DNA of 64,000 bases from Carcharhinus longimanus (lineage: Eukaryota). Where the stretch lies: positions 96,169,805 to 96,233,804 of the forward strand of contig JASCQW010000162.1 in the NCBI GenBank assembly GCA_030264375.1, read 5' to 3'. A program made the translations under genes and the position numbers. Of the stretch, positions 1 through 64,000 are shown piece by piece. The notes under the pieces are model-generated. The model saw only the letters and a list, made by a program, of their open reading frames with translations, was not told the DNA's origin and searched no databases. Each line of letters begins with the position of its first letter. Positions within the stretch are counted from its first letter, which is position 1.

Positions 1-994
1 ATTCTATAGCCCAAATCTTCTAGTTTACATATTGTCATAATCTGGAGTTAAGTTGGGAGAAGCATGTGATCCTCTGCAGAGCTCCTGACGCACACACACA
101 TGCACTAAAATTGCCTGGCAAGTTTAAACTTCCAGTGAACTGATTTCTAGTCCTGGGTATCCTCTGCAAGAACCTCTGACACTGAGGTCAGTATCAAGGA
201 CATGGGCCAGATATGTGGGACCTACTTAGATATTTAACCTAGAAATATTACCCTCGTTAATACTTGGTCTACCACACCCTGACATAACACAATTACCCTC
301 CAATCCATCGACTCCTCGCAGATCTGACCTGACTACCCATCCCCACCTGCCTACCAACCCCATCTGACAACCTCCCCGATCTGATCCAACACAACGACTC
401 CTCTCCTCATTCCGAAATGATCCGACACACTCTGACCAGACACGATGACACTCGAGCCAACCTGGAAACCACCCCCATCACCCTCCATCTGACAACCCCT
501 CGACCTGACTAAACCACACCTTCCTCCCGACTGCTCCCCGTGCCTGACTACCTCCTTGGTGACTTGACCCAACTAGACCACCAAGCTAGCCCCGAACCAA
601 GCCAAATACACCCTAGACACAACCTGACTACCACCCTGCTCAATTAACCTCCTCATCTGGCTCTTCATTCATTCACTTATTTATCCACTCACTCATCACC
701 CGCTCGTCTAACTATTCACTAATTCACTCACTAACCCATTGAGAAACTTGAGAACTTTAACGTTTTACCTGAACATGGCAACTAATGCTGTAGAATGGGA
801 CACATCCTCTCTTCACTCACCTCCTCTATACTTGATGGTCTACTGTGGAGATGTCTGCACTGACCCATCACTGCTGCAGTCAGAATTGGAAGTCCTCATC
901 AAAAGTGTGTAAAAAGGTTGGATTGCAGAAATCCTTGTGGGGGAGAGTGGCAGCAGCGATGCATGCAGCATCAATGCCTACTATAAGAGTGAGA

Positions 995-1400
995 TAATAT
1001 TCTCTGGAGTTTAGAAGAATGTTGGGTGATCTCATTGAAACATTCAAGATTATAAAGGGGCTTGACGGGATAGATACTGACAACTTGTGTCCTCTAATTG
1101 AAGAATCTAGAGCAAGGGGGCACAATTTCACGATAAGGAGCAGTCACTTTGGACTGAGATGAGTAGAAATTTCTTCATTCGAAAGGTTGTGAATCTTTGC
1201 AATTCTCTACCCGAGAAGGCTCCATCACTGAACATATCTAAGGCTGAGATAAACAGATTTTGGTCTTTCAGAGAATCTATAAATATGGGGACCAGGTGGG
1301 AAAGTGGAGTTGAAGCCCAAGATCAGCTATACTGATATTGAATGGCAGAGCAAGCTCGATGGGCCTTCTCCTGTTCCAATTCCTTATGTTCTTACATTCT
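995..1400 (+). mobile_element. CR1 LINE 3' end
   Basis: Degenerate YSLEFRRM.GDLIETFKI..GLD RT C-terminus and CR1 3'UTR ending tccttatgttctta. Confidence 0.8.
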
Positions 1401-2361
1401 TATGTCAGTGGTTGAATGGATGAAGATGGAGCGAAGGTATGGATGGGTAACATATGACATAAGTGTCCTCCTGGCTCGTGCAAAGAAATAATACCCACAT
1501 TGCAATTATCCCAGAGGGACAAACTTTGTGCTTGAATAAGCTATTCAAGGAGGCTGTTTGCACTACATGGAATAGGTGGATTGTTGATGGAGAAAAAGAA
1601 ACCTTCACCAAGACTGATGTTCTGTGTGGTTTTATCCTCAAATTGTGGTGTGTTATTAATGCACAAACTTCATCTTTCAAAAAGTGTAGAATATCCGATT
1701 TGATGGATGGAGAGAAAGATGATTTGTTATTGGGGAAAGATTCTGAAATTGAAGTGCCTAGTCTGATCCATTGTGGGATCCTTCCGACAATACCACAGCC
1801 AAAATGACTCAGAATGGGTTTGATGAGCTCCACATCACATGCTGAAGACAATGGCCATAATTTTCAAACTGTTCATGCTGGCAGGATCTTCTGTTCTGCC
1901 AACTGCGCAACCCTATAAGGTATGGGGTGCAGTCAACAGGAAATTTCATTGACAGCAGCACCAGATAATCCCACAGGCAGCAAATGTTGCACCACCCCCC
2001 ACCACGAGAAACACACCACAAGGAGGCCCAAAAATGCATCCCCCTCCCTGGCTCCCCAACAAATCTAATGGCTTTTGGAACACTTTGACCAGGATTTTTC
2101 CATCCCGCCCACCACTGGAATTTTAGCGGGCGGATTGTGGAGAATGTGAAATGCCATGGCTGGGTGGGAATTTCTCGCTTTTAGACCAGCTGGAGAATTC
2201 CGCCCTTTGATTCTGGTTAAAGATATTTTTGTAGAATGAATTAATTCAATAAAATGTGACACAATGACTTAATCTGAATTATTCTTGTTATGCTTTTTGT
2301 TCATTCTCTGAAATGGTAGCCACCCACACCAGCACACACAATTCACATTTTATATTCAATG

Positions 2362-2434
2362 TACAAGTCGACCCCTGTTTTTAAAAAGATTTTTCGAGGC
2401 TTCAAAGGTCGAATTATATGCTGCAATCTATGGT
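2362..2434. mobile_element. Tc1/pogo-like DNA transposon end
   Basis: tacaagtcgacccc...ggtcgaattatatgc...tatggta resembles a pogo/Tigger-type TIR ending at TA. Confidence 0.4.
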
Positions 2435-3149
2435 AAAAGATAAACCCAGAATATTACTTTGGGTTAAACTGTCACTGCAGGGGTCAAAGGTCAAGCCTGT
2501 AAAAATCTAGGATTGACATCAGGAAGTTATTCCACACAAAAAGACTGATCAGCACAAGGAAAGAATTTCTGGGTAATAGCAGTGAAGCCAATTAAACCAT
2601 TGAATAATTTAAGAAACTGTGAATGTTGTGCTTGGAGTTGTGGGAAGGTAATTCTCGGTCACTTCTGAGCAGACGAGCTGAGATGATCTAAATAGCCTTT
2701 CTTCCTCATGTTGAACTTTCAATCTTGTGGGAGTGAAATAAATTCATTATACAGCATTTGCAACAATAATATACAGTTTAACCCATCTTCTTCTTCTGAA
2801 TTATCTGTGGCCATTTCATTCATGATTCTGCCATGTATATTTTTAAAAATTGCATTTTTGCCCTATTTTTACATTGCTTTGCCTTCCTGTCCCAAGGCTA
2901 CTCCAACATTCTCAGAATAGAGGTTGAGTAAACAGCCTGATCCAAGGCCTCATTCAGTATTCGTCCAGTAGTAGAAGAATGAGACGGCAGTCTACTTTGA
3001 TATTCAGCCTCAGGTTTTCTCTTTGTTTAACTCAGTAAAAGCCTGGCCACATCAGTGACTGGGATCCTGTGAGAGTCGTAGAGGCAAATCCTTCTTTTAC
3101 TCATCAGCTGCGAAACACACAGTCATGAAGCAATCAAGATGCAGCACTC

Positions 3150-3715
3150 CTTACTTGAGAGGAGATCTTATAGAGACATATAAGATTATGAAGGGAATAA
3201 ATAAGATAGAAGCAGGGAAGTTGTTTCCACTGGCAGGTGAAACTAGAACTAGNNNNNNNNNNNNNNNNNNNNNNNNNNNNNNNNNNNNNNNNNNNNNNNN
3301 NNNNNNNNNNNNNNNNNNNNNNNNNNNNNNNNNNNNNNNNNNNNNNNNNNNNATAAGATAGAAGCAGGGAAGTTGTTTCCACTGGCAGGTGAAACTAGAA
3401 CTAGGGGGCATGGCCTCAAAATAAGGGGAAACAGATTTAGGACCAAGTTGAGGAAGAACTTCTTCACATAAAGGGTTGTGAATCTGTGGACTTCCCTGCC
3501 CAGTGGAGCAATTGAGGCTACCTCATTGAATGTATTTAAGGCAAGGATAGATAAATTTTTGAACAGTAAAAGAATTAAGGGTTATAGTGAGTGAGTGGGT
3601 AAGTGGAGCTGAATCCACGAAAAGATCAGCCATGATCATATTGAATGGCAGAGCAGGCTCGAGGGGTTACTTTGCCTATTCCTACTCCTAGTTCTTATGT
3701 TCTAATTATGTTCTT
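3150..3715 (+). mobile_element. CR1 LINE 3' end spanning a gap
   Basis: LRGDLIETYKIMKGINKIEAGKLFPLAGETRTRGH, then CR1 3'UTR with (tcttatgt) tail. Confidence 0.85.
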
Positions 3716-4729
3716 AAAGGCCGTGAGGAGCCCCAATCAAAAGTTGCTCCTTTCTTTCTAGGTTTAATCTCAGGCATTTTTTTTTCCAGTAAATGAAAGC
3801 AACCAGAGTGCTAGCATAAGCAAGAGAGGGGATCAAAAATACAAAGGCCTACAGTGTCCATGAAATTGCATTGATATCCAAACCTATGTATACGATTGCA
3901 GTTTAAATGATAATTATGTCATTGTTACGTCATTGTTATGACATTCCCCAATCTTTAACACTAGTTTAAAAAACACTTTGCTGGAAGTTGATCCCGCCCT
4001 TAAATCTGGAAACACCCCAAACTGAAATAATGATCATGGCTAATTTCTTGTGTGGCTATTTAAAGAGGGCTTTCAAGTGGAAGTCTTTTTTTAGACACAC
4101 AGGTAAATTTTAAGTGTTTTTCAATCTCAACACATATTTCATTTACTAAGTAACTGACCGGTATGCACCATCAAAACTAATAAATGGTTCAGTATTGTTA
4201 TTTTCAATGAGTAAAATCTGGCTACTCACAGGTAGTGAACAACACACTCATATCAAATATAATTATTGTTTTGATAAATGAATTTTAAGCTCAATTAATA
4301 AAACTGCACCAGATTTTCATTCTAAATTTCATCAATGAATACTATTTAATACAAAGAAAAAAATGAAGTCATTACATTCTATCATGCCGCCCAATTGCGC
4401 TGGTTCATGTAATGTTTTACACTTGTGATTATACAAATCAGTTTGAACAGAAAGCGAAATAATTGCTTCAAGCACAATTTTCATTCAATTTGCTTATTAC
4501 ACCTAAAGTGGAAACTTTACCTCTTGGTTCCTATTCTTGACCCCTTCCTGTGACTTCTGCTGAGAAAGTATTCATATGTGTGTGTTGAATATGAATTAGG
4601 CTCATTTGTAATGTCCTTTTATCTCCACAATCATACGCTAAAAGGCAGCTCACTTCCAGCTTTTCAAGGACAATTGGGGATGGGTAATAAATGTTGGCCA
4701 AGTCAGTGCTGTCCTACCTGCTGTCAGTG

Positions 4730-4852
4730 TTCATACCATGAGGAAAGGCATCATTACCCTCATCTGCATATGGAAGGAGGCATATGAAATTGGTGACACT
4801 GCTGAATGTGGATTACAAAATTCTGTCCAAGGTCATTGCCAGTAGGGTCAAC
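4730..4852 (+). mobile_element. L1/Tx1-clade RT fragment
   Basis: LLNVDYKILSKVIASRV, the conserved NWRPISLLNVDYKIL..I..R motif of L1/Tx1 RTs. Confidence 0.65.
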
Positions 4853-4929
4853 TTTACTTTCCATCCTAATGAAGAATTCTATCACGTGATGGTCACTTTT
4901 CCTAATGGACCCCACAAAACAAGTGTTAA

Positions 4930-5945
4930 GTAACCCCTTGTCATTACATTACCAGATCTAGGATAGCCTATTCCCTAGTTGGTTCATTGACACATGATCT
5001 AAAGAAAATCTCATACACACTCCAGGAATTCATCCATCACAGTATTATTGCTAATTTGGTTTACCCAATCTATGTCTAGATTAAAGTCACCCATGATTAC
5101 TGAAACATCAGTGCTACGTGCATCTCCACTTTCCTGAATATGCGATCCCCTACTAATCTGTTACGCTTTGCATGCCTAAGGACAACTCTCACTAATATTT
5201 CCATTATCCTTTCTGACTGTGGCACTGATTTTATCCTTTACTAACAATGTCATCTACCTCCTTTCCCTTTTTTGCCTGTCCTTCCTAAATATCGAATATC
5301 CTCAGACATTCAGTTCCCAGCCTTGGTCAACCTGCAGCTATGTCTCCATAATAACAATTATTTCATACCCGTTTACATTTGTGCTGTTAATTCATCTACC
5401 TTACTGTGAATTTTCCATGCATTTAGGTACAATAGTTTTAGTCTTTTTGTTTTAACATTTTCACACAGTTTTTTTGTACAATGGTCTTATTTGCCATTCA
5501 TCCTGTATCCTCTGTCTTCCACTTTTGCTTTTTATTTTTCTATCTCTCATTTCTATCTTTGTTGTCCTTTTTTGTGTCTCCCTGCTCAGGTTTCCCTGCT
5601 TACTCTAGTTTTAACCCCCCAACCCACATTACTATCAAATACATCTGAATCCTGCTGGGATGCAACCAGCCTATCTTGTACAGGTTCTATCTTCTCCAGA
5701 ATTGGTCCCAATGCCGCAGGAATCAAAATCCCACCCTCCTCCACCTTCTTTCCAGCCATGCATTCATTTAATCTATTCTCTTATTCCTGATCTCACTAGT
5801 ATGTGGTGCTGGGTGCAATCCTGAGACTATTACCTTTGAGGTTCAGACTCCCTATATTCTGCTTTCAGGACCTCATCCCTCTTTCTATCTATGTCATCGG
5901 TAATGATATGGACCACAGCCCCTGGTTGTTCACCCTCTCCTTCAG
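4930..5945 (-). mobile_element. CR1 LINE ORF1 (esterase-like)/endonuclease fragment
   Basis: Minus strand shows IMGDFN AP-endonuclease motif (aagtcacccatgat) and V.HI.TDDIDRK-like ORF1 sequence; heavily degenerate. Confidence 0.6.
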
Positions 5946-5959
5946 AAAAATGCCCGATT

Positions 5960-6780
5960 TACCTCTGATTACCCAGGAAGGATAAGGTGTCTCAAAAATC
6001 TGGGCAACAGGTGAAGCTAATGTTACATGTTGTTACTATGCAGTAGCAACATGAGATCTGTTCTCCACAACAGGATGCTGCCATCAAGCCAAAAAGATGT
6101 TTTGCCTATTACTCAAATGAGTAATGTGTTATATAAATGTCAATGCTGGTATAATACCAGATATGTGAATTGTATGTCCCAATGACTGGTGGCCTGTATC
6201 AAACAATATGTCTCTTTGGCTATTTACAACAGGCAAAGTACTGACTGTCACCGATCAGCTCGTACTTACAAAACTCAAAACACAGGCTTGAATTATCCAG
6301 CCCTTCACAACCGCAGGGTCTCCCAGTCCTGTAGAGATTTCAATAGTTTGCCAACATCACCGTGGGTGCTGAAACATTCCAGCCACTGTGTCCAACATGC
6401 GACGTCATTCCACAATTGGGCAACACTTGCTAAACAATCCTGATTCTGCTAAGAATTACATTAAAAAAACAATTTATGTTCATTGGTTGGACTTGCAGTG
6501 TGGCTCACTTATGCATGCTGGAAACCACATTCATATACACAGCCCTGTCCTTTGCAGACAGAAGGAATGTGTCAACGCACCATGCCTTTTCCAATTATAT
6601 AAAAGATTGGGGGATAGTACTTCCTCGATTCATTCTCCATGGCAATGCTTCAACCAATGAGAGTTGATGTCTCTGGCTCGAACTTGGAGGGGAAGTTTGG
6701 CAGCTGACAATTAAATGTTCTCTGCTTTATTCCGCATGGCAATACTCTGCCGATCAGAATCCAATTGCCAACCAAACTAT
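5960..6780 (+). mobile_element. Penelope-like retroelement, GIY-YIG endonuclease C-terminal remnant
   Basis: STIGQHLLNNPDSAKNY...LETTFI...PVLCRQKE, typical of PLE GIY-YIG ends; frameshifted. Confidence 0.7.
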
Positions 6781-7222
6781 GTCCCGAGGTGTTCGGACAT
6801 CCCTGGGCTATTTGAAAACCAGCCCAGGCTGTCATGATGGCTCATGGGGAACAACAGCTATCCACTGAGATCCTGACTGATAACACCAGTGCGGAGGCCT
6901 GAGGCGGAGGCCTGCTACAATGAGGCCCACGCTGTTACCTGGCCCATTGTGGAGTGATGCACAGGCCTGCTTAAAATGCGGTTCCGGTGACAGGACTGCT
7001 CTGGGAGTGCCCTTGAGTACTGCCCCGTGTGGGCCTCCCATTTCATCATTGTGTGCTGCATGCTTCACAGTATAGCACAGCAGAAGGGAGACCACTTGAA
7101 GGAAAAAGAGGAGGATCACCAACTGCAGGATGTGGTGGAGATGCCCTATGAGGATTGGAGGAGGATAGAGAACAGGCAACAATGGCAAGGGCCTAGCAAG
7201 GCAGGGCAGCAAGGGTTGTTTT
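6780..7222 (+). mobile_element. PIF/Harbinger transposase (HARBI1-like) C-terminal remnant
   Basis: GLLKMRFR...SGSALEY.P...SHFIIVCCMLHSIAQQKGD followed by an acidic tail. Confidence 0.75.
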
Positions 7223-7224
7223 TA

Positions 7225-8265
7225 TGACTGGAAGCCAGTGTCCCGTGGTGAACTGCAAGAATCAGTACTGGGTTCCATACTGTTTGTATGTACACTAATG
7301 ATCTAAACAATGAAAGTGGGAGGTATGATCAGGAAGTTTGTAGATTACATGAAAATTGGTGGTTTAGTAAATAGCGAGGAGAACCTTAAATTTCAGAACA
7401 ATATAGAGACTGGTCAGATGGCAGAACAGTGACAAATGAAATTTATCCCTGAGAAGTGTTCGGCAATGCATTTTGGAAGGACTATCAAGGCAAAGGAATG
7501 CACAATGAACAATATGGAAATACAGAGGACCAGAGGAATCTTGAGATACATGTTCATAGATTCCTGAAGGCAGCAGGTAGATAATGTAGTTAAGGCAGCG
7601 TATGGCAAAGAGCCTCTTTTGTATTGTAAAACTTTACAACTCTAAGAAGCCTCAAAAAGATATTCGTTGGATATCTACGACCTCACCCGGTGCTGGGATT
7701 CTCCAGTGCGCTGCAGTGAATGGAGTGTTGGCTGAGTGCCAAATTGTCACTGGCAGTGGGCTGGGAACAGACCAGATTGAAAAACCCCGCCCTTTGATAG
7801 ATTGGGCATCAAGGTGGCAGATGGAGCATGAAAGAGAAATGAAATGTTATTCGCTCTGGCAGTAAGAATAAAAAAAATTTAAATGGAGTAAAACTGATAA
7901 ACGTAAATGTTCAGGGAAAGTTGGATGTACTTGTGCAAGGTGCACAGAAAGCGAGCATATAGTAATAGAAAGCAGTTAGAAGGCTAAAAGCAGTTTGGAT
8001 TTATTGCAAAGAGTTTGGAGTACAAGTATAAGGAAGCCTTGCAACAATTGTTTCAGACTGGTGAGACCACACCTGGAGTTCGGTGAGCAGTTTTAATGGC
8101 CATCAAAGGGAGGATATACTTGCACAGGACAAGGTACAGCAAAGGTTCGCTATCTTGGTTCCTTAGATAAGAGGTTTATCCTGTGATGTGAAGTTGACTA
8201 AATATACTCTGTGAAATTCAGAAGTATGAGAGGTGATCTCTTTGAATTACACATGATTCTAAAGA
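7225..8265 (+). mobile_element. CR1 RT fragments interrupted by a small Harbinger-type MITE (~7690-7792)
   Basis: SGVP..SVLG..LF, KFVDYMKIGG (FADD relic), MHFGR, VRPHLE motifs. Confidence 0.7.
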
Positions 8266-8269
8266 TGGT

Positions 8270-8825
8270 TTGATTTTATTTGATTTGATTTATTATGGTC
8301 ACATGTATTAGTGTACAGTGAAAAGTATTGTTTCTTGTGCGCTGTACAGACAAAGCATATCGTTCGTAGAGAAGGAAACGATAGAGTGCAGAATATAGTG
8401 TTACAGTCATAGTTAGGATGTAGAGAAAGATCAACTTAATGTGAAGTATGTCCATTCAAAAGTCTGATCGCACAAGGGAAGAAACTGTTCTTGAGTCGGT
8501 TGGTACATGACCTCAGACTTTTGTATCCTTTTCCCAATGGAAGAAGGCGGAAGAGAGAATGCCCGAGGTGTGTGGGGTCCTTAATTATGCTGGCTACTCT
8601 GTTGAGGCAGCGGGAAGTGTAGACAGAGTCAATGGATGGGAGGCTGGTTTGCATGATGGATTGAGCTACATTGAATGTTTTGTAGTTTCTTGTGTTCTTG
8701 GACAGAGCAGGAGCCATACCAAGCTGTGATACAACCAGAAAGAGTGCTTTCTATGGTGGCATCTGCAAAAGTTGGTGAGAGTCCTAGTTGACATGCCAAG
8801 TTTCTTTAGTCTTCTGAGAAACAGT
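8270..8825 (-). mobile_element. Rex1/Babar-type LINE 3' end
   Basis: ORF 8436-8717 LPSIDSVYTSRCLNRVASIIKDPTHLGHSLFRLLP.GK.YKSLRS.TNRLKNSFFP.AIRLLN; (aaatc)n tail. Second copy at 43945-44560. Confidence 0.8.
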
Positions 8826-9050
8826 AAGTAATCTCACAACACCAGGTTAAAGTCTAACAGCTTTATTTGGTAGCACGAGCTTTTGGAGCACTGCTCCTTC
8901 ATCAAGTGAGTGCAGGATTTGTTTCACAAACAGGGAATATACAGACAGAAACTCAGTTACAAGATAATGGTTGGAATGCAAGTGTTAACAGGTAATCAAT
9001 TAACCTGTGCTTAACCCCCTCTCCACGCACACTGTCTGCACCTGTAAAGA
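8823..9050 (-). mobile_element. Penelope-like terminal repeat with degenerate hammerhead ribozyme
   Basis: Minus strand actcacTTGATGAaggagcagtgctccAAAAgctcgtg...ctttaacctggtg; same family as 29363 and 56373. Confidence 0.7.
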
Positions 9051-9479
9051 CNNNNNNNNNNNNNNNNNNNNNNNNNNNNNNNNNNNNNNNNNNNNNNNNN
9101 NNNNNNNNNNNNNNNNNNNNNNNNNNNNNNNNNNNNNNNNNNNNNNNNNNNNNNNNNNNNNNNNNNNNNNNNNNNNNNNNNNNNNNNNNNNNNNNNNNNN
9201 NNNNNNNNNNNNNNNNNNNNNNNNNNNNNNNNNNNNNNNNNNNNNNNNNNNNNNNNNNNNNNNNNNNNNNNNNNNNNNNNNNNNNNNNNNNNNNNNNNNN
9301 NNNNNNNNNNNNNNNNNNNNNNNNNNNNNNNNNNNNNNNNNNNNNNNNNNNNNNNNNNNNNNNNNNNNNNNNNNNNNNNNNNNNNNNNNNNNNNNNNNNN
9401 NNNNNNNNNNNNNNNNNNNNNNNNNNNNNNNNNNNNNNCTTAGGATAAGCAGTGAATCAATTTGGACTGAATTGAACAA

Positions 9480-9710
9480 GGATAAATCTCTTCATCAGAG
9501 GGTTATGAATGTTTGGAGCTGTCTACCCCAGAGGGTTGTGGATAATCCAGCGTTGGATATATTTAAAACTGAGGGCAATAGATTTCTGATCTCAGGGTAT
9601 CAAAGGATATAGGGAGCATCTGGAAGGTTGAGGTAGAAGACCAACCTTGCTCATACTGAATGGTGGTGAAGATCGATTAGTCTAACTCTGCTCCAATTTC
9701 TTATATTTTT
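9480..9710 (+). mobile_element. CR1 LINE 3' end
   Basis: QRVMNVWSCLPQRVV..LDIFK motif and CR1 UTR. Confidence 0.7.
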
Positions 9711-10199
9711 TAAAAAACATTGTTCTCTTCCAGCTTTCGTTAATGTATTTTGGGACCACATCCTTCCTGCTTCCACTGCCCTTTCTATTACTTTGATACG
9801 ATGCTCAGTTTAGATACTTAAAATATACTTGCCATCTCATTATATTTTATATTTGGCACAGCAAGCAGGGAGCAGCAGCATAGCAGTGTATTGAATCATA
9901 CTGCTCACTATGATCCTTTCCAGAATTAGAACCCGTTTCACTTTTACTGGCAGAGATGAGATTAATCCACTGGAGCTGCCATTATATATTAGCACTAACA
10001 ACCTAATGGAACTGACTGAAGTCAGCACTTGTGCCTCTGCTACAGGTGCTTGCAAGTTTCAATTTAGCAGACTCACTATTGGCATCTGAGAACATCACAT
10101 TCTGAGGGTGCCAGCCACTGGGTTCATTTGTTCTAGTGAAGAATAACAGTTGTATAACACTAACTGTTATGTTAGTGCCTTCATTGGTTTGACCAATAA

Positions 10200-10625
10200 G
10201 GCAGCACAGTGGCACAGTGGTTAGCACTGCTGCCTCACAGCGCCAGGGAGCCAGGTTCAATTCTGACATTGGGTCACTGTCTGTGTGGAGTTTGCACATT
10301 CTCCCCGTTTCCATGTGGGTTTCCTCCGGGTGCTTTGGTTTCCTCCCACAGTCTGAAAGATGTGCGTTAGGTGGATTGGCAATGCTAAATTGCCCCTTTG
10401 TGTCAGGGAGATTAACAGGGTAAATAAGGGATTACGGGAATAGGGCTTGGGTGCGATTATTGTTGGTGTGGGCTCGATGGGCAGAATGGCTTCTTTCTGC
10501 TCTATGTGCATTAGCCATGCTAAATTTTCCCTCAGTGTACCCGAGTAGGCACCAGAGTGTGGCAACAAGGGGATTTTCACAGTAACTTTACTGCAGTATT
10601 AATGTAAGCCTACGAATGACACTAA
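10200..10625 (+). mobile_element. HE1/V-SINE with a second variant tail
   Basis: tRNA-like head ggcagcacagtggcacagtggttagcactgctgcctcacag; V-domain tgtgtggagtttgcacattctcccc..gggtttcctccgggtgct. Confidence 0.9.
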
Positions 10626-11849
10626 AAATAAGCTGAACAATAACATCCAGAGAAAACATTGTTCCTGTTGTTACATCCCCAACCTTTCCCATGCTCTCAT
10701 TAAAGTATTGATTTCTGGTCACCAGCTATTAATCTTACTAATGACAGTGTTCATGTGTGAACCCAGACAATGATCTGGAGTTTGCTGCCAGGGGTGAAGG
10801 AACTTTTCTAAACCTTCACAATGAATCAGCATTTGACCCAGCATATCACCCTCTGCAGGGGATTCTTGGTATCTGCAAGCAGGACAGGACACAGTGAAAC
10901 ATTCAATCGGACAACATGCGAATCCCTCACTGAACTTATCAGGTAGGAAATTGATGAAAGGATGAAAACAGCTGCTAAATAGACATTATGCTCATATACA
11001 CACCTGTCTGAAAGCCTGGTTTTAGCATGCAATATTGTGCTAATCGTTGATTACTTAAATTTGAACTTGATGGAGGTGTTAACACAGAAGTATTTGCAGG
11101 TTTTGCATTCAAGCGCTGATTAGTTGCAATTTTTGTGGAGCCATGTGGCTCAAGGGTTGTGTGAGGTTGTGTGATCTTTGAGGAGGAGGGATGTCCTGTA
11201 GTTACAGGAGAAAGGAGTTTACCTCATTTTCCTGTCCCTTTCCATACAGCAGCTCTTCCTTATTCACCTGCCCTCATGTCCTCCTCTGATTCCACCTGCA
11301 AACCAAGGGGAACCCTGGGAAGGTACCAATGGTCAAGCATTTAACTCCCCCTGGTGACTCTAATAAGGTAGTAGTAATATCCGGCAAGGTAGAATTAACA
11401 CAGCGCCTACTATTTTTAGATAAAGGGCTGGATTCTCCATTTTCGCTGGCAGCGGTAGTGGAGCGTGAATGGCTAGAGAATTCCAGCCAAAGTCCTCAGA
11501 GAGTTTCCAGAATAAATGTGGAAGTGTAAGCCAGCTGTTTATCAATCCTTAAGGTAGCTATTCCTAGATCATGCATCAACACATTACTAAGATTATGGCT
11601 CGCATTAAACACAGGCTAAACCAACATTTCACCCTAAGACCCCACCCAGGCCACTATAGACACTCTGTAACACCTAAAATATCCAAGGAAAATTACTCCC
11701 GCAGTGTCTAAAGTGGGAGGTTTATGTATACAGAAAGTGGAATAAAAATTGGGAAAGACAAATTATACAGAATAAATTAAAAGTGAGATAACAACAGGCA
11801 TAGAAAAAAGTTTAAAAATTTTTTTTATATATTCGACACTACTCAGTTC

Positions 11850-12173
11850 ATCATAGAGTCCCTACAGTACAGAAGGAGGCCATTTTGGCCCATCAAGTCT
11901 GTACCAACCACAATCCCTCCAAGGCCCTATTCCTGTAACCCTACACATTTACCTTGCTAATCCCCCTGACACAAGTGTCAACTTAGCATAGCCATACAAC
12001 CTAACCCGCACATCTTTGGACTGTGGAAGGAAACCACAGTGCCCAGGGGATGTCCATGCAGACACGGGGAGAAAGTGCAAACTCTGCACAGGGCACTGAC
12101 CCAAGGCCGGAATTGAACCTGGTCCCTGTCGCTGTGAGGCAGCAGTGCTAAACACCGTGCCACTGTGCTGCCC
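11850..12173 (-). mobile_element. HE1/V-SINE
   Basis: Full reverse-complement copy of the same SINE. Confidence 0.9.
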
Positions 12174-12649
12174 CGTAGTTTCTGAAGGAATCTGACTCCA
12201 ACTTTTAAAATGTAATTTTAAAGTCAGAGGATGGAATTTTCCAGCCAGCTATCAGGACTTTCCAGTCCTGCTGAAAGTCAATGGACCTTCAGCTGGCCCA
12301 CTGCCTCCCTCATAGTGGGTCACACTAGAGTGGGGCAGGAAAACCCCATTCAAAGAGGTTGTTTGGCAATAACGATAACTCACCACCCTGTTCAAAGACA
12401 ATTACTCCTGAATGCGCCAGCTCTACCTTTTCCTGGCATCACTGCTGGGAAACTACTGAGCAAGTATCCCATGTTATTATTCATGTTTTATTAGTGATTC
12501 TGGTGGTAAATCTATTGGTAAGGACTATTAAAGTGTATCAAGTGGAGGAGCAAGGTAAAACTGATAGCAACCTCACAGTTGGCATGCTGAACTGCTCATG
12601 TGTCTATCCCAGATGTTAATTAATGGTGAGTGCTAATAGCCACAATAAA

Positions 12650-12960
12650 AACAATTTGTATTTACATCATGCTTTAATGTAGTAAAGCATTCCAAGGCAC
12701 TTCACAATAAAATGTGACAACAAAATCACAAGCAGAGATATTAAGGCAGGTAACCAAAAGCTTGGTCAAAGAGGTAGGTTTTAAGGAGTGTCTTAAAGGA
12801 AGAAAGAGAGGTGGAAAGATTTAAAGAGGCAGTTCCCTTCTTGAACTGAGCACCTTGACAACTGAAGCCAAAAACCATCAATGGTCAAGCAATTAAAGTC
12901 AGCGACAGCAAAAGGCCAAAATTGGAGGAATGGATATATTTCAGAGGATTGTAGAGCTGC
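12650..12960 (-). mobile_element. L2 LINE 3' end
   Basis: caaaagcttggtcaaagaggtaggttttaaggagtgtcttaaagga, reverse complement of a typical L2 tail. Confidence 0.6.
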
Positions 12961-12992
12961 CTGAACCTTGTTTTACCTGACATCGTCACATA

Positions 12993-13464
12993 CAGTGTCG
13001 GATTTAGGCATCAGCTAAACCAAGCTGCAGCTTAGGGCCTCACAATCCACAGGGGCATCACAAAATTTCACAAGGTTTACAATGGAGAGAACATTTAAGA
13101 GCAGATACCAGAAAAGGAAAGGAAAGGAAGAGCAACTCAAAAAATTACTGAAAGTTGACAGTTACTTTACTCCAGAAACAGATAAGGATCCACAAACCCA
13201 AGGTGATCAGCAAAGTCCAAAACAACCACAGCCTCGCGCCTCTGCTACTGAGTCAACAGAGTCTGGAATCTTAGCTGAGGAAAACACTGGAAGTGATGCA
13301 AATCTGAGCAATACAGAGCCGACATCCACAGTTGAAACAACAAAATTCATGAGACTCAATGTAGGTCAATACGCACCTTTGTGAGACCTTTCAGTGTAAC
13401 TTTTTAACAAGGGGCCTCCGAGCTTTATATAGCTAGGGCCTCACCAAGTCTAACTCCAGCACTG
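12993..13464 (+). mobile_element. Internally deleted hAT DNA transposon with TIRs, 8-bp TSD and a 100-aa transposase N-terminal ORF (13082-13384)
   Basis: TIRs CAGTGTCGGATTTAG / CTAACTCCAGCACTG; flanks gtcacata (12985-12992) and gtcacact (13465-13472); subterminal tagggcctcac at both ends; ORF MERTFKSRYQKRKGKEE..LLKVDSYF resembles hAT transposase N-termini. Confidence 0.8.
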
Positions 13465-13939
13465 GTCACACTCACGTTTTCTAGCACAGATGACAAAAGA
13501 ACAATTAGGAGCTAAAATCCAAGGCAGTTTTCCTCTTCTTTTTTAAACAGAATTTTTTTATTTTCAATGTTTTACTCTATCCTTAAAGTTACAAAGCCAA
13601 TGCTCAGAATGGACCAGGCAAACCCAAATCCATTCATTGCTTACTTCAAAAACCAAATTCAAAATCCAATTCAGTCCAATTCAAGTCCCCCACAAGGGTG
13701 ACAGACAAGATCCAAGCTGGCAAGTTGGGGCACTGCACCCCTTCTTGGTCTTAATCTGATGCTTGTTCTACACATTGTAACATTTCACTGCCACCCCAGC
13801 TGAGAGTAGTTAACAAAGCACAGATATTAAATTTAGTGTCTTGCTTATCATCATCACCCAATAAATCTACCAGACTGATCTGAATCTCAATATGCTTTCT
13901 TTGAAAGTTTAAGTTAATTTTCTTAACTGTGATATGGGG

Positions 13940-15320
13940 GATGATCATACTCTTGTCTCTGAGACAGCAAGTTTTGGTTTCAAATCTCTTTCCAGAGATT
14001 TGAGCACAAAGCTCGACTGACACATCAGTGCAGTGCTGATGACATGCTGCACTGTCAAAGGTTTATCATCTGAGTGACGCATGAAAAATAGGATCTCATT
14101 TGACCTCTCAGTTCCATTTCAAAGATTGGGTGGTACTGTTCAAAGAAGGCCAGGGTATTACTCCCCCTGACTCAGCCAGTACTTTCCCCCTTTGGCCAAC
14201 ACCGTAAAGATACTAACTGCTTATTATCTCATTGCTGTCTGAGGACCTTGCTGTAAGCATTCACTTCCCTATATTGCAGCAAAGTTGATAGCAGGGATTC
14301 TCCCTGCCCACTGCTCAAGCAGCACAGCAGGCCAGAAGACATCAGCAGGAGGCATTTCGTGAGGGACACTGATCAAGAGTCTCCCAAGCGCTTTTTGTTA
14401 GCGCAATCAACTCTGTGTCGAAAATGGGCATGGAGCTGATTATCACATGGAAATGTCATTGAATTTGACATTTCCATATGATTACTGGGCCCGCTTGTGA
14501 TTCCCCACTGGGCAGTGCCAAGGGGGCAGGACCAGAGAGGGCCACACATTCTGGTGTGTGGGGCCTAAGGGCGGGGGTGCGATCAATGGGGGGGAATCTG
14601 CTGTCACTCTGCACTGGGATCAGTAGGAGAGGGAGGGAGGAGGCTATCGGGTCTGGCCGTGGGAAGTGGGATCACGACTGGCCATCAGGAGGTTGGCAGA
14701 GGGGAACAGTGGTGAAGGCGAGGGAGTGGAGGGGCAGCAATGAAGGTGGGGGGGGGGGGTGGGAGGCGTAGATTGCAGATGGTCCAGGGGTGGGAGATTG
14801 GGGCTGGCCTGGGGATGGGTCCAGTTGGCCAGCGATCGGAGGGGAGGAATGCCGAGGAGGCCAGCAAGAAGAGGGGTTGTGGGGTTTGGGGGGGGTGTCA
14901 GAAGGCTGGGGGGAGGGGGGGGGGGGGGTGTCAGGAGGCCAGTGATTGGGAGGCCAGTGATTGGAAGGCCAGTGTGCATGCACCGATCTCTGTGCTGACA
15001 GATCGGCACATATATAATTTAATTGATCAATTTAGTTTAAAACAAGGAGCACAAATTTAATATTTACATTGTAAAAAAATCTCAGCACTATGTTGCCAGC
15101 CTCTAGGACGTGATGAGGCCCCACCCACCACTTTTCAGAGTGAATCACGCTGAGGCATTCTGCATTGCACTGAGTGCAGGAGGTTCTCCAGCTTTCCTGC
15201 CCGCTGGGCACTTAGTTTTGTTTTAGGAGAATCCCTGTCTATATCTCAAAATTGCATCTCTGGCTATGGAAGTATTTGGGACATCCCAAGGTTGTGCAAT
15301 AAATGAATGTTCTTTCTTTT
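13940..15320 (+). mobile_element. DeuSINE (SacSINE1-like), split by a Harbinger MITE
   Basis: Head and Deu domain 13940-14290 (gagcacaaa..ctgacac..cagtgcagtgctga..gcactgtc..ttatctcattgctg); tail resumes ~15241 (tggcta..tttgggacatcc..gttgtg). Confidence 0.7.
14292..15237. mobile_element. Non-autonomous PIF/Harbinger-type element with G-rich interior
   Basis: Terminal inverted repeats CAGGGATTCTCC ... GGAGAATCCCTG; the host SINE continues on both sides. Confidence 0.7.
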
Positions 15321-15807
15321 CTGCTTTGATAACTAAGGAACACAGCAAAAACTTTCTCTAACAGTAGGGGGCATTGCAGGATAAGAACAACAAACCAATG
15401 GAACTAACTGTTAAAACAAGGGATTAAAAAAGAACCTGTATGCCTTAAATGAGAAAAGTTCTATTCTGGGCATTATCGTCATTCCGCAGAAAAATGTCAT
15501 TGGAATATAAATGGTAACATTCTGGTAGATAGCAATTCTGGCTGACGTCCTCAGGCCATTTACTGATTAACTCTTTTCTTTCTGGTTTCTGCAACACTGG
15601 GGTAAAGGTTCCAGCAGTCACAGCAGGAACGATCCCACCACAGACTGTGGGAAGGACAAGTTCAATGGTATCACATTAGCATGGGGCTGTTGCCACATTC
15701 ACACTGAAGCCTGTGTATCTTAGACACCACCTGGCCTATGTTGGCAGCAACTCCAGCAGCAAGAAGCAGACTGTGTGTCTGTGAGGAAGAAGCCCCTTGT
15801 TCCACCT

Positions 15808-16400
15808 TAGAACATAGAACATATAACACTACAGCACAAACAGGCCCTTCGGCCCACAAATTGCGCCGATCTTACCCATACCTACCAGGCCATAGAACTA
15901 TCTATAACTCTCAATCCCATTAAATCCCATGTACTCATCCAGACGTCTCTTAAAAGACCCCNNNNNNNNNNNNNNNNNNNNNNNNNNNNNNNNNNNNNNN
16001 NNNNNNNNNNNNNNNNNNNNNNNNNNNNNNNNNNNNNNNNNNNNNNNNNNNNNNNNNNNNNTGCTGAAGTCCATGTAAACCACATCCACCGCTCTTCCTT
16101 TGTCAATGTGTTCAGTCACATTTTCAAAGAACTCAACTTGGCTCGTAAGACACGACCTGCCCTTGTCAAAGCCGTGCTAACTATTTCTGATCATACTAAA
16201 CTTCTCTAAATGTTCATAAATCCTGTCCCTCAGAATCCTCTCCATCAACTTACAATGGAATAGCTTTTCATAGGCATCAAGGGGTATGGGCAGAGCTGGA
16301 GTATGGTGCTGAGATAGAGGATTAGCCACAATCATACTGAATGGCAAAACAATTCAAAGGGTCAAATGGCCTACTCTTCCTTTTAGTCTCTATGTTTCTA
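15808..16400 (-). mobile_element. CR1 fragments (minus-strand tail and RT around a gap; short plus-strand tail 16270-16400)
   Basis: IDKGRAVDVVYMDFS RT motif; (agaacat)n tail. Confidence 0.75.
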
Positions 16401-16829
16401 TCTGACAGTTACCGACTATTACAATTTGTTATTGTAGTAATAACCTTCTCCAGAGACACTATACTTCAACCACCTGCCCCCACCCTCCACCCAACCCACT
16501 TGATACCCTGTGTAAGAGTGCAACAACAAACATTTGAAGAATACCTGACCATCTTTGGCAGTCCAGCAGTACAGTTAATTTCCTCCACAAATGCTGTCAG
16601 ACCGGCTGAGATTTTCCAGCATTTTCTGGTTTTGTCGTTGTGATTAATTCTCAAATGTACTCTGAAATGGCACCTGAAAGCCATTCAATTCAAGGGGAAT
16701 TAAAGATGGGCGGTAAATGCTGGTCTTGCCAGCAACACCCAAATCCTATAAAATAGATTCTTTAAGATCCCAGATAACTTTATTCAGTTTGGGTCTTCGA
16801 TTTTATGGTCGGGGGTCCTGTGTTTTATA

Positions 16830-17400
16830 AATAGTGGCATGGAGTACAAAAGCCAGGAGGATGTGCTTAGCTTATGTAAAGCATTAGTTCAGCCCTGGCC
16901 AGAGTATTGTGTCCACAATTTAGGAAGGTACGAATGCTTTGGAGAGAGTACAGAAGAGATTAACCCAAACGCTTTCAAGGATCATGGATTATAGTTACGT
17001 AGATGGACAGGAGAAGTTGAGCTTGGTCTCCTGGCAAGGATAAGAGGAGATTGCTGGAGTTGTCTAAAACATAAAGGGTTTAAATAGAATAAATGTAGAG
17101 AACTGTTTCCAATGGCTGAATGATCGATAAGCAATGGAAACAGATTTAAGATGATTGGCAAAGAATCAGAGGCGACATGAAATCTTTATGCAAAAATGGG
17201 TGGAATTTGGAATGCGCTACCTGATACCACAGCAGATACAGATTCTATAACTGTATTCAAAGGGGAATTGGATAAATACTTAAAAATCTTGGAGGCATAT
17301 GGGCAAGTGTGGGATATAGGATTAGTGATTGTTCTTTGACACAGCCAGCACGGACCAATGGGCTAAATGGTCTTCTTCTGCTATGCTATTCTATGACTCT
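16830..17400 (+). mobile_element. CR1 LINE 3' end
   Basis: Degenerate LYKALV.P..EYCV..ALERVQKR and 3'UTR ending ctatgactct. Confidence 0.7.
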
Positions 17401-17462
17401 ATAGTAAAGATCAACTCCGGGCAGTATCTTAAGCCCGTATTCGCTGTCTGTGAAGTTGCTAG

Positions 17463-18350
17463 CAGGGCTCAATATCCGGAAGTCACAGTTCGCACTGGTG
17501 AGAACACAACTTCAGATCTTCCCCACCCCTTGCTGGCAACATCATCAGGTTCACGACTATGCTGGACATGAACCTGATTTACATGGATTTCTATTCATTT
17601 CAATATTATTAACCCACCCCCCTGCCATACCTTGATGCCTCATCATAATCTTCACATTGTGCTGATGTGTAAAACAGGTTCACACAGACATGAACTTGCT
17701 ATGGGGGTCTCCGTAGGGGTGCAAAGGTGATTATAGCCCCTGCAGGACAAGGGACATGGCCAGGCAGTGCCCTGGCAATGCCCCCTGGCAGTGCCCTTGG
17801 CATAGGTTGGCACTACCAGGGTGGCACTGTNNNNNNNNNNNNNNNNNNNNNNNNNNNNNNNNNNNNNNNNNNNNNNNNNNNNNNNNNNNNNNNNNNNNNN
17901 NNNNNNNNNNNNNNNNNNNNNNNNNNNNNNNNNNNNNNNNNNNNNNNNNNNNNNNNNNNNNNNNNNNNNNNNNNNNNNNNNNNNNNNNNNNNNNNNNNNN
18001 NNNNNGGGGGGGAAATAGCTGGAGTGAATGATAGCTCCAATTGGGGGTGTGGAGGGGAAACCCTGAGGCCTCCTTGGTGGAGTGGGGAGGGTTTATTGCA
18101 GTTCGGATCAGGGCACCCTTTCAAGATGGTGCCCGGTCTCTGAGCAGCTGGATTTTGCCAACGTGTTTAGGCCCTGCCCTCCTGTATGAGGTGTGAATCA
18201 CACCTCTTGATTTTCTTTGGCAGACTGTCATAGAATCTGGAGAGAAAACCAAACGGTTTGTCAGTAGAGAAAACCAACCAGTTTCTCTGGAGAGAAATAC
18301 ATTGGCTTCTCTCGCCAGAAACAACACTATGTCATTTTTTGGGAAGGTTT
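17463..18350. mobile_element. Harbinger-type non-autonomous element
   Basis: GC-rich interior with ggcagtgccc repeats like 14292-15237; contains a gap. Confidence 0.45.
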
Positions 18351-19799
18351 ACAAATCAGGAGATTCTGTCAAAAGTGCTGTTACTGACAAAATGCAAATG
18401 GGCAAATCTCCCATTGTGAACATGAAACATGGAGTTCACAGCATCAGCAGCACATAATTACATTTATTGAAAAGCATGAAAATTTGATTTTTTCCACAGC
18501 ATGTAAGCACATAAATATTGTTAGTGTGAATAATCAAATGAAAATGACAACAGTGGGTTCAATTTCTTCTGTAATTACTATAACATTAACCAAACCTACC
18601 AAAATCAATGATTTATTTTTAATCGCTAACCCTTCTTAGGTTTTACTGTGGATTTTCAATGACAACATATCAGGAATAACAAGTAATTGAATAAAACTTA
18701 AATATGAATTAATACAGCACTACTGCTCTATGATGGAGCCTTGAGCAAATGGAGCATGTGGTTTAGCAGGAAGCTTGGGTTCAAGGTTTTATGATCATTC
18801 TGCAGTCTGAACAGTAAGCTGATCTCACTCAGGATAGCTGCAGTTCAGCTACATTAATTCCAATGTTGCATAGCCTTCTTCCTAGACCTGCCCATGAAGA
18901 ATCAGATGCCAGAAGTGCCTGCACATGTGAACTGTAGCTCAACTCAGAGTCTAAAGGAGAAAGACAGAGGGAAATTGTGGTTAAATAGAAGTACACTCAA
19001 CATTCACCATTATGTTGCATGCAAGGACATTAGGCATGAATAACACATGATCAAGGTACAGCAGTTTGCACAGACTGTAATCGTAAGGCCTGTGCTATGT
19101 TAATTACATATGTTCAATATGTCAATGATTGTCCCCGAATCATTAAAAATGTTTCTGCTCCTGCTTCTAGTTTCTAAAGCTCTAGGGTCTAAAGGGATCA
19201 AAGGGTATGGGGGAAAGGGGGGATCAGGATATTCGATGATTAGCCGCGATTATAATGAATGGTGGAGCAGGCTCAAAACGCCAAATGGCCTACTCCTGCT
19301 TCTATGTTTCAAAACAATTAGATTCTATATGATAAACCTTCTTGGTTTCGAGAAAGTAACAAGTCAAGTATTTCGGATTTCAGAATTCCCGAAGTAATTT
19401 GACCAAGTTCAACATGAAAGGCTACTGGTGACAGTCAAGTAATGAGGATTCACCATAATTATTGAGAACTGAGAAGAAATGACTAAAGGGTAGAAAATAA
19501 TGAGCATGCACAGATGTGTGTATGGGGGCAGGCATTGTAAGGCAACATGTTTGATAGTACTGAGCAGCGAGCTCCGTGTTGGAACCACCACTATTTGTAA
19601 TGTACATAATTGATTTTGATTTAACAACTTGGGACAGCAAACAAAGACAGCTTTGCCATTGTCACCTATATTCCCCCCCCAAAAAAGTATGACCACTACC
19701 ATGAATCTAATAGCGCTCAACGTTAAAACTTTACTTGTGGTGACTAGATGCACAAGTATTCCTACACCTTGCCTTGAAAATACAACATTTTCTCAGTCA

Positions 19800-19977
19800 T
19801 TTCCAAAGATGTGTGGGTTAGGTGGATTGGCCATGCTAAATTGCCCCTTAGTGTCAGGGGGAACCAGCTAAGGTAAATGCATGGGGTTACAGGGTAGGGG
19901 CCAGGTGGAATTGTGGTTGGTGCAGATTCGATGGGCTGAATGGCCTCCTTCTGCATTCTAGGATTCTATGATTCTAC
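19800..19977 (+). mobile_element. HE1 SINE 3' half
   Basis: ccaaagatgtgtgggttaggtggattggccatgctaaattgcccc...(attctatg) tail. Confidence 0.85.
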
Positions 19978-22532
19978 AGTGTCAAAATTAGGAAAACATC
20001 TTGCTAATGTTTAATAATGATCTTGCTGCTTTGTACAAATTAAACTTTTCAATTCATACGGAATTATTAAGTGAATGCAAATGTTCAGTTTTTTTTTGTT
20101 TAAATTTATTTTGTTTTATCAGCAAGTTAATGCCAATAACTAAAAATATGTATCCTCAGGTTGAAGATGTCACAGTGCCAATGCATAAGCTATTGAAGGG
20201 CATTTTATTGGATAGAATTCAATAAAATCAAATAGATACTGGGGACTAGCCAAGTGCTAAGCAAATGATGTGGAAGTTTTGTGGTATTCATAAAAATGGC
20301 TTTACTTCTCCACCATTTCACCAGAAATACATATGGATGCATACAAATTTTAGGCCTTGAGTCTAGCCATATTTATTTTTAGATGAAGACTTGTACAAGT
20401 AATTGTCCGTGTCTAACATTTATCTTCTATATTTATTCTTTGTCTCTGATTCCTTTGTTTTCCTATCCTATAAGGTGTATTCAATCAAAGCATTAATAGT
20501 TAAGGTAACTGCACCTTGGAGCAGCTCCTGAGATCTCATTGAGTGACGTCAATCATTATTCTTGCATGATATACCTTCCTCTAAATTCATATCAACATGT
20601 TAAAGCCCATATCCCTCTGGCTCCACTCAATACTACTAAATTCACAATCATTGTATAATCACATGATTAAATAAAACTCCCCCCTCTAAAAGAGTACCTT
20701 GAAATGAAAATTGATTTTAATACAAGTCAAATTTCCTCATAATTCTCAAAGGTTCCACTCAGTGTGCTGTGAGATTATTTTAATTAATGGCTTTATAAAT
20801 ATTGCCTTAGCATAGTAATCATTCATCGCACAAGAAAAGCTGGTGTGAATTTCATTCCTCTATTATAAAATGTATGAAGTCAGTATGATAGAAACCCAGT
20901 AGTTCCTGCTTAAATATTCATTCCATGTAAGACAGCAGTGAAGGTATAGAAGTGTTAATATTGATATAACATAACTCGTGTGTGTGTGTGTGTGTACGCG
21001 CGCAGATGTGTTTGCAAGTTTGATTGCATGCATTAGTTTTTGGAAATTTTGTGGAGAAAGGCTGATGGAGCAATAAAGAAGTTAAAAGTATTGAACTATG
21101 TTGTCTCTGTTGAACAAACCTCATCTCTGTGAATTTACCAACAGGTGAAAAAAATATAGTGATAAAACTATGTACTGTCAATTCCAGAGTTAATTCAAGA
21201 AAAGTAGAGAACTAAAAAGAATGGAACTTGCTTGAAAGATTCTATAAAACCACAGACACTTTTTGCAGCAAGAGTGGTTGAATGCTCTTTACATTTTCCA
21301 GCCTTTCTGAGCAGATTCATTGGATAAAGTTTGGTGTGACCATTTGGATATAGTGGGCACTGGTACAATGTTGCTGAAACATATGTATCAAACACTCAAG
21401 GAATCTACTGCACACCTAATCAAATGACCAATACCATTTCCCTCATCACAAAATTGGATGTATCCTACTCTCCACCAAAAAAAATGCTGTTTTCAATTTC
21501 AAAAATATAAAATTATCTGTACCTTAGAAATTTACTGTAATAATGGGAAGAAAAACAATTTTATCTATAATGTTACTGTTTTTATATGATGACACAGATT
21601 GCAATGAATCTGTTAATATTGAATTTGACAAAATAACACATGCATTTATATATCACATATACTTGATTTCACAACCATTGCAGGTTTATAACAAAAATAT
21701 TCCCAATTTATTAAATTAGTCCCATTTCTGAGACATAATAATAGCTGGAGGTTGCCTGCATCGCCATTCAGTATTGGCAAAGGCAAGATAGATAAAACTA
21801 GTTAACCCTTTAAAGGAAAATTTAAGCATATCNNNNNNNNNNNNNNNNNNNNNNNNNNNNNNNNNNNNNNNNNNNNNNNNNNNNNNNNNNNNNNNNNNNN
21901 NNNNNNNNNNNNNNNNNNNNNNNNNNNNNNNNTTAACCCTTTAAAGGAAAATTTAAGCATATCACACCCACGGAGAATAATGAATTTGGTCACTTTTTTT
22001 TCAAAGAAAACCCTTACAAATGCCTACAGTTCAGAAAATTTCTAGCATTCTAACAGTACAGGTGTTTGGTAAATTATTTCTCACACATATGAACTCCTAT
22101 ACCATTTCTCAATGACAGGAAGGAAAGCTAGACTGTATGTGTACAAGGACTGGGAAGGCTGTTTTGGATGAATAGTGGAGGCATTAGTAGAGTAGAATAG
22201 AATATCATTGTCCATACAAAAGTCGAGATTTGTCTTTGGCATGTCCTCCTCTTTAACATATAATCATACAGTTATTAGTTTAAAAAATGAATATTTCATG
22301 TATACATACATTCATACATTTATGCATTTATAGCATACATCCCTACCATATCTCCCCTTTAAGAGGTCCGGGCTGCATTTAAGTAGCGGTGGTCACAATA
22401 ATATCAGGCCACTGATGATGTACGTAGCAGTGNNNNNNNNNNNNNNNNNNNNNNNNNNNNNNNNNNNNNNNNNNNNNNNNNNNNNNNNNNNNNNNNNNNN
22501 NNNNNNNNNNNNNNNNNNNNNNNNNNNNNNNN

Positions 22533-22911
22533 CAACCCCATCTCCAACCCCATCTCCACCTCCATCTCCAACATCCTCTCAAGCCTCATCTCAAGCCCCA
22601 TCTCCAACCCCATCTCGACCCCCATCTCCAACCCCATCTCCAACCCCATCTCCAAACCCATCTCCAAACCCCATCTCCAGTTCCATCTCCAAACCCTATT
22701 TCCATTCCATCTTCAGCCCCATCTCCAACCCCATCTCCAAACCCATCTCTAAACCCCATCTCCAAACCCCATCTCCAAACCCCATCTCTAACTCCATCTC
22801 CAGCCCCATCTCCAACCCCATCTCCAACTTCCACTCCAAACTCATCACAAACCCCATCTCATATCTAATCTCCAATCTAATTTCCAACCTCATCTCCAAC
22901 CCCATCTCCAA
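22533..22911. repeat. 12-bp minisatellite (CCCCATCTCCAA)n
   Basis: Roughly 30 imperfect copies; starts in a gap and runs directly into an HE1 3' half. Confidence 0.95.
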
Positions 22912-23072
22912 AGATGTGTGGGTAAGATTGATCAGCCATGCTAAATTGCCCCTTAGTGTCAGGGGATTACAGGGTAAATACATGGGAATACAGGGCTAGG
23001 GCGTAGGTGGGATTGTTTTTGGCGCAGGCTCGATGGGCTGAATGGCCTTCTTCTGCACAGTAGGGATTCTAT
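22908..23072 (+). mobile_element. HE1 SINE 3' half
   Basis: ccaaagatgtgtgggt..catgctaaattgccccttagtgtc..gggattctatg. Confidence 0.85.
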
Positions 23073-23539
23073 GGTCATATGAAAGGCATGGACGAGAGTT
23101 TCAGCTGCAGCTGAGCTGAGGCCGGGGGCTGAAGCCGGGTGATGTTACAGAGATGAGTAGTGGACAAATTAGATGCAGACTGATGAACAAAGTATAATCA
23201 GGAGGCAGACAATTTGATCACTCACAGCATTTCCTATAGATGTCAGCTTAGCCAATATCCTGTCATGTTGCACTTGGTCAAAAGCTATAAATCAAGTTGA
23301 ATAGGCAGGTGACTTAATGACATTGGAGCTGTGTAAGTACATTAGGAAGAACAAATGATGGTGTTAAGGATTTTCTTGCATTCACCAGACAGCCAAGTGA
23401 AAAGACAGCTCAATGCATTTCCAATTTCGTATGTCAGCCTGCATATAGATGAAAATAATTAATTCTCATCCCTTTAGTTATGCAGGTTCTTACACCTCCT
23501 TCAATTACAATCAAATATCATGAACACTATCGACTGCCA

Positions 23540-23865
23540 GTGCATAGCATCCCTACAGTGCAAAAGGAGGCCATTCAGCCCATTGAGTCTGCACTGACAA
23601 CAATCCCACCCATGCCCTATCCCTGTAACCCTACATATTCACTATGGCTTATCCATCTAACCCACACATTGCAGGACACCAAGGGGAAATTTAGTATGGC
23701 TAATCAACCAAACCTGCATATCTTTCGGACTGCAGGAGGAAACTGGGGCACCAGGAGGAAACGCACACAGATACGGAGAGAATGTGCAAACTCCACGCAG
23801 ACAGTGACCCAAGCCGGGAATCAAACCCAGGTCCCTGGAGCTGTGAAGCATCAGTGCTGACCACT
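23540..23865 (-). mobile_element. HE1/V-SINE
   Basis: Reverse-complement V-domain and tRNA-like head. Confidence 0.9.
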
Positions 23866-25189
23866 GGGATTGTTGTTGGTGCAAGATAACCGTGTTAGCC
23901 TCAGAGACAAACATTACAATTGGCATTTTATTTTGCAAGGTTTGTCTCAAAATAGCTCGTACTTTCAAACAGGGAAATCTAAAATAAACAAGCCATCTCT
24001 TTAAAAATGTAATCACACATTGTGTCTGCAGTCCTTCCTGCCACCGCGAGTTAGCTGATGAATTCGCAGCTTTAAAACCCTGCCACTGCTCTGAAAAATT
24101 TACAATCAAAGCCAGCTGCTTTCGTGAATTTTTAATGGCACTTTTCTACCTATCAATACCCGTTTGTAACCACATTTAGTAAGTCACTTCTTCCCCCACT
24201 ATGTTGTATGCCTCGCCACCACGGCCAGTCAGAACAGAGAATTTGGCACTCAGCCAAATCTCCACTCACAGCAGGAAGACTGGAGATTCCTAGCCTCGGG
24301 TGAGGTCAGAGAATTCCAGCCTTGGTCTTTCGTGGACGTTGACAAGGTGAATTGGCTACCTGTCGTTGTCAAGTGGCTAGCGCTGCCACGACACCCCTAA
24401 ATCCTGCCTCGGGGAAATGGCTAGGGATGGGATGGAGCCAGGGAATTAATCAGCAGCGGAAAAGTCCACATCAATCCATCTTTCTGCCCACCTTCATCTC
24501 AGAGTTCTTCGGCGGTGGATGTAGTAGGTCGATAATGCTCATTTGGATGCTGTATCTAGTTGAACAAAGAAATGCCGTCTTGTGCAATGAGTCAACTTGT
24601 CTTTGCCATTAGAAATACCTGGATTAAAGCACTCAGCGTCATTCATCACAATCCACATGAACATGACACTGAGACAATTGTAATCTCTTGATATTTGTCA
24701 GTGCATGTGCAATGTGTTGTGTTGGATCATCTCCCACATATATCTGTATATGCATATGTACAAATATGATACAAAAGATTGAATGATATCTGACAACTTT
24801 GCGAAGGTGTATTTGGTTTTTGACTTATAGATCAAAAACCAAATATAGATGTTAACCAGCTTCACCATCTCCAGCCCCATCAATTGGTTTTGAAATATAG
24901 ATGTTAACTGGCTTCACCACAACAAAAAGAAACATCTTGAAGATGAATCACTCGGATGCCGCAAGATGTTCCATAGGTATTGTTGTACATAAATTCAAGT
25001 GCTTCAGGAGTATTAGAAACAGGTTTTTACAAAAATGGGCGGCATGGACAAGTTGGGCCAAAGGGCCTGTTTCCATGCTGTAAACCGCTATGACTCTATA
25101 CATATGTGCACACAAACACTTAACGGACCCTCAGTCCATTAGAATAGTGTTAGTTTATACATCAGTGTCTTTTTTTTTGGTGGAATATG

Positions 25190-25412
25190 GATTCAATTAA
25201 AAAAAAATTGGAATTAAGAACCTATTGGTGATCACGAATCCATTGCAGTTCATTTGGCTCATTAATGTCCCTTTTAGGGAGGGAAATCTGCCCTCCTTAC
25301 CCCGTTCTGGCCTACATGTGACTCCAGAGACACTGCAATGTGGTTGACTCAACTGCTTCTCCAAGGGCAACTAGGGATGGGCTCACAGCCAGCGACACCC
25401 ATGTCCCACAGA
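25190..25412 (+). mobile_element. tRNA-derived shark SINE (second family), 3' part
   Basis: ttagggagggaaatctgcc..ctggcctacatgtgactccagag..ggcaactagggatggg, shared with 30064, 54018 and 58695. Confidence 0.8.
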
Positions 25413-25535
25413 TAGGGAGGAATAGAAGAGCCTCTCTCCCCAATTAAAGGCTCGCTTTGAGTCCAACACCAAGCGGCCCAACCCTGTGGAGGCAGCCGGG
25501 GGGGCGGGCCGCACTCTGCTGCCTTTGGCACTCAC

Positions 25536-25666
25536 CTCCTGCAACTTCTCGTTGTCCTTGGCTTCCTCCAGCCAGCACTGCAGGAGAGGCTTCAGCTTAC
25601 ACATGTTCTTGTAGCTCAGCTGGAGAGCTTCGAACCTGCAGATGGTCGTCTGGCTAAACATCTTGC
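25536..25666 (-). CDS. POU5F1: Isolated class V POU (POU5F1/OCT4-like) exon 3: C-terminal half of POU-specific domain plus start of linker; may be a duplicated pseudo-exon
   Basis: Translation (G)[43 protein letters not shown] matches POU5F1 exon 3 ([44 protein letters not shown]). Acceptor ttctttttgttgtccccaccaccccccccccAG|GC, donor GAG|GTGAGT; 131 bp, phase 1/0 as in POU5F1 exon 3. WLEEA..NE.LQE looks closer to POU5F1 than POU5F3, but paralog identity is an inference. Confidence 0.85.
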
Positions 25667-26058
25667 CTGGGGGGGGGGTGGTGGGGACAACAAAAAGAAG
25701 AAAGGCAGCTTGAGAATGGCCAGCTCCCACTCGCCAAGGAATAAATGCCAACTCTGGAGGATGCCAGCCTGAGGTGGACCACCTCACAAAACCTGCTCCC
25801 GGGCAAACTTGCCAACAGATCCAGACAGAGGGTGACCGAGGGGGGGTCATCCTACTGGCAGATAGTAGCAGCCCTGGTACAAGAGCATGTCCACCAATGC
25901 TGCCAAGACCTGTGGGCACCGTGGGGGTTGGGGATGATGTACGTAGCAGTGAACAGCATGGACCATTCTGGCAGCAAACAGCAATCATGTAAAACTGAAG
26001 ACAGCTTGAATGAAATATGCTGCCTACAAAGCAATGACCAGGTCGATCCCATGCCACT

Positions 26059-26383
26059 GGGCGGCACGGTGGCATAATGGTTAGCACTGCAGCCTCACAG
26101 GGCCAGGAACTCGGATTCAATTCCGGCCTCGGGGACTGTCTGTGTGGAATTTGCACATCCTCCTCATGTCTGCATGGGTTTCCTCCAGGTGCTCTGGTTT
26201 CCTCCCACAATCCAAAGATGTGTGGATAAGATTAGGCTATGCTAAATTGCCCCTTAGTGTCATGGGGATTAGCAGGGTAAATACCTGGGTTTACAGGGAT
26301 AGGGCCTGGGGGGGACTGTTGTTGGTGCAGGCTCGATGGGCCAAATGGCTTTCTTCTGCACTGCAAGGGTTCTATGATTCTAT
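26059..26383 (+). mobile_element. HE1/V-SINE
   Basis: Full copy with (ttctatga) tail. Confidence 0.9.
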
Positions 26384-26429
26384 GCAAACATAACGCATTG
26401 CGCTCTGCCATTACAGCACTTGCTGCAAA

Positions 26430-26705
26430 GTTTATTTATTAGTCACAAGTAAGGTTTACATTAACACTGCAATGAAGTTTCTATGAAATTCCCTAATTGT
26501 CACAGTCCAGCACTTGTTTGAGCCAATGCACCTAACCAGTACATTCCTCAGAATGTGGGAGGAAACCGGAGCACCTGGAGGAAACCCACACAGACATGGG
26601 GAAAAAGTGCAAACTCCACACAGACAGTGACCCAAGCCTGGAATTGAACCCAGGTCCCTTGTGCTGTGAAGCAGCAGCGCTAACCATTGTGCTACCATGC
26701 AGCCC
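26430..26705 (-). mobile_element. HE1/V-SINE, variant-tail subfamily
   Basis: Reverse-complement head and V-domain; tail ...cttacttgtgactaataaataaac. Confidence 0.9.
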
Positions 26706-27534
26706 CAGTTGTGGAAAGGAAATAAATGAAAACAATAGGCTTAGAGCAAGGTTGATGTTGTGTTAAAGTATGTGCATACTGTGCAGGTGTTGGTCAGCTG
26801 TAGATGGAGAAAACAAATTGAATAAAATTAAAGGTTATAGGATGAACTTTGTGTTACATAGTTGATTAAGATACCCAAATTGACAAACCAGAAAGGAGAA
26901 AATCATGGTGACTCAATCATTATGGAAGAAAACTGACATGCGCACTAAAATAATCACAATACAATTTTATAGAAGAACTCTTACTGTAAGAGACAGACAC
27001 AGGAAATTCTATGGTAAGATATATATTTTAAGCTGCATTGAATATCCAGCATTCAAAGGCAGGTTGTCATTATGGAGAAGGAGGGATCAAAATTAAAACA
27101 GCCTTGATCTCTTATGCTGTTACCTTGGCAACAATGCTCTGACTGTAAATAATGCAAAGTTGCACAGCAGAGGGCAGCCAAAGCCATTATTCCAAAGGCC
27201 CAACAGAAAGCAGGATTTCCTGCAGTCAATCGTTTTGTCTGCAACAGACAGGTTGCTTTCTCTGGTCAGTTTGACAAAGTTATTTTAAGCATTCAGTGCA
27301 GCTTTCAAAACTTAAAACCAAACATGCAACCCAATCCATACTAGAAAACATTGATATGAGCAGATTCCTTATATACATATACATAAAACTTTTTCTCTGG
27401 TGCCTCTTGCCTCTCACACAGTAAAACAGTCAGATCTATTCCATTCAAATCAGTTTTAATTGTTTATACCATGACTGTGGTCTCTGGAGGAAAATGGTGC
27501 CATCAGTTGACGTAGTCTTTCCTTTCACACTTAC

Positions 27535-27610
27535 GCCTCATGCTAGTCACACTGCTCCATGGAGAGCTTCAATTTCCCCCAGAATGTCAAGTATGAACAG
27601 AAACACTGTA
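27535..27610 (-). other. Candidate 76-bp spliced exon (5'UTR plus ATG AGG C) of an unidentified host transcript
   Basis: Acceptor cctatttccttttgcAG, donor GC|GTAAGT. All three frames contain stops, but the exon ends agcATGAGGC (A at -3). Not TE-like. Confidence 0.4.
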
Positions 27611-27720
27611 CTGCAAAAGGAAATAGGTAACAAAATAGTGCATTTGAAGTCAATTTCCCCTTTGCACTTCCCCCTGTCTACACTGCTATAATTCACCATT
27701 TCCCCAGCACATCCCCACTA

Positions 27721-27800
27721 CAGGTCAAATATTCTTTATCCAAAACCCTTAGGGTTGATTGCGTTTTGGAGTTCAGATATTTTCAGTTTTCTGATATGAT
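27721..27800 (+). mobile_element. Tigger/MER46-like DNA transposon end
   Basis: TA|caggtcaaatattctttatccaaaacccttaggg...gttttggagttcagat resembles the Tigger4 terminus. Confidence 0.45.
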
Positions 27801-27896
27801 AAAGTATTGCTGGCCTGGGCTTAATTACAACACATTATTAAGCCTAGGCTAGCTATAGCCTATAAATGATGTCGTTTCTTCATTTACTAAATCAAA

Positions 27897-27922
27897 CACA
27901 CACACACACACACACACACACA
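27897..27922. repeat. (CA)n microsatellite
   Basis: Directly visible. Confidence 0.9.
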
Positions 27923-28299
27923 AATACCTTACTTCTTACCTGTTAATATCATATTGCTTTATTGACATAAAATTGACTGCAAAGTTGTGGGAAGTAACTC
28001 ACTCCATGGACCACTTGCTGATGTAAATGAACACTTCTTGGGAAACCAATCAGCATACCACAAAAATCAAATAGCCAGCCAGATAAATATGGGATGCTGC
28101 TGTAGGTTTTGTGGTGATGAAAATGATGAATTACACACTTGTGCATTATGCACAGTTTATATTGTGCACATTTCACACAAATACAAGTAAATAAGATGGC
28201 TGGTAAAGCAAGATGTATCACTGAGTATTAAATAATGATCCATAACTTCATGAGCTCCTCAATATCAGATTTGGGGGTGGGGGTTACTCCAAAGATGCA

Positions 28300-29360
28300 C
28301 AGAGAAATTCCTCTGGGAAGTTCCCATGTAAGGGTTTACACGGCAATTGTCCAGAAGCACTAACTTCTCCTGGACAATTGCGCTGAGCCAGCAATCATCT
28401 GACAGTGATTTAAATCACTAACCGTGGATGGCTCTCCAGTGTTACATGTAACTGAAGGTTAGAAGGAAAATGAACACTATCAATTTCGAAGCAACTATCT
28501 TAAACACCCTGACCAAGCCCTATATGGTACAACCCCCGATTCCTCCAAGGGACTCCTCACACACACCCCAACCAAGCACCCCAGCTCCCGTGGTATCCAG
28601 CAGCCCCTGGAATTGTATTTCTCAGGCCAATTTGAATTTTGCACCAAGTTCATGGAGTGTAAGAGCCCTAGGAAATGTATCAAGGTGGCAATAGGTGGCT
28701 GCTAAGGGCACTCTTACATTCAGCAACCATGCTACCAGGCAGCATGCCTTTATAGGAAGGCTGGAGTAGTGCAGCCAGAGCAACTTGCTTCAAGAAGGAG
28801 ATTTCAGGTGTCAGGATTTGGTGTTGACCTTCCATAATGTTATCTGACTAGTGGCATGTGGGTGCACTGAGAGAGTTCTGACAGCGGGTAGGCTGGGGTG
28901 TGCGGAGGAAACAGCTGGCTGAGTACCCCTTCAGACTGACAGTTTCCACCTTCCGTGAGCATCCTCCATTCAGGAAGCAGTTCCTCCAGTGACAAGGAGA
29001 ACATGAGAAAAGAAAGTGTAGCCACAGGGATCCAGGCAGTAGCAACCTCATGGCCTTATGGGAAACCTTGGTATGAGGAAGCAGTAGATGTCTGCAGAGG
29101 GGACCATGAAAAGGTGTCTGTACGGAGAAGGTAGCCTGTAACAAGGGAGTATAAACTAGATGAACAGTGTCCAGATATCAAAGCAGCAGTGTCAATGAAG
29201 ATTGAGCCTATCCATAGAGTCTCTGCCAAAATGGAGGAAAATTGAGGCCCATTGGCATTGGTGGTCACACTTTACCAGGTTACTACGGTCCATAATTTCT
29301 ATGCTACTGGTCACACTCCTTCCTCCTTTGCATGGAATGCTGGTACCTCCTGCTGCTGAC
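28300..29360 (+). mobile_element. Degenerate Harbinger-like element (possible Myb/SANT ORF relic)
   Basis: 12-bp inverted repeat gcaattgtccag/ctggacaattgc (28343-28381) near the left end and a GC-richer degenerate coding-like interior; family call tentative. Confidence 0.35.
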
Positions 29361-29362
29361 CT

Positions 29363-29446
29363 GACTCAACTGATGAAGGAATAGCACTCTGAAAGCTCAT
29401 GATACCAAATAAACCTGTTGGACTTTAACCTGTGAGACTTCTTACT
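29363..29446 (+). ncRNA. Penelope-type minimal hammerhead ribozyme remnant
   Basis: CTGATGA (29370-29376), stem II aggaatagcactct, GAAA (29391-29394), GCTC; core intact but stems degenerate; followed by a PLE tail. Confidence 0.6.
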
Positions 29447-30063
29447 GTGTTGACCTGAGGACGAAGAAGAGCTGGGGGACATCTGCTTAACCTCCCACCT
29501 TGACACTACATAAAAGAGCTGATAAATGAAGAAATGGTTTGCAGGTCTGTGCATCTCTGGCATCCGCTAAATGATCTGCTGGGTCTGGGTCACCAGAACA
29601 ATCACCAATCTTTCAGGAGAGGAAGCCATGGCTACTGATCACAGCACTCATAGCAAGGTGCATAAACTGGACACGCTTCCAGATTTCCTTACATCTCAAA
29701 ATGAAAGAGTTAAATGAAGGAAATAAGAAAATGGGAAAATAAAGAAAACAAAAAAAAATTACAAATGCTGGAAATCAGCTCAAGAAAGAGGCAAAAAATG
29801 ATTAACGTGCTGTGTTTTGACAGTCTCCACTTCGGATGTCAAATTGCCTTTCTTTCTCCTTTCATACCGATGCTTTAGGTATTGATTTTACCTCAAAACA
29901 CAATCTGTCCCCAGGGTATTGGGTTATTTTTATTTCCTTCCGGGTGCTGACTGACTTACCATCTATTTCCTATATTTATCTATTGTTTTCAGGCTCTGAG
30001 TATTTGTATTTGAGGTTATATTCCATGGGTAATCATATAAATGAATATAAATGAATATGGTAT

Positions 30064-30428
30064 GGGAAGGCAATGGCTTAGTGGTATAATTGCTTGACTA
30101 TTAATCTAGAAACTCAGCAAATGTTCTGGGGACCTGGATTCGAATCCCACCACAGCAGATTGTGGAACTTGAATTGAATAAAAAATATCTGGAATTGAAA
30201 ATCTATAGATGACCATAAAACCATTGTCAGTTGTCAGAAAAACCCATCTGATTCATTAATGTCCTTTAGGGAAAGAAATCTGCCATCCTTACCTGGTCTG
30301 GCCTACATGTGACTCCAGAGCCATGTCAATGTGATTGACTCTCAACTGCCCTCAGACAACTATGGATGGGCAATAAATACTGGCCGGCCAGTCAGCAACG
30401 CCAATATCCCACAAATGAATAAAGAAAA
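30064..30428 (+). mobile_element. tRNA-derived shark SINE (second family)
   Basis: A box tggcttagtgg, B box ggattcgaatccc, tail aaatgaataaag. Confidence 0.85.
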
Positions 30429-30579
30429 GATGAATGTTTCCATTGTGAGAAATTTATTTCTATTTATCATTTCACATGTCTTTATGTGATGATTAGTAAC
30501 TTGCATGTCTACATGTCAGGACCTGACCTGAGTGTGTCCACATTTCAGGTTTTTTTTTGAAATGAGAGTGGGAAGTTTA

Positions 30580-30790
30580 AAGCCAATTCCTAGTGCACAT
30601 TGACTCACAGTGCAAAACTGGCACTAATTTACATTAGCCTGGCAAACTGAATCAGAGAGCCCACAGAAAGACTGATGGGGGCAATATTAGCTTTTCACTA
30701 CTGTAATATGTGCTGTTGAGAGGTCAAGGTTAAGGTATAAATAGGAAGAGTCTTAGTTTACTTCAAAAATGAGTATATCTGACCTAGTAC
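30580..30790 (+). mobile_element. LF-SINE-like relic
   Basis: ccaattcctagtgcaca..aactggcactaatt..tcagagag..ggtcaaggttaaggtata is collinear with recalled LF-SINE consensus blocks. Confidence 0.55.
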
Positions 30791-31827
30791 ATGATACATA
30801 GTATCCATAATGAAGAATATTCAAACTATCATTTTAATAAACACAATATTCAGGAGCAAAGAGTTATAATACTTGGGTAATGTACATCCTTAATGTTTCA
30901 AACTTTCTTGCATATATGCCATATTAAAAAAAACTTATTAACGTTAGAGTAGATACACAAGTTCTTTCATAAAAATCTCTCATTTGACAAATCTCAGTTG
31001 TGATGGTTTTATTAGGCAAAACTTAATGAAGGAACTTTAAAACATGCAGGACATCTCAGATTCTATGTCAGATAGATACATTCTGAGTTTCAGCAACAGC
31101 CTTTGTTAGATATAGCCTAAAGCTGTAATTTCCAATTTATGTATTTGATCACTGCCATTTTGTTCTGCTGGTCGACACTTGTTTTGACCTACTTCTTACT
31201 GCTGGATATGTACAGCACATTCAGACAGCCTGTCAATAGACTGAGGAGGAAGAAAGAGTAAGCCTGCTCTGTAATCATTTTTTAAGGTTGTTGGACACAA
31301 TCACTTTTGACATGATTGTCACTAAACAAACAAAAAATTGGACTTTATTTTCCTGAAAGTATTCAATGAAACGTACAACCTAAGGCTATATGTGTGAGGA
31401 GTTTGCAGAATTCTACATGGTTATTCGCTTTATTGAAAGATTTTTAAAATACGGACTGTTCAAAACACATTTAAACTTATTCAAAATTATCTGCCTGGCA
31501 GCGCTTATGACTCGGGGTTCCCAACTCAAGCAATTGAAAGCCACTCAGATCATGTGGTAACTTGTCCCAATTTTTCATCAAGCCACTAAATGGTGCATTC
31601 TGCAGAGATGCAGAACTTATCTGCACAGGAAGAAATACTAGCTGATTCTTCAATGCGGCTTAAAGTGTTCTCTCTACCGATCACAGAATGTCTTCATAGC
31701 ATTACCAGATGTGACTCAGTATTCTGCCTTCCCAAATAAATTTGAAATTGAAGTCTGCGGAGTGGGTAGGGGGGATAACAGTGAAGAAAACTTAAAAAAT
31801 ACAAGTAAGCGTACCTCCAGTATTATT

Positions 31828-32143
31828 CATAGACTCTCTGGAGTGCTGAAGGAGGCTATTCGGCTCATCAAGCCTGCACTGACAACAATCTCACCCAGGC
31901 TCTATTCCCATAATCACATTCACTCTGTTACTCTCCCTGGCACTAACAGACTATTTAACATGGCCAATCAACCTAATCTGCACATCTTTGGACTGTGGGA
32001 GGAAACCAGAGCACCTGGATGAAACCCACACAGACACATGGAACATGTACAAACTCCACACAGACAGTCACCTGAGGTCAGGATTCAACCCTGGTCCCTG
32101 GTGGTGTGAGGCAACAGTACTAACCACTATGCTACTGTGCCAC
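31828..32143 (-). mobile_element. HE1/V-SINE
   Basis: Reverse-complement copy. Confidence 0.85.
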
Positions 32144-32934
32144 CTGAGTAAGAGCTAGCGTAAAGAAATATATTGTTCATAATAGTGCTCACAGTGAAAT
32201 GCTGCTTGCAAACTTGTTCTTTTTTTCATTCCCAAGCTTTCAATTGCTTCCCTCAAAGTTCAAATAATAGGTACAGTTGAATAGAGGTTTCACTCCGGGG
32301 GTGGGGGGAGAGNNNNNNNNNNNNNNNNNNNNNNNNNNNNNNNNNNNNNNNNNNNNNNNNNNNNNNNNNNNNNNNNNNNNNNNNNNNNNNNNNNNNNNNN
32401 NNNNNNNNNNNNAGAGCCGGCAGGGTGGCGGGGGTGGGGTGGGGGGGGTGGTGCCTGGGTCCTAATGCTTGTTTTGTTTCCAGACCCATATAATGTAACA
32501 ATTTTAAATGATTGAATTTTAATGAGTTTGACAGTTCTGTTTGTTCTGGGATTTCAATTTCTTTGTGCACAATGCCAATTTTAATACAATTGAATAATCC
32601 ATGTTAAACTATACAGAGATATATTAAATGGCAACAATTGAACAATTAGCTTATCAAAACACACTGCACCTATTATTTTTCATGCTCTATTTAAGTCTTT
32701 TTGGAAATCATTTCAACAATGAAATTTTTCATTTCATATCCTCTGACTCAGAGGATGGCAGCCCGTCTGTCATTTGTAAGACTTAACCTTTGTAATTTGG
32801 AGTCAAGAATCATTCTTCCACACAGAGAACCACACACTATGGAATCTAAAATGTGAACAGAATAGTAGAGAACAGAAGGAAGACATTTGACTGCTAAGTC
32901 TGGGCAGGCTCTTTCAAATGACAAAATCTTACCA

Positions 32935-34100
32935 AAAAATGGCAGTCGGTTCAGGTACGGAAAACAAAGTGATTCCTGCCGACAGTGGCGGCATGTTTTT
33001 GGGCCAAATCTTATGCCTCATCAGCGATAATTTTTACGTCCATGTGTTTCAGCGCCAGAGGATGGTGGTGTTTCTGGATCTCACTGCAGCTGCCCTTCCA
33101 TCCCATGGAGGAGCACAGGGTCCCTAGGAATCTGAAGGGAAGAGGATTAATAGGCATACAGCTTTGGGCCCTCCAGCCAGGGGGCACTGGGTGCCTCCAG
33201 CCCATATGACAGCCCCTCTCTGTGAGCGACACAGCTCCACACACTGAGGAGGGAAGCAGCCAAACACTCATGCTGCCTGAAAGTAAGCCTGGATCCTGAA
33301 GTTCCCGGCCCCACCAGGGGAAGACTGCCAAGGTTATCTCAGGCAAAAGGGTATGTTAATGGCTATCTCAATCTCAGTCCTGAATCTGGGCATACACATA
33401 GGCGTAGTTGGAGGGTCAGGAAGATTAAGAGACCATAGGCACATAGTGGGTGCAGTTGAACATTGTCATTACTGTAGATCGATCACCATTTTGTTTTGAA
33501 TGTTTGAAGAGATTTTACTTTGTTCACCTGCAGAAGTCCAGGAAGGAGAACCTGGGAGCAGTGCCTGCATACCAGCCTGCACAACTCCTTTAAAGCAAGG
33601 GGTGCTCTGACATGAAGGGAAGGTAAGGCCTGCAAATGACCCCTCACAACCCCTCTCCCCCAGTACGGCAATTCTAGGACCCCTAGCCCTGGTCCCAACT
33701 TGAACTTATCTGTTTCCTCCACGTCCTCTCCGGTGACCCTGAGCAGTGCACACCATGGTGGGTGCTGGCTGCCTGAACACACTTCTGAAATCCCCCTCAG
33801 AGGTGAAGGCACCAAGTTCACGCTAATGTAGACCTGTTGTAAATGGTGTCGGCATGACAGGAGGCCAGCATGACTTTGAATATCTGGTCAGGAGGGAAGT
33901 CCCCAAGAGTCTGCTAGCTAATGATATTCTAATGTATTAAAATGAGCTTTATTTGATTACACAGTATGTTTCAAACCACTCCTCCTGCCAGGTGCTGGTA
34001 AGACCTGACCTCAGAAACTCAGAGACGCAAATTGCACACTCCAGATTTTCAGCATGCATTGCCAATCTTGCAGACGGAGACTGCAGACTGAAAATCTCCC
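32935..34100. mobile_element. Degenerate Harbinger-like element
   Basis: GC-rich block ending gaaaatctcccc (family TIR); possible Myb/SANT relic on the minus strand. Confidence 0.35.
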
Positions 34101-34296
34101 CCAGAGAGCAATTCAGTTAGTCTCACTCTTTCCCTGTGTCTCTGTCAAGTTTATCTCCTGCCAATTATTTATCAAATTCCCTTTTGAAAAATTCTACTGA
34201 ACTGGTTTCCACCACTTTGTCAGGCAGATAATTCCAACCATTCATTGCAGCAAAAAGTTTTTCCTCATGTCACCTCCATTATTATTAAGTCACTTT

Positions 34297-34590
34297 GGGC
34301 AGCATGGTGGCACAGTGGTTAGCAATGCTGCCTCACAGCACCAGGGACCCAGGTTCAATTCCAGACTCAGGTCACTGTCCATTTGGAGTTTGTACTTTCA
34401 CCTCATGTGGGTTTCCTCATGGCACTCTGGTTTCCTCCCACTGTCCAAGGGTTGATTGGCCATGATAAATTGACCCTAGTGTCAGAGGGAGTGGCGGGGT
34501 TAATAGGAATAGGACCTGGTTGGGATTGTTGTCGGTACAGACTCAATGAGCTGAATGGCCCCCTTCTGTACTATAGGTTCTATGATTCTT
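34297..34590 (+). mobile_element. HE1/V-SINE
   Basis: Head, V-domain and tail. Confidence 0.85.
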
Positions 34591-34671
34591 AAATTTGTTT
34601 CTGCTATTTCTTGACCTTTCAGTCACTGGAAACAGCTTCTCTTTTCTTTTCTGTCTAAATTTCAAATAAAA

Positions 34672-34960
34672 TCATAGAACCCTACAGTGCAGAAAGAGAC
34701 CCTTCGGCCCATCGAGTCTGCACCAAACACAATCCCACCCAAGCCCTACCCCCATATCCCTATATATTATACCCATTAATCCCTCTAACCTACGCATCCC
34801 TAGCCACTAAGGGGCAGTTTCTTAGCATGGCCAATCAACCTAACCTGCACATCTTTGGGCTGTGGGAGGAAACCGGAGTACCAGAGTAAACCCACATGGA
34901 CACGAGGAGAATATGCAAACTCCACACAGACAGTGCCCCGAGCTGGGAATCGAACCCAGG
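34672..34960 (-). mobile_element. HE1/V-SINE (younger subfamily)
   Basis: Tail nearly identical to 37655-37816. Confidence 0.9.
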
Positions 34961-35179
34961 ACGGAATGCCCAGAATGGAATGTAACACTCTACATAGTGT
35001 AAATTGATGCTTTATATAGATTTAGAATAGCGTCCTACCTTTTACAATGAACTGCTGACCACCCAACTTCCTTTCCTGGTCCCCATGCTAGCTGAAGTGG
35101 TTTAAAAAGCTTGTTATCCTCAGGTACTGTTCCTTCCACATTCAAAACTCTCTGCCCAAAGGAAACAATTCTCACTCTC

Positions 35180-35770
35180 ACTGTCCTAGGAAATGAATGC
35201 TCTATTTCCAATGTCCCTTTGCTCTGAACATGTTGTTGCCTTCAGTGCCCATCCTTCCTGCAAGTCTGTTTTTGAATCTCGCAAATCAGGATTCCACTAC
35301 TATCACCACACTGAAACAGCTCCTAACCTAGTCGCAATGGCAATCTCTGTAACTGTGACCAAGGTATATATCTGGACTCGATCTTTCTGTAGCTATTGAT
35401 GTGATCCCACCATGCATCTTTTCTCTCATTTGTTCCCACGCCATCTAGCTCAGTGAGATTCTCCTCACTGGTCCCAGTTTACCTATTTGATCATTGCCAG
35501 AACTTCTCCAATAATGGCTTCCTTTCTTACCCCTGTTTATGCGAGCTTCCACATGTGTGTTGATTTAGCTCACTCAACCCTCCCCTCTATATCAAATCTC
35601 ACTAGCTTCCACTCTCCCTGTGGAACCACCATCCTTGTCTGAGATCCAGTCTGAAACGAACAGTAATGTCATCCAGTTAAAACAGCGCCATTCCATCTCA
35701 GTCCCTATTCACTGTCTCAAACTAAAGCAAATTGCAATTTCAGTATCCTATTCAATTCTGCACTGAGCTT
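35180..35770 (+). mobile_element. L2 LINE RT fragment
   Basis: FESRKSGFHYYHHTETA, a relic of the QSGFR..HSTETAL motif. Confidence 0.6.
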
Positions 35771-36522
35771 TCCACTGCAAACTGCTGAACTGATAAACAT
35801 TGGATAAATTATGCATGTTATGAATTTTCTGACTAACTCTAACACAGTTTCTAAAGGGAATGCAGTGCACTTTTATTCATCAAACAATGGTTTGGGTTCC
35901 ATTGCTTGGCTTCTACAAAAGCTCCCATAGCACAACCACCCATTTGTACCAAAGAGTGGCAATTGCAGTTACTTGCTTCCTTTAAAAAAACAGAGCTGTC
36001 AAATATTCTCCTTTCCTGTGCTGTGTATTCAATGTAGTGAAATCCCATGGTGCTGTTTGTGCTAAATCAGAGAATGCTTTTTTTGTAAGAACAGGAACTT
36101 CAGGCTCACTCTATATCCTGTGCTTCCAATGAGGAGTCACATTGAGAGAACAACAGTCTGGACAATTGACGCGACACTGCTGGAAATATTCAATTTTTCT
36201 AATGTGTTAAACAGACTATGATGGGTCAATCCGCTGAAGCCCTGTGTGGTGTCACCAGGGACTCTGTGATGAAAGAATGGCATTTACCTCTTAACATCCT
36301 CCAGATTTTGGAGAACAGTTTTCCTACCAAAGGTGGCCACAGGAAGTCACATAGTGGACCAATGAGGAATCAATGCTATGAGTATGCTAATGATGGCAGG
36401 ACAGTTGATGTGTTATGATTGGAGAATGTGGGAGCTCCTAGACACCAGTGTGATCCAGGGAAAACATGTCTTTTTTAAGTGACTGTGGCTTGAGGCACTT
36501 TGGTTCAGAGTTATTGATCTGA

Positions 36523-37050
36523 GGGGCAACACACTTAGTGGCCTCACAGCGCCAGGGATGTGGGTTCAATTCCAGCCTTCGGTGACTGTGTGGAGTTTTC
36601 ATGTTCTTCCTGTATCTGTGAGCGTTTCCTCCAGGTGCTCCAGTTTCCAACAAAAATATGCAGGTTATGTGAATTGGCTATGCTACATTGCGCCTTAGCT
36701 GTGGATACTTATCAGACTCAATAAGCAGGGTCCTGACAAGGAAGAAGCCCACTTCATAGAATCCCTACAGTACGAAAAGAGGCCATTCAGCTCATTGAGC
36801 CTGTACCAACCACAATCCTATACAGGCCCTATTCCCACAACCCCACACATTTACCCTGCTAATCCCCCGACATTACGGTCAAATTTGTATGGTCAATCAA
36901 CCTAACCCACACATCTTTGGACTGTGGGATTAAACCAGAGCACCCGGAGTAAACCTGCATAGACACAGGGAGAAAGTGCAAACTCCCAAGGCCAGAATTG
37001 AACCTGGGACCTGGTGCTGTGAGGCAGCAGTGCTAACCACTGAGCCACCA
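36523..37050. mobile_element. Two HE1 SINEs, tail-to-tail (+36523-36700; -36756-37050)
   Basis: V-domains on opposite strands. Confidence 0.8.
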
Positions 37051-37574
37051 ATTTGTGAATAAAAGGAGCCTGCCTTGGAGACGGAAGGATTCACTGTGAG
37101 TGGAAATGCATGTAAAGTACAAACTAGGTATTTATTTCATTTTTTTTTCTCTGTTTTGATAAGGTCTGAACACACTGCAAATAAACATTCACTTTTTATA
37201 TTGTATCTATTGTAATTGCGAATTATTGAACTCAGAGAACCCTACCACGTGCAATCCCCAGCGTGATCACATCATACCTGATAGAAACCACAAATTCTCT
37301 TGAGTAGTTTCAATGGAATAAACTTCCACAGCCTCTAATGATAATATTCTCCAAGGGGTCAGTGATTTGCTCTGCCAACTTACCTCGAACACAGCAAAGT
37401 TGCAAATTATCTACAAATATTCATAGTTAAACCCACTTTAAACCGCTGCACGAATCCTTTTTTTTAAAGAACAGATTAAGATTTTTCAAACGAATGCACT
37501 GAGTGACACAGTGTGAAAATATTGCTTTTTGTGAAAACATACTTTGGAATTGACACATTTGTAAATGCCTGGTT

Positions 37575-38060
37575 TCCTCTGCCAGAGGAGACTTATGAGA
37601 ATGATCCCAGGAATGAAAAGCTTGACGTATGTGGAGCATTTAGAACCAGAGAACCATAGAACCCTACAGTGCAGAAAGAGGCCCTTTGGCCCATCGAGTC
37701 TGCACCAAACACAATTCCACCCAGGCCCTACCCCCATATCCCTACATGTTATACCCACTAATCCCTCTAACCTACGCATCCCTGGACACTAAGGGGCAAT
37801 TTCTTAGCATGGCCAANNNNNNNNNNNNNNNNNNNNNNNNNNNNNNNNNNNNNNNNNNNNNNNNNNNNNNNNNNNNNNNNNNNNNNNNNAAGTCATTGAA
37901 TGTATTTAAAGACAGAGATAGACAAATTCTTGATTGGTAAGGGGGTCAAAGATTATGGGGAAAGAGTGGGAGAAAGGGGTTGAGAAATATACTACTATAG
38001 TTAAATGGCAGAGCAGACTCGATGGGTTGATTGTCCTAATTTTGCTCCTATATCTTATGA
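37575..38060 (+). mobile_element. CR1 3' end with inserted minus-strand HE1 tail (37655-37816) and a gap
   Basis: QRRLMRMIPGMKSLTY..L and KSLNVFK..IDKFL motifs. Confidence 0.75.
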
Positions 38061-39269
38061 GTGGGTTATATTTTTCATTTATTAAAAATGACTCAACCGA
38101 TAGAAGACACAACATTCCACAGGTGAGATGGCTTTAGTGTTTCCCTGTTCAGTGATCCACACAGTCAATGGACTTCATAGCAATGAATTGCACACTGATT
38201 AATTGCCTGGATTGATTGCCACTCTCTGCCCCCAGCTGTAACTTGAACCTGTGTGAAGGAAATGTCCAAACACATTCAGCAAATGATAGTACAGAACTAC
38301 AAAAATCAATAGTACATTCCAGACTGAAAAGATTCTATTAACAGCTTTCGATGGCATTTCAACTGGATACCAAATTTACTATCATTGACAAATTATAATG
38401 TTTGCCCTGATGACGGAGAAAAGGAAAATTCTTGATTTTTCTTGGATCACAATTATTTTTCATAATCATGTTTTGCAACCCAAAGACAAATGAATAGGCC
38501 TCACATTGCAGTGTTATAGGATATTCTTATGGGTTACTCACATTGGAAACATGCAGTTTACCTCCACAAAATGAAAACCAAGACTCAGAAAGTCAGATCC
38601 TGATCTTGCATGCCTGATTTGCACACAGATTTCCCCCTCTTAAATTGAATTGGAGAGTTCTTTTAGACATCCAGTGCGCCATCCTGCCTGTCATTCATGC
38701 CATGTTCCTGCTTCAGTGAGGTCGGAGAATTTGGCAAACAGCCAAATCTCCATCCACTGCAGCAGGATGAGAAATTTCAACTCCATATGAATCTTTAGAT
38801 GCCAGAACTGCAGAGTTTTCCCAGCATTTTCTGTTCTATTCCACCAAACAATTGAGTCACTAGGAATTCAGTTCCCTCAAGCCAGACATAAGCTGAGTGA
38901 GAGATATTTTGCTGACATATGTTGGTAGTAAATGTGTCTGGGATCCTTGGATAGAATACAGTTCCTGGTGAATGCAATTTGAGTTGAAGCAATTGAAATG
39001 GGAAGTAGGAAATCCTACAAGATGGAGGCCCAGTTGGAAAAACTGCACCTCTTTATATGGCAGGTAATGCAAGAGCTTGTGATTCTTACATTACTTTCCA
39101 CATCTTTGTTGGGGCATATCTTTGTTGGACTCTGTATTTAGAGTGCAATTTATCTATCTTATTTGAAATGCCCTTCACCTGAAAAATGTTTGCATTTTGT
39201 TGATTTTAGTTAATTTGAACTGCAATAAGATTTTGGCCCAGTGTCCATCCTTGAAATTTGAACAAGAAT

Positions 39270-39870
39270 AAAAATGCTAAGTGTAGAGGAACAGGTCTGC
39301 AGATCCCTGAAGGAAGCTTGTCAAGTAGGTAAGGCAGTTAAGAAGAAATACACTATTACATTCCTTTTCTTGGCTGAAACATATTGCCAGAGGTTATGGC
39401 AGGTTATCCAGAGCTGTATGAAATGCTAGGTAGACTGCAGTCAGAATGCTGTGTACTGGTCACTGCATTGCAGGAAGAACGCGATTGCCCTAGAGAGAGT
39501 ACGGAGCTGCTTATTGAAGGTGTTGCCAGGAACAGAAATTGTTAACGGTGAGGAAAGTTTGGATAGGCTGGAAATGTTTTCACTGGAACAGAGGAGATTG
39601 AGGAGAGATTTAATTGAGGAGCCAAGATAATGTAGGTGAGAAGGACCTAATTCCCTTATCTGACAAGTGAATAACTAGTGGGTTTGGATTTAAAGTAAAT
39701 GGCAGAAGGATTAGAGGAGAGTTGAGGAGTATTTTTTCCAGGCAGAGAATGGTAGAGATCTGGAAGTCATTGCCTGAAAGGGTGGTCGCAGCAGAAATCC
39801 TCATCATATTCCTTTCTGACTAGTACAGCCAAAACGTGTCAAATAATCTCCTGTGCCATACAAATTCTAT
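39270..39870 (+). mobile_element. CR1 LINE 3' end (old)
   Basis: LYEMLGRLQSECCV..LFSLEQRRLRRDL relic. Confidence 0.65.
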
Positions 39871-42800
39871 GTAATTTACAATTATCCTTATACTGTCAAG
39901 AACTATTATCACCAGCCAGAATGTGTGCTGTAATCCCGAGAAATGACAGTATGCATCTCTCCCTTGGTAACACACATATGGAGCAATAGTTCAACAGTCT
40001 CACAAAATTGCATCTTTTAGCATGACATCTGTTTCAGGCAGGAAGGACTGTTTGCCGATTTACAGGTCTACATCAGAATTGCATCAGGCCAGCATTGAGC
40101 AGCGAAGAGTGGCAGAGTATGAGTCTCAAATGCCAACTACACATTTTTTCAGGCATGAAATGAATAGCTATATGTTCAACTTTTCCCAATTTTTAATTGA
40201 CAGAAAATAGCACTAATATTTCAGATTGCAAGTCACAACATCCGTTACTGTCAAGCTTCTGTATTCTGTACAGTCATTTGATCAAATATCTTTATTTGCA
40301 TTTAACATACAGTGGGAGGCGGGGGGAAGGGGGGGAGGTGGTGGGGAGGGGGTGAGTTTCAAAGATTAATGACCTTTTCTTGTACCTCTCTTTTCATGTG
40401 TTGTAATTTAAGGTATCTTTCTCCCTGTTCTGATACCACATGGGGATTGAGTGGTGGGACTGACCATGGCATCTGCCAATTATGCCATCCAATCTTGTAA
40501 TTTGGATAAATATTGGCAAACGTACTTAATGGCCAAGAGTCTGCTGGTCTCTCAACCCAGAAGACAGAGGTGTCACTGAAATGAAATTTACTCATTCTGT
40601 TTCTCCAATTTTTATTTCTTGCTTCTTAATTCATTATAAATATTCTGCAGTACAGAATGCAGCTGTTAGTCCAAACTGCCTGAATGTAATTCAATGCTCA
40701 GCATGTATCCCCTTTTTGGTATAGTCCTAAGTCCTTGATTATAGAGCAAACTGTTTGGCAGTCTTTGAACACATCATCATGTTGAAGCAGGGTAATGAGA
40801 ATAAAGCAGTGACTTTGTTACAGTATGTGATGAATAGTTGGAAAGAACAGAACACTGACATTGGGAAGAGTGAAGGATCAATGTTGTTGCTGTTTAGGTG
40901 GTACCAGAACCCACCACATCATTGAAGATTAGTCATACAGACTCAAAACATTAATTTCTCCATAGAAGCTGCCAGACCTGCTGAGTTTTTCTAGCATTTT
41001 TTTGTTTTATTGTACCAGACAATTTAAATGCACTTTGTTAATTTTAGTTTATTTGTTACAGCAAATGTTTTTAAAAGTGCAATCTTGTCCATCAGATTCC
41101 CTTTGGTTGGCTTCATGGGGATTCTTTTATGTTAAAAGTTAACAGTCTCTTCAGGGATCGGAACATTTCTTACATACTGACTATGCTCCCAGTATTCCAT
41201 TTTTGAACAGCCAATCAGAAAAAAACACCAAGCTATTGAAATCAGCTCCTATGGTGTTAATGATAGGGGAGATCTTGTGACAAAATTGGGTAACATCCCT
41301 GGGCCAGAAGTTCTGAGTTTGAGTCCCGCTTAAGGCTACGATCGTAATATGGCCAAACAGATAGTAAATTAGTTTATAAATCCTCCAGTGCTCCTGATGA
41401 CAGGTGTAAGAGTAGGAGAATTTCCTAGACAGCTATACTGCAGAAGTCAAAAGCACACCAGCGGAATACCTTGCCAAGCATAACCATGGACCAATCAAAT
41501 GGAAATCCATGGCTGCCAACACCCTCTTAAGACATGGAACTTGAAGGAGGAGGAGGAGGTATTAATAATAAATAGATTAGTACTGTTAAAATAGTGAATT
41601 GGGGAATTTCATATGAACACATTAATGTCATTTGATTATTGTTTTCTGTGGTGCAATAATATTTTTGCAGCTCGATGAAACATTTTAAAGTTAAAGGCAT
41701 TGCCACAGAAACCAAAAAAGACTGATAAGAGTTTCTGGCTGCTCTCATATTGTATGCATTTTACACTCAGGAGGTGTAACTTTAACATGTGATCATAGAG
41801 CAATCTGGAGCCCCAAAGCAAAGTGTTATTTTAAAATCTCATCTTTCACCCAGTTCTACCCTCAACATGAACAGGTAACCATTTCATTTATTTGACAGCC
41901 CACTTCTGTTCCAAATAAATTTTTGTAATATATGTTTGATTATAGCACATTTAAGCTGCTGGCTTCTGAATTCACCCCATTTACACAGGGAAGTGACACA
42001 ATATTTGAAATTGGTTGTAAATGAAAAACAATTGTGGATGCATAATTCCATGGGAACAGCTACTCCAAGTTATATCACCTTCTGTTCCTGACACTGTAAG
42101 GCAAATAGCTCTTCATCGCTAATGATTATAGCCACTAGTGGAAATAGATCACAGGTAAACACATTTTCCATGGTGTTAATTTATTTCTATAAACTGAAAG
42201 CTCATCCAGGGTCACATATATATTTGATTTATTTTTATTCTGAGAACTATAGCCTTGCTTTTTTACAATTCTACATGAATATTTAATGGTACTTTGCACT
42301 TTATATAATCATTCAAAGTGAAATTGACCATGGAGGAAGTGTTATTTGTGAAAATTAAATATGGAAATAATACAAATCTAAATCTGTTGGGCCCTATTTC
42401 AGAAGTTAGATCTGTGATATGCTCAGTATTTAAGAATATTGACCAACCCACTGTTGATGCTTTAGGCTCACATCGTGCATTGTGAAATACTGTGACCGCA
42501 AAGGTTTGAAAATTAAAATAGGGAACAACATTGATTTTTGTTATAAAAAAGTTTATCAATAATGGAAAAGGAAACCTTGTAGAACAAAGGAATCTGCTGA
42601 AGATGAGGCAATATGAGAACTCATACAGTTACACATTCTGCTGCTACTCAGAATCTATACTGCTGTTTGTATTTACATAATGGGTGAAATGCATTATTCC
42701 TTGACTGCCTTCCCTGACTGTGAAGAGTACCCATCAATGAGACTTTCAAATAGATACTAATTTTCTAGAAATTGCTCTATGGGGGGGTGGAGTGAAAATA

Positions 42801-43209
42801 AAGCTTCACTTTATTTTCCAAGCCCCACTTCAGCGCCAGTTTTACCCATCTTCTGGACATACTGGCAAGAAAACACAGCCTTGTGATTACTGAGCCGTTT
42901 CCACTGATAGAGCCACTGCAGCGGTTCAAATGAAACAGTCTGGCAGCTCAAATATTTTACATTCTAACTGCAGCCTTCCAAATGTCTATATGATGACAAA
43001 CAAATGCAGTTAAATAATATGAACCATCTGTTCAGAAAGCTGCTACAATAGTGTTGAGAGAATCCTTTTGAAAAGTCCACAAATGAACTGCAAATTAAGA
43101 TCTTTGTTGAGTTTCCAGCAAGTTTTAAATGAGCAGTAAGTATAATGGTTGTTACCTATTTTAAGGGGTAGCAGCTATTCAACAAATGAAGATATACTTG
43201 TTTCTTATA

Positions 43210-43430
43210 GTATCTTGGAAGGAATGGCAACCACCAAGTGCAAAAGCAAAAGAACTATTTATTAATGGTATAAAACTATGTACAGAGAGTGAGATTGATG
43301 CTACCGATTAGCTTGACTCCAGCTTCAACACTGCCTGGGAGAGCCGCACTCAGCGCCAAGATACAGACTGGCTGATTAGGTCACATGAGCCTCTGAAACC
43401 TGGCCCCTGAAATGGACACACTACTACATA
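43210..43430 (-). mobile_element. Probable solo LTR
   Basis: Minus strand starts TGTAGTAG and has AATAAA near the distal end; adjacent to Gypsy relics. Confidence 0.35.
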
Positions 43431-43944
43431 TAACACCAATTTTAAAGACACACATTTTAGAGAATGGCCTGCACTAAGCCCTGTACCAAGTTAGTGCCAG
43501 ATTCCTCCATGTTACGTGACATTTTGTACCGGCTTTTTGACAGGCTTTCCACTACAGCAGTTATTTGGTTATCTACACCCATCAACTTTTTCCTGTAGTC
43601 CGACTCCTCAAACTCTTCATCTGATTCTTCCACAACATGCAATCTCGCCCTTCAGTGAGCAAGCATCCGTGCTACCCATTCTCACTACCCTGTGAACTTG
43701 TGCCTGACCACCTTACTACACTCAGATCCCTCCTACATTCTAACTCCCTTTAAAATAAGTGTAGTGTCAGTATCTGAGCTGGTGGCTAAGAATGTAACAT
43801 CGAATGAAAATGCACCAAAGAACATAAGCGTTGAAGTCCTTCTAGGGATGATCAACGATTATGGCCAATTTTGACCCAACTTGACCACCATTTTGGCACC
43901 CTTACCCTGTCTTCTAAAAAAATCAATGTTGGCAATGGGAAGAT

Positions 43945-44560
43945 TTTGATTTGATTTTATTTATTATTGTCACATGTATTAACATACAGTGAAAAGTATT
44001 GTTTCTTGCGCACTATACAGACAAAACATACCGCTCATAGAGAAGGAAACAAGATAGTGCCGAATGCAATGTTACAGTCATAGCTAGGGTGTAGCGAAAG
44101 ATCAACTTAATGCGAGATACGTCCATTCAAAAGTCTCATGGCAGCAGGGAAGAAACTGCTCCTGGGGTCAGTTGGTACGTGACCTCAGACTTTTGTACCT
44201 TCTTCCTGACGGATGAAGGTGGATGAGAGAATGTGTGGGGCACATGGGATCCTTAATTATGGGGCTGCTTTGCCGAGGCAGCTGGAAGCGTAGACAGAGT
44301 AAATGGATGGGAGGCTGGTTTGCATGATGGATTGGGCTACATTCACAACTTTTTGTAGTTCTTTTTGGTCTTGGGCAGAGCAGGAGCCATACCAAGCTGT
44401 GGTTCAACCAGAAAGAATGCTTCCTGTGGTGCATCTGTAAAAGTTGGTGAGAGTCATAGCTGAAATATCAAATTTCCTTAGTCTTCAGAGAAAGTAGATG
44501 GCTTTCTTAACTATAGTGTTGGCATGGGAGGACCAGGACAGGTTGTTGGTGGTCTGGACA
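43945..44560 (-). mobile_element. Rex1/Babar-type LINE 3' end
   Basis: Same family as 8270-8825 (IIKDP..P.HSL.H.LPSGRRYKSLRSRTN). Confidence 0.8.
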
Positions 44561-45314
44561 CCAAAAAGCTTGATTTCCAGAGAAACGCCTTTGACCAAGC
44601 AGAACAGGCTTTATAATCAGCTACCCTGCTTCTTCATTTTAATCCAGACAAGCAGATTGACATTTGATGCATCACCTATCGGCACAGGGGCTGTACTTTC
44701 CCATAAAGATGGAAGATGGCATAGAATGGCCTGTTGCTCTTGCTTCCGGGACTTAGTCGGATGCTGATAAGACATATTCATAGATTGATAAGGAGAGTTT
44801 AGCAGTTATCTTTGCTGTCAAGAAGTGTCATCAGTTTATGTACGACAGCCATTTCACCGTTGTTCCAGATCTTAACTTGTTGCTTGGGCTGTTCTGGAAA
44901 GATGTACCAGTCCTGCCAATTACATCCACCCGAGGTCATAGATGTTAACTGTGTACAGCTATACATTTCAGCATGGGCACATATCTCCAATGCCATTGCT
45001 CGAAGTCAGCTACAGATCCTCAGGTGATATCTTTGCTGCCTGTTCCTTAGGAGATAGTCCTTGCTTTGAATTTCCTGGCTATCCTACCCATTTCATCAGA
45101 TTACATCAAGATATGGACCCATAGGAACCCAGTCCTTTCAAAAGTGAAGAGAATGATTTTGACAGGCTGGCATTTTGACAAATCCAAACAAGTCCGGCCC
45201 TATTTGCAATGTAGAGATGAAATCCATTGCAAAGACAGGATACTTCTGTGGGGGAACCGAGTGATAATATCCTCCTAGGGCGACAACCACTCCTCTGGGA
45301 GTTGCACAGTAACG

Positions 45315-45580
45315 TTTATTTATTAGTCATAAGTAAGGTTTACACCGTAATGAAGTTACCGTGAAATTCCACTAGTTGCCAAAGTCCAGCACCTGTTCGG
45401 GTTATTGCACCTAACCAGCAAGTGCTTCAGAATGTGGGAGGAAGCCGGAGTGCCCAGGAGAAATATACGCATACACAGGGAGAATGTGCAAACTCCACAC
45501 AGACAGTGACCCTGGCCGGGAAACGAACCCGGGTCCTTGACGCTGTGAGGCAGCTACCCACTGTGCCACTATGCTGCCCA
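45315..45580 (-). mobile_element. HE1/V-SINE, variant tail
   Basis: Inserted in the Gypsy integrase region. Confidence 0.85.
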
Positions 45581-45669
45581 CAGTACACATCCTGGGCAAA
45601 TCAAGATGAAGATGTCGGCCAGGAATTGATAAAGAGATAGAGGGTATGCTAGGAGGCATCTACTGATAG

Positions 45670-46950
45670 ATGATACATTGCTGCATTCAATAAACTCAAG
45701 CATTTGCTCTTAGCCCCTCCGGTGCTACACTGCTTTGGTTTTTGTGCACCTATCATGTATCAGTAGACCGTCCCAGCATGGATTGGCACTGTATCCAGAA
45801 TGGCAGACTAGTAGCCTTTACAACCAGGGCTTTTACTGATACTAAAACTCCATTTTGCCCAGATCAAGAAGTTGCTCCTTGCCTTAGTCTTCTCGTGTCA
45901 GAAATTTCTTGACTCCATCTATGGCCATCCTATCAATGTTGAAACACATCATCAGCCTTCATAACTATGTTCATAAAGCTCCTCCATATTGTATCACCAC
46001 ACCTGCAGCGAATGATGCTCAAGGTACAACACTACCAGCCCAGTCAGGAATTATACCTTACTAATGCCCTCTCCAGGACTTATCTACCTACCACTCACCA
46101 GGCAGATTAAGGACATTGACATCATGACTTTTCAAGTATTGTCATCCCATAGAATTGATTAACTCAAAGCTGCCTACAGGAGGACCATATGTGGAGGCAG
46201 CTCCATGACATCATTATGAAAGGCTGGCCAGTGTCATCGAAGGAGCTTCCCCATGAGTTCCGCACCTTCTACATCATGAGAGAGGAGTTAACCGTGTGAG
46301 ACAGATTGATACTGCATGACCAGAGATTCATCATCCTGACCTCTCTACAAGGGTATTACACCCAGCATCTCCACCAAGGGGGAGGTAACAAAATGTAGAG
46401 CAAAGGAAACCGTGTAATGGCACTCAACGTACATGGAGATAGAGAGGGAAATGTCCAGATGTGCAGATGTGCATCATGCAACACACTCAGACTTCATCAA
46501 ACCAAAGAACCACTCCGCCTCCATGAAATCTCAGGCTTTCCATGATCACTCGTGGTGGCGGATATATTCAAATAGAATGGGAAGCAGCAGACCACACTCT
46601 GCACCACTAGCCATGACAAACTGGCAGTAGTCCCCAGCCATGCCCCCCCAAAAACCAAACAACTATGTGATTGCCTCAGATGGTTTTCTCTGCATCAGAA
46701 ACTAGCATCACCTATTACTGGTACCCAAAACAGCACTACCAACTGCCACAGAGTTCAACACACTGAGCCCACTATCTGTGCCTCCTGCACCAGTGGAGAT
46801 GGACACCCCTTCAGATACCAATGCAACAAGTCCTGCAGCCACTGTGCACACGCCAGGAATGCCTGAGGCCATCCATTAAGTGGGCAACAACCCAAGTGAA
46901 GTCCAAGCACAGCTACTGGCACATTTATATCTCTGGGCACCCGAGTACAC
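45670..46950 (+). mobile_element. Second Ty3/Gypsy pol relic (RNase H-integrase)
   Basis: QNGRLVAFTTRAFTDT..FAQIKKLLLALVFSCQKFLDSIYGHPINVET; LQRMMLKVQHY; ELYLTNALSR; GWP..ELPHEFRTFYIMREELTV. Confidence 0.8.
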
Positions 46951-47862
46951 CAAATCCCAAGCTCAAGGACTATGCACAGATTTAGCTTATGTATACAGTT
47001 AGATGTTGGTAATAAACAGATATTGTCCAATCATAAAGACTTCTAGACATCTTTATGAGAAAATTATAATCATCCAACATGTCTCAGCTGAAATTCCTGT
47101 CCCTACACAAGGTCTGCACAAATGCATTTTCCAGCAGAGATTACAAGATAGAAATCAGAAGGGAGAACCTTCCGAAGGGACAATCAGAAGGGGTGGCCTG
47201 GCGGCACAGTAGTTAGTACAGCTGCCTTTCTTTTTAAAAAGGGGTGTGGAAGAGACACAATGGGTTTTGTGCCAGGTGCAACAGCCCAAGTTTCTGCTCT
47301 GTACATTGTAAATAGTTAATGACCTGTTAGCACAATCCAACATTGTCACATGCCTGTAGTACTGTTTGTCCCAACTAATTGGGAAGATGTAGACTGAGTG
47401 GTCATGGGTACATCATGATGACATGCACACAGGAAGTGACATGTCAGTAGTATGGGAGTTCTTCCCCAACTTGGGCAGACACACCGCATGTAAGAGCTGC
47501 TAAAATCTATCAGTAAACAGTTTAACTTGCTAGTCCTTTGTCATTATTTCTATACAACCCAGCAACTTTACGGGTCAGAACTGTTCCAACAATAATTGGA
47601 AAATGTGGGCCAATACCTCATAAACACATACTTTGAACCAAAATTTTGAACTGAACTCTCCTCTTTTACTTCTAATTTAATTCATAACTTTCTCTTGTTC
47701 ACCAGTGGTTCTCTTGTTCACCAGTGGCCTTTAAACCTTACCTGATCTGGGAACTTACATGAATCATTTAACCCCTCTCTGGAGAGCTCACAGACAGATC
47801 ATCTCTTCAAGAGATTATTAATGAGGCCCCCGTTATCTAGCTTTTAACACCTTAAATCATGG

Positions 47863-48062
47863 CTTCATTAACGTGACATGGGTATGCCTTCATCAACATG
47901 ACATGGGTATGCCTTCATCAACATGACATGGGTATGGCTTCATCAACATGACATGGGTATGGCTTCATCAACATGACATGGGTATGGCTTGATCAACATG
48001 ACATGGGTATGCCTTCATCAACATGACATGGGTATGGATTCATCAACATGACATGGGTATGA
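47863..48062. repeat. 25-bp minisatellite TTCATCAACATGACATGGGTATGSC, 8 copies
   Basis: Head-to-tail copies without spacers. Confidence 0.95.
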
Positions 48063-48225
48063 AATCATTGGCTCTACCAGTGGTCAAGTTGAGAAATGGA
48101 ATCTTTCCTAGACTGGTTTGTTTGAACCTGATACACAAGGGTCAATTTTATCCATTCACAACCTGAAGGAAAACATTCCACAGAAAAATTAAACAATACG
48201 ATCTGGAGAGAGGAAAAAAAATTAA

Positions 48226-48516
48226 GTTTATTTATTAGTCAAAAGTAGGCTTCCATTAATACTGCAATGAAGTTACTGTGAAAATCCCCTAGTTGTCACA
48301 CTCTGGCATCTGTTCAGTTACACTGAGGGCTAATTTATCATGGCCAATGCGCCTAACCAGCATGTCTTTTGGACTGTGGGAGAAAACCAGAGCACCTGGA
48401 GGAAACCCATGTAGACACGGGGAGAATGTGCAGACTTCACACAGGCACTGACCAAAGCTGGGAATCGAACATGGGTCCCTGGCACTGTGAAGCAGCAGTA
48501 CTAACTACTGTGCCAC
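48226..48516 (-). mobile_element. HE1/V-SINE, variant tail
   Basis: Its 5' end forms part of the right inverted-repeat arm. Confidence 0.9.
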
Positions 48517-51263
48517 CCCGCCCCTCCTTCTGATTGTCCCTTCAGAAGGTTCTCCCTTCTGATTTCCATCCTGTAATCTCTACTGGAAAATACATTTGTG
48601 CAGACCCTGTATAGGGACAGGAATTTCAGCTGAGACATGTTGGATGATTATGATAGTCTCATGAAGAGATCTTTATGATTGGACAATATTTGTTTATTAC
48701 CAACACCTAACTATATACATGTGTACTAGATACAATCCTGACCAAGTGCTATTTTCATGCCGACTTCTATCAGACTCACTCCTACACTCGACTGCTCCCA
48801 TGTGACTCTCTATATCATAATGTGGGCAGTTCTATTTCTCCAGTCCCACACTAACTTTACAGTCCTCGTACTACAGTATAGCCCCATGGTCATATAGCCT
48901 GTTGATGCTCACTGTCTGGATTTATGAAAAATAGTCCCTTGTGTGATATACTAAAGGGTGCCTGAAGAAAATAATTAACACCATCAGGCAAGGAATTTGA
49001 TGGTGTTACACATTTATCCAGCAAATCACTGAGCCATACAGAGCAGGTAAGTCTCAGGTTCAAAACTTACAATGTGCGGAGCCAAGAATTCTTAATCAGA
49101 GTGGCGCTCCTATCACTGAGTTTCCAGTGAATGAGTGATACCAGCTGCATTTAGGGCATCAAATAAGAACAATATTAGACTCTTGACAGTGCTTCCAGTT
49201 AGTCTGGCATTGACTATGCTCATCAGTGCTCACTTGGAAGAGATACTGCAGGATAGTTGCGTGGATCAACTGTATTCCATTAAGTCCCCACTATTTTCAG
49301 CAGAAGAGACAATTGCCAGCAAGCAAGAGAACACAGAGCAACTGTCAAAACTGACAGATTTTTCTTCTCCTAAAATTGACTAAAACTCAGATGACAGAGT
49401 TTCAAACATCATTGTTCTAAATTACTCATCTCTGTTCAATACACGTAAATCCCCTTTATCTCCTCCAGCTGTACTCTGGCCTCAAATACAAAACACTGAA
49501 CAGTACAACAGATAAAAGTAAAAGGTTCTCACATAATGCTTTACATTTTTCTTGCAATTTAATTGGTGCTTTGCTCAGACACTATGCAATTGTAACTTCC
49601 CTGGGTACGGTTTTAGGGTTATTATTTCTCCGTACATGCAAACAAATACCAAGCAAAGGTTATATATGGAGCAAGATGTAATTGGAAGATTGCAGGATAT
49701 AAACTTAATATCCCATATTTCAGCATGTTGTCTTCCTAAAGAGTAGTCCCACCACAAAATGTAATACCTGGAATGTCGGCATGCATGATCACGGAGTTAG
49801 CATAAATGGGAGAGTATGCACTCTGCAAGAAAAGCAAATATAACTGCTAGTAATTGCTTTTTGTTTCAGCTCTTGTTTAAGTCAGATGCAGTAAGCCTGA
49901 CCTACAGAGTTAGGTGCCATCATAATAATTACAAGCGTCATTATACACTTGGATAACTTTCAAGATATGGATTTTAAAGACATCCATAATTCAATATGGT
50001 GATCTTTGCCTTACTGAACCTGTCTTCACTCTATATTGACATACTGAAAGGAATTATTTTGAATCCTTTTTTATTTGCTCATGGGATGTGAACGTCGCTG
50101 GCAAGGTCAGCATTTATTGCCCAACCCTAATTTGCCCTTGAAAAGGTGGTGTTGGACAGCTATTTTCAACTGCTGTAGTCATTGAGTGTAGGTACACTTA
50201 CATTAGTGTTAAATAGTGAGTTCCAGGATTTTGACATGGATTGTACATTGTGAATATAATGGGCAGGATTTTCCAGCCGCCAAAAATGGAAAATCCCACC
50301 CAAGGTCAACGGACCTTCCCATTGTCTGTGTCCTGCCCACTATGATTCCCGTGGTGGGTAGGCAGAAAATTCCATCCCAAGAGCTTTGAAACTGCATTGA
50401 GACAACTTAGTGGAACATGCTGTATGGAGAAGAGATGGATTTTACTGCACTTCATGTAAAATTAAATTTGAAATGTTTTGGAATGCATTTTTACATACTT
50501 TAAGAATAAAGTATAGTTTTGAAGAAAGAAGTGTGCTGAATAAACTTCCAGAAAGTAACAAAGCCTAGTAACATTACACTAAAAATATGTGGGATGCACC
50601 CTCTCTTCCTGACCCAGTAAAACATTACCTTGTAGTAAAGTTCCAATTGTTTGCACTCACTGATACGTTACTTTCACAACAGCAATTCAGTGACAGCATG
50701 ACACGACTATAAATCTGTGCTACATTGATGATCAGTTATTCTGTAGTCAGACTTTTTTTTTCCCTGGATGGTGTCAAGCTTTATGAGTGCTCTTAGAGTT
50801 ACACTCATCCAAGCAAGTGAAGAGCATTGTGTCACAATTCTGCCTTGTGCCTTGTAGATGATAGAGAAGCTTGGGGGTTATGAAGTGAGTCACTTGCCAT
50901 GGAATTCCCTGCTTCTGCCCTGTTCTCTTATAGCCACATTGTTCAGCTGATCCATTAAATTTCTGGTCAATGGTGACCCCCAGAATATTGATGGTGGATT
51001 GACATCCAACTAATTTCCATTTCCAGTTTCACTTACCTCACGCATCTCGCACCTTCTCAGTGGTGCTCTTGTTCCTCCCCCATCCCCCAACACTGTATTT
51101 CTCTGCTCCCACCCAAAGTTTGTTCCCTTGTCTTCGGCTCCATTTCATTCCCCAGCTATCCGTATATCGCTCAGAGATGGTTCCTCTACTCAACATCAGT
51201 TCTCTGACTTTGGATTCTTCTATCCTGGCATGATATTTTCACACCCCCACCCCACCTCAACAT

Positions 51264-51575
51264 GGGGCAGCACAGTGGTTAGCACTGCTGCCTCACAGCA
51301 CCAGGGATCCAGGTTCAATGGCACAATGGTTAGCACTGCTGCTTCACAGCACTAGGGACCCAGGTTCAATTCCTGACTTGGGTCACTGTTTGTGTGGAGT
51401 TTGCATATTCTCGTGTGTGGATTTTCTCTGGGTGCTCCAGTTTCCTCCCACAGTCTGAAAAACTTGCTGGTTAGGTGTATTGACCCAAACATGTGCTGGA
51501 GTGTGCTAACTAGGGGAATTTCACAGTAACTTCATTGCAATGTTAATGGAAGTCTTACTTGTAATTAATAAATAC
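51264..51575 (+). mobile_element. HE1/V-SINE with tandemly duplicated 5' head
   Basis: gcacagtggttagcactgctgcctcacagcaccagggatccaggttcaat occurs twice in tandem. Confidence 0.9.
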
Positions 51576-51624
51576 ACTTCAACATTTTTGCCCCTCTGTT
51601 TCCAAATTCACTGTTGGCCTCAGT

Positions 51625-52077
51625 TTATTCTTGGAATGGCAGGTCTGTCATATGAGGAGAGATTAAATGGGTTTGGATTATCAATATTAGAGTTCAGAAG
51701 GATGCGAGGGGATCGCATAGAAACTTATAAAATTCTAATAGGATTAGCCAGGGTAGATTCAGAAAGAATGTTCCTGACGGCGGGGGAATCCAGAACTAGG
51801 AGTCATATTTTGAGGATAATTTTAGAACTGAAGTGAGGAGAAATTTCTTCACCAGAGGATGGTGAATCTGTGGAATTCACTGCCACAGAATGTAGTTGAG
51901 GCCAAAATATTGTGTGATTTCAAGAAGAAATTTGATATTGAGGCAAAAAGGATCAAAGGATATGGAGGGAAAACGGGATCAGGATATTGAATTTGATGAT
52001 CAGCCATGATCATAATGAATGGCAGAGCAGGCTGAAAGGGCCAAATGGCCTACTGCTGCTTCTATTTTCCATGTTTC
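51625..52077 (+). mobile_element. CR1 LINE 3' end
   Basis: GMAGLSYEERLNGFGLSILEFRRMRGDRIETYKIL and CR1 UTR. Confidence 0.85.
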
Positions 52078-53799
52078 TCTCAGGATCATCTGGTCTTTGA
52101 TTCCACCAGTGAGAAGCAATCTAGCTGTGTGTTCTCATTAATTAAAGAGTGCCAATTCCTATGTCACTCTTGTACCTATAGTATAACAACGCCCTTAGCA
52201 ACAGAGGACAGAGACTGACAGGTAATCTAGGAAATCTGTTTAATGTGTCAAACTAATGAAATAAGGAGCACATCATTACAATTTTCTGGGAAAAAGATGT
52301 CTCTACACCAGTCAAACATGAAGTATGTACTCCTGGGTCTCCACAATGTATGTAGATTGCACATAATCAGTATAACAATAAACCATTTCAGTTAAAATCT
52401 TGACATGTAAGTGATTCGTGTTTTCCTTTTCTTGCACACACTGCATCAATCTGACTTTAATCAGATTCTGGCAAGCATCCTGACACTTGCTATAGGCCCT
52501 TGGGCTCCTAACTGACCTGTTTGAGTTTAATACCACAGAAACGCATTGCTTCTTGTTTATGATTCAAAGGTGTGGACCAAACTTGCCTGTTTTAATATTA
52601 TGTGGAGAAAATATTGTCAGGTCTCTCAATCTCAAAGTACATTATCTACTCAATTATTGTACTCAGTACTCATCAATCGAATGCTTTCAACAGCCACTTT
52701 ATTGACAAATTCATTATTATATATGGCTTGTAATTCATACCTGTTTTCTCACTTGTTTCCTGTTGAATGCTTCTTGAAAGATATTTTTCAGAACCAACAT
52801 CTCCTCCAATGTATTGTATCCTTACTACTATTTAAACCCATATTGTGGCTTTATATTCTTGTCTTTGTTATGTATTATTGTTGCTCAATGTGAATGTTAG
52901 AACATGGAGGTCCCCAGGATCTCACTTTTATCAATCATCCTGATACCAAGATACAAGCTGTACACTTTATGGTTCAGGTTAGAATCTCCAAAGTGTTTAA
53001 TGAAGCCAGTCTGAATCATATGTTCTGCATTTTGAATTTGGCTGTGATAAGCATGAGATGTTTCAATTCAGGTATGATTCAAGTGACCCACTAAGGAGCT
53101 TTTACCAAACAAAGTTTATTTAAGAATATAGTTATAGTAAGAAAATTAGCAAGAATTTTTATCAATTACAAACAAGAAACAAACAATCATGATAATGTAA
53201 GCCTTAATGTGAGATCTCTACAACCCAATCAAACCAATCCTAGGACTCTTTTCACAGATTTGATGCAGCACAGACTAATGCTCACATGATACTGTGAATG
53301 AGGTCATTCTGCAGTCAAATGCTCTTAAGACTCAGAACAGTTTGAAGATAAGACAGCTCCCCAAAATACCAGGGAAATTCTAGTCCAGCCTCCAACAACA
53401 GCTGGATTTCACCCTTCAGAAAAACAAAATCTTGTTTTCAGCTAACCAACAGAATTTTTAAAACAACAGTCAGAGAGGGAAAACGCCTCTTTTTAGCTTG
53501 CTGTCCCTTCTAAAACTAAAAACTCAAAACTATAGCTCCAAAATGATACTGAAAATAAAATCCCTATCACCTGACCTGCCCAGAGTTTTTTTTCCCCTCC
53601 TCCCAGCAATGGAGATTCTAAGGCCGTGAGCACGAATTTAAAAAATAACTCTGACTGACAACATTCATTAGGATTATTGCTAACAGGTTCAAAATGCATT
53701 CTCAAAATCAAACCTTACCTCAGACAAAGGGTACATAGCTGGTTTCCTCCCAAAAATTATAATGACAGAAAAATATTACAGAAAGAGAAATAAGTTAAC

Positions 53800-54422
53800 G
53801 CAAGGCCCTGTCTGGATTCTTAGGTGGATGTTAATGATCTTATGGTATTATAATGAAGATGAAGCAGGGGAGTTACCCCCACTGTTCTGGCCAATTTTTA
53901 TTCCTCCACCAACATTATTGAAACAGATTAGCTTGTTATGATCACATTGCTCTTTGAGGGATATTGCTATGCACAATTTTACTGTCATTTTTCCAACACT
54001 ACATTAAGGTCTCTAAAGGGGAGGTGATAGCCTAGTGGTATTATCGCTACAATATTAGTCCAGAAACTCAGCTAATGTTCTGGGGACCCGGGTTCGAATC
54101 CCGCCACAGCAGATAGTAAAATTTGAATTCAATTTAAAAAATCAGGAATTAAGAATCTACTAATGACCATGAAACCATTATTGATAGTTGGAAAACCATA
54201 TCTGGTTCACTAATGCCCTTTAGGGAAAGAAATCTGCCTTCTTTACCCGGTCTGGCCTACATGTGACTAGCAATATGGTTGACTCTCAGGCAACTAAGGA
54301 TGTCCAATAAATGCTGGCCCAGCCAGCGATGCTCATGTCCAACAAATGAATAAAAAATAATCCAATGGATCCATTGGGACATCCTGCAGTTATGGAATGG
54401 GCCATAAAAATGTAAATTCTCT
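53800..54422 (+). mobile_element. DeuSINE (Deu domain 53800-54005, tail 54361-54422) split by a tRNA-SINE (54018-54359)
   Basis: aggtggatgtta..gaagcaggggagtt..ctggccaat..atcacattgct Deu domain; the inserted SINE has A box and B box ggttcgaatccc. Confidence 0.75.
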
Positions 54423-54934
54423 TTAAATTAAATAACTCTCAACAAATGACTGGTTTGTTCTTTTTCAATATGGTAGAATCTGATTATATGAAATAGAGAA
54501 AAATCAAAGCGGGCTGGGCTGGTGGGCCAGTTAGACAAACTAAAACTGTATTAGTTCCAAAAGGTGTTTGGTGTGAATATTTCACCAAGCCATGAATTAC
54601 AATACCAGTTCCCTTCTCCCTGTGTCCTGACAAAATGTTTAGAAATACAAACGCACACAATAGCAGACAGGCAAATTTTGGTTTATAACAAGGCAGTGAT
54701 ATGTATGCACCCATCTTCTGAAACAATATAGATTGATTGCAATTCTAATTCATTGACAGTACATTTTTGGTGATTAAGAGTAATGATATATCACTGAGTG
54801 ACGACAAGAAGGTCTTATTATCTCAGACAACAGCACCATTCAAGTGGGTTTTGAATGTCATTTCAATCTAAATATGTGAAAGCGTTACAAATCACTGCCT
54901 TCCTTCACTTATAATGGGACAGAATTGCTGTAAT

Positions 54935-55345
54935 GGGGGTAGGATTTTCCAATCCATGGACTCAGTGTGCTGGAGGGTGGGATAAGTGATGTTTTGCATG
55001 CCAGCCTCAATGGTGGGTTTTCACACCTTCCTCATTAAATATGCATCAACAGAAAGCACACCATATCACAGGAGGGCAGCCTGTGATTATCCGCCCAGCT
55101 GTGACCACAGCAACAGACAAAAGCTCCCAAAGGGAAGAAGACTGTAGCCTCTATGTTTAGTGACATGCTTGCGAGTGGAAGCTTGAGAGTTGCTGCAGAT
55201 GTCCCCAGTGGAACACAAGAAGGAGCCACTTGTATGAAAGTTAAGCGCTGTGGTGACTTTGAGAGCCATTGGCAGCTGATGTCCTCCCAGTTCTTGTGGC
55301 ATCAACACCTGGAGAATGTGGTAGATATCACCCTTCATATCTCTC
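54935..55345 (-). mobile_element. Harbinger element end with transposase N-terminal HTH relic
   Basis: LPMALKVTTALNFHTSGSFLCSTGDICSNSQAS (HARBI1-like); TIR gggggtaggattttcc. Confidence 0.75.
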
Positions 55346-55368
55346 AGGGTTGGGGGGGGGGAGGTTCA

Positions 55369-55677
55369 GGCAGCATGGTGGCACAGTGGTTAGCATTGCT
55401 GTATCACAGCATCAGGGACCCAGGTTCAATTCCAGCCTCAGGACACTACCTGTGTGGAGTTTGCATTTCTCCCCACGTCTGCGTGGGTTTTCTTCCTTCC
55501 GCCGTCCAAAGATGTGCGGGTTAGATTGATTAGTCATGCTAAATTGACCCTTAGTGTCAGGGGGATTAGCAGGGTAAAGTGTGGGGTTACAAGAATAGGG
55601 CCTAGGTAGGAGTGTGGTCGGTATAGACCCGAAGGGCCAAATGGCCTTCTGTACTGTAGGGATTCTATGATTCTATG
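55369..55677 (+). mobile_element. HE1/V-SINE
   Basis: Full copy. Confidence 0.9.
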
Positions 55678-55689
55678 ACACAAGGTGAC

Positions 55690-56320
55690 ATCAATGACAC
55701 TGGGTCATTCTTGCTCATTTGGAGGGATAACATGCATCCTCCCTATAGCCTCAGTTTTACATGCCACCCACCTTCCGCGGATCTGTGAGCTTCATCCTCT
55801 GGATCCAGAGGGCCCTGCTGCCCCTTGCACATTGGTAGGCCTTGTGTCGATGTTGCACTCTTCTCTGTCTTTCCTGCTGCCTGTGATGGACTGGGGACAG
55901 TCCAGTCGTTCCAAGGTCAGAAATCTAAACCGAAACGCTTCTTGGCCCTCTGGCCATTTTGGCCCTGGCTCACTTTAAGCTTTTCTCCTCATTGTGTCTC
56001 TGTGGCAGCAACCCCATGCTTTAGTACATCCCTCAGCACCTAGGCCTGGAATTTGGAATATGCCAGTCCACAATGCTTAACTGGGGGCAACATCTGGGCA
56101 GATAAACAGCATCTTTCACCGAGCGGATGATCCTTCAACTGTTGTTGAAGTTTGTCTCGTTGTGCATTCCAGGGAATGGCTGGTAGAACACAAGAGTCAT
56201 GCACCATGGAACTGCTCAGGATGAATCTCAACAAAATCAAAGACAGTGCAACCATCTGACACACAAAGGCCCCAGCCTCCAGCACAATGCATCGCCATAG
56301 TCAACAATTCATTCCCTCTC
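55690..56320 (-). mobile_element. Probable RTE-type LINE 3' relic
   Basis: Degenerate WNAQRDKL and GPEGQEAFR-like segments; family call tentative. Confidence 0.4.
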
Positions 56321-56372
56321 ACTGATGCCTAACGGTCATCTTTGTAACGATTCTTTCTTAAGAGTGTTATGC

Positions 56373-56461
56373 ACTCACCTAATGAAGGAGCAGCGCTCCG
56401 AAAGCTTGTGCTACCAAGTGAATTTGTTGGACTTTAACCTGGTGTTTTGAGACTACTTACT
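56373..56461 (+). ncRNA. Penelope-type minimal hammerhead ribozyme remnant (G5>A)
   Basis: CAC CTAATGA A GGAGC AGC GCTCC GAAA GCTT GTG; stems I and II intact, core CUGA mutated to CUAA. Confidence 0.65.
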
Positions 56462-56854
56462 TTGTTATAATTGAATGCTTGCTAATATGTAAAGTATGCT
56501 CATTTAAATAAATAATCATGTAAATAGTTGTGTCATCAACAGAAGTGATGTAATCTTGTGAAGCAGCTACTGTCTTAGTTAATAGGTCTGCACAGTGAGC
56601 AGCATTAAGTTGCAGTAGTTAGAAAAAGCTCCATTAAAAGTCTGCATTTGATCTCTATGCCTTTGTTTGCATTCATCTAGAACAAGATCATACATTAGAC
56701 TTCTTATCATAGCGTTTCCTTGAGGCTGAAAGCCACTTGGCAGGTGACGGACAACAAATGGGGAAGATGAGGCAATGAAGTTTTGAAATAAAGTTCATGA
56801 TTTTTAAATACTAAACATAAAGTAAGTTGTGACTAATATTCTTGGAAAGGAAAA

Positions 56855-57225
56855 GGCTAAGAGAAGATTTGAGAGAGGTGTTCGAAAGGGCTGGACAGAG
56901 CAGATACGCAGAAACTGTTCCCGCCCCGTAAAGGATCAGGAATGACAGGGCACAGATTTAAAGTAATTTATAAAAGAAGCAAATGCAATTAGGAAAAAAG
57001 CTTTATCACACAAGGAGTCAGGAATGCACTGTAGGAAATGTGATGGTGGCAGATTCTATTGAGGTATTCAAAAGGACATTCAAAAATTATTTAATTAGAA
57101 ACAATGTGCAATGTTATGGGAAAAAAGCAGAAGAATGATGTTAAGTCATAATGCTCATTTGAAGAGTCAGTGTAGATACAATAGGCTGAATGACCTCCTT
57201 CACTGCAATGATACAGTGGTTCTGT
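56855..57225 (+). mobile_element. CR1 LINE 3' end (old)
   Basis: LERKRLREDLREVF..GLDR..TGHRFK relic. Confidence 0.65.
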
Positions 57226-57984
57226 GAAAAGTGATGATTTGACAGAGTTTTAAACACCTTAAGTGTGTAACTACCAGAGTAATTGCTGTGTCAGGATTGG
57301 GATGAGTTTAACTACCTAATTTGAGTTTCAATTTACACCATTTGAGATGTTTGTTTTTACCTACGACTGAAAATCCTGCTCACAGAACATATGCAGGGAT
57401 TAATTAGTGAATTGGGGGAAATCACTTGTGTACTGGTTTATTACTGATAGGCTGTTAGGAATAGCTTCCAAATGAGAACAAAACTCCTAGGTTGAGTTGT
57501 CTGTGGGAAAAATGTACAGCGAGGAAAGAAATCTGAAGTCTGTGAGTAAACAGAGAGAAACAGAGAACAAAACAGAATCACAGAGTCAGCGAAGCTGCCA
57601 TACACACAAAGTTCTGATTTTACCTTTGGGGCTATATATTCCACAAAGTTTTACCTATTTTTATTTTAAACTTGGATCCCATGGAAGCTTCCTCGATCTA
57701 AGTCGATCACTGGAAGAGCTCATTTAAAGTTATTTCTTCAACATTCTTTTAAAAAAAGGGATTTTAAAAATTGTTTAGTAAAACAAAACTTGGAGGAATA
57801 CTCCCTTCAGACCACATGGGGGAGGACTCTTTCTCATTTGTGTGGGATTATTTTTGGAACATAGTTAGTAATATTAGCTCACAATGTGTTGTACAAAACA
57901 TTTTATCCTGAGCATTGGATGTTTCTAATCATGATTATGCTCCCTTTGTGTGGTTGATAAGCGTAACGCACTTGCCCAAAGAGA

Positions 57985-58220
57985 TCTCGGCCGGAATCCT
58001 GTGACCTCGCTCGTGGCTGGGATTATCCAGTCCCGCTGCTGTGAACAGAGATTTGGCCGAGTGCCAAATTCTCTGTTCTCACTGGCAGTGGTAGTCAGGT
58101 GTGCGAGGCCAGAGATTTCCAGCTGTAGCGTGGGATCCTCCAAAGTCAATGGACTTTTCGCTGGCTCACCACATCTTCCAGCCCCACCCCTGTCACAGCA
58201 GGGCAGCACAATTCTGGCCC
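57985..58220. mobile_element. Short Harbinger-type MITEs
   Basis: ggccggaatc..cctcgc ... gcgaggcc..ttccagc inverted ends; related copies near 2085-2205, 11425-11490, 12225-12345, 24230-24320, 50260-50378 and 58375-58500. Confidence 0.55.
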
Positions 58221-58694
58221 TACTTAATTTTGTAATCCTCAAGCAATTAACTTGTCAATGAATATATATCTTACATGCATTTTTAGGCCCAAATTTTGCT
58301 GCTAAATAACAGTAAGTTTAATGCCATTATCAATGTATAAATCATCCAGCAATTTATGATGAGGAAGAGATGTAGGGCAAGATTTTACGACCTCATTCAG
58401 GTGAGACTGGAAATTCCCATCCGAGGTCAACAGGGATTTCCATTATTGGATCCTTGCCCGCTCTGATTCTGTGACGGGTGAGATGGTAGAGTTCCAGCCT
58501 ATTGTAAACTGTGATTCACCACAAGTTGCTGCACAATATGCACTCTTCACTATTGGCCATGCAAAAACAGCAAGTCACCCTTCACCTCCATGAGTTTTAA
58601 AAAATTGCTGCATTGATGCATTACTTGCCAATTAAGCTCATCACAGAAATCTAAAGCCATTATTGAACAATCTAAACAATTTATCAATGACAAT

Positions 58695-59057
58695 GGGGAG
58701 GCAATGGCCTAGTGGTATTATTGCTAGATTTTTTTAATCCAGAAATGTCCCGGGGGCCTGGGTTCGAATCCCACCACGGCAAATGGTGAAATTTGAATTC
58801 AATAAAAGTATTTGAAATTAAGAATCTACTGATGACCATAAAACCATTGCCAATTGTTGGAAAAAACCCATCTGGTTCACTAATGTCCTTTAGTGAAGGC
58901 AATCTGCCACCCTTACCTGGTCTGGCCTACATGTGACTCCAGAGCAACAACAATGTGGTTGACTCTCAACTGTCCTCTGAACGAGGGCAACCAGGCATGG
59001 GCAACAAATGCGGGCCAGCCAGTGACACCCATGTTCCATGAATGAATAAAAGAAAAA
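58695..59057 (+). mobile_element. tRNA-derived shark SINE (second family)
   Basis: ggggaggcaatggcctagtgg..ggttcgaatccc..aatgaataaaag. Confidence 0.85.
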
Positions 59058-60414
59058 GATTTATGTACCTGCTATGATATTTATCAAGGTGCAAAATGTC
59101 CCGTTGTTGGTCAGCAACTTGCAGGGCAAACATTTTCAAGCTGAAATGTGAGAGATAAAGCCTAACTAATGGGTCATAATAACTAACAGGATATCAAATT
59201 CTGTGCCAAAATAGTCAAATAAATATAAAGTCACCACAAACCCAGGTGACCACTGGCTGCTTCCCCCTTTGAGGAGGGAGAGCTGACGGGTGGTGATAAA
59301 CATCCTCTGAATAGGGCTCAACAAGGTCAACTTCCAGTTGAATTATAATTTTCTATTTGTCTTCTCTCCCACATGAATAATTTGGCATGTGAATGTTCTG
59401 TTGACATACTTGCACAGGTCCTTTAAATTACTATGAAATCAATTGTGCCGGCAAGTTCCAAAAAATAGTTTAAGGCAGAGACATTTCGTGGCTTGCTGCA
59501 TGTACTTAACATAATTCCTGAAAATGCTATCACTGCAATTTTAATAAAATTCTACTCTATAATCATAGTTCAAGACGCCTAGAGTAGTTATCAAGCTACT
59601 TAACCATTGCGAATGATGAAAAGTTCATTAAAATCCAATTATATGATGTGTAACTTCTGTAAAAATTAAGTAATTCTGATTTAGCAGTGTTCACCATTAC
59701 TGAGGACTAAATTGAACAGCCACTCCTGGTGACCTCACATGCACAGTTAAAAGTGGAAATGAGGAAGTTATTGAGGAATTTGCCTTGTTCCTCCACAAGC
59801 ATATTTCGGTGAATGATTTTCTATTGAAACATTTGAAACAGAGTAAAGTTGTGTGTTGGATGCATACAAAATACAGTAGAAAAAGTTAGGGTTTATTCAC
59901 ACCAGTCAAGGTGAATTTTTAACAGCCTAATAAGTATAAGTGTATTCCTTCCTATTTGAATTAAAATTGGAATTTTTCTTTTGCTTTTGTCTCTCTGTCT
60001 CTTCAATAATCTCATCTTCCTTTCGCTCTATTTTGTTTTCAGTATATTATTTGCCATTGAATTAAACATTTTAACTCACAATTTTTGTTTTGGACTCTGC
60101 ACCCCTCAGTAATACTTTCTAAATCAGATTGAATAAGGAAACACATCACCTCTGCCCTGTTCACATTGGTCCTAAATACCCTGGCGCTACACTGTTTGCA
60201 TCTCTACTTATTGCAACTTTCAGTGCAAAAACTCCAAAAATATTATGTGGGCAAGAAAAGTTACAATGAACAATAAGCTTTGTTAGTTACTGACTGTAAA
60301 ATCTGGACAACACTAGAAGCCAAAGTCAGAACTGTTGACACAGCCCCCCTTGTTTCATGATAAGATTTATTTGGAGTGAGAAATATGGAAACAACATTAG
60401 AATCATCATGGAAC

Positions 60415-60756
60415 TCATAGAATCTGTACAGTAGAGGAGGAGGCCATTCAGCCCATCGAGTCTGCACTGACAACATTCCCACTTAGGCTCTACCNNNNNN
60501 NNNNCGCCCCCCCAACCCCACGTATTTACCCTGCTGATCCCTCTAACCTATGAATCCTGGGATACTAAGGGACAATTTAGCATGGCTAATGCACCTAACC
60601 CACACATCATTGGACTGAGGGAGGAAACTGGAGCACCCGAGGAAACCCACACAGACATGGCGAGAATGTGCAAGTTCCACATGGACAGGCACCCAAGCCA
60701 GGAATTGAACCCAGGTCCCTGGAGCTGTGAGGCAGCAGTGCTTGCCACTGTGCCGC
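60415..60756 (-). mobile_element. HE1/V-SINE
   Basis: Reverse-complement copy. Confidence 0.9.
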
Positions 60757-61754
60757 AATCTTGTTAGCTGCTAAAGTAATCCACCTTGTCTTTTCCTGAA
60801 CCTGTAACAATTACTCTTCTACTTATATTATCATATTATTTGTAAATAGTTGGGAACTAAGTGTTATATGAATGTACATCCAGGGTGCCATATTTACTGC
60901 TGCACTGTAGTCAGGTGCCGAGAAACAATTTTTCAGTCCACCAGCCATATGGAGAACTGCTCTGAGTCAAAGTGTGATGCTTTCAAATTCCTGGGAACAA
61001 GAAGACATAACACTCTAGCACAGCATGGGAGTCCCTCCACTCCCTGACCATGCAGATCCTTCATGCCACCTGCAATTAAAAAAGAAACTGCAGCCAAACC
61101 AATAGCTTTCTTTCATGACCATACTGACATTCATCAAGGTCACACTTGTTTAGTCTGTTCCTCTACCTCTTGCATAATCTTAAACTCTCATCAAACTTTA
61201 TACACGTTTATATGATTAACGCATTATAGAAGGCTACACTAAATCTGTCCTTTTACTAAATATATTCCTGGTTTTGAACCAGAAGAATGAAATTTTAATA
61301 AGCAAAAGAGCATATATTTAAGAGNNNNNNNNNNNNNNNNNNNNNNNNNNNNNNNNNNNNNNNNNNNNNNNNNNNNNNNNNNNNNNNNNNNNNNNNNNNN
61401 NNNNNNNNNNNNNNNNNNNNNNNNNNNNNNNNNNNNNNNNNNNNNNNNNNNNNNNNNNNNNNNNNNNNNNNNNNNNNNNNNNNNNNNNNNNNNNNNNNNN
61501 TTCCTGTCTGAAATTGCACAGGTCATACACATATGACTCATCCAAGAAAGTTCTTGCCAATGGCCCCTGGTAATATTGAAGCATTCAATTTGGTGCCAAC
61601 TCTTTTCATTTCTTTTTCCTGAAATTCCTGAGCACTTATGCCTATATTGTGATTTATTTAATCAGGCTGCAATTAGACTGTCAGTAGTGATGTCAGACTA
61701 TTATCTGTTAGTGTGATGCCTTGTCAGCAAGCTAGAGTTAAAACTTCTCAAACT

Positions 61755-62500
61755 AAAGCAAAATGCCGTGGATGCTGGAAATCTGAATTATGAACAGAAA
61801 AAGCTGGATAAACTCAGCAGGTCCGGCAGCATCTGTGGAGAGAGAAACAGAGTCAACCTTTTCTTTCCATACGACCCTTCTACAGAACAGAAGAGGTATA
61901 GAAATGTGATGGATTATAAAGTTGGAAAGGGGTTGGAGGATCTGGGGCAGAATAGAAGGTCAGGGATAGGTCAGAGCTAAGGAGAGATTGACAAAGATGT
62001 CAAGGACACAAGGCAAAGAGAGTGCTAATGGTAGCACTAAAGACTAAAGAAGATGTTGATAATGGCAGAATGTGTGAATAGGAGAACAAAGGTCAATGCT
62101 CAGTTAAAGAAAAACAAAGAAAAGTGGCAGATGGGCCTCTGGGGAAGGGTGGGGGTGGGGGATACTGTTTACATTGGGACAAACCATGGAATCAAACAAA
62201 GGGTCAGGATGGAAGGGCAAGTTCACAGTCTGAATTGTTGAATTCAATTTTGAGTCCAGAAGACTGTAAAGTACCTAATCGGAAGATGAGGGTGTTGGTC
62301 CTCCAGTTTACATTGGGTTTCGCTGAAGCTTTACAACAGGCCAAGGACAGGTATGTGGGTATGAGAACAAGATATTGAGTTGAAATGGTAAGAGGCTAGA
62401 AGGCTGGGATCTTGCTTCTGGATAGAGTGAAGGTGTTCTGCAAAACAGCTATGCAATCTGCATTTCATCTTCCCAATGCAGGGAAGTTCACATTGAGAGA
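61755..62500 (-). mobile_element. Penelope-like element 3' end (GIY-YIG relic plus terminal repeat)
   Basis: Terminal repeat gatgctggaaatctgaa..ctcagcaggtccggcagcatctgtggagagagaaacagag; minus-strand RLGTLQ.SGL.IEFNNF relic. Short copies at ~16575-16635, 29755-29990, 38795-38840 and 40920-41010. Confidence 0.75.
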
Positions 62501-62742
62501 TGTGCTGCCCACGCAGGTAACTGTGGCCACACCATTTATTTGCAGGAAGTAAGACAAGTTAAAGCGGAAATTATTTAGTGACAGGACAAGTTTAGCCAGG
62601 CAGAGAAGAATAGTGGTGGACAGGGATTGTTCAGGCCACTGCTCAAGGAAGAAGCGAATATCCCTATATGCTCCTGGTTGGGGGTGGAGGTTAGAGTGAT
62701 TGAATGTCCATAGTGGAGAGAAAGGCTGAGAAACTGGAAGTT

Positions 62743-64000
62743 ACAAGATCACAAGAGATAGGAGCAGAAGTAGGCCATTTGGCCCATCAGGTCCACTCCA
62801 CCATTCGATCATGGCTGATATGCCCCTCATCCCGATTTTCCTGCCTTCTCCCCCTAACCGTTCAACCAATTACAATTAAAAATCTATCTAACTCCTCCTT
62901 AAATTTACTACTGTCCCAGCATCCACTGCACTTTGGGGTGGTGAATTCCACAGATTCACAACCCTTTGGGAGAAATAGTTTCTCCTCAACTCTGTTTTAA
63001 ATTTGCTACCCCTTATCCTAAGACTATGATTTCTTGTCCTAGAATATCCCACTCCACAACTTATTTATCTATAATCTTTTATCATCTTGTATACCTCAAT
63101 TTGATCTCCCCTCATTCCTGTAAATTCCAAAGAGTATAGGCCTAAACTGTTCAAACTGTCATCATATGACAAACCCTCATCTCTGGTATCAATCTAGTGA
63201 ATCTCCTCTGAACTGCCTCCAATGCCACTACACCTTTCCTCAAATGAGGCGACCAAAACTGAGTATTATACTCCAGGTGCGAAATCACCAATGCCTTGTA
63301 CAGTTGCAACAATAGTTCCTCACCTTTATATTCTATTCCTTTAGCTATAAATGCCAACATTCCATTTGTTTTCTTTATTATCTGCTAGTTTTCTGTGACT
63401 CAGGAACGAGGACACCCAGATCCCTCTGCACTGGAGCACCCCGAAGTCTCTCCCCATTTAGAGAATAAGTCGCCTTCCCATTTTTTCAATCAAAATGCAT
63501 GACCTCACACTTATCCACGTTAAACTTTATCTGCCACACTTTGGCCCACTCTCCCAACCTATCTGTATCCATTTGTAAGGTTCTTATTTCCTCATTGCAA
63601 CTCACTGTCCTGTCTATTTTTGTATCATCTGCAAATTTGGCTATAGAGCCTTTTAATCCTATATCGAAGTCATTAATATTGATTGTAAATAGCTGGGGCT
63701 CCAAGGACAGAACCCTTTGGCACCCCGCTAATTACTTCCTGCCATCCAGAAAAAGAAACCTTTATCCTGATTCTCTGTCTTCTGTCCATCAGCCAGTCCA
63801 CCTATCCAAGCTAATAAGTTACCCCTAAACCCATGTGATCTAACCTTGTGAATTAACCTTTTGTGTGGCACCTTATCAGATGCCTTCCAGAAGTCCACAT
63901 ATACTATATCTACAGGATCCCCATTATCCACATTGCTTGTTACATCCTCAAATAACTCTAGTAAATTAGTCAAACGTGATTTGCATTTCATAAAACCATG
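62743..64000 (-). mobile_element. CR1 LINE ORF2 reverse transcriptase to 3' end, degenerate, continuing beyond the window
   Basis: ORFs LTNLLELFEDVT..VDIVYVDFWKASDKVPHKRL; PQLFTININD..KFADDTK; LQLYKALV.SHLEY..QFWSP..LEAVQRRFTRLIP. Confidence 0.92.

Follow-up and report, generated by a model that had tools for sequence, protein, structure and literature searches.

A 3.4-kb POU5F1 (Oct4) exon block foreign to its site upstream of MITF-like exons in Carcharhinus longimanus: candidate polymorphic insertion or contig chimera

Structure of the locus

The window analyzed here is a stretch of 64,000 nucleotides from the Carcharhinus longimanus assembly GCA_030264375.1 (contig JASCQW010000162.1, positions 96,169,805 to 96,233,804 of the forward strand). 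As summarized in Table 1, it contains a block carrying a single POU exon, with the exact 19-mer GATGATGTACGTAGCAGTG at 22414–22432 and again at 25933–25951. The original prediction, made from the sequence alone, described a POU exon block bounded by this direct repeat; both copies were confirmed, as were the minisatellite, the SINE pieces and the POU exon between them. The description of the repeat as a boundary holds for the right edge, which coincides with the first base of the 19-mer, but the left junction is hidden in the Ns of the gap at 22433–22532. Only the right junction is therefore readable, and the putative target duplication is seen as two copies of the 19-mer, the left junction falling within the gap.

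Table 1. Features identified at the POU exon block (positions within the window).
Feature	Position	Strand	Remarks
Left flank, C162-native; 500-bp contig including the 19-mer	21933..22413	+	Old-repeat homology continues into right flank
19-mer, left copy; last base abuts gap	22414..22432	+	
100-N gap concealing left junction	22433..22532	.	
12-bp minisatellite, 31 diverged units, 78% matches, unique in assembly	22533..22911	+	
Common SINE, 3′ half	22905..23073	+	
Presumed POU5F1 intron 3 sequence	23046..25535	-	Single copy apart from repeats; 97–100% alike in four runs
SINE copy within block	23543..23866	-	
POU5F1 exon 3 (131 bp), phase 1 to phase 0, both splice sites (AG/GT) intact	25536..25666	-	
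POU5F1 intron 2, 266 bp, severed at junction	25667..25932	-	X1, X2 and X7 contigs read onward
13-mer spanning right junction; 12/13 match to inverted minisatellite unit	25924..25936	-	
19-mer, right copy, joined to block without Ns	25933..25951	+	X2, X6 and X7 contigs fit from 25933
Old low-copy repeat, right flank	25945..26042	+	Other copies run into left flank, not block

Within the window the 19-mer has two matches at ≤3 mismatches (0.02 expected; two or more in 0/100 shuffles), and the 2.68-Gb assembly contains only 2 exact matches, both at this locus. This unique pair rules out a multicopy repeat, which the prediction had named as a possible refutation. Over its last 533 bp the block has a GC content of 0.58, compared to 0.35 on its left and 0.43 on its right. 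The 500-bp contig of the left flank shows a 31-bp flank overlap across its own left gap.

A perfect 28-mer taken from the minisatellite occurs once in the genome, and three perfect consensus units in tandem gave 0 matches. Positions 24841–24919 contain a 27-bp imperfect direct repeat (copies 52 bp apart) with a 17-bp word, starting at 24865, that is identical to the minisatellite. This shared word hints that the minisatellite is related to the POU5F1 intron; intron 3 is a candidate, not a proven, native home. Near the minisatellite, record 9 of sequencing run X2 departs from the reference at 22954. About 480 bp of the intron (24154–24629) have an 85–86% relative on C1 (162.913 Mb) and appear to be an old low-copy element. 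No second near-identical copy of 23085–23536, 23870–25030 or 25400–26050 was found in the assembly, no LINE body was seen in the visible 3.4 kb of the block, and its ORFs gave no reverse transcriptase match. A motif search and tblastn detected no other POU exons in the window. The longest open frame of the window (25386–26231, minus strand; 282 codons, the next having 162) has upstream ATGs, crosses the right junction and passes through the POU exon in frame; it is probably a chance product of GC-rich DNA.

To the left of the site lies a MITF/TFE-family exon (Pfam, E 7.8e-18; L061:9018-9267). The MITF-like exons point away from the site, which is located approximately 64 kb upstream of the first of them, near G000:C162 96,128,048, which is recognized as a first exon by a sequence motif. 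Of the window ORFs of ≥75 aa, 136/138 were scanned for a host gene and none exceeded the Pfam cut-off, a scan that could miss short exons; the site is classed as intergenic. Elsewhere in the window, matches to RNase H and reverse transcriptase that are weak and fall short of the cut-off (44498–44764 and 63489–63731) represent pieces of decayed retroelements, and a 25-bp tandem repeat (8 copies, 94% matches) occupies 47859–48061.

Identity of the exon and its parent gene

The POU exon matches Pfam Pou with an E-value of 7.3e-18, and its best match among solved structures is POU5F1 (E 2.8e-18). It encodes the POU-specific domain's second half and the start of the linker, and is flanked by intron on both sides with intact splice sites. 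Comparison by eye with the part of the PMC9492771 alignment available to us gave 40/43 residues identical to cloudy catshark POU5F1 and 34/43 to POU5F3; the exon thus appears closer to shark POU5F1 than to POU5F3. According to the same partial source, exon 3 is 131 bp long in other sharks too. The block shares with elasmobranch POU5F1 exon 3, as presented there, this length, the LSYKNM and LEEAKD words and a parent gene beside CCHCR1-family exons, but it stands alone on another scaffold and has a Cys in place of the usual Arg. This Cys (25575–25577) lies at the end of the POU-specific domain, where most POU5 proteins listed in the accessible text have Arg or Lys. It is also present in run X1, whose exon shows 0 differences, so it is no sign of decay.

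The parent gene was found on C81 by searching with the exons of a second POU5 gene located on C148; the latter has exons 2–5 in order, matches POU5F3 and shows 77% identity to the exon of the block. On C81, a gap of 9,469 N (G000:C81:101883560-101893028; L049, L050), in a region that is 43% N, separates POU5F1 exon 2 from exon 5. The distance from exon 2 to exon 5 is 10.2 kb, within the range of 7.3–10.9 kb given for two other sharks in the available sections of PMC9492771. These sections also place Pou5f1 beside Cchcr1/Tcf19 by synteny. HCR-family matches were detected approximately 35 kb past C81 exon 5 (E 1e-4, over the cut-off; a stronger HCR match lies on C156), and the C81 gene would therefore adjoin CCHCR1-family exons, as expected for Pou5f1.

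No further exon 3 of POU5F1 was found among 16 assembly candidates scored, and there was no exon 4 among the 15 candidates that were scored against its POU5F3 counterpart. Since no other copy was found, the C162 block is taken to carry the only POU5F1 exon 3 of the assembly. The original prediction overlooked this point, together with the gap in the native gene where the exon belongs; these two facts make a misassembly nearly as likely as an insertion.

Right junction in other sequencing runs

Four public runs (of 24 from 11 studies) were compared with the reference over 22915–26125, entirely at the level of contigs; this interval starts to the right of the left flank, the left junction and the minisatellite (22533–22911), and the matches considered are the 32 listed of approximately 415,000 contig pieces. 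In none of the four runs (4/4) did a contig among the listed matches bridge 25932/25933. On the block side, X1 record 8 and X2 record 15 fit up to 25933 and continue with 93 and 132 unlike letters, respectively, and X7 record 31 fits up to 25932, followed by 135 unlike letters. On the other side, X2 record 16, X6 record 24 and X7 record 32 match the reference rightward of and including 25933, with 1,276, 2,309 and 97 unlike letters on their left, respectively. The unlike tails would represent native intron 2 (block side) and the left flank (right-flank side). All these records cross the native sides at depth 2–15, so neither side looks prone to drop-out; the contig depths of these runs are too noisy to indicate copy number.

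Run X1 is nearly identical to the reference: four of its records, which total 2,077 bp and include the exon, show 0 differences, a fifth has 1 gap, and record 8 differs at 2 positions. No right-flank piece of X1 is among the listed matches, and its lack of cover at 25971 is a hole that proves nothing. Run X6 has no piece for 25087–25932 among the listed matches.

In the reference, a contig of 9,780 bp that contains no Ns spans the right junction, which shares ≤1 bp with the native continuation. Because the contigs of the other runs all break at 25932/25933, the block is foreign to the C162 site, which it enters where the 19-mer begins, and it is not common to the compared runs, the junction being absent from the contigs listed for all four. 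The suggestion that the block entered as a unit was thus borne out as far as its foreignness is concerned, but a chimeric contig is nearly as likely a cause as an insertion. The expectation of a single 19-mer copy in relatives also appears to hold, judging from these contigs.

The right-flank repeat, which is old and low-copy, has two other copies whose alignments into the left flank are reached by 3 and 5 of 1000 shuffles; against the end of the block the same copies gave weaker alignments (51 and 318/1000). These old-repeat alignments lend modest support to an ancestral order of left flank, 19-mer and right flank.

Behavior of gaps in the assembly

A survey of 1,404,000 bases identified 114 gaps of 100 N. 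An exact overlap of 14–77 bp directly across the gap was observed in 16/114 cases, 8 of these 16 in unique sequence (14, 16, 20, 21, 31, 31, 47 and 52 bp), and 12 further gaps have imperfect overlaps shifted by <100 bp. Drop-outs or heterozygous indels could account for the exact-overlap class. Two members lie in the window itself, at 3201–3404 (52 bp) and 21802–21963 (31 bp). In view of the exact and imperfect overlaps, a length of 19 bp is not diagnostic. The 19-mer fits the overlap class in size, but its second copy is displaced by 3,400 bp instead of standing directly across the gap; a unique flank word displaced by kilobases was seen at 1/114 gaps, that of the POU block. At a 704-N gap on C81, a 50-bp word within SINE-derived repeats recurs at a distance of 1.1 kb. 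An overlap of 19 bp is thus nothing unusual in this assembly, but a seamless foreign join at the first base of the 19-mer is not. Round sizes (500 and 3,400) were also considered as marks of cut points and rejected (contig sizes that are multiples of 100: 4/294, p 0.34).

Features bearing on the mechanism of insertion

The sequence features of L1-type events were sought at the 19-mer, where the nick sites read AGTG/A or CATC/A and not TTTT/A, the motif of human insertions in the portion of PMC5110952 at hand. No poly(A) was found at the right end or elsewhere in the visible block, the left end lying inside the gap, and the nearest poly(A) signal in gene sense (23927) is 1.4 kb from the gap, compared with the 10–30 nt between signal and tail expected of L1 retroposition. 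A processed pseudogene was rejected, since the introns were not removed (one exon with intron on both sides), and LINE 3′ transduction was not supported, no LINE body being seen in the visible 3.4 kb, gap contents aside. Flank matches of 22 near-full local SINE copies (5–9 bp) equal those of 300 random controls, a weak test because the copies are old.

The right junction has the microhomology or added-base features of repair-type events (≤1 bp shared; inverted-repeat match). In the 13-mer spanning it, 10/13 matching bases are native and only 3 come from the target; 0.05–0.4% of positions are as well matched to the inverted minisatellite, and the match was noticed post hoc. No hairpin was found at this junction (z 1.36).

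Discussion

We consider it slightly better than an even bet that the 3.4-kb POU5F1 (Oct4) piece is a young, unfixed and probably heterozygous insertion that duplicated 19 bp of its target. Neither a scaffold join nor an overlap merge can yield a gap-free, homology-free junction. An insertion is favored because the junction has both properties and because contigs of low depth in other runs span both true paths. The heterozygous insertion proposed in the original prediction is therefore retained as the slightly preferred reading, with its left junction unseen.

Almost as likely, although somewhat short of even, is a contig-level chimera, in which the contig of the native POU5F1 gene would have been joined to the start of a C162 contig, the 19 bp being an overlap of the latter with its neighbor, as at many 100-N gaps here, and the animal would have a single 19-mer. 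It gains from the empty native place, a gap of fitting size in an N-rich region opposite the sole exon 3, and from the unseen left junction. The absence of the junction from the listed contigs of all four runs, the near-identical X1 among them, points the same way, as do unique overlaps of 14–21 bp at 4/114 gaps and the 31-bp overlap only 500 bp away. However, a chimera needs chimeric reads or a homology-free zero-gap join, and both true paths would have to fail although low-depth runs cross them. The native sequence continues for at least 93–135 bp, so 25932 is no obvious contig end; contig sizes lack the rounding that would mark cut points; the displaced-word pattern is found at a single gap of 114; and the inverted-minisatellite match at the junction is left unexplained. 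The concern about a scaffolding error raised in the prediction is thus answered for a plain scaffold join, but not for a chimeric contig. The weighing of insertion against chimera is a matter of judgement, not computation.

Returning to an insertion, repair-type copying of DNA is preferred over LINE action because the L1 features fail, and we assign to it, tentatively, the larger part of the insertion reading, at a probability below even. The target would have suffered a staggered break or a stalled fork and been patched with POU5F1 DNA copied from the minisatellite as far as a G-rich word of intron 2. The end of the new strand may then have snapped back on the minisatellite, gaining 3–4 bases identical to those with which the target starts, and repair-type template switching would have duplicated 19 target bases recently, in the lineage of the sequenced shark. 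In a heterozygous animal the left contig could then end on the last base of the 19-mer, and the near-identical copies might leave the native POU5F1 place unassembled. The complete scenario of a polymorphic Oct4 exon upstream of MITF, inserted without L1 and with a 19-bp duplication and microhomology from snap-back on a minisatellite 3 kb away, is unlikely in all its details.

Within the insertion reading, a smaller share, improbable overall, falls to LINE-driven retroposition of unspliced POU5F1 RNA, 5′-truncated in intron 2; the 19-mer would then be the target-site duplication, and the gap would conceal the tail. The insert has a single gene orientation with its 3′ end at the gap. In the available text of PMC5110952, a 19-bp duplication fits human class 1 insertions, and intronic RNA can be inserted in trans; 14,081 retrocopies are given for cartilaginous fishes in the accessible part of a VGP survey (10.64898/2026.06.26.734816), and Oct4 is described in part of PMC9492771 as a germline and early-embryo gene. 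Against this stand the nick sites, the lack of visible poly(A), the distance of the signal from the gap, the old local SINEs without target duplications and the lack of a reverse transcriptase match in the ORFs of the block; the LINE transduction or L1-type retroposition envisaged originally was thus not supported. A duplicate fixed long ago, or a tandem duplication of greater length inside the gap, is very improbable: the gap could hold more sequence and the exon has its unusual Cys, but the exon in X1 record 7 shows 0 differences and X1 also has what appears to be the native continuation, three other runs appear to show the site without the block, and old-repeat homology links left flank to right flank.

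The favored insertion resembles the templated sequence insertion polymorphisms (TSIPs) of PMC5110952, in which, in the sections available, distant unique sequence, including intronic sequence, is inserted as a polymorphism. With class 1 it would share a duplication of recipient sequence, but not TTTT/A, and no poly(A) is visible. With the repair-type class 2, characterized there by insertions without target duplications, it shares microhomology but differs in the apparent 19-bp duplication, the 19-mer being present twice in the assembly, if real. Human insertions with microhomology of 1–3 bp, templated bases and site duplication are described in the accessible part of PMC5120786; these interchromosomal insertions by FoSTeS/MMBIR or end joining are similar in the copying from another chromosome, the 1-bp microhomology and the site duplication, and templated bases are also possible in the shark block, which is far smaller (3.4 kb; 19-bp duplication) and has one visible junction. 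Mammalian retrocopies such as POU5F1B, in the sources partly available, likewise bring this parent gene to a new place but are spliced full copies, unlike a single exon with introns. Overlapping flanks at gaps of unknown size in short-read assemblies likewise repeat a contig-end word in the next contig, but in the present case 3,400 bp of that contig, foreign in sequence, precede the second copy. No report of a shark POU5F1 pseudogene or of this insertion was found in the literature, which was partially covered.

Whether insertion or artefact, the lone exon 3 would make no working gene and is predicted to be inert. The idea of a mechanism for moving a pluripotency-gene exon is accordingly weak, as the exon is lone, intergenic and frame-shifting. 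If the block is an artefact, this is a matter of curation only: POU5F1 is split, its exon 3 standing on C162 and its exon 4 missing among the candidates, and might be mistaken for a pseudogene or a lost gene. If real, it would be a germline insertion of gene sequence, and a very young one, in a genome that evolves slowly and whose common SINEs show no target duplications. It would represent the move of an exon observed at the polymorphic stage in a cartilaginous fish, and would mark the way in which sharks relocate unique DNA.
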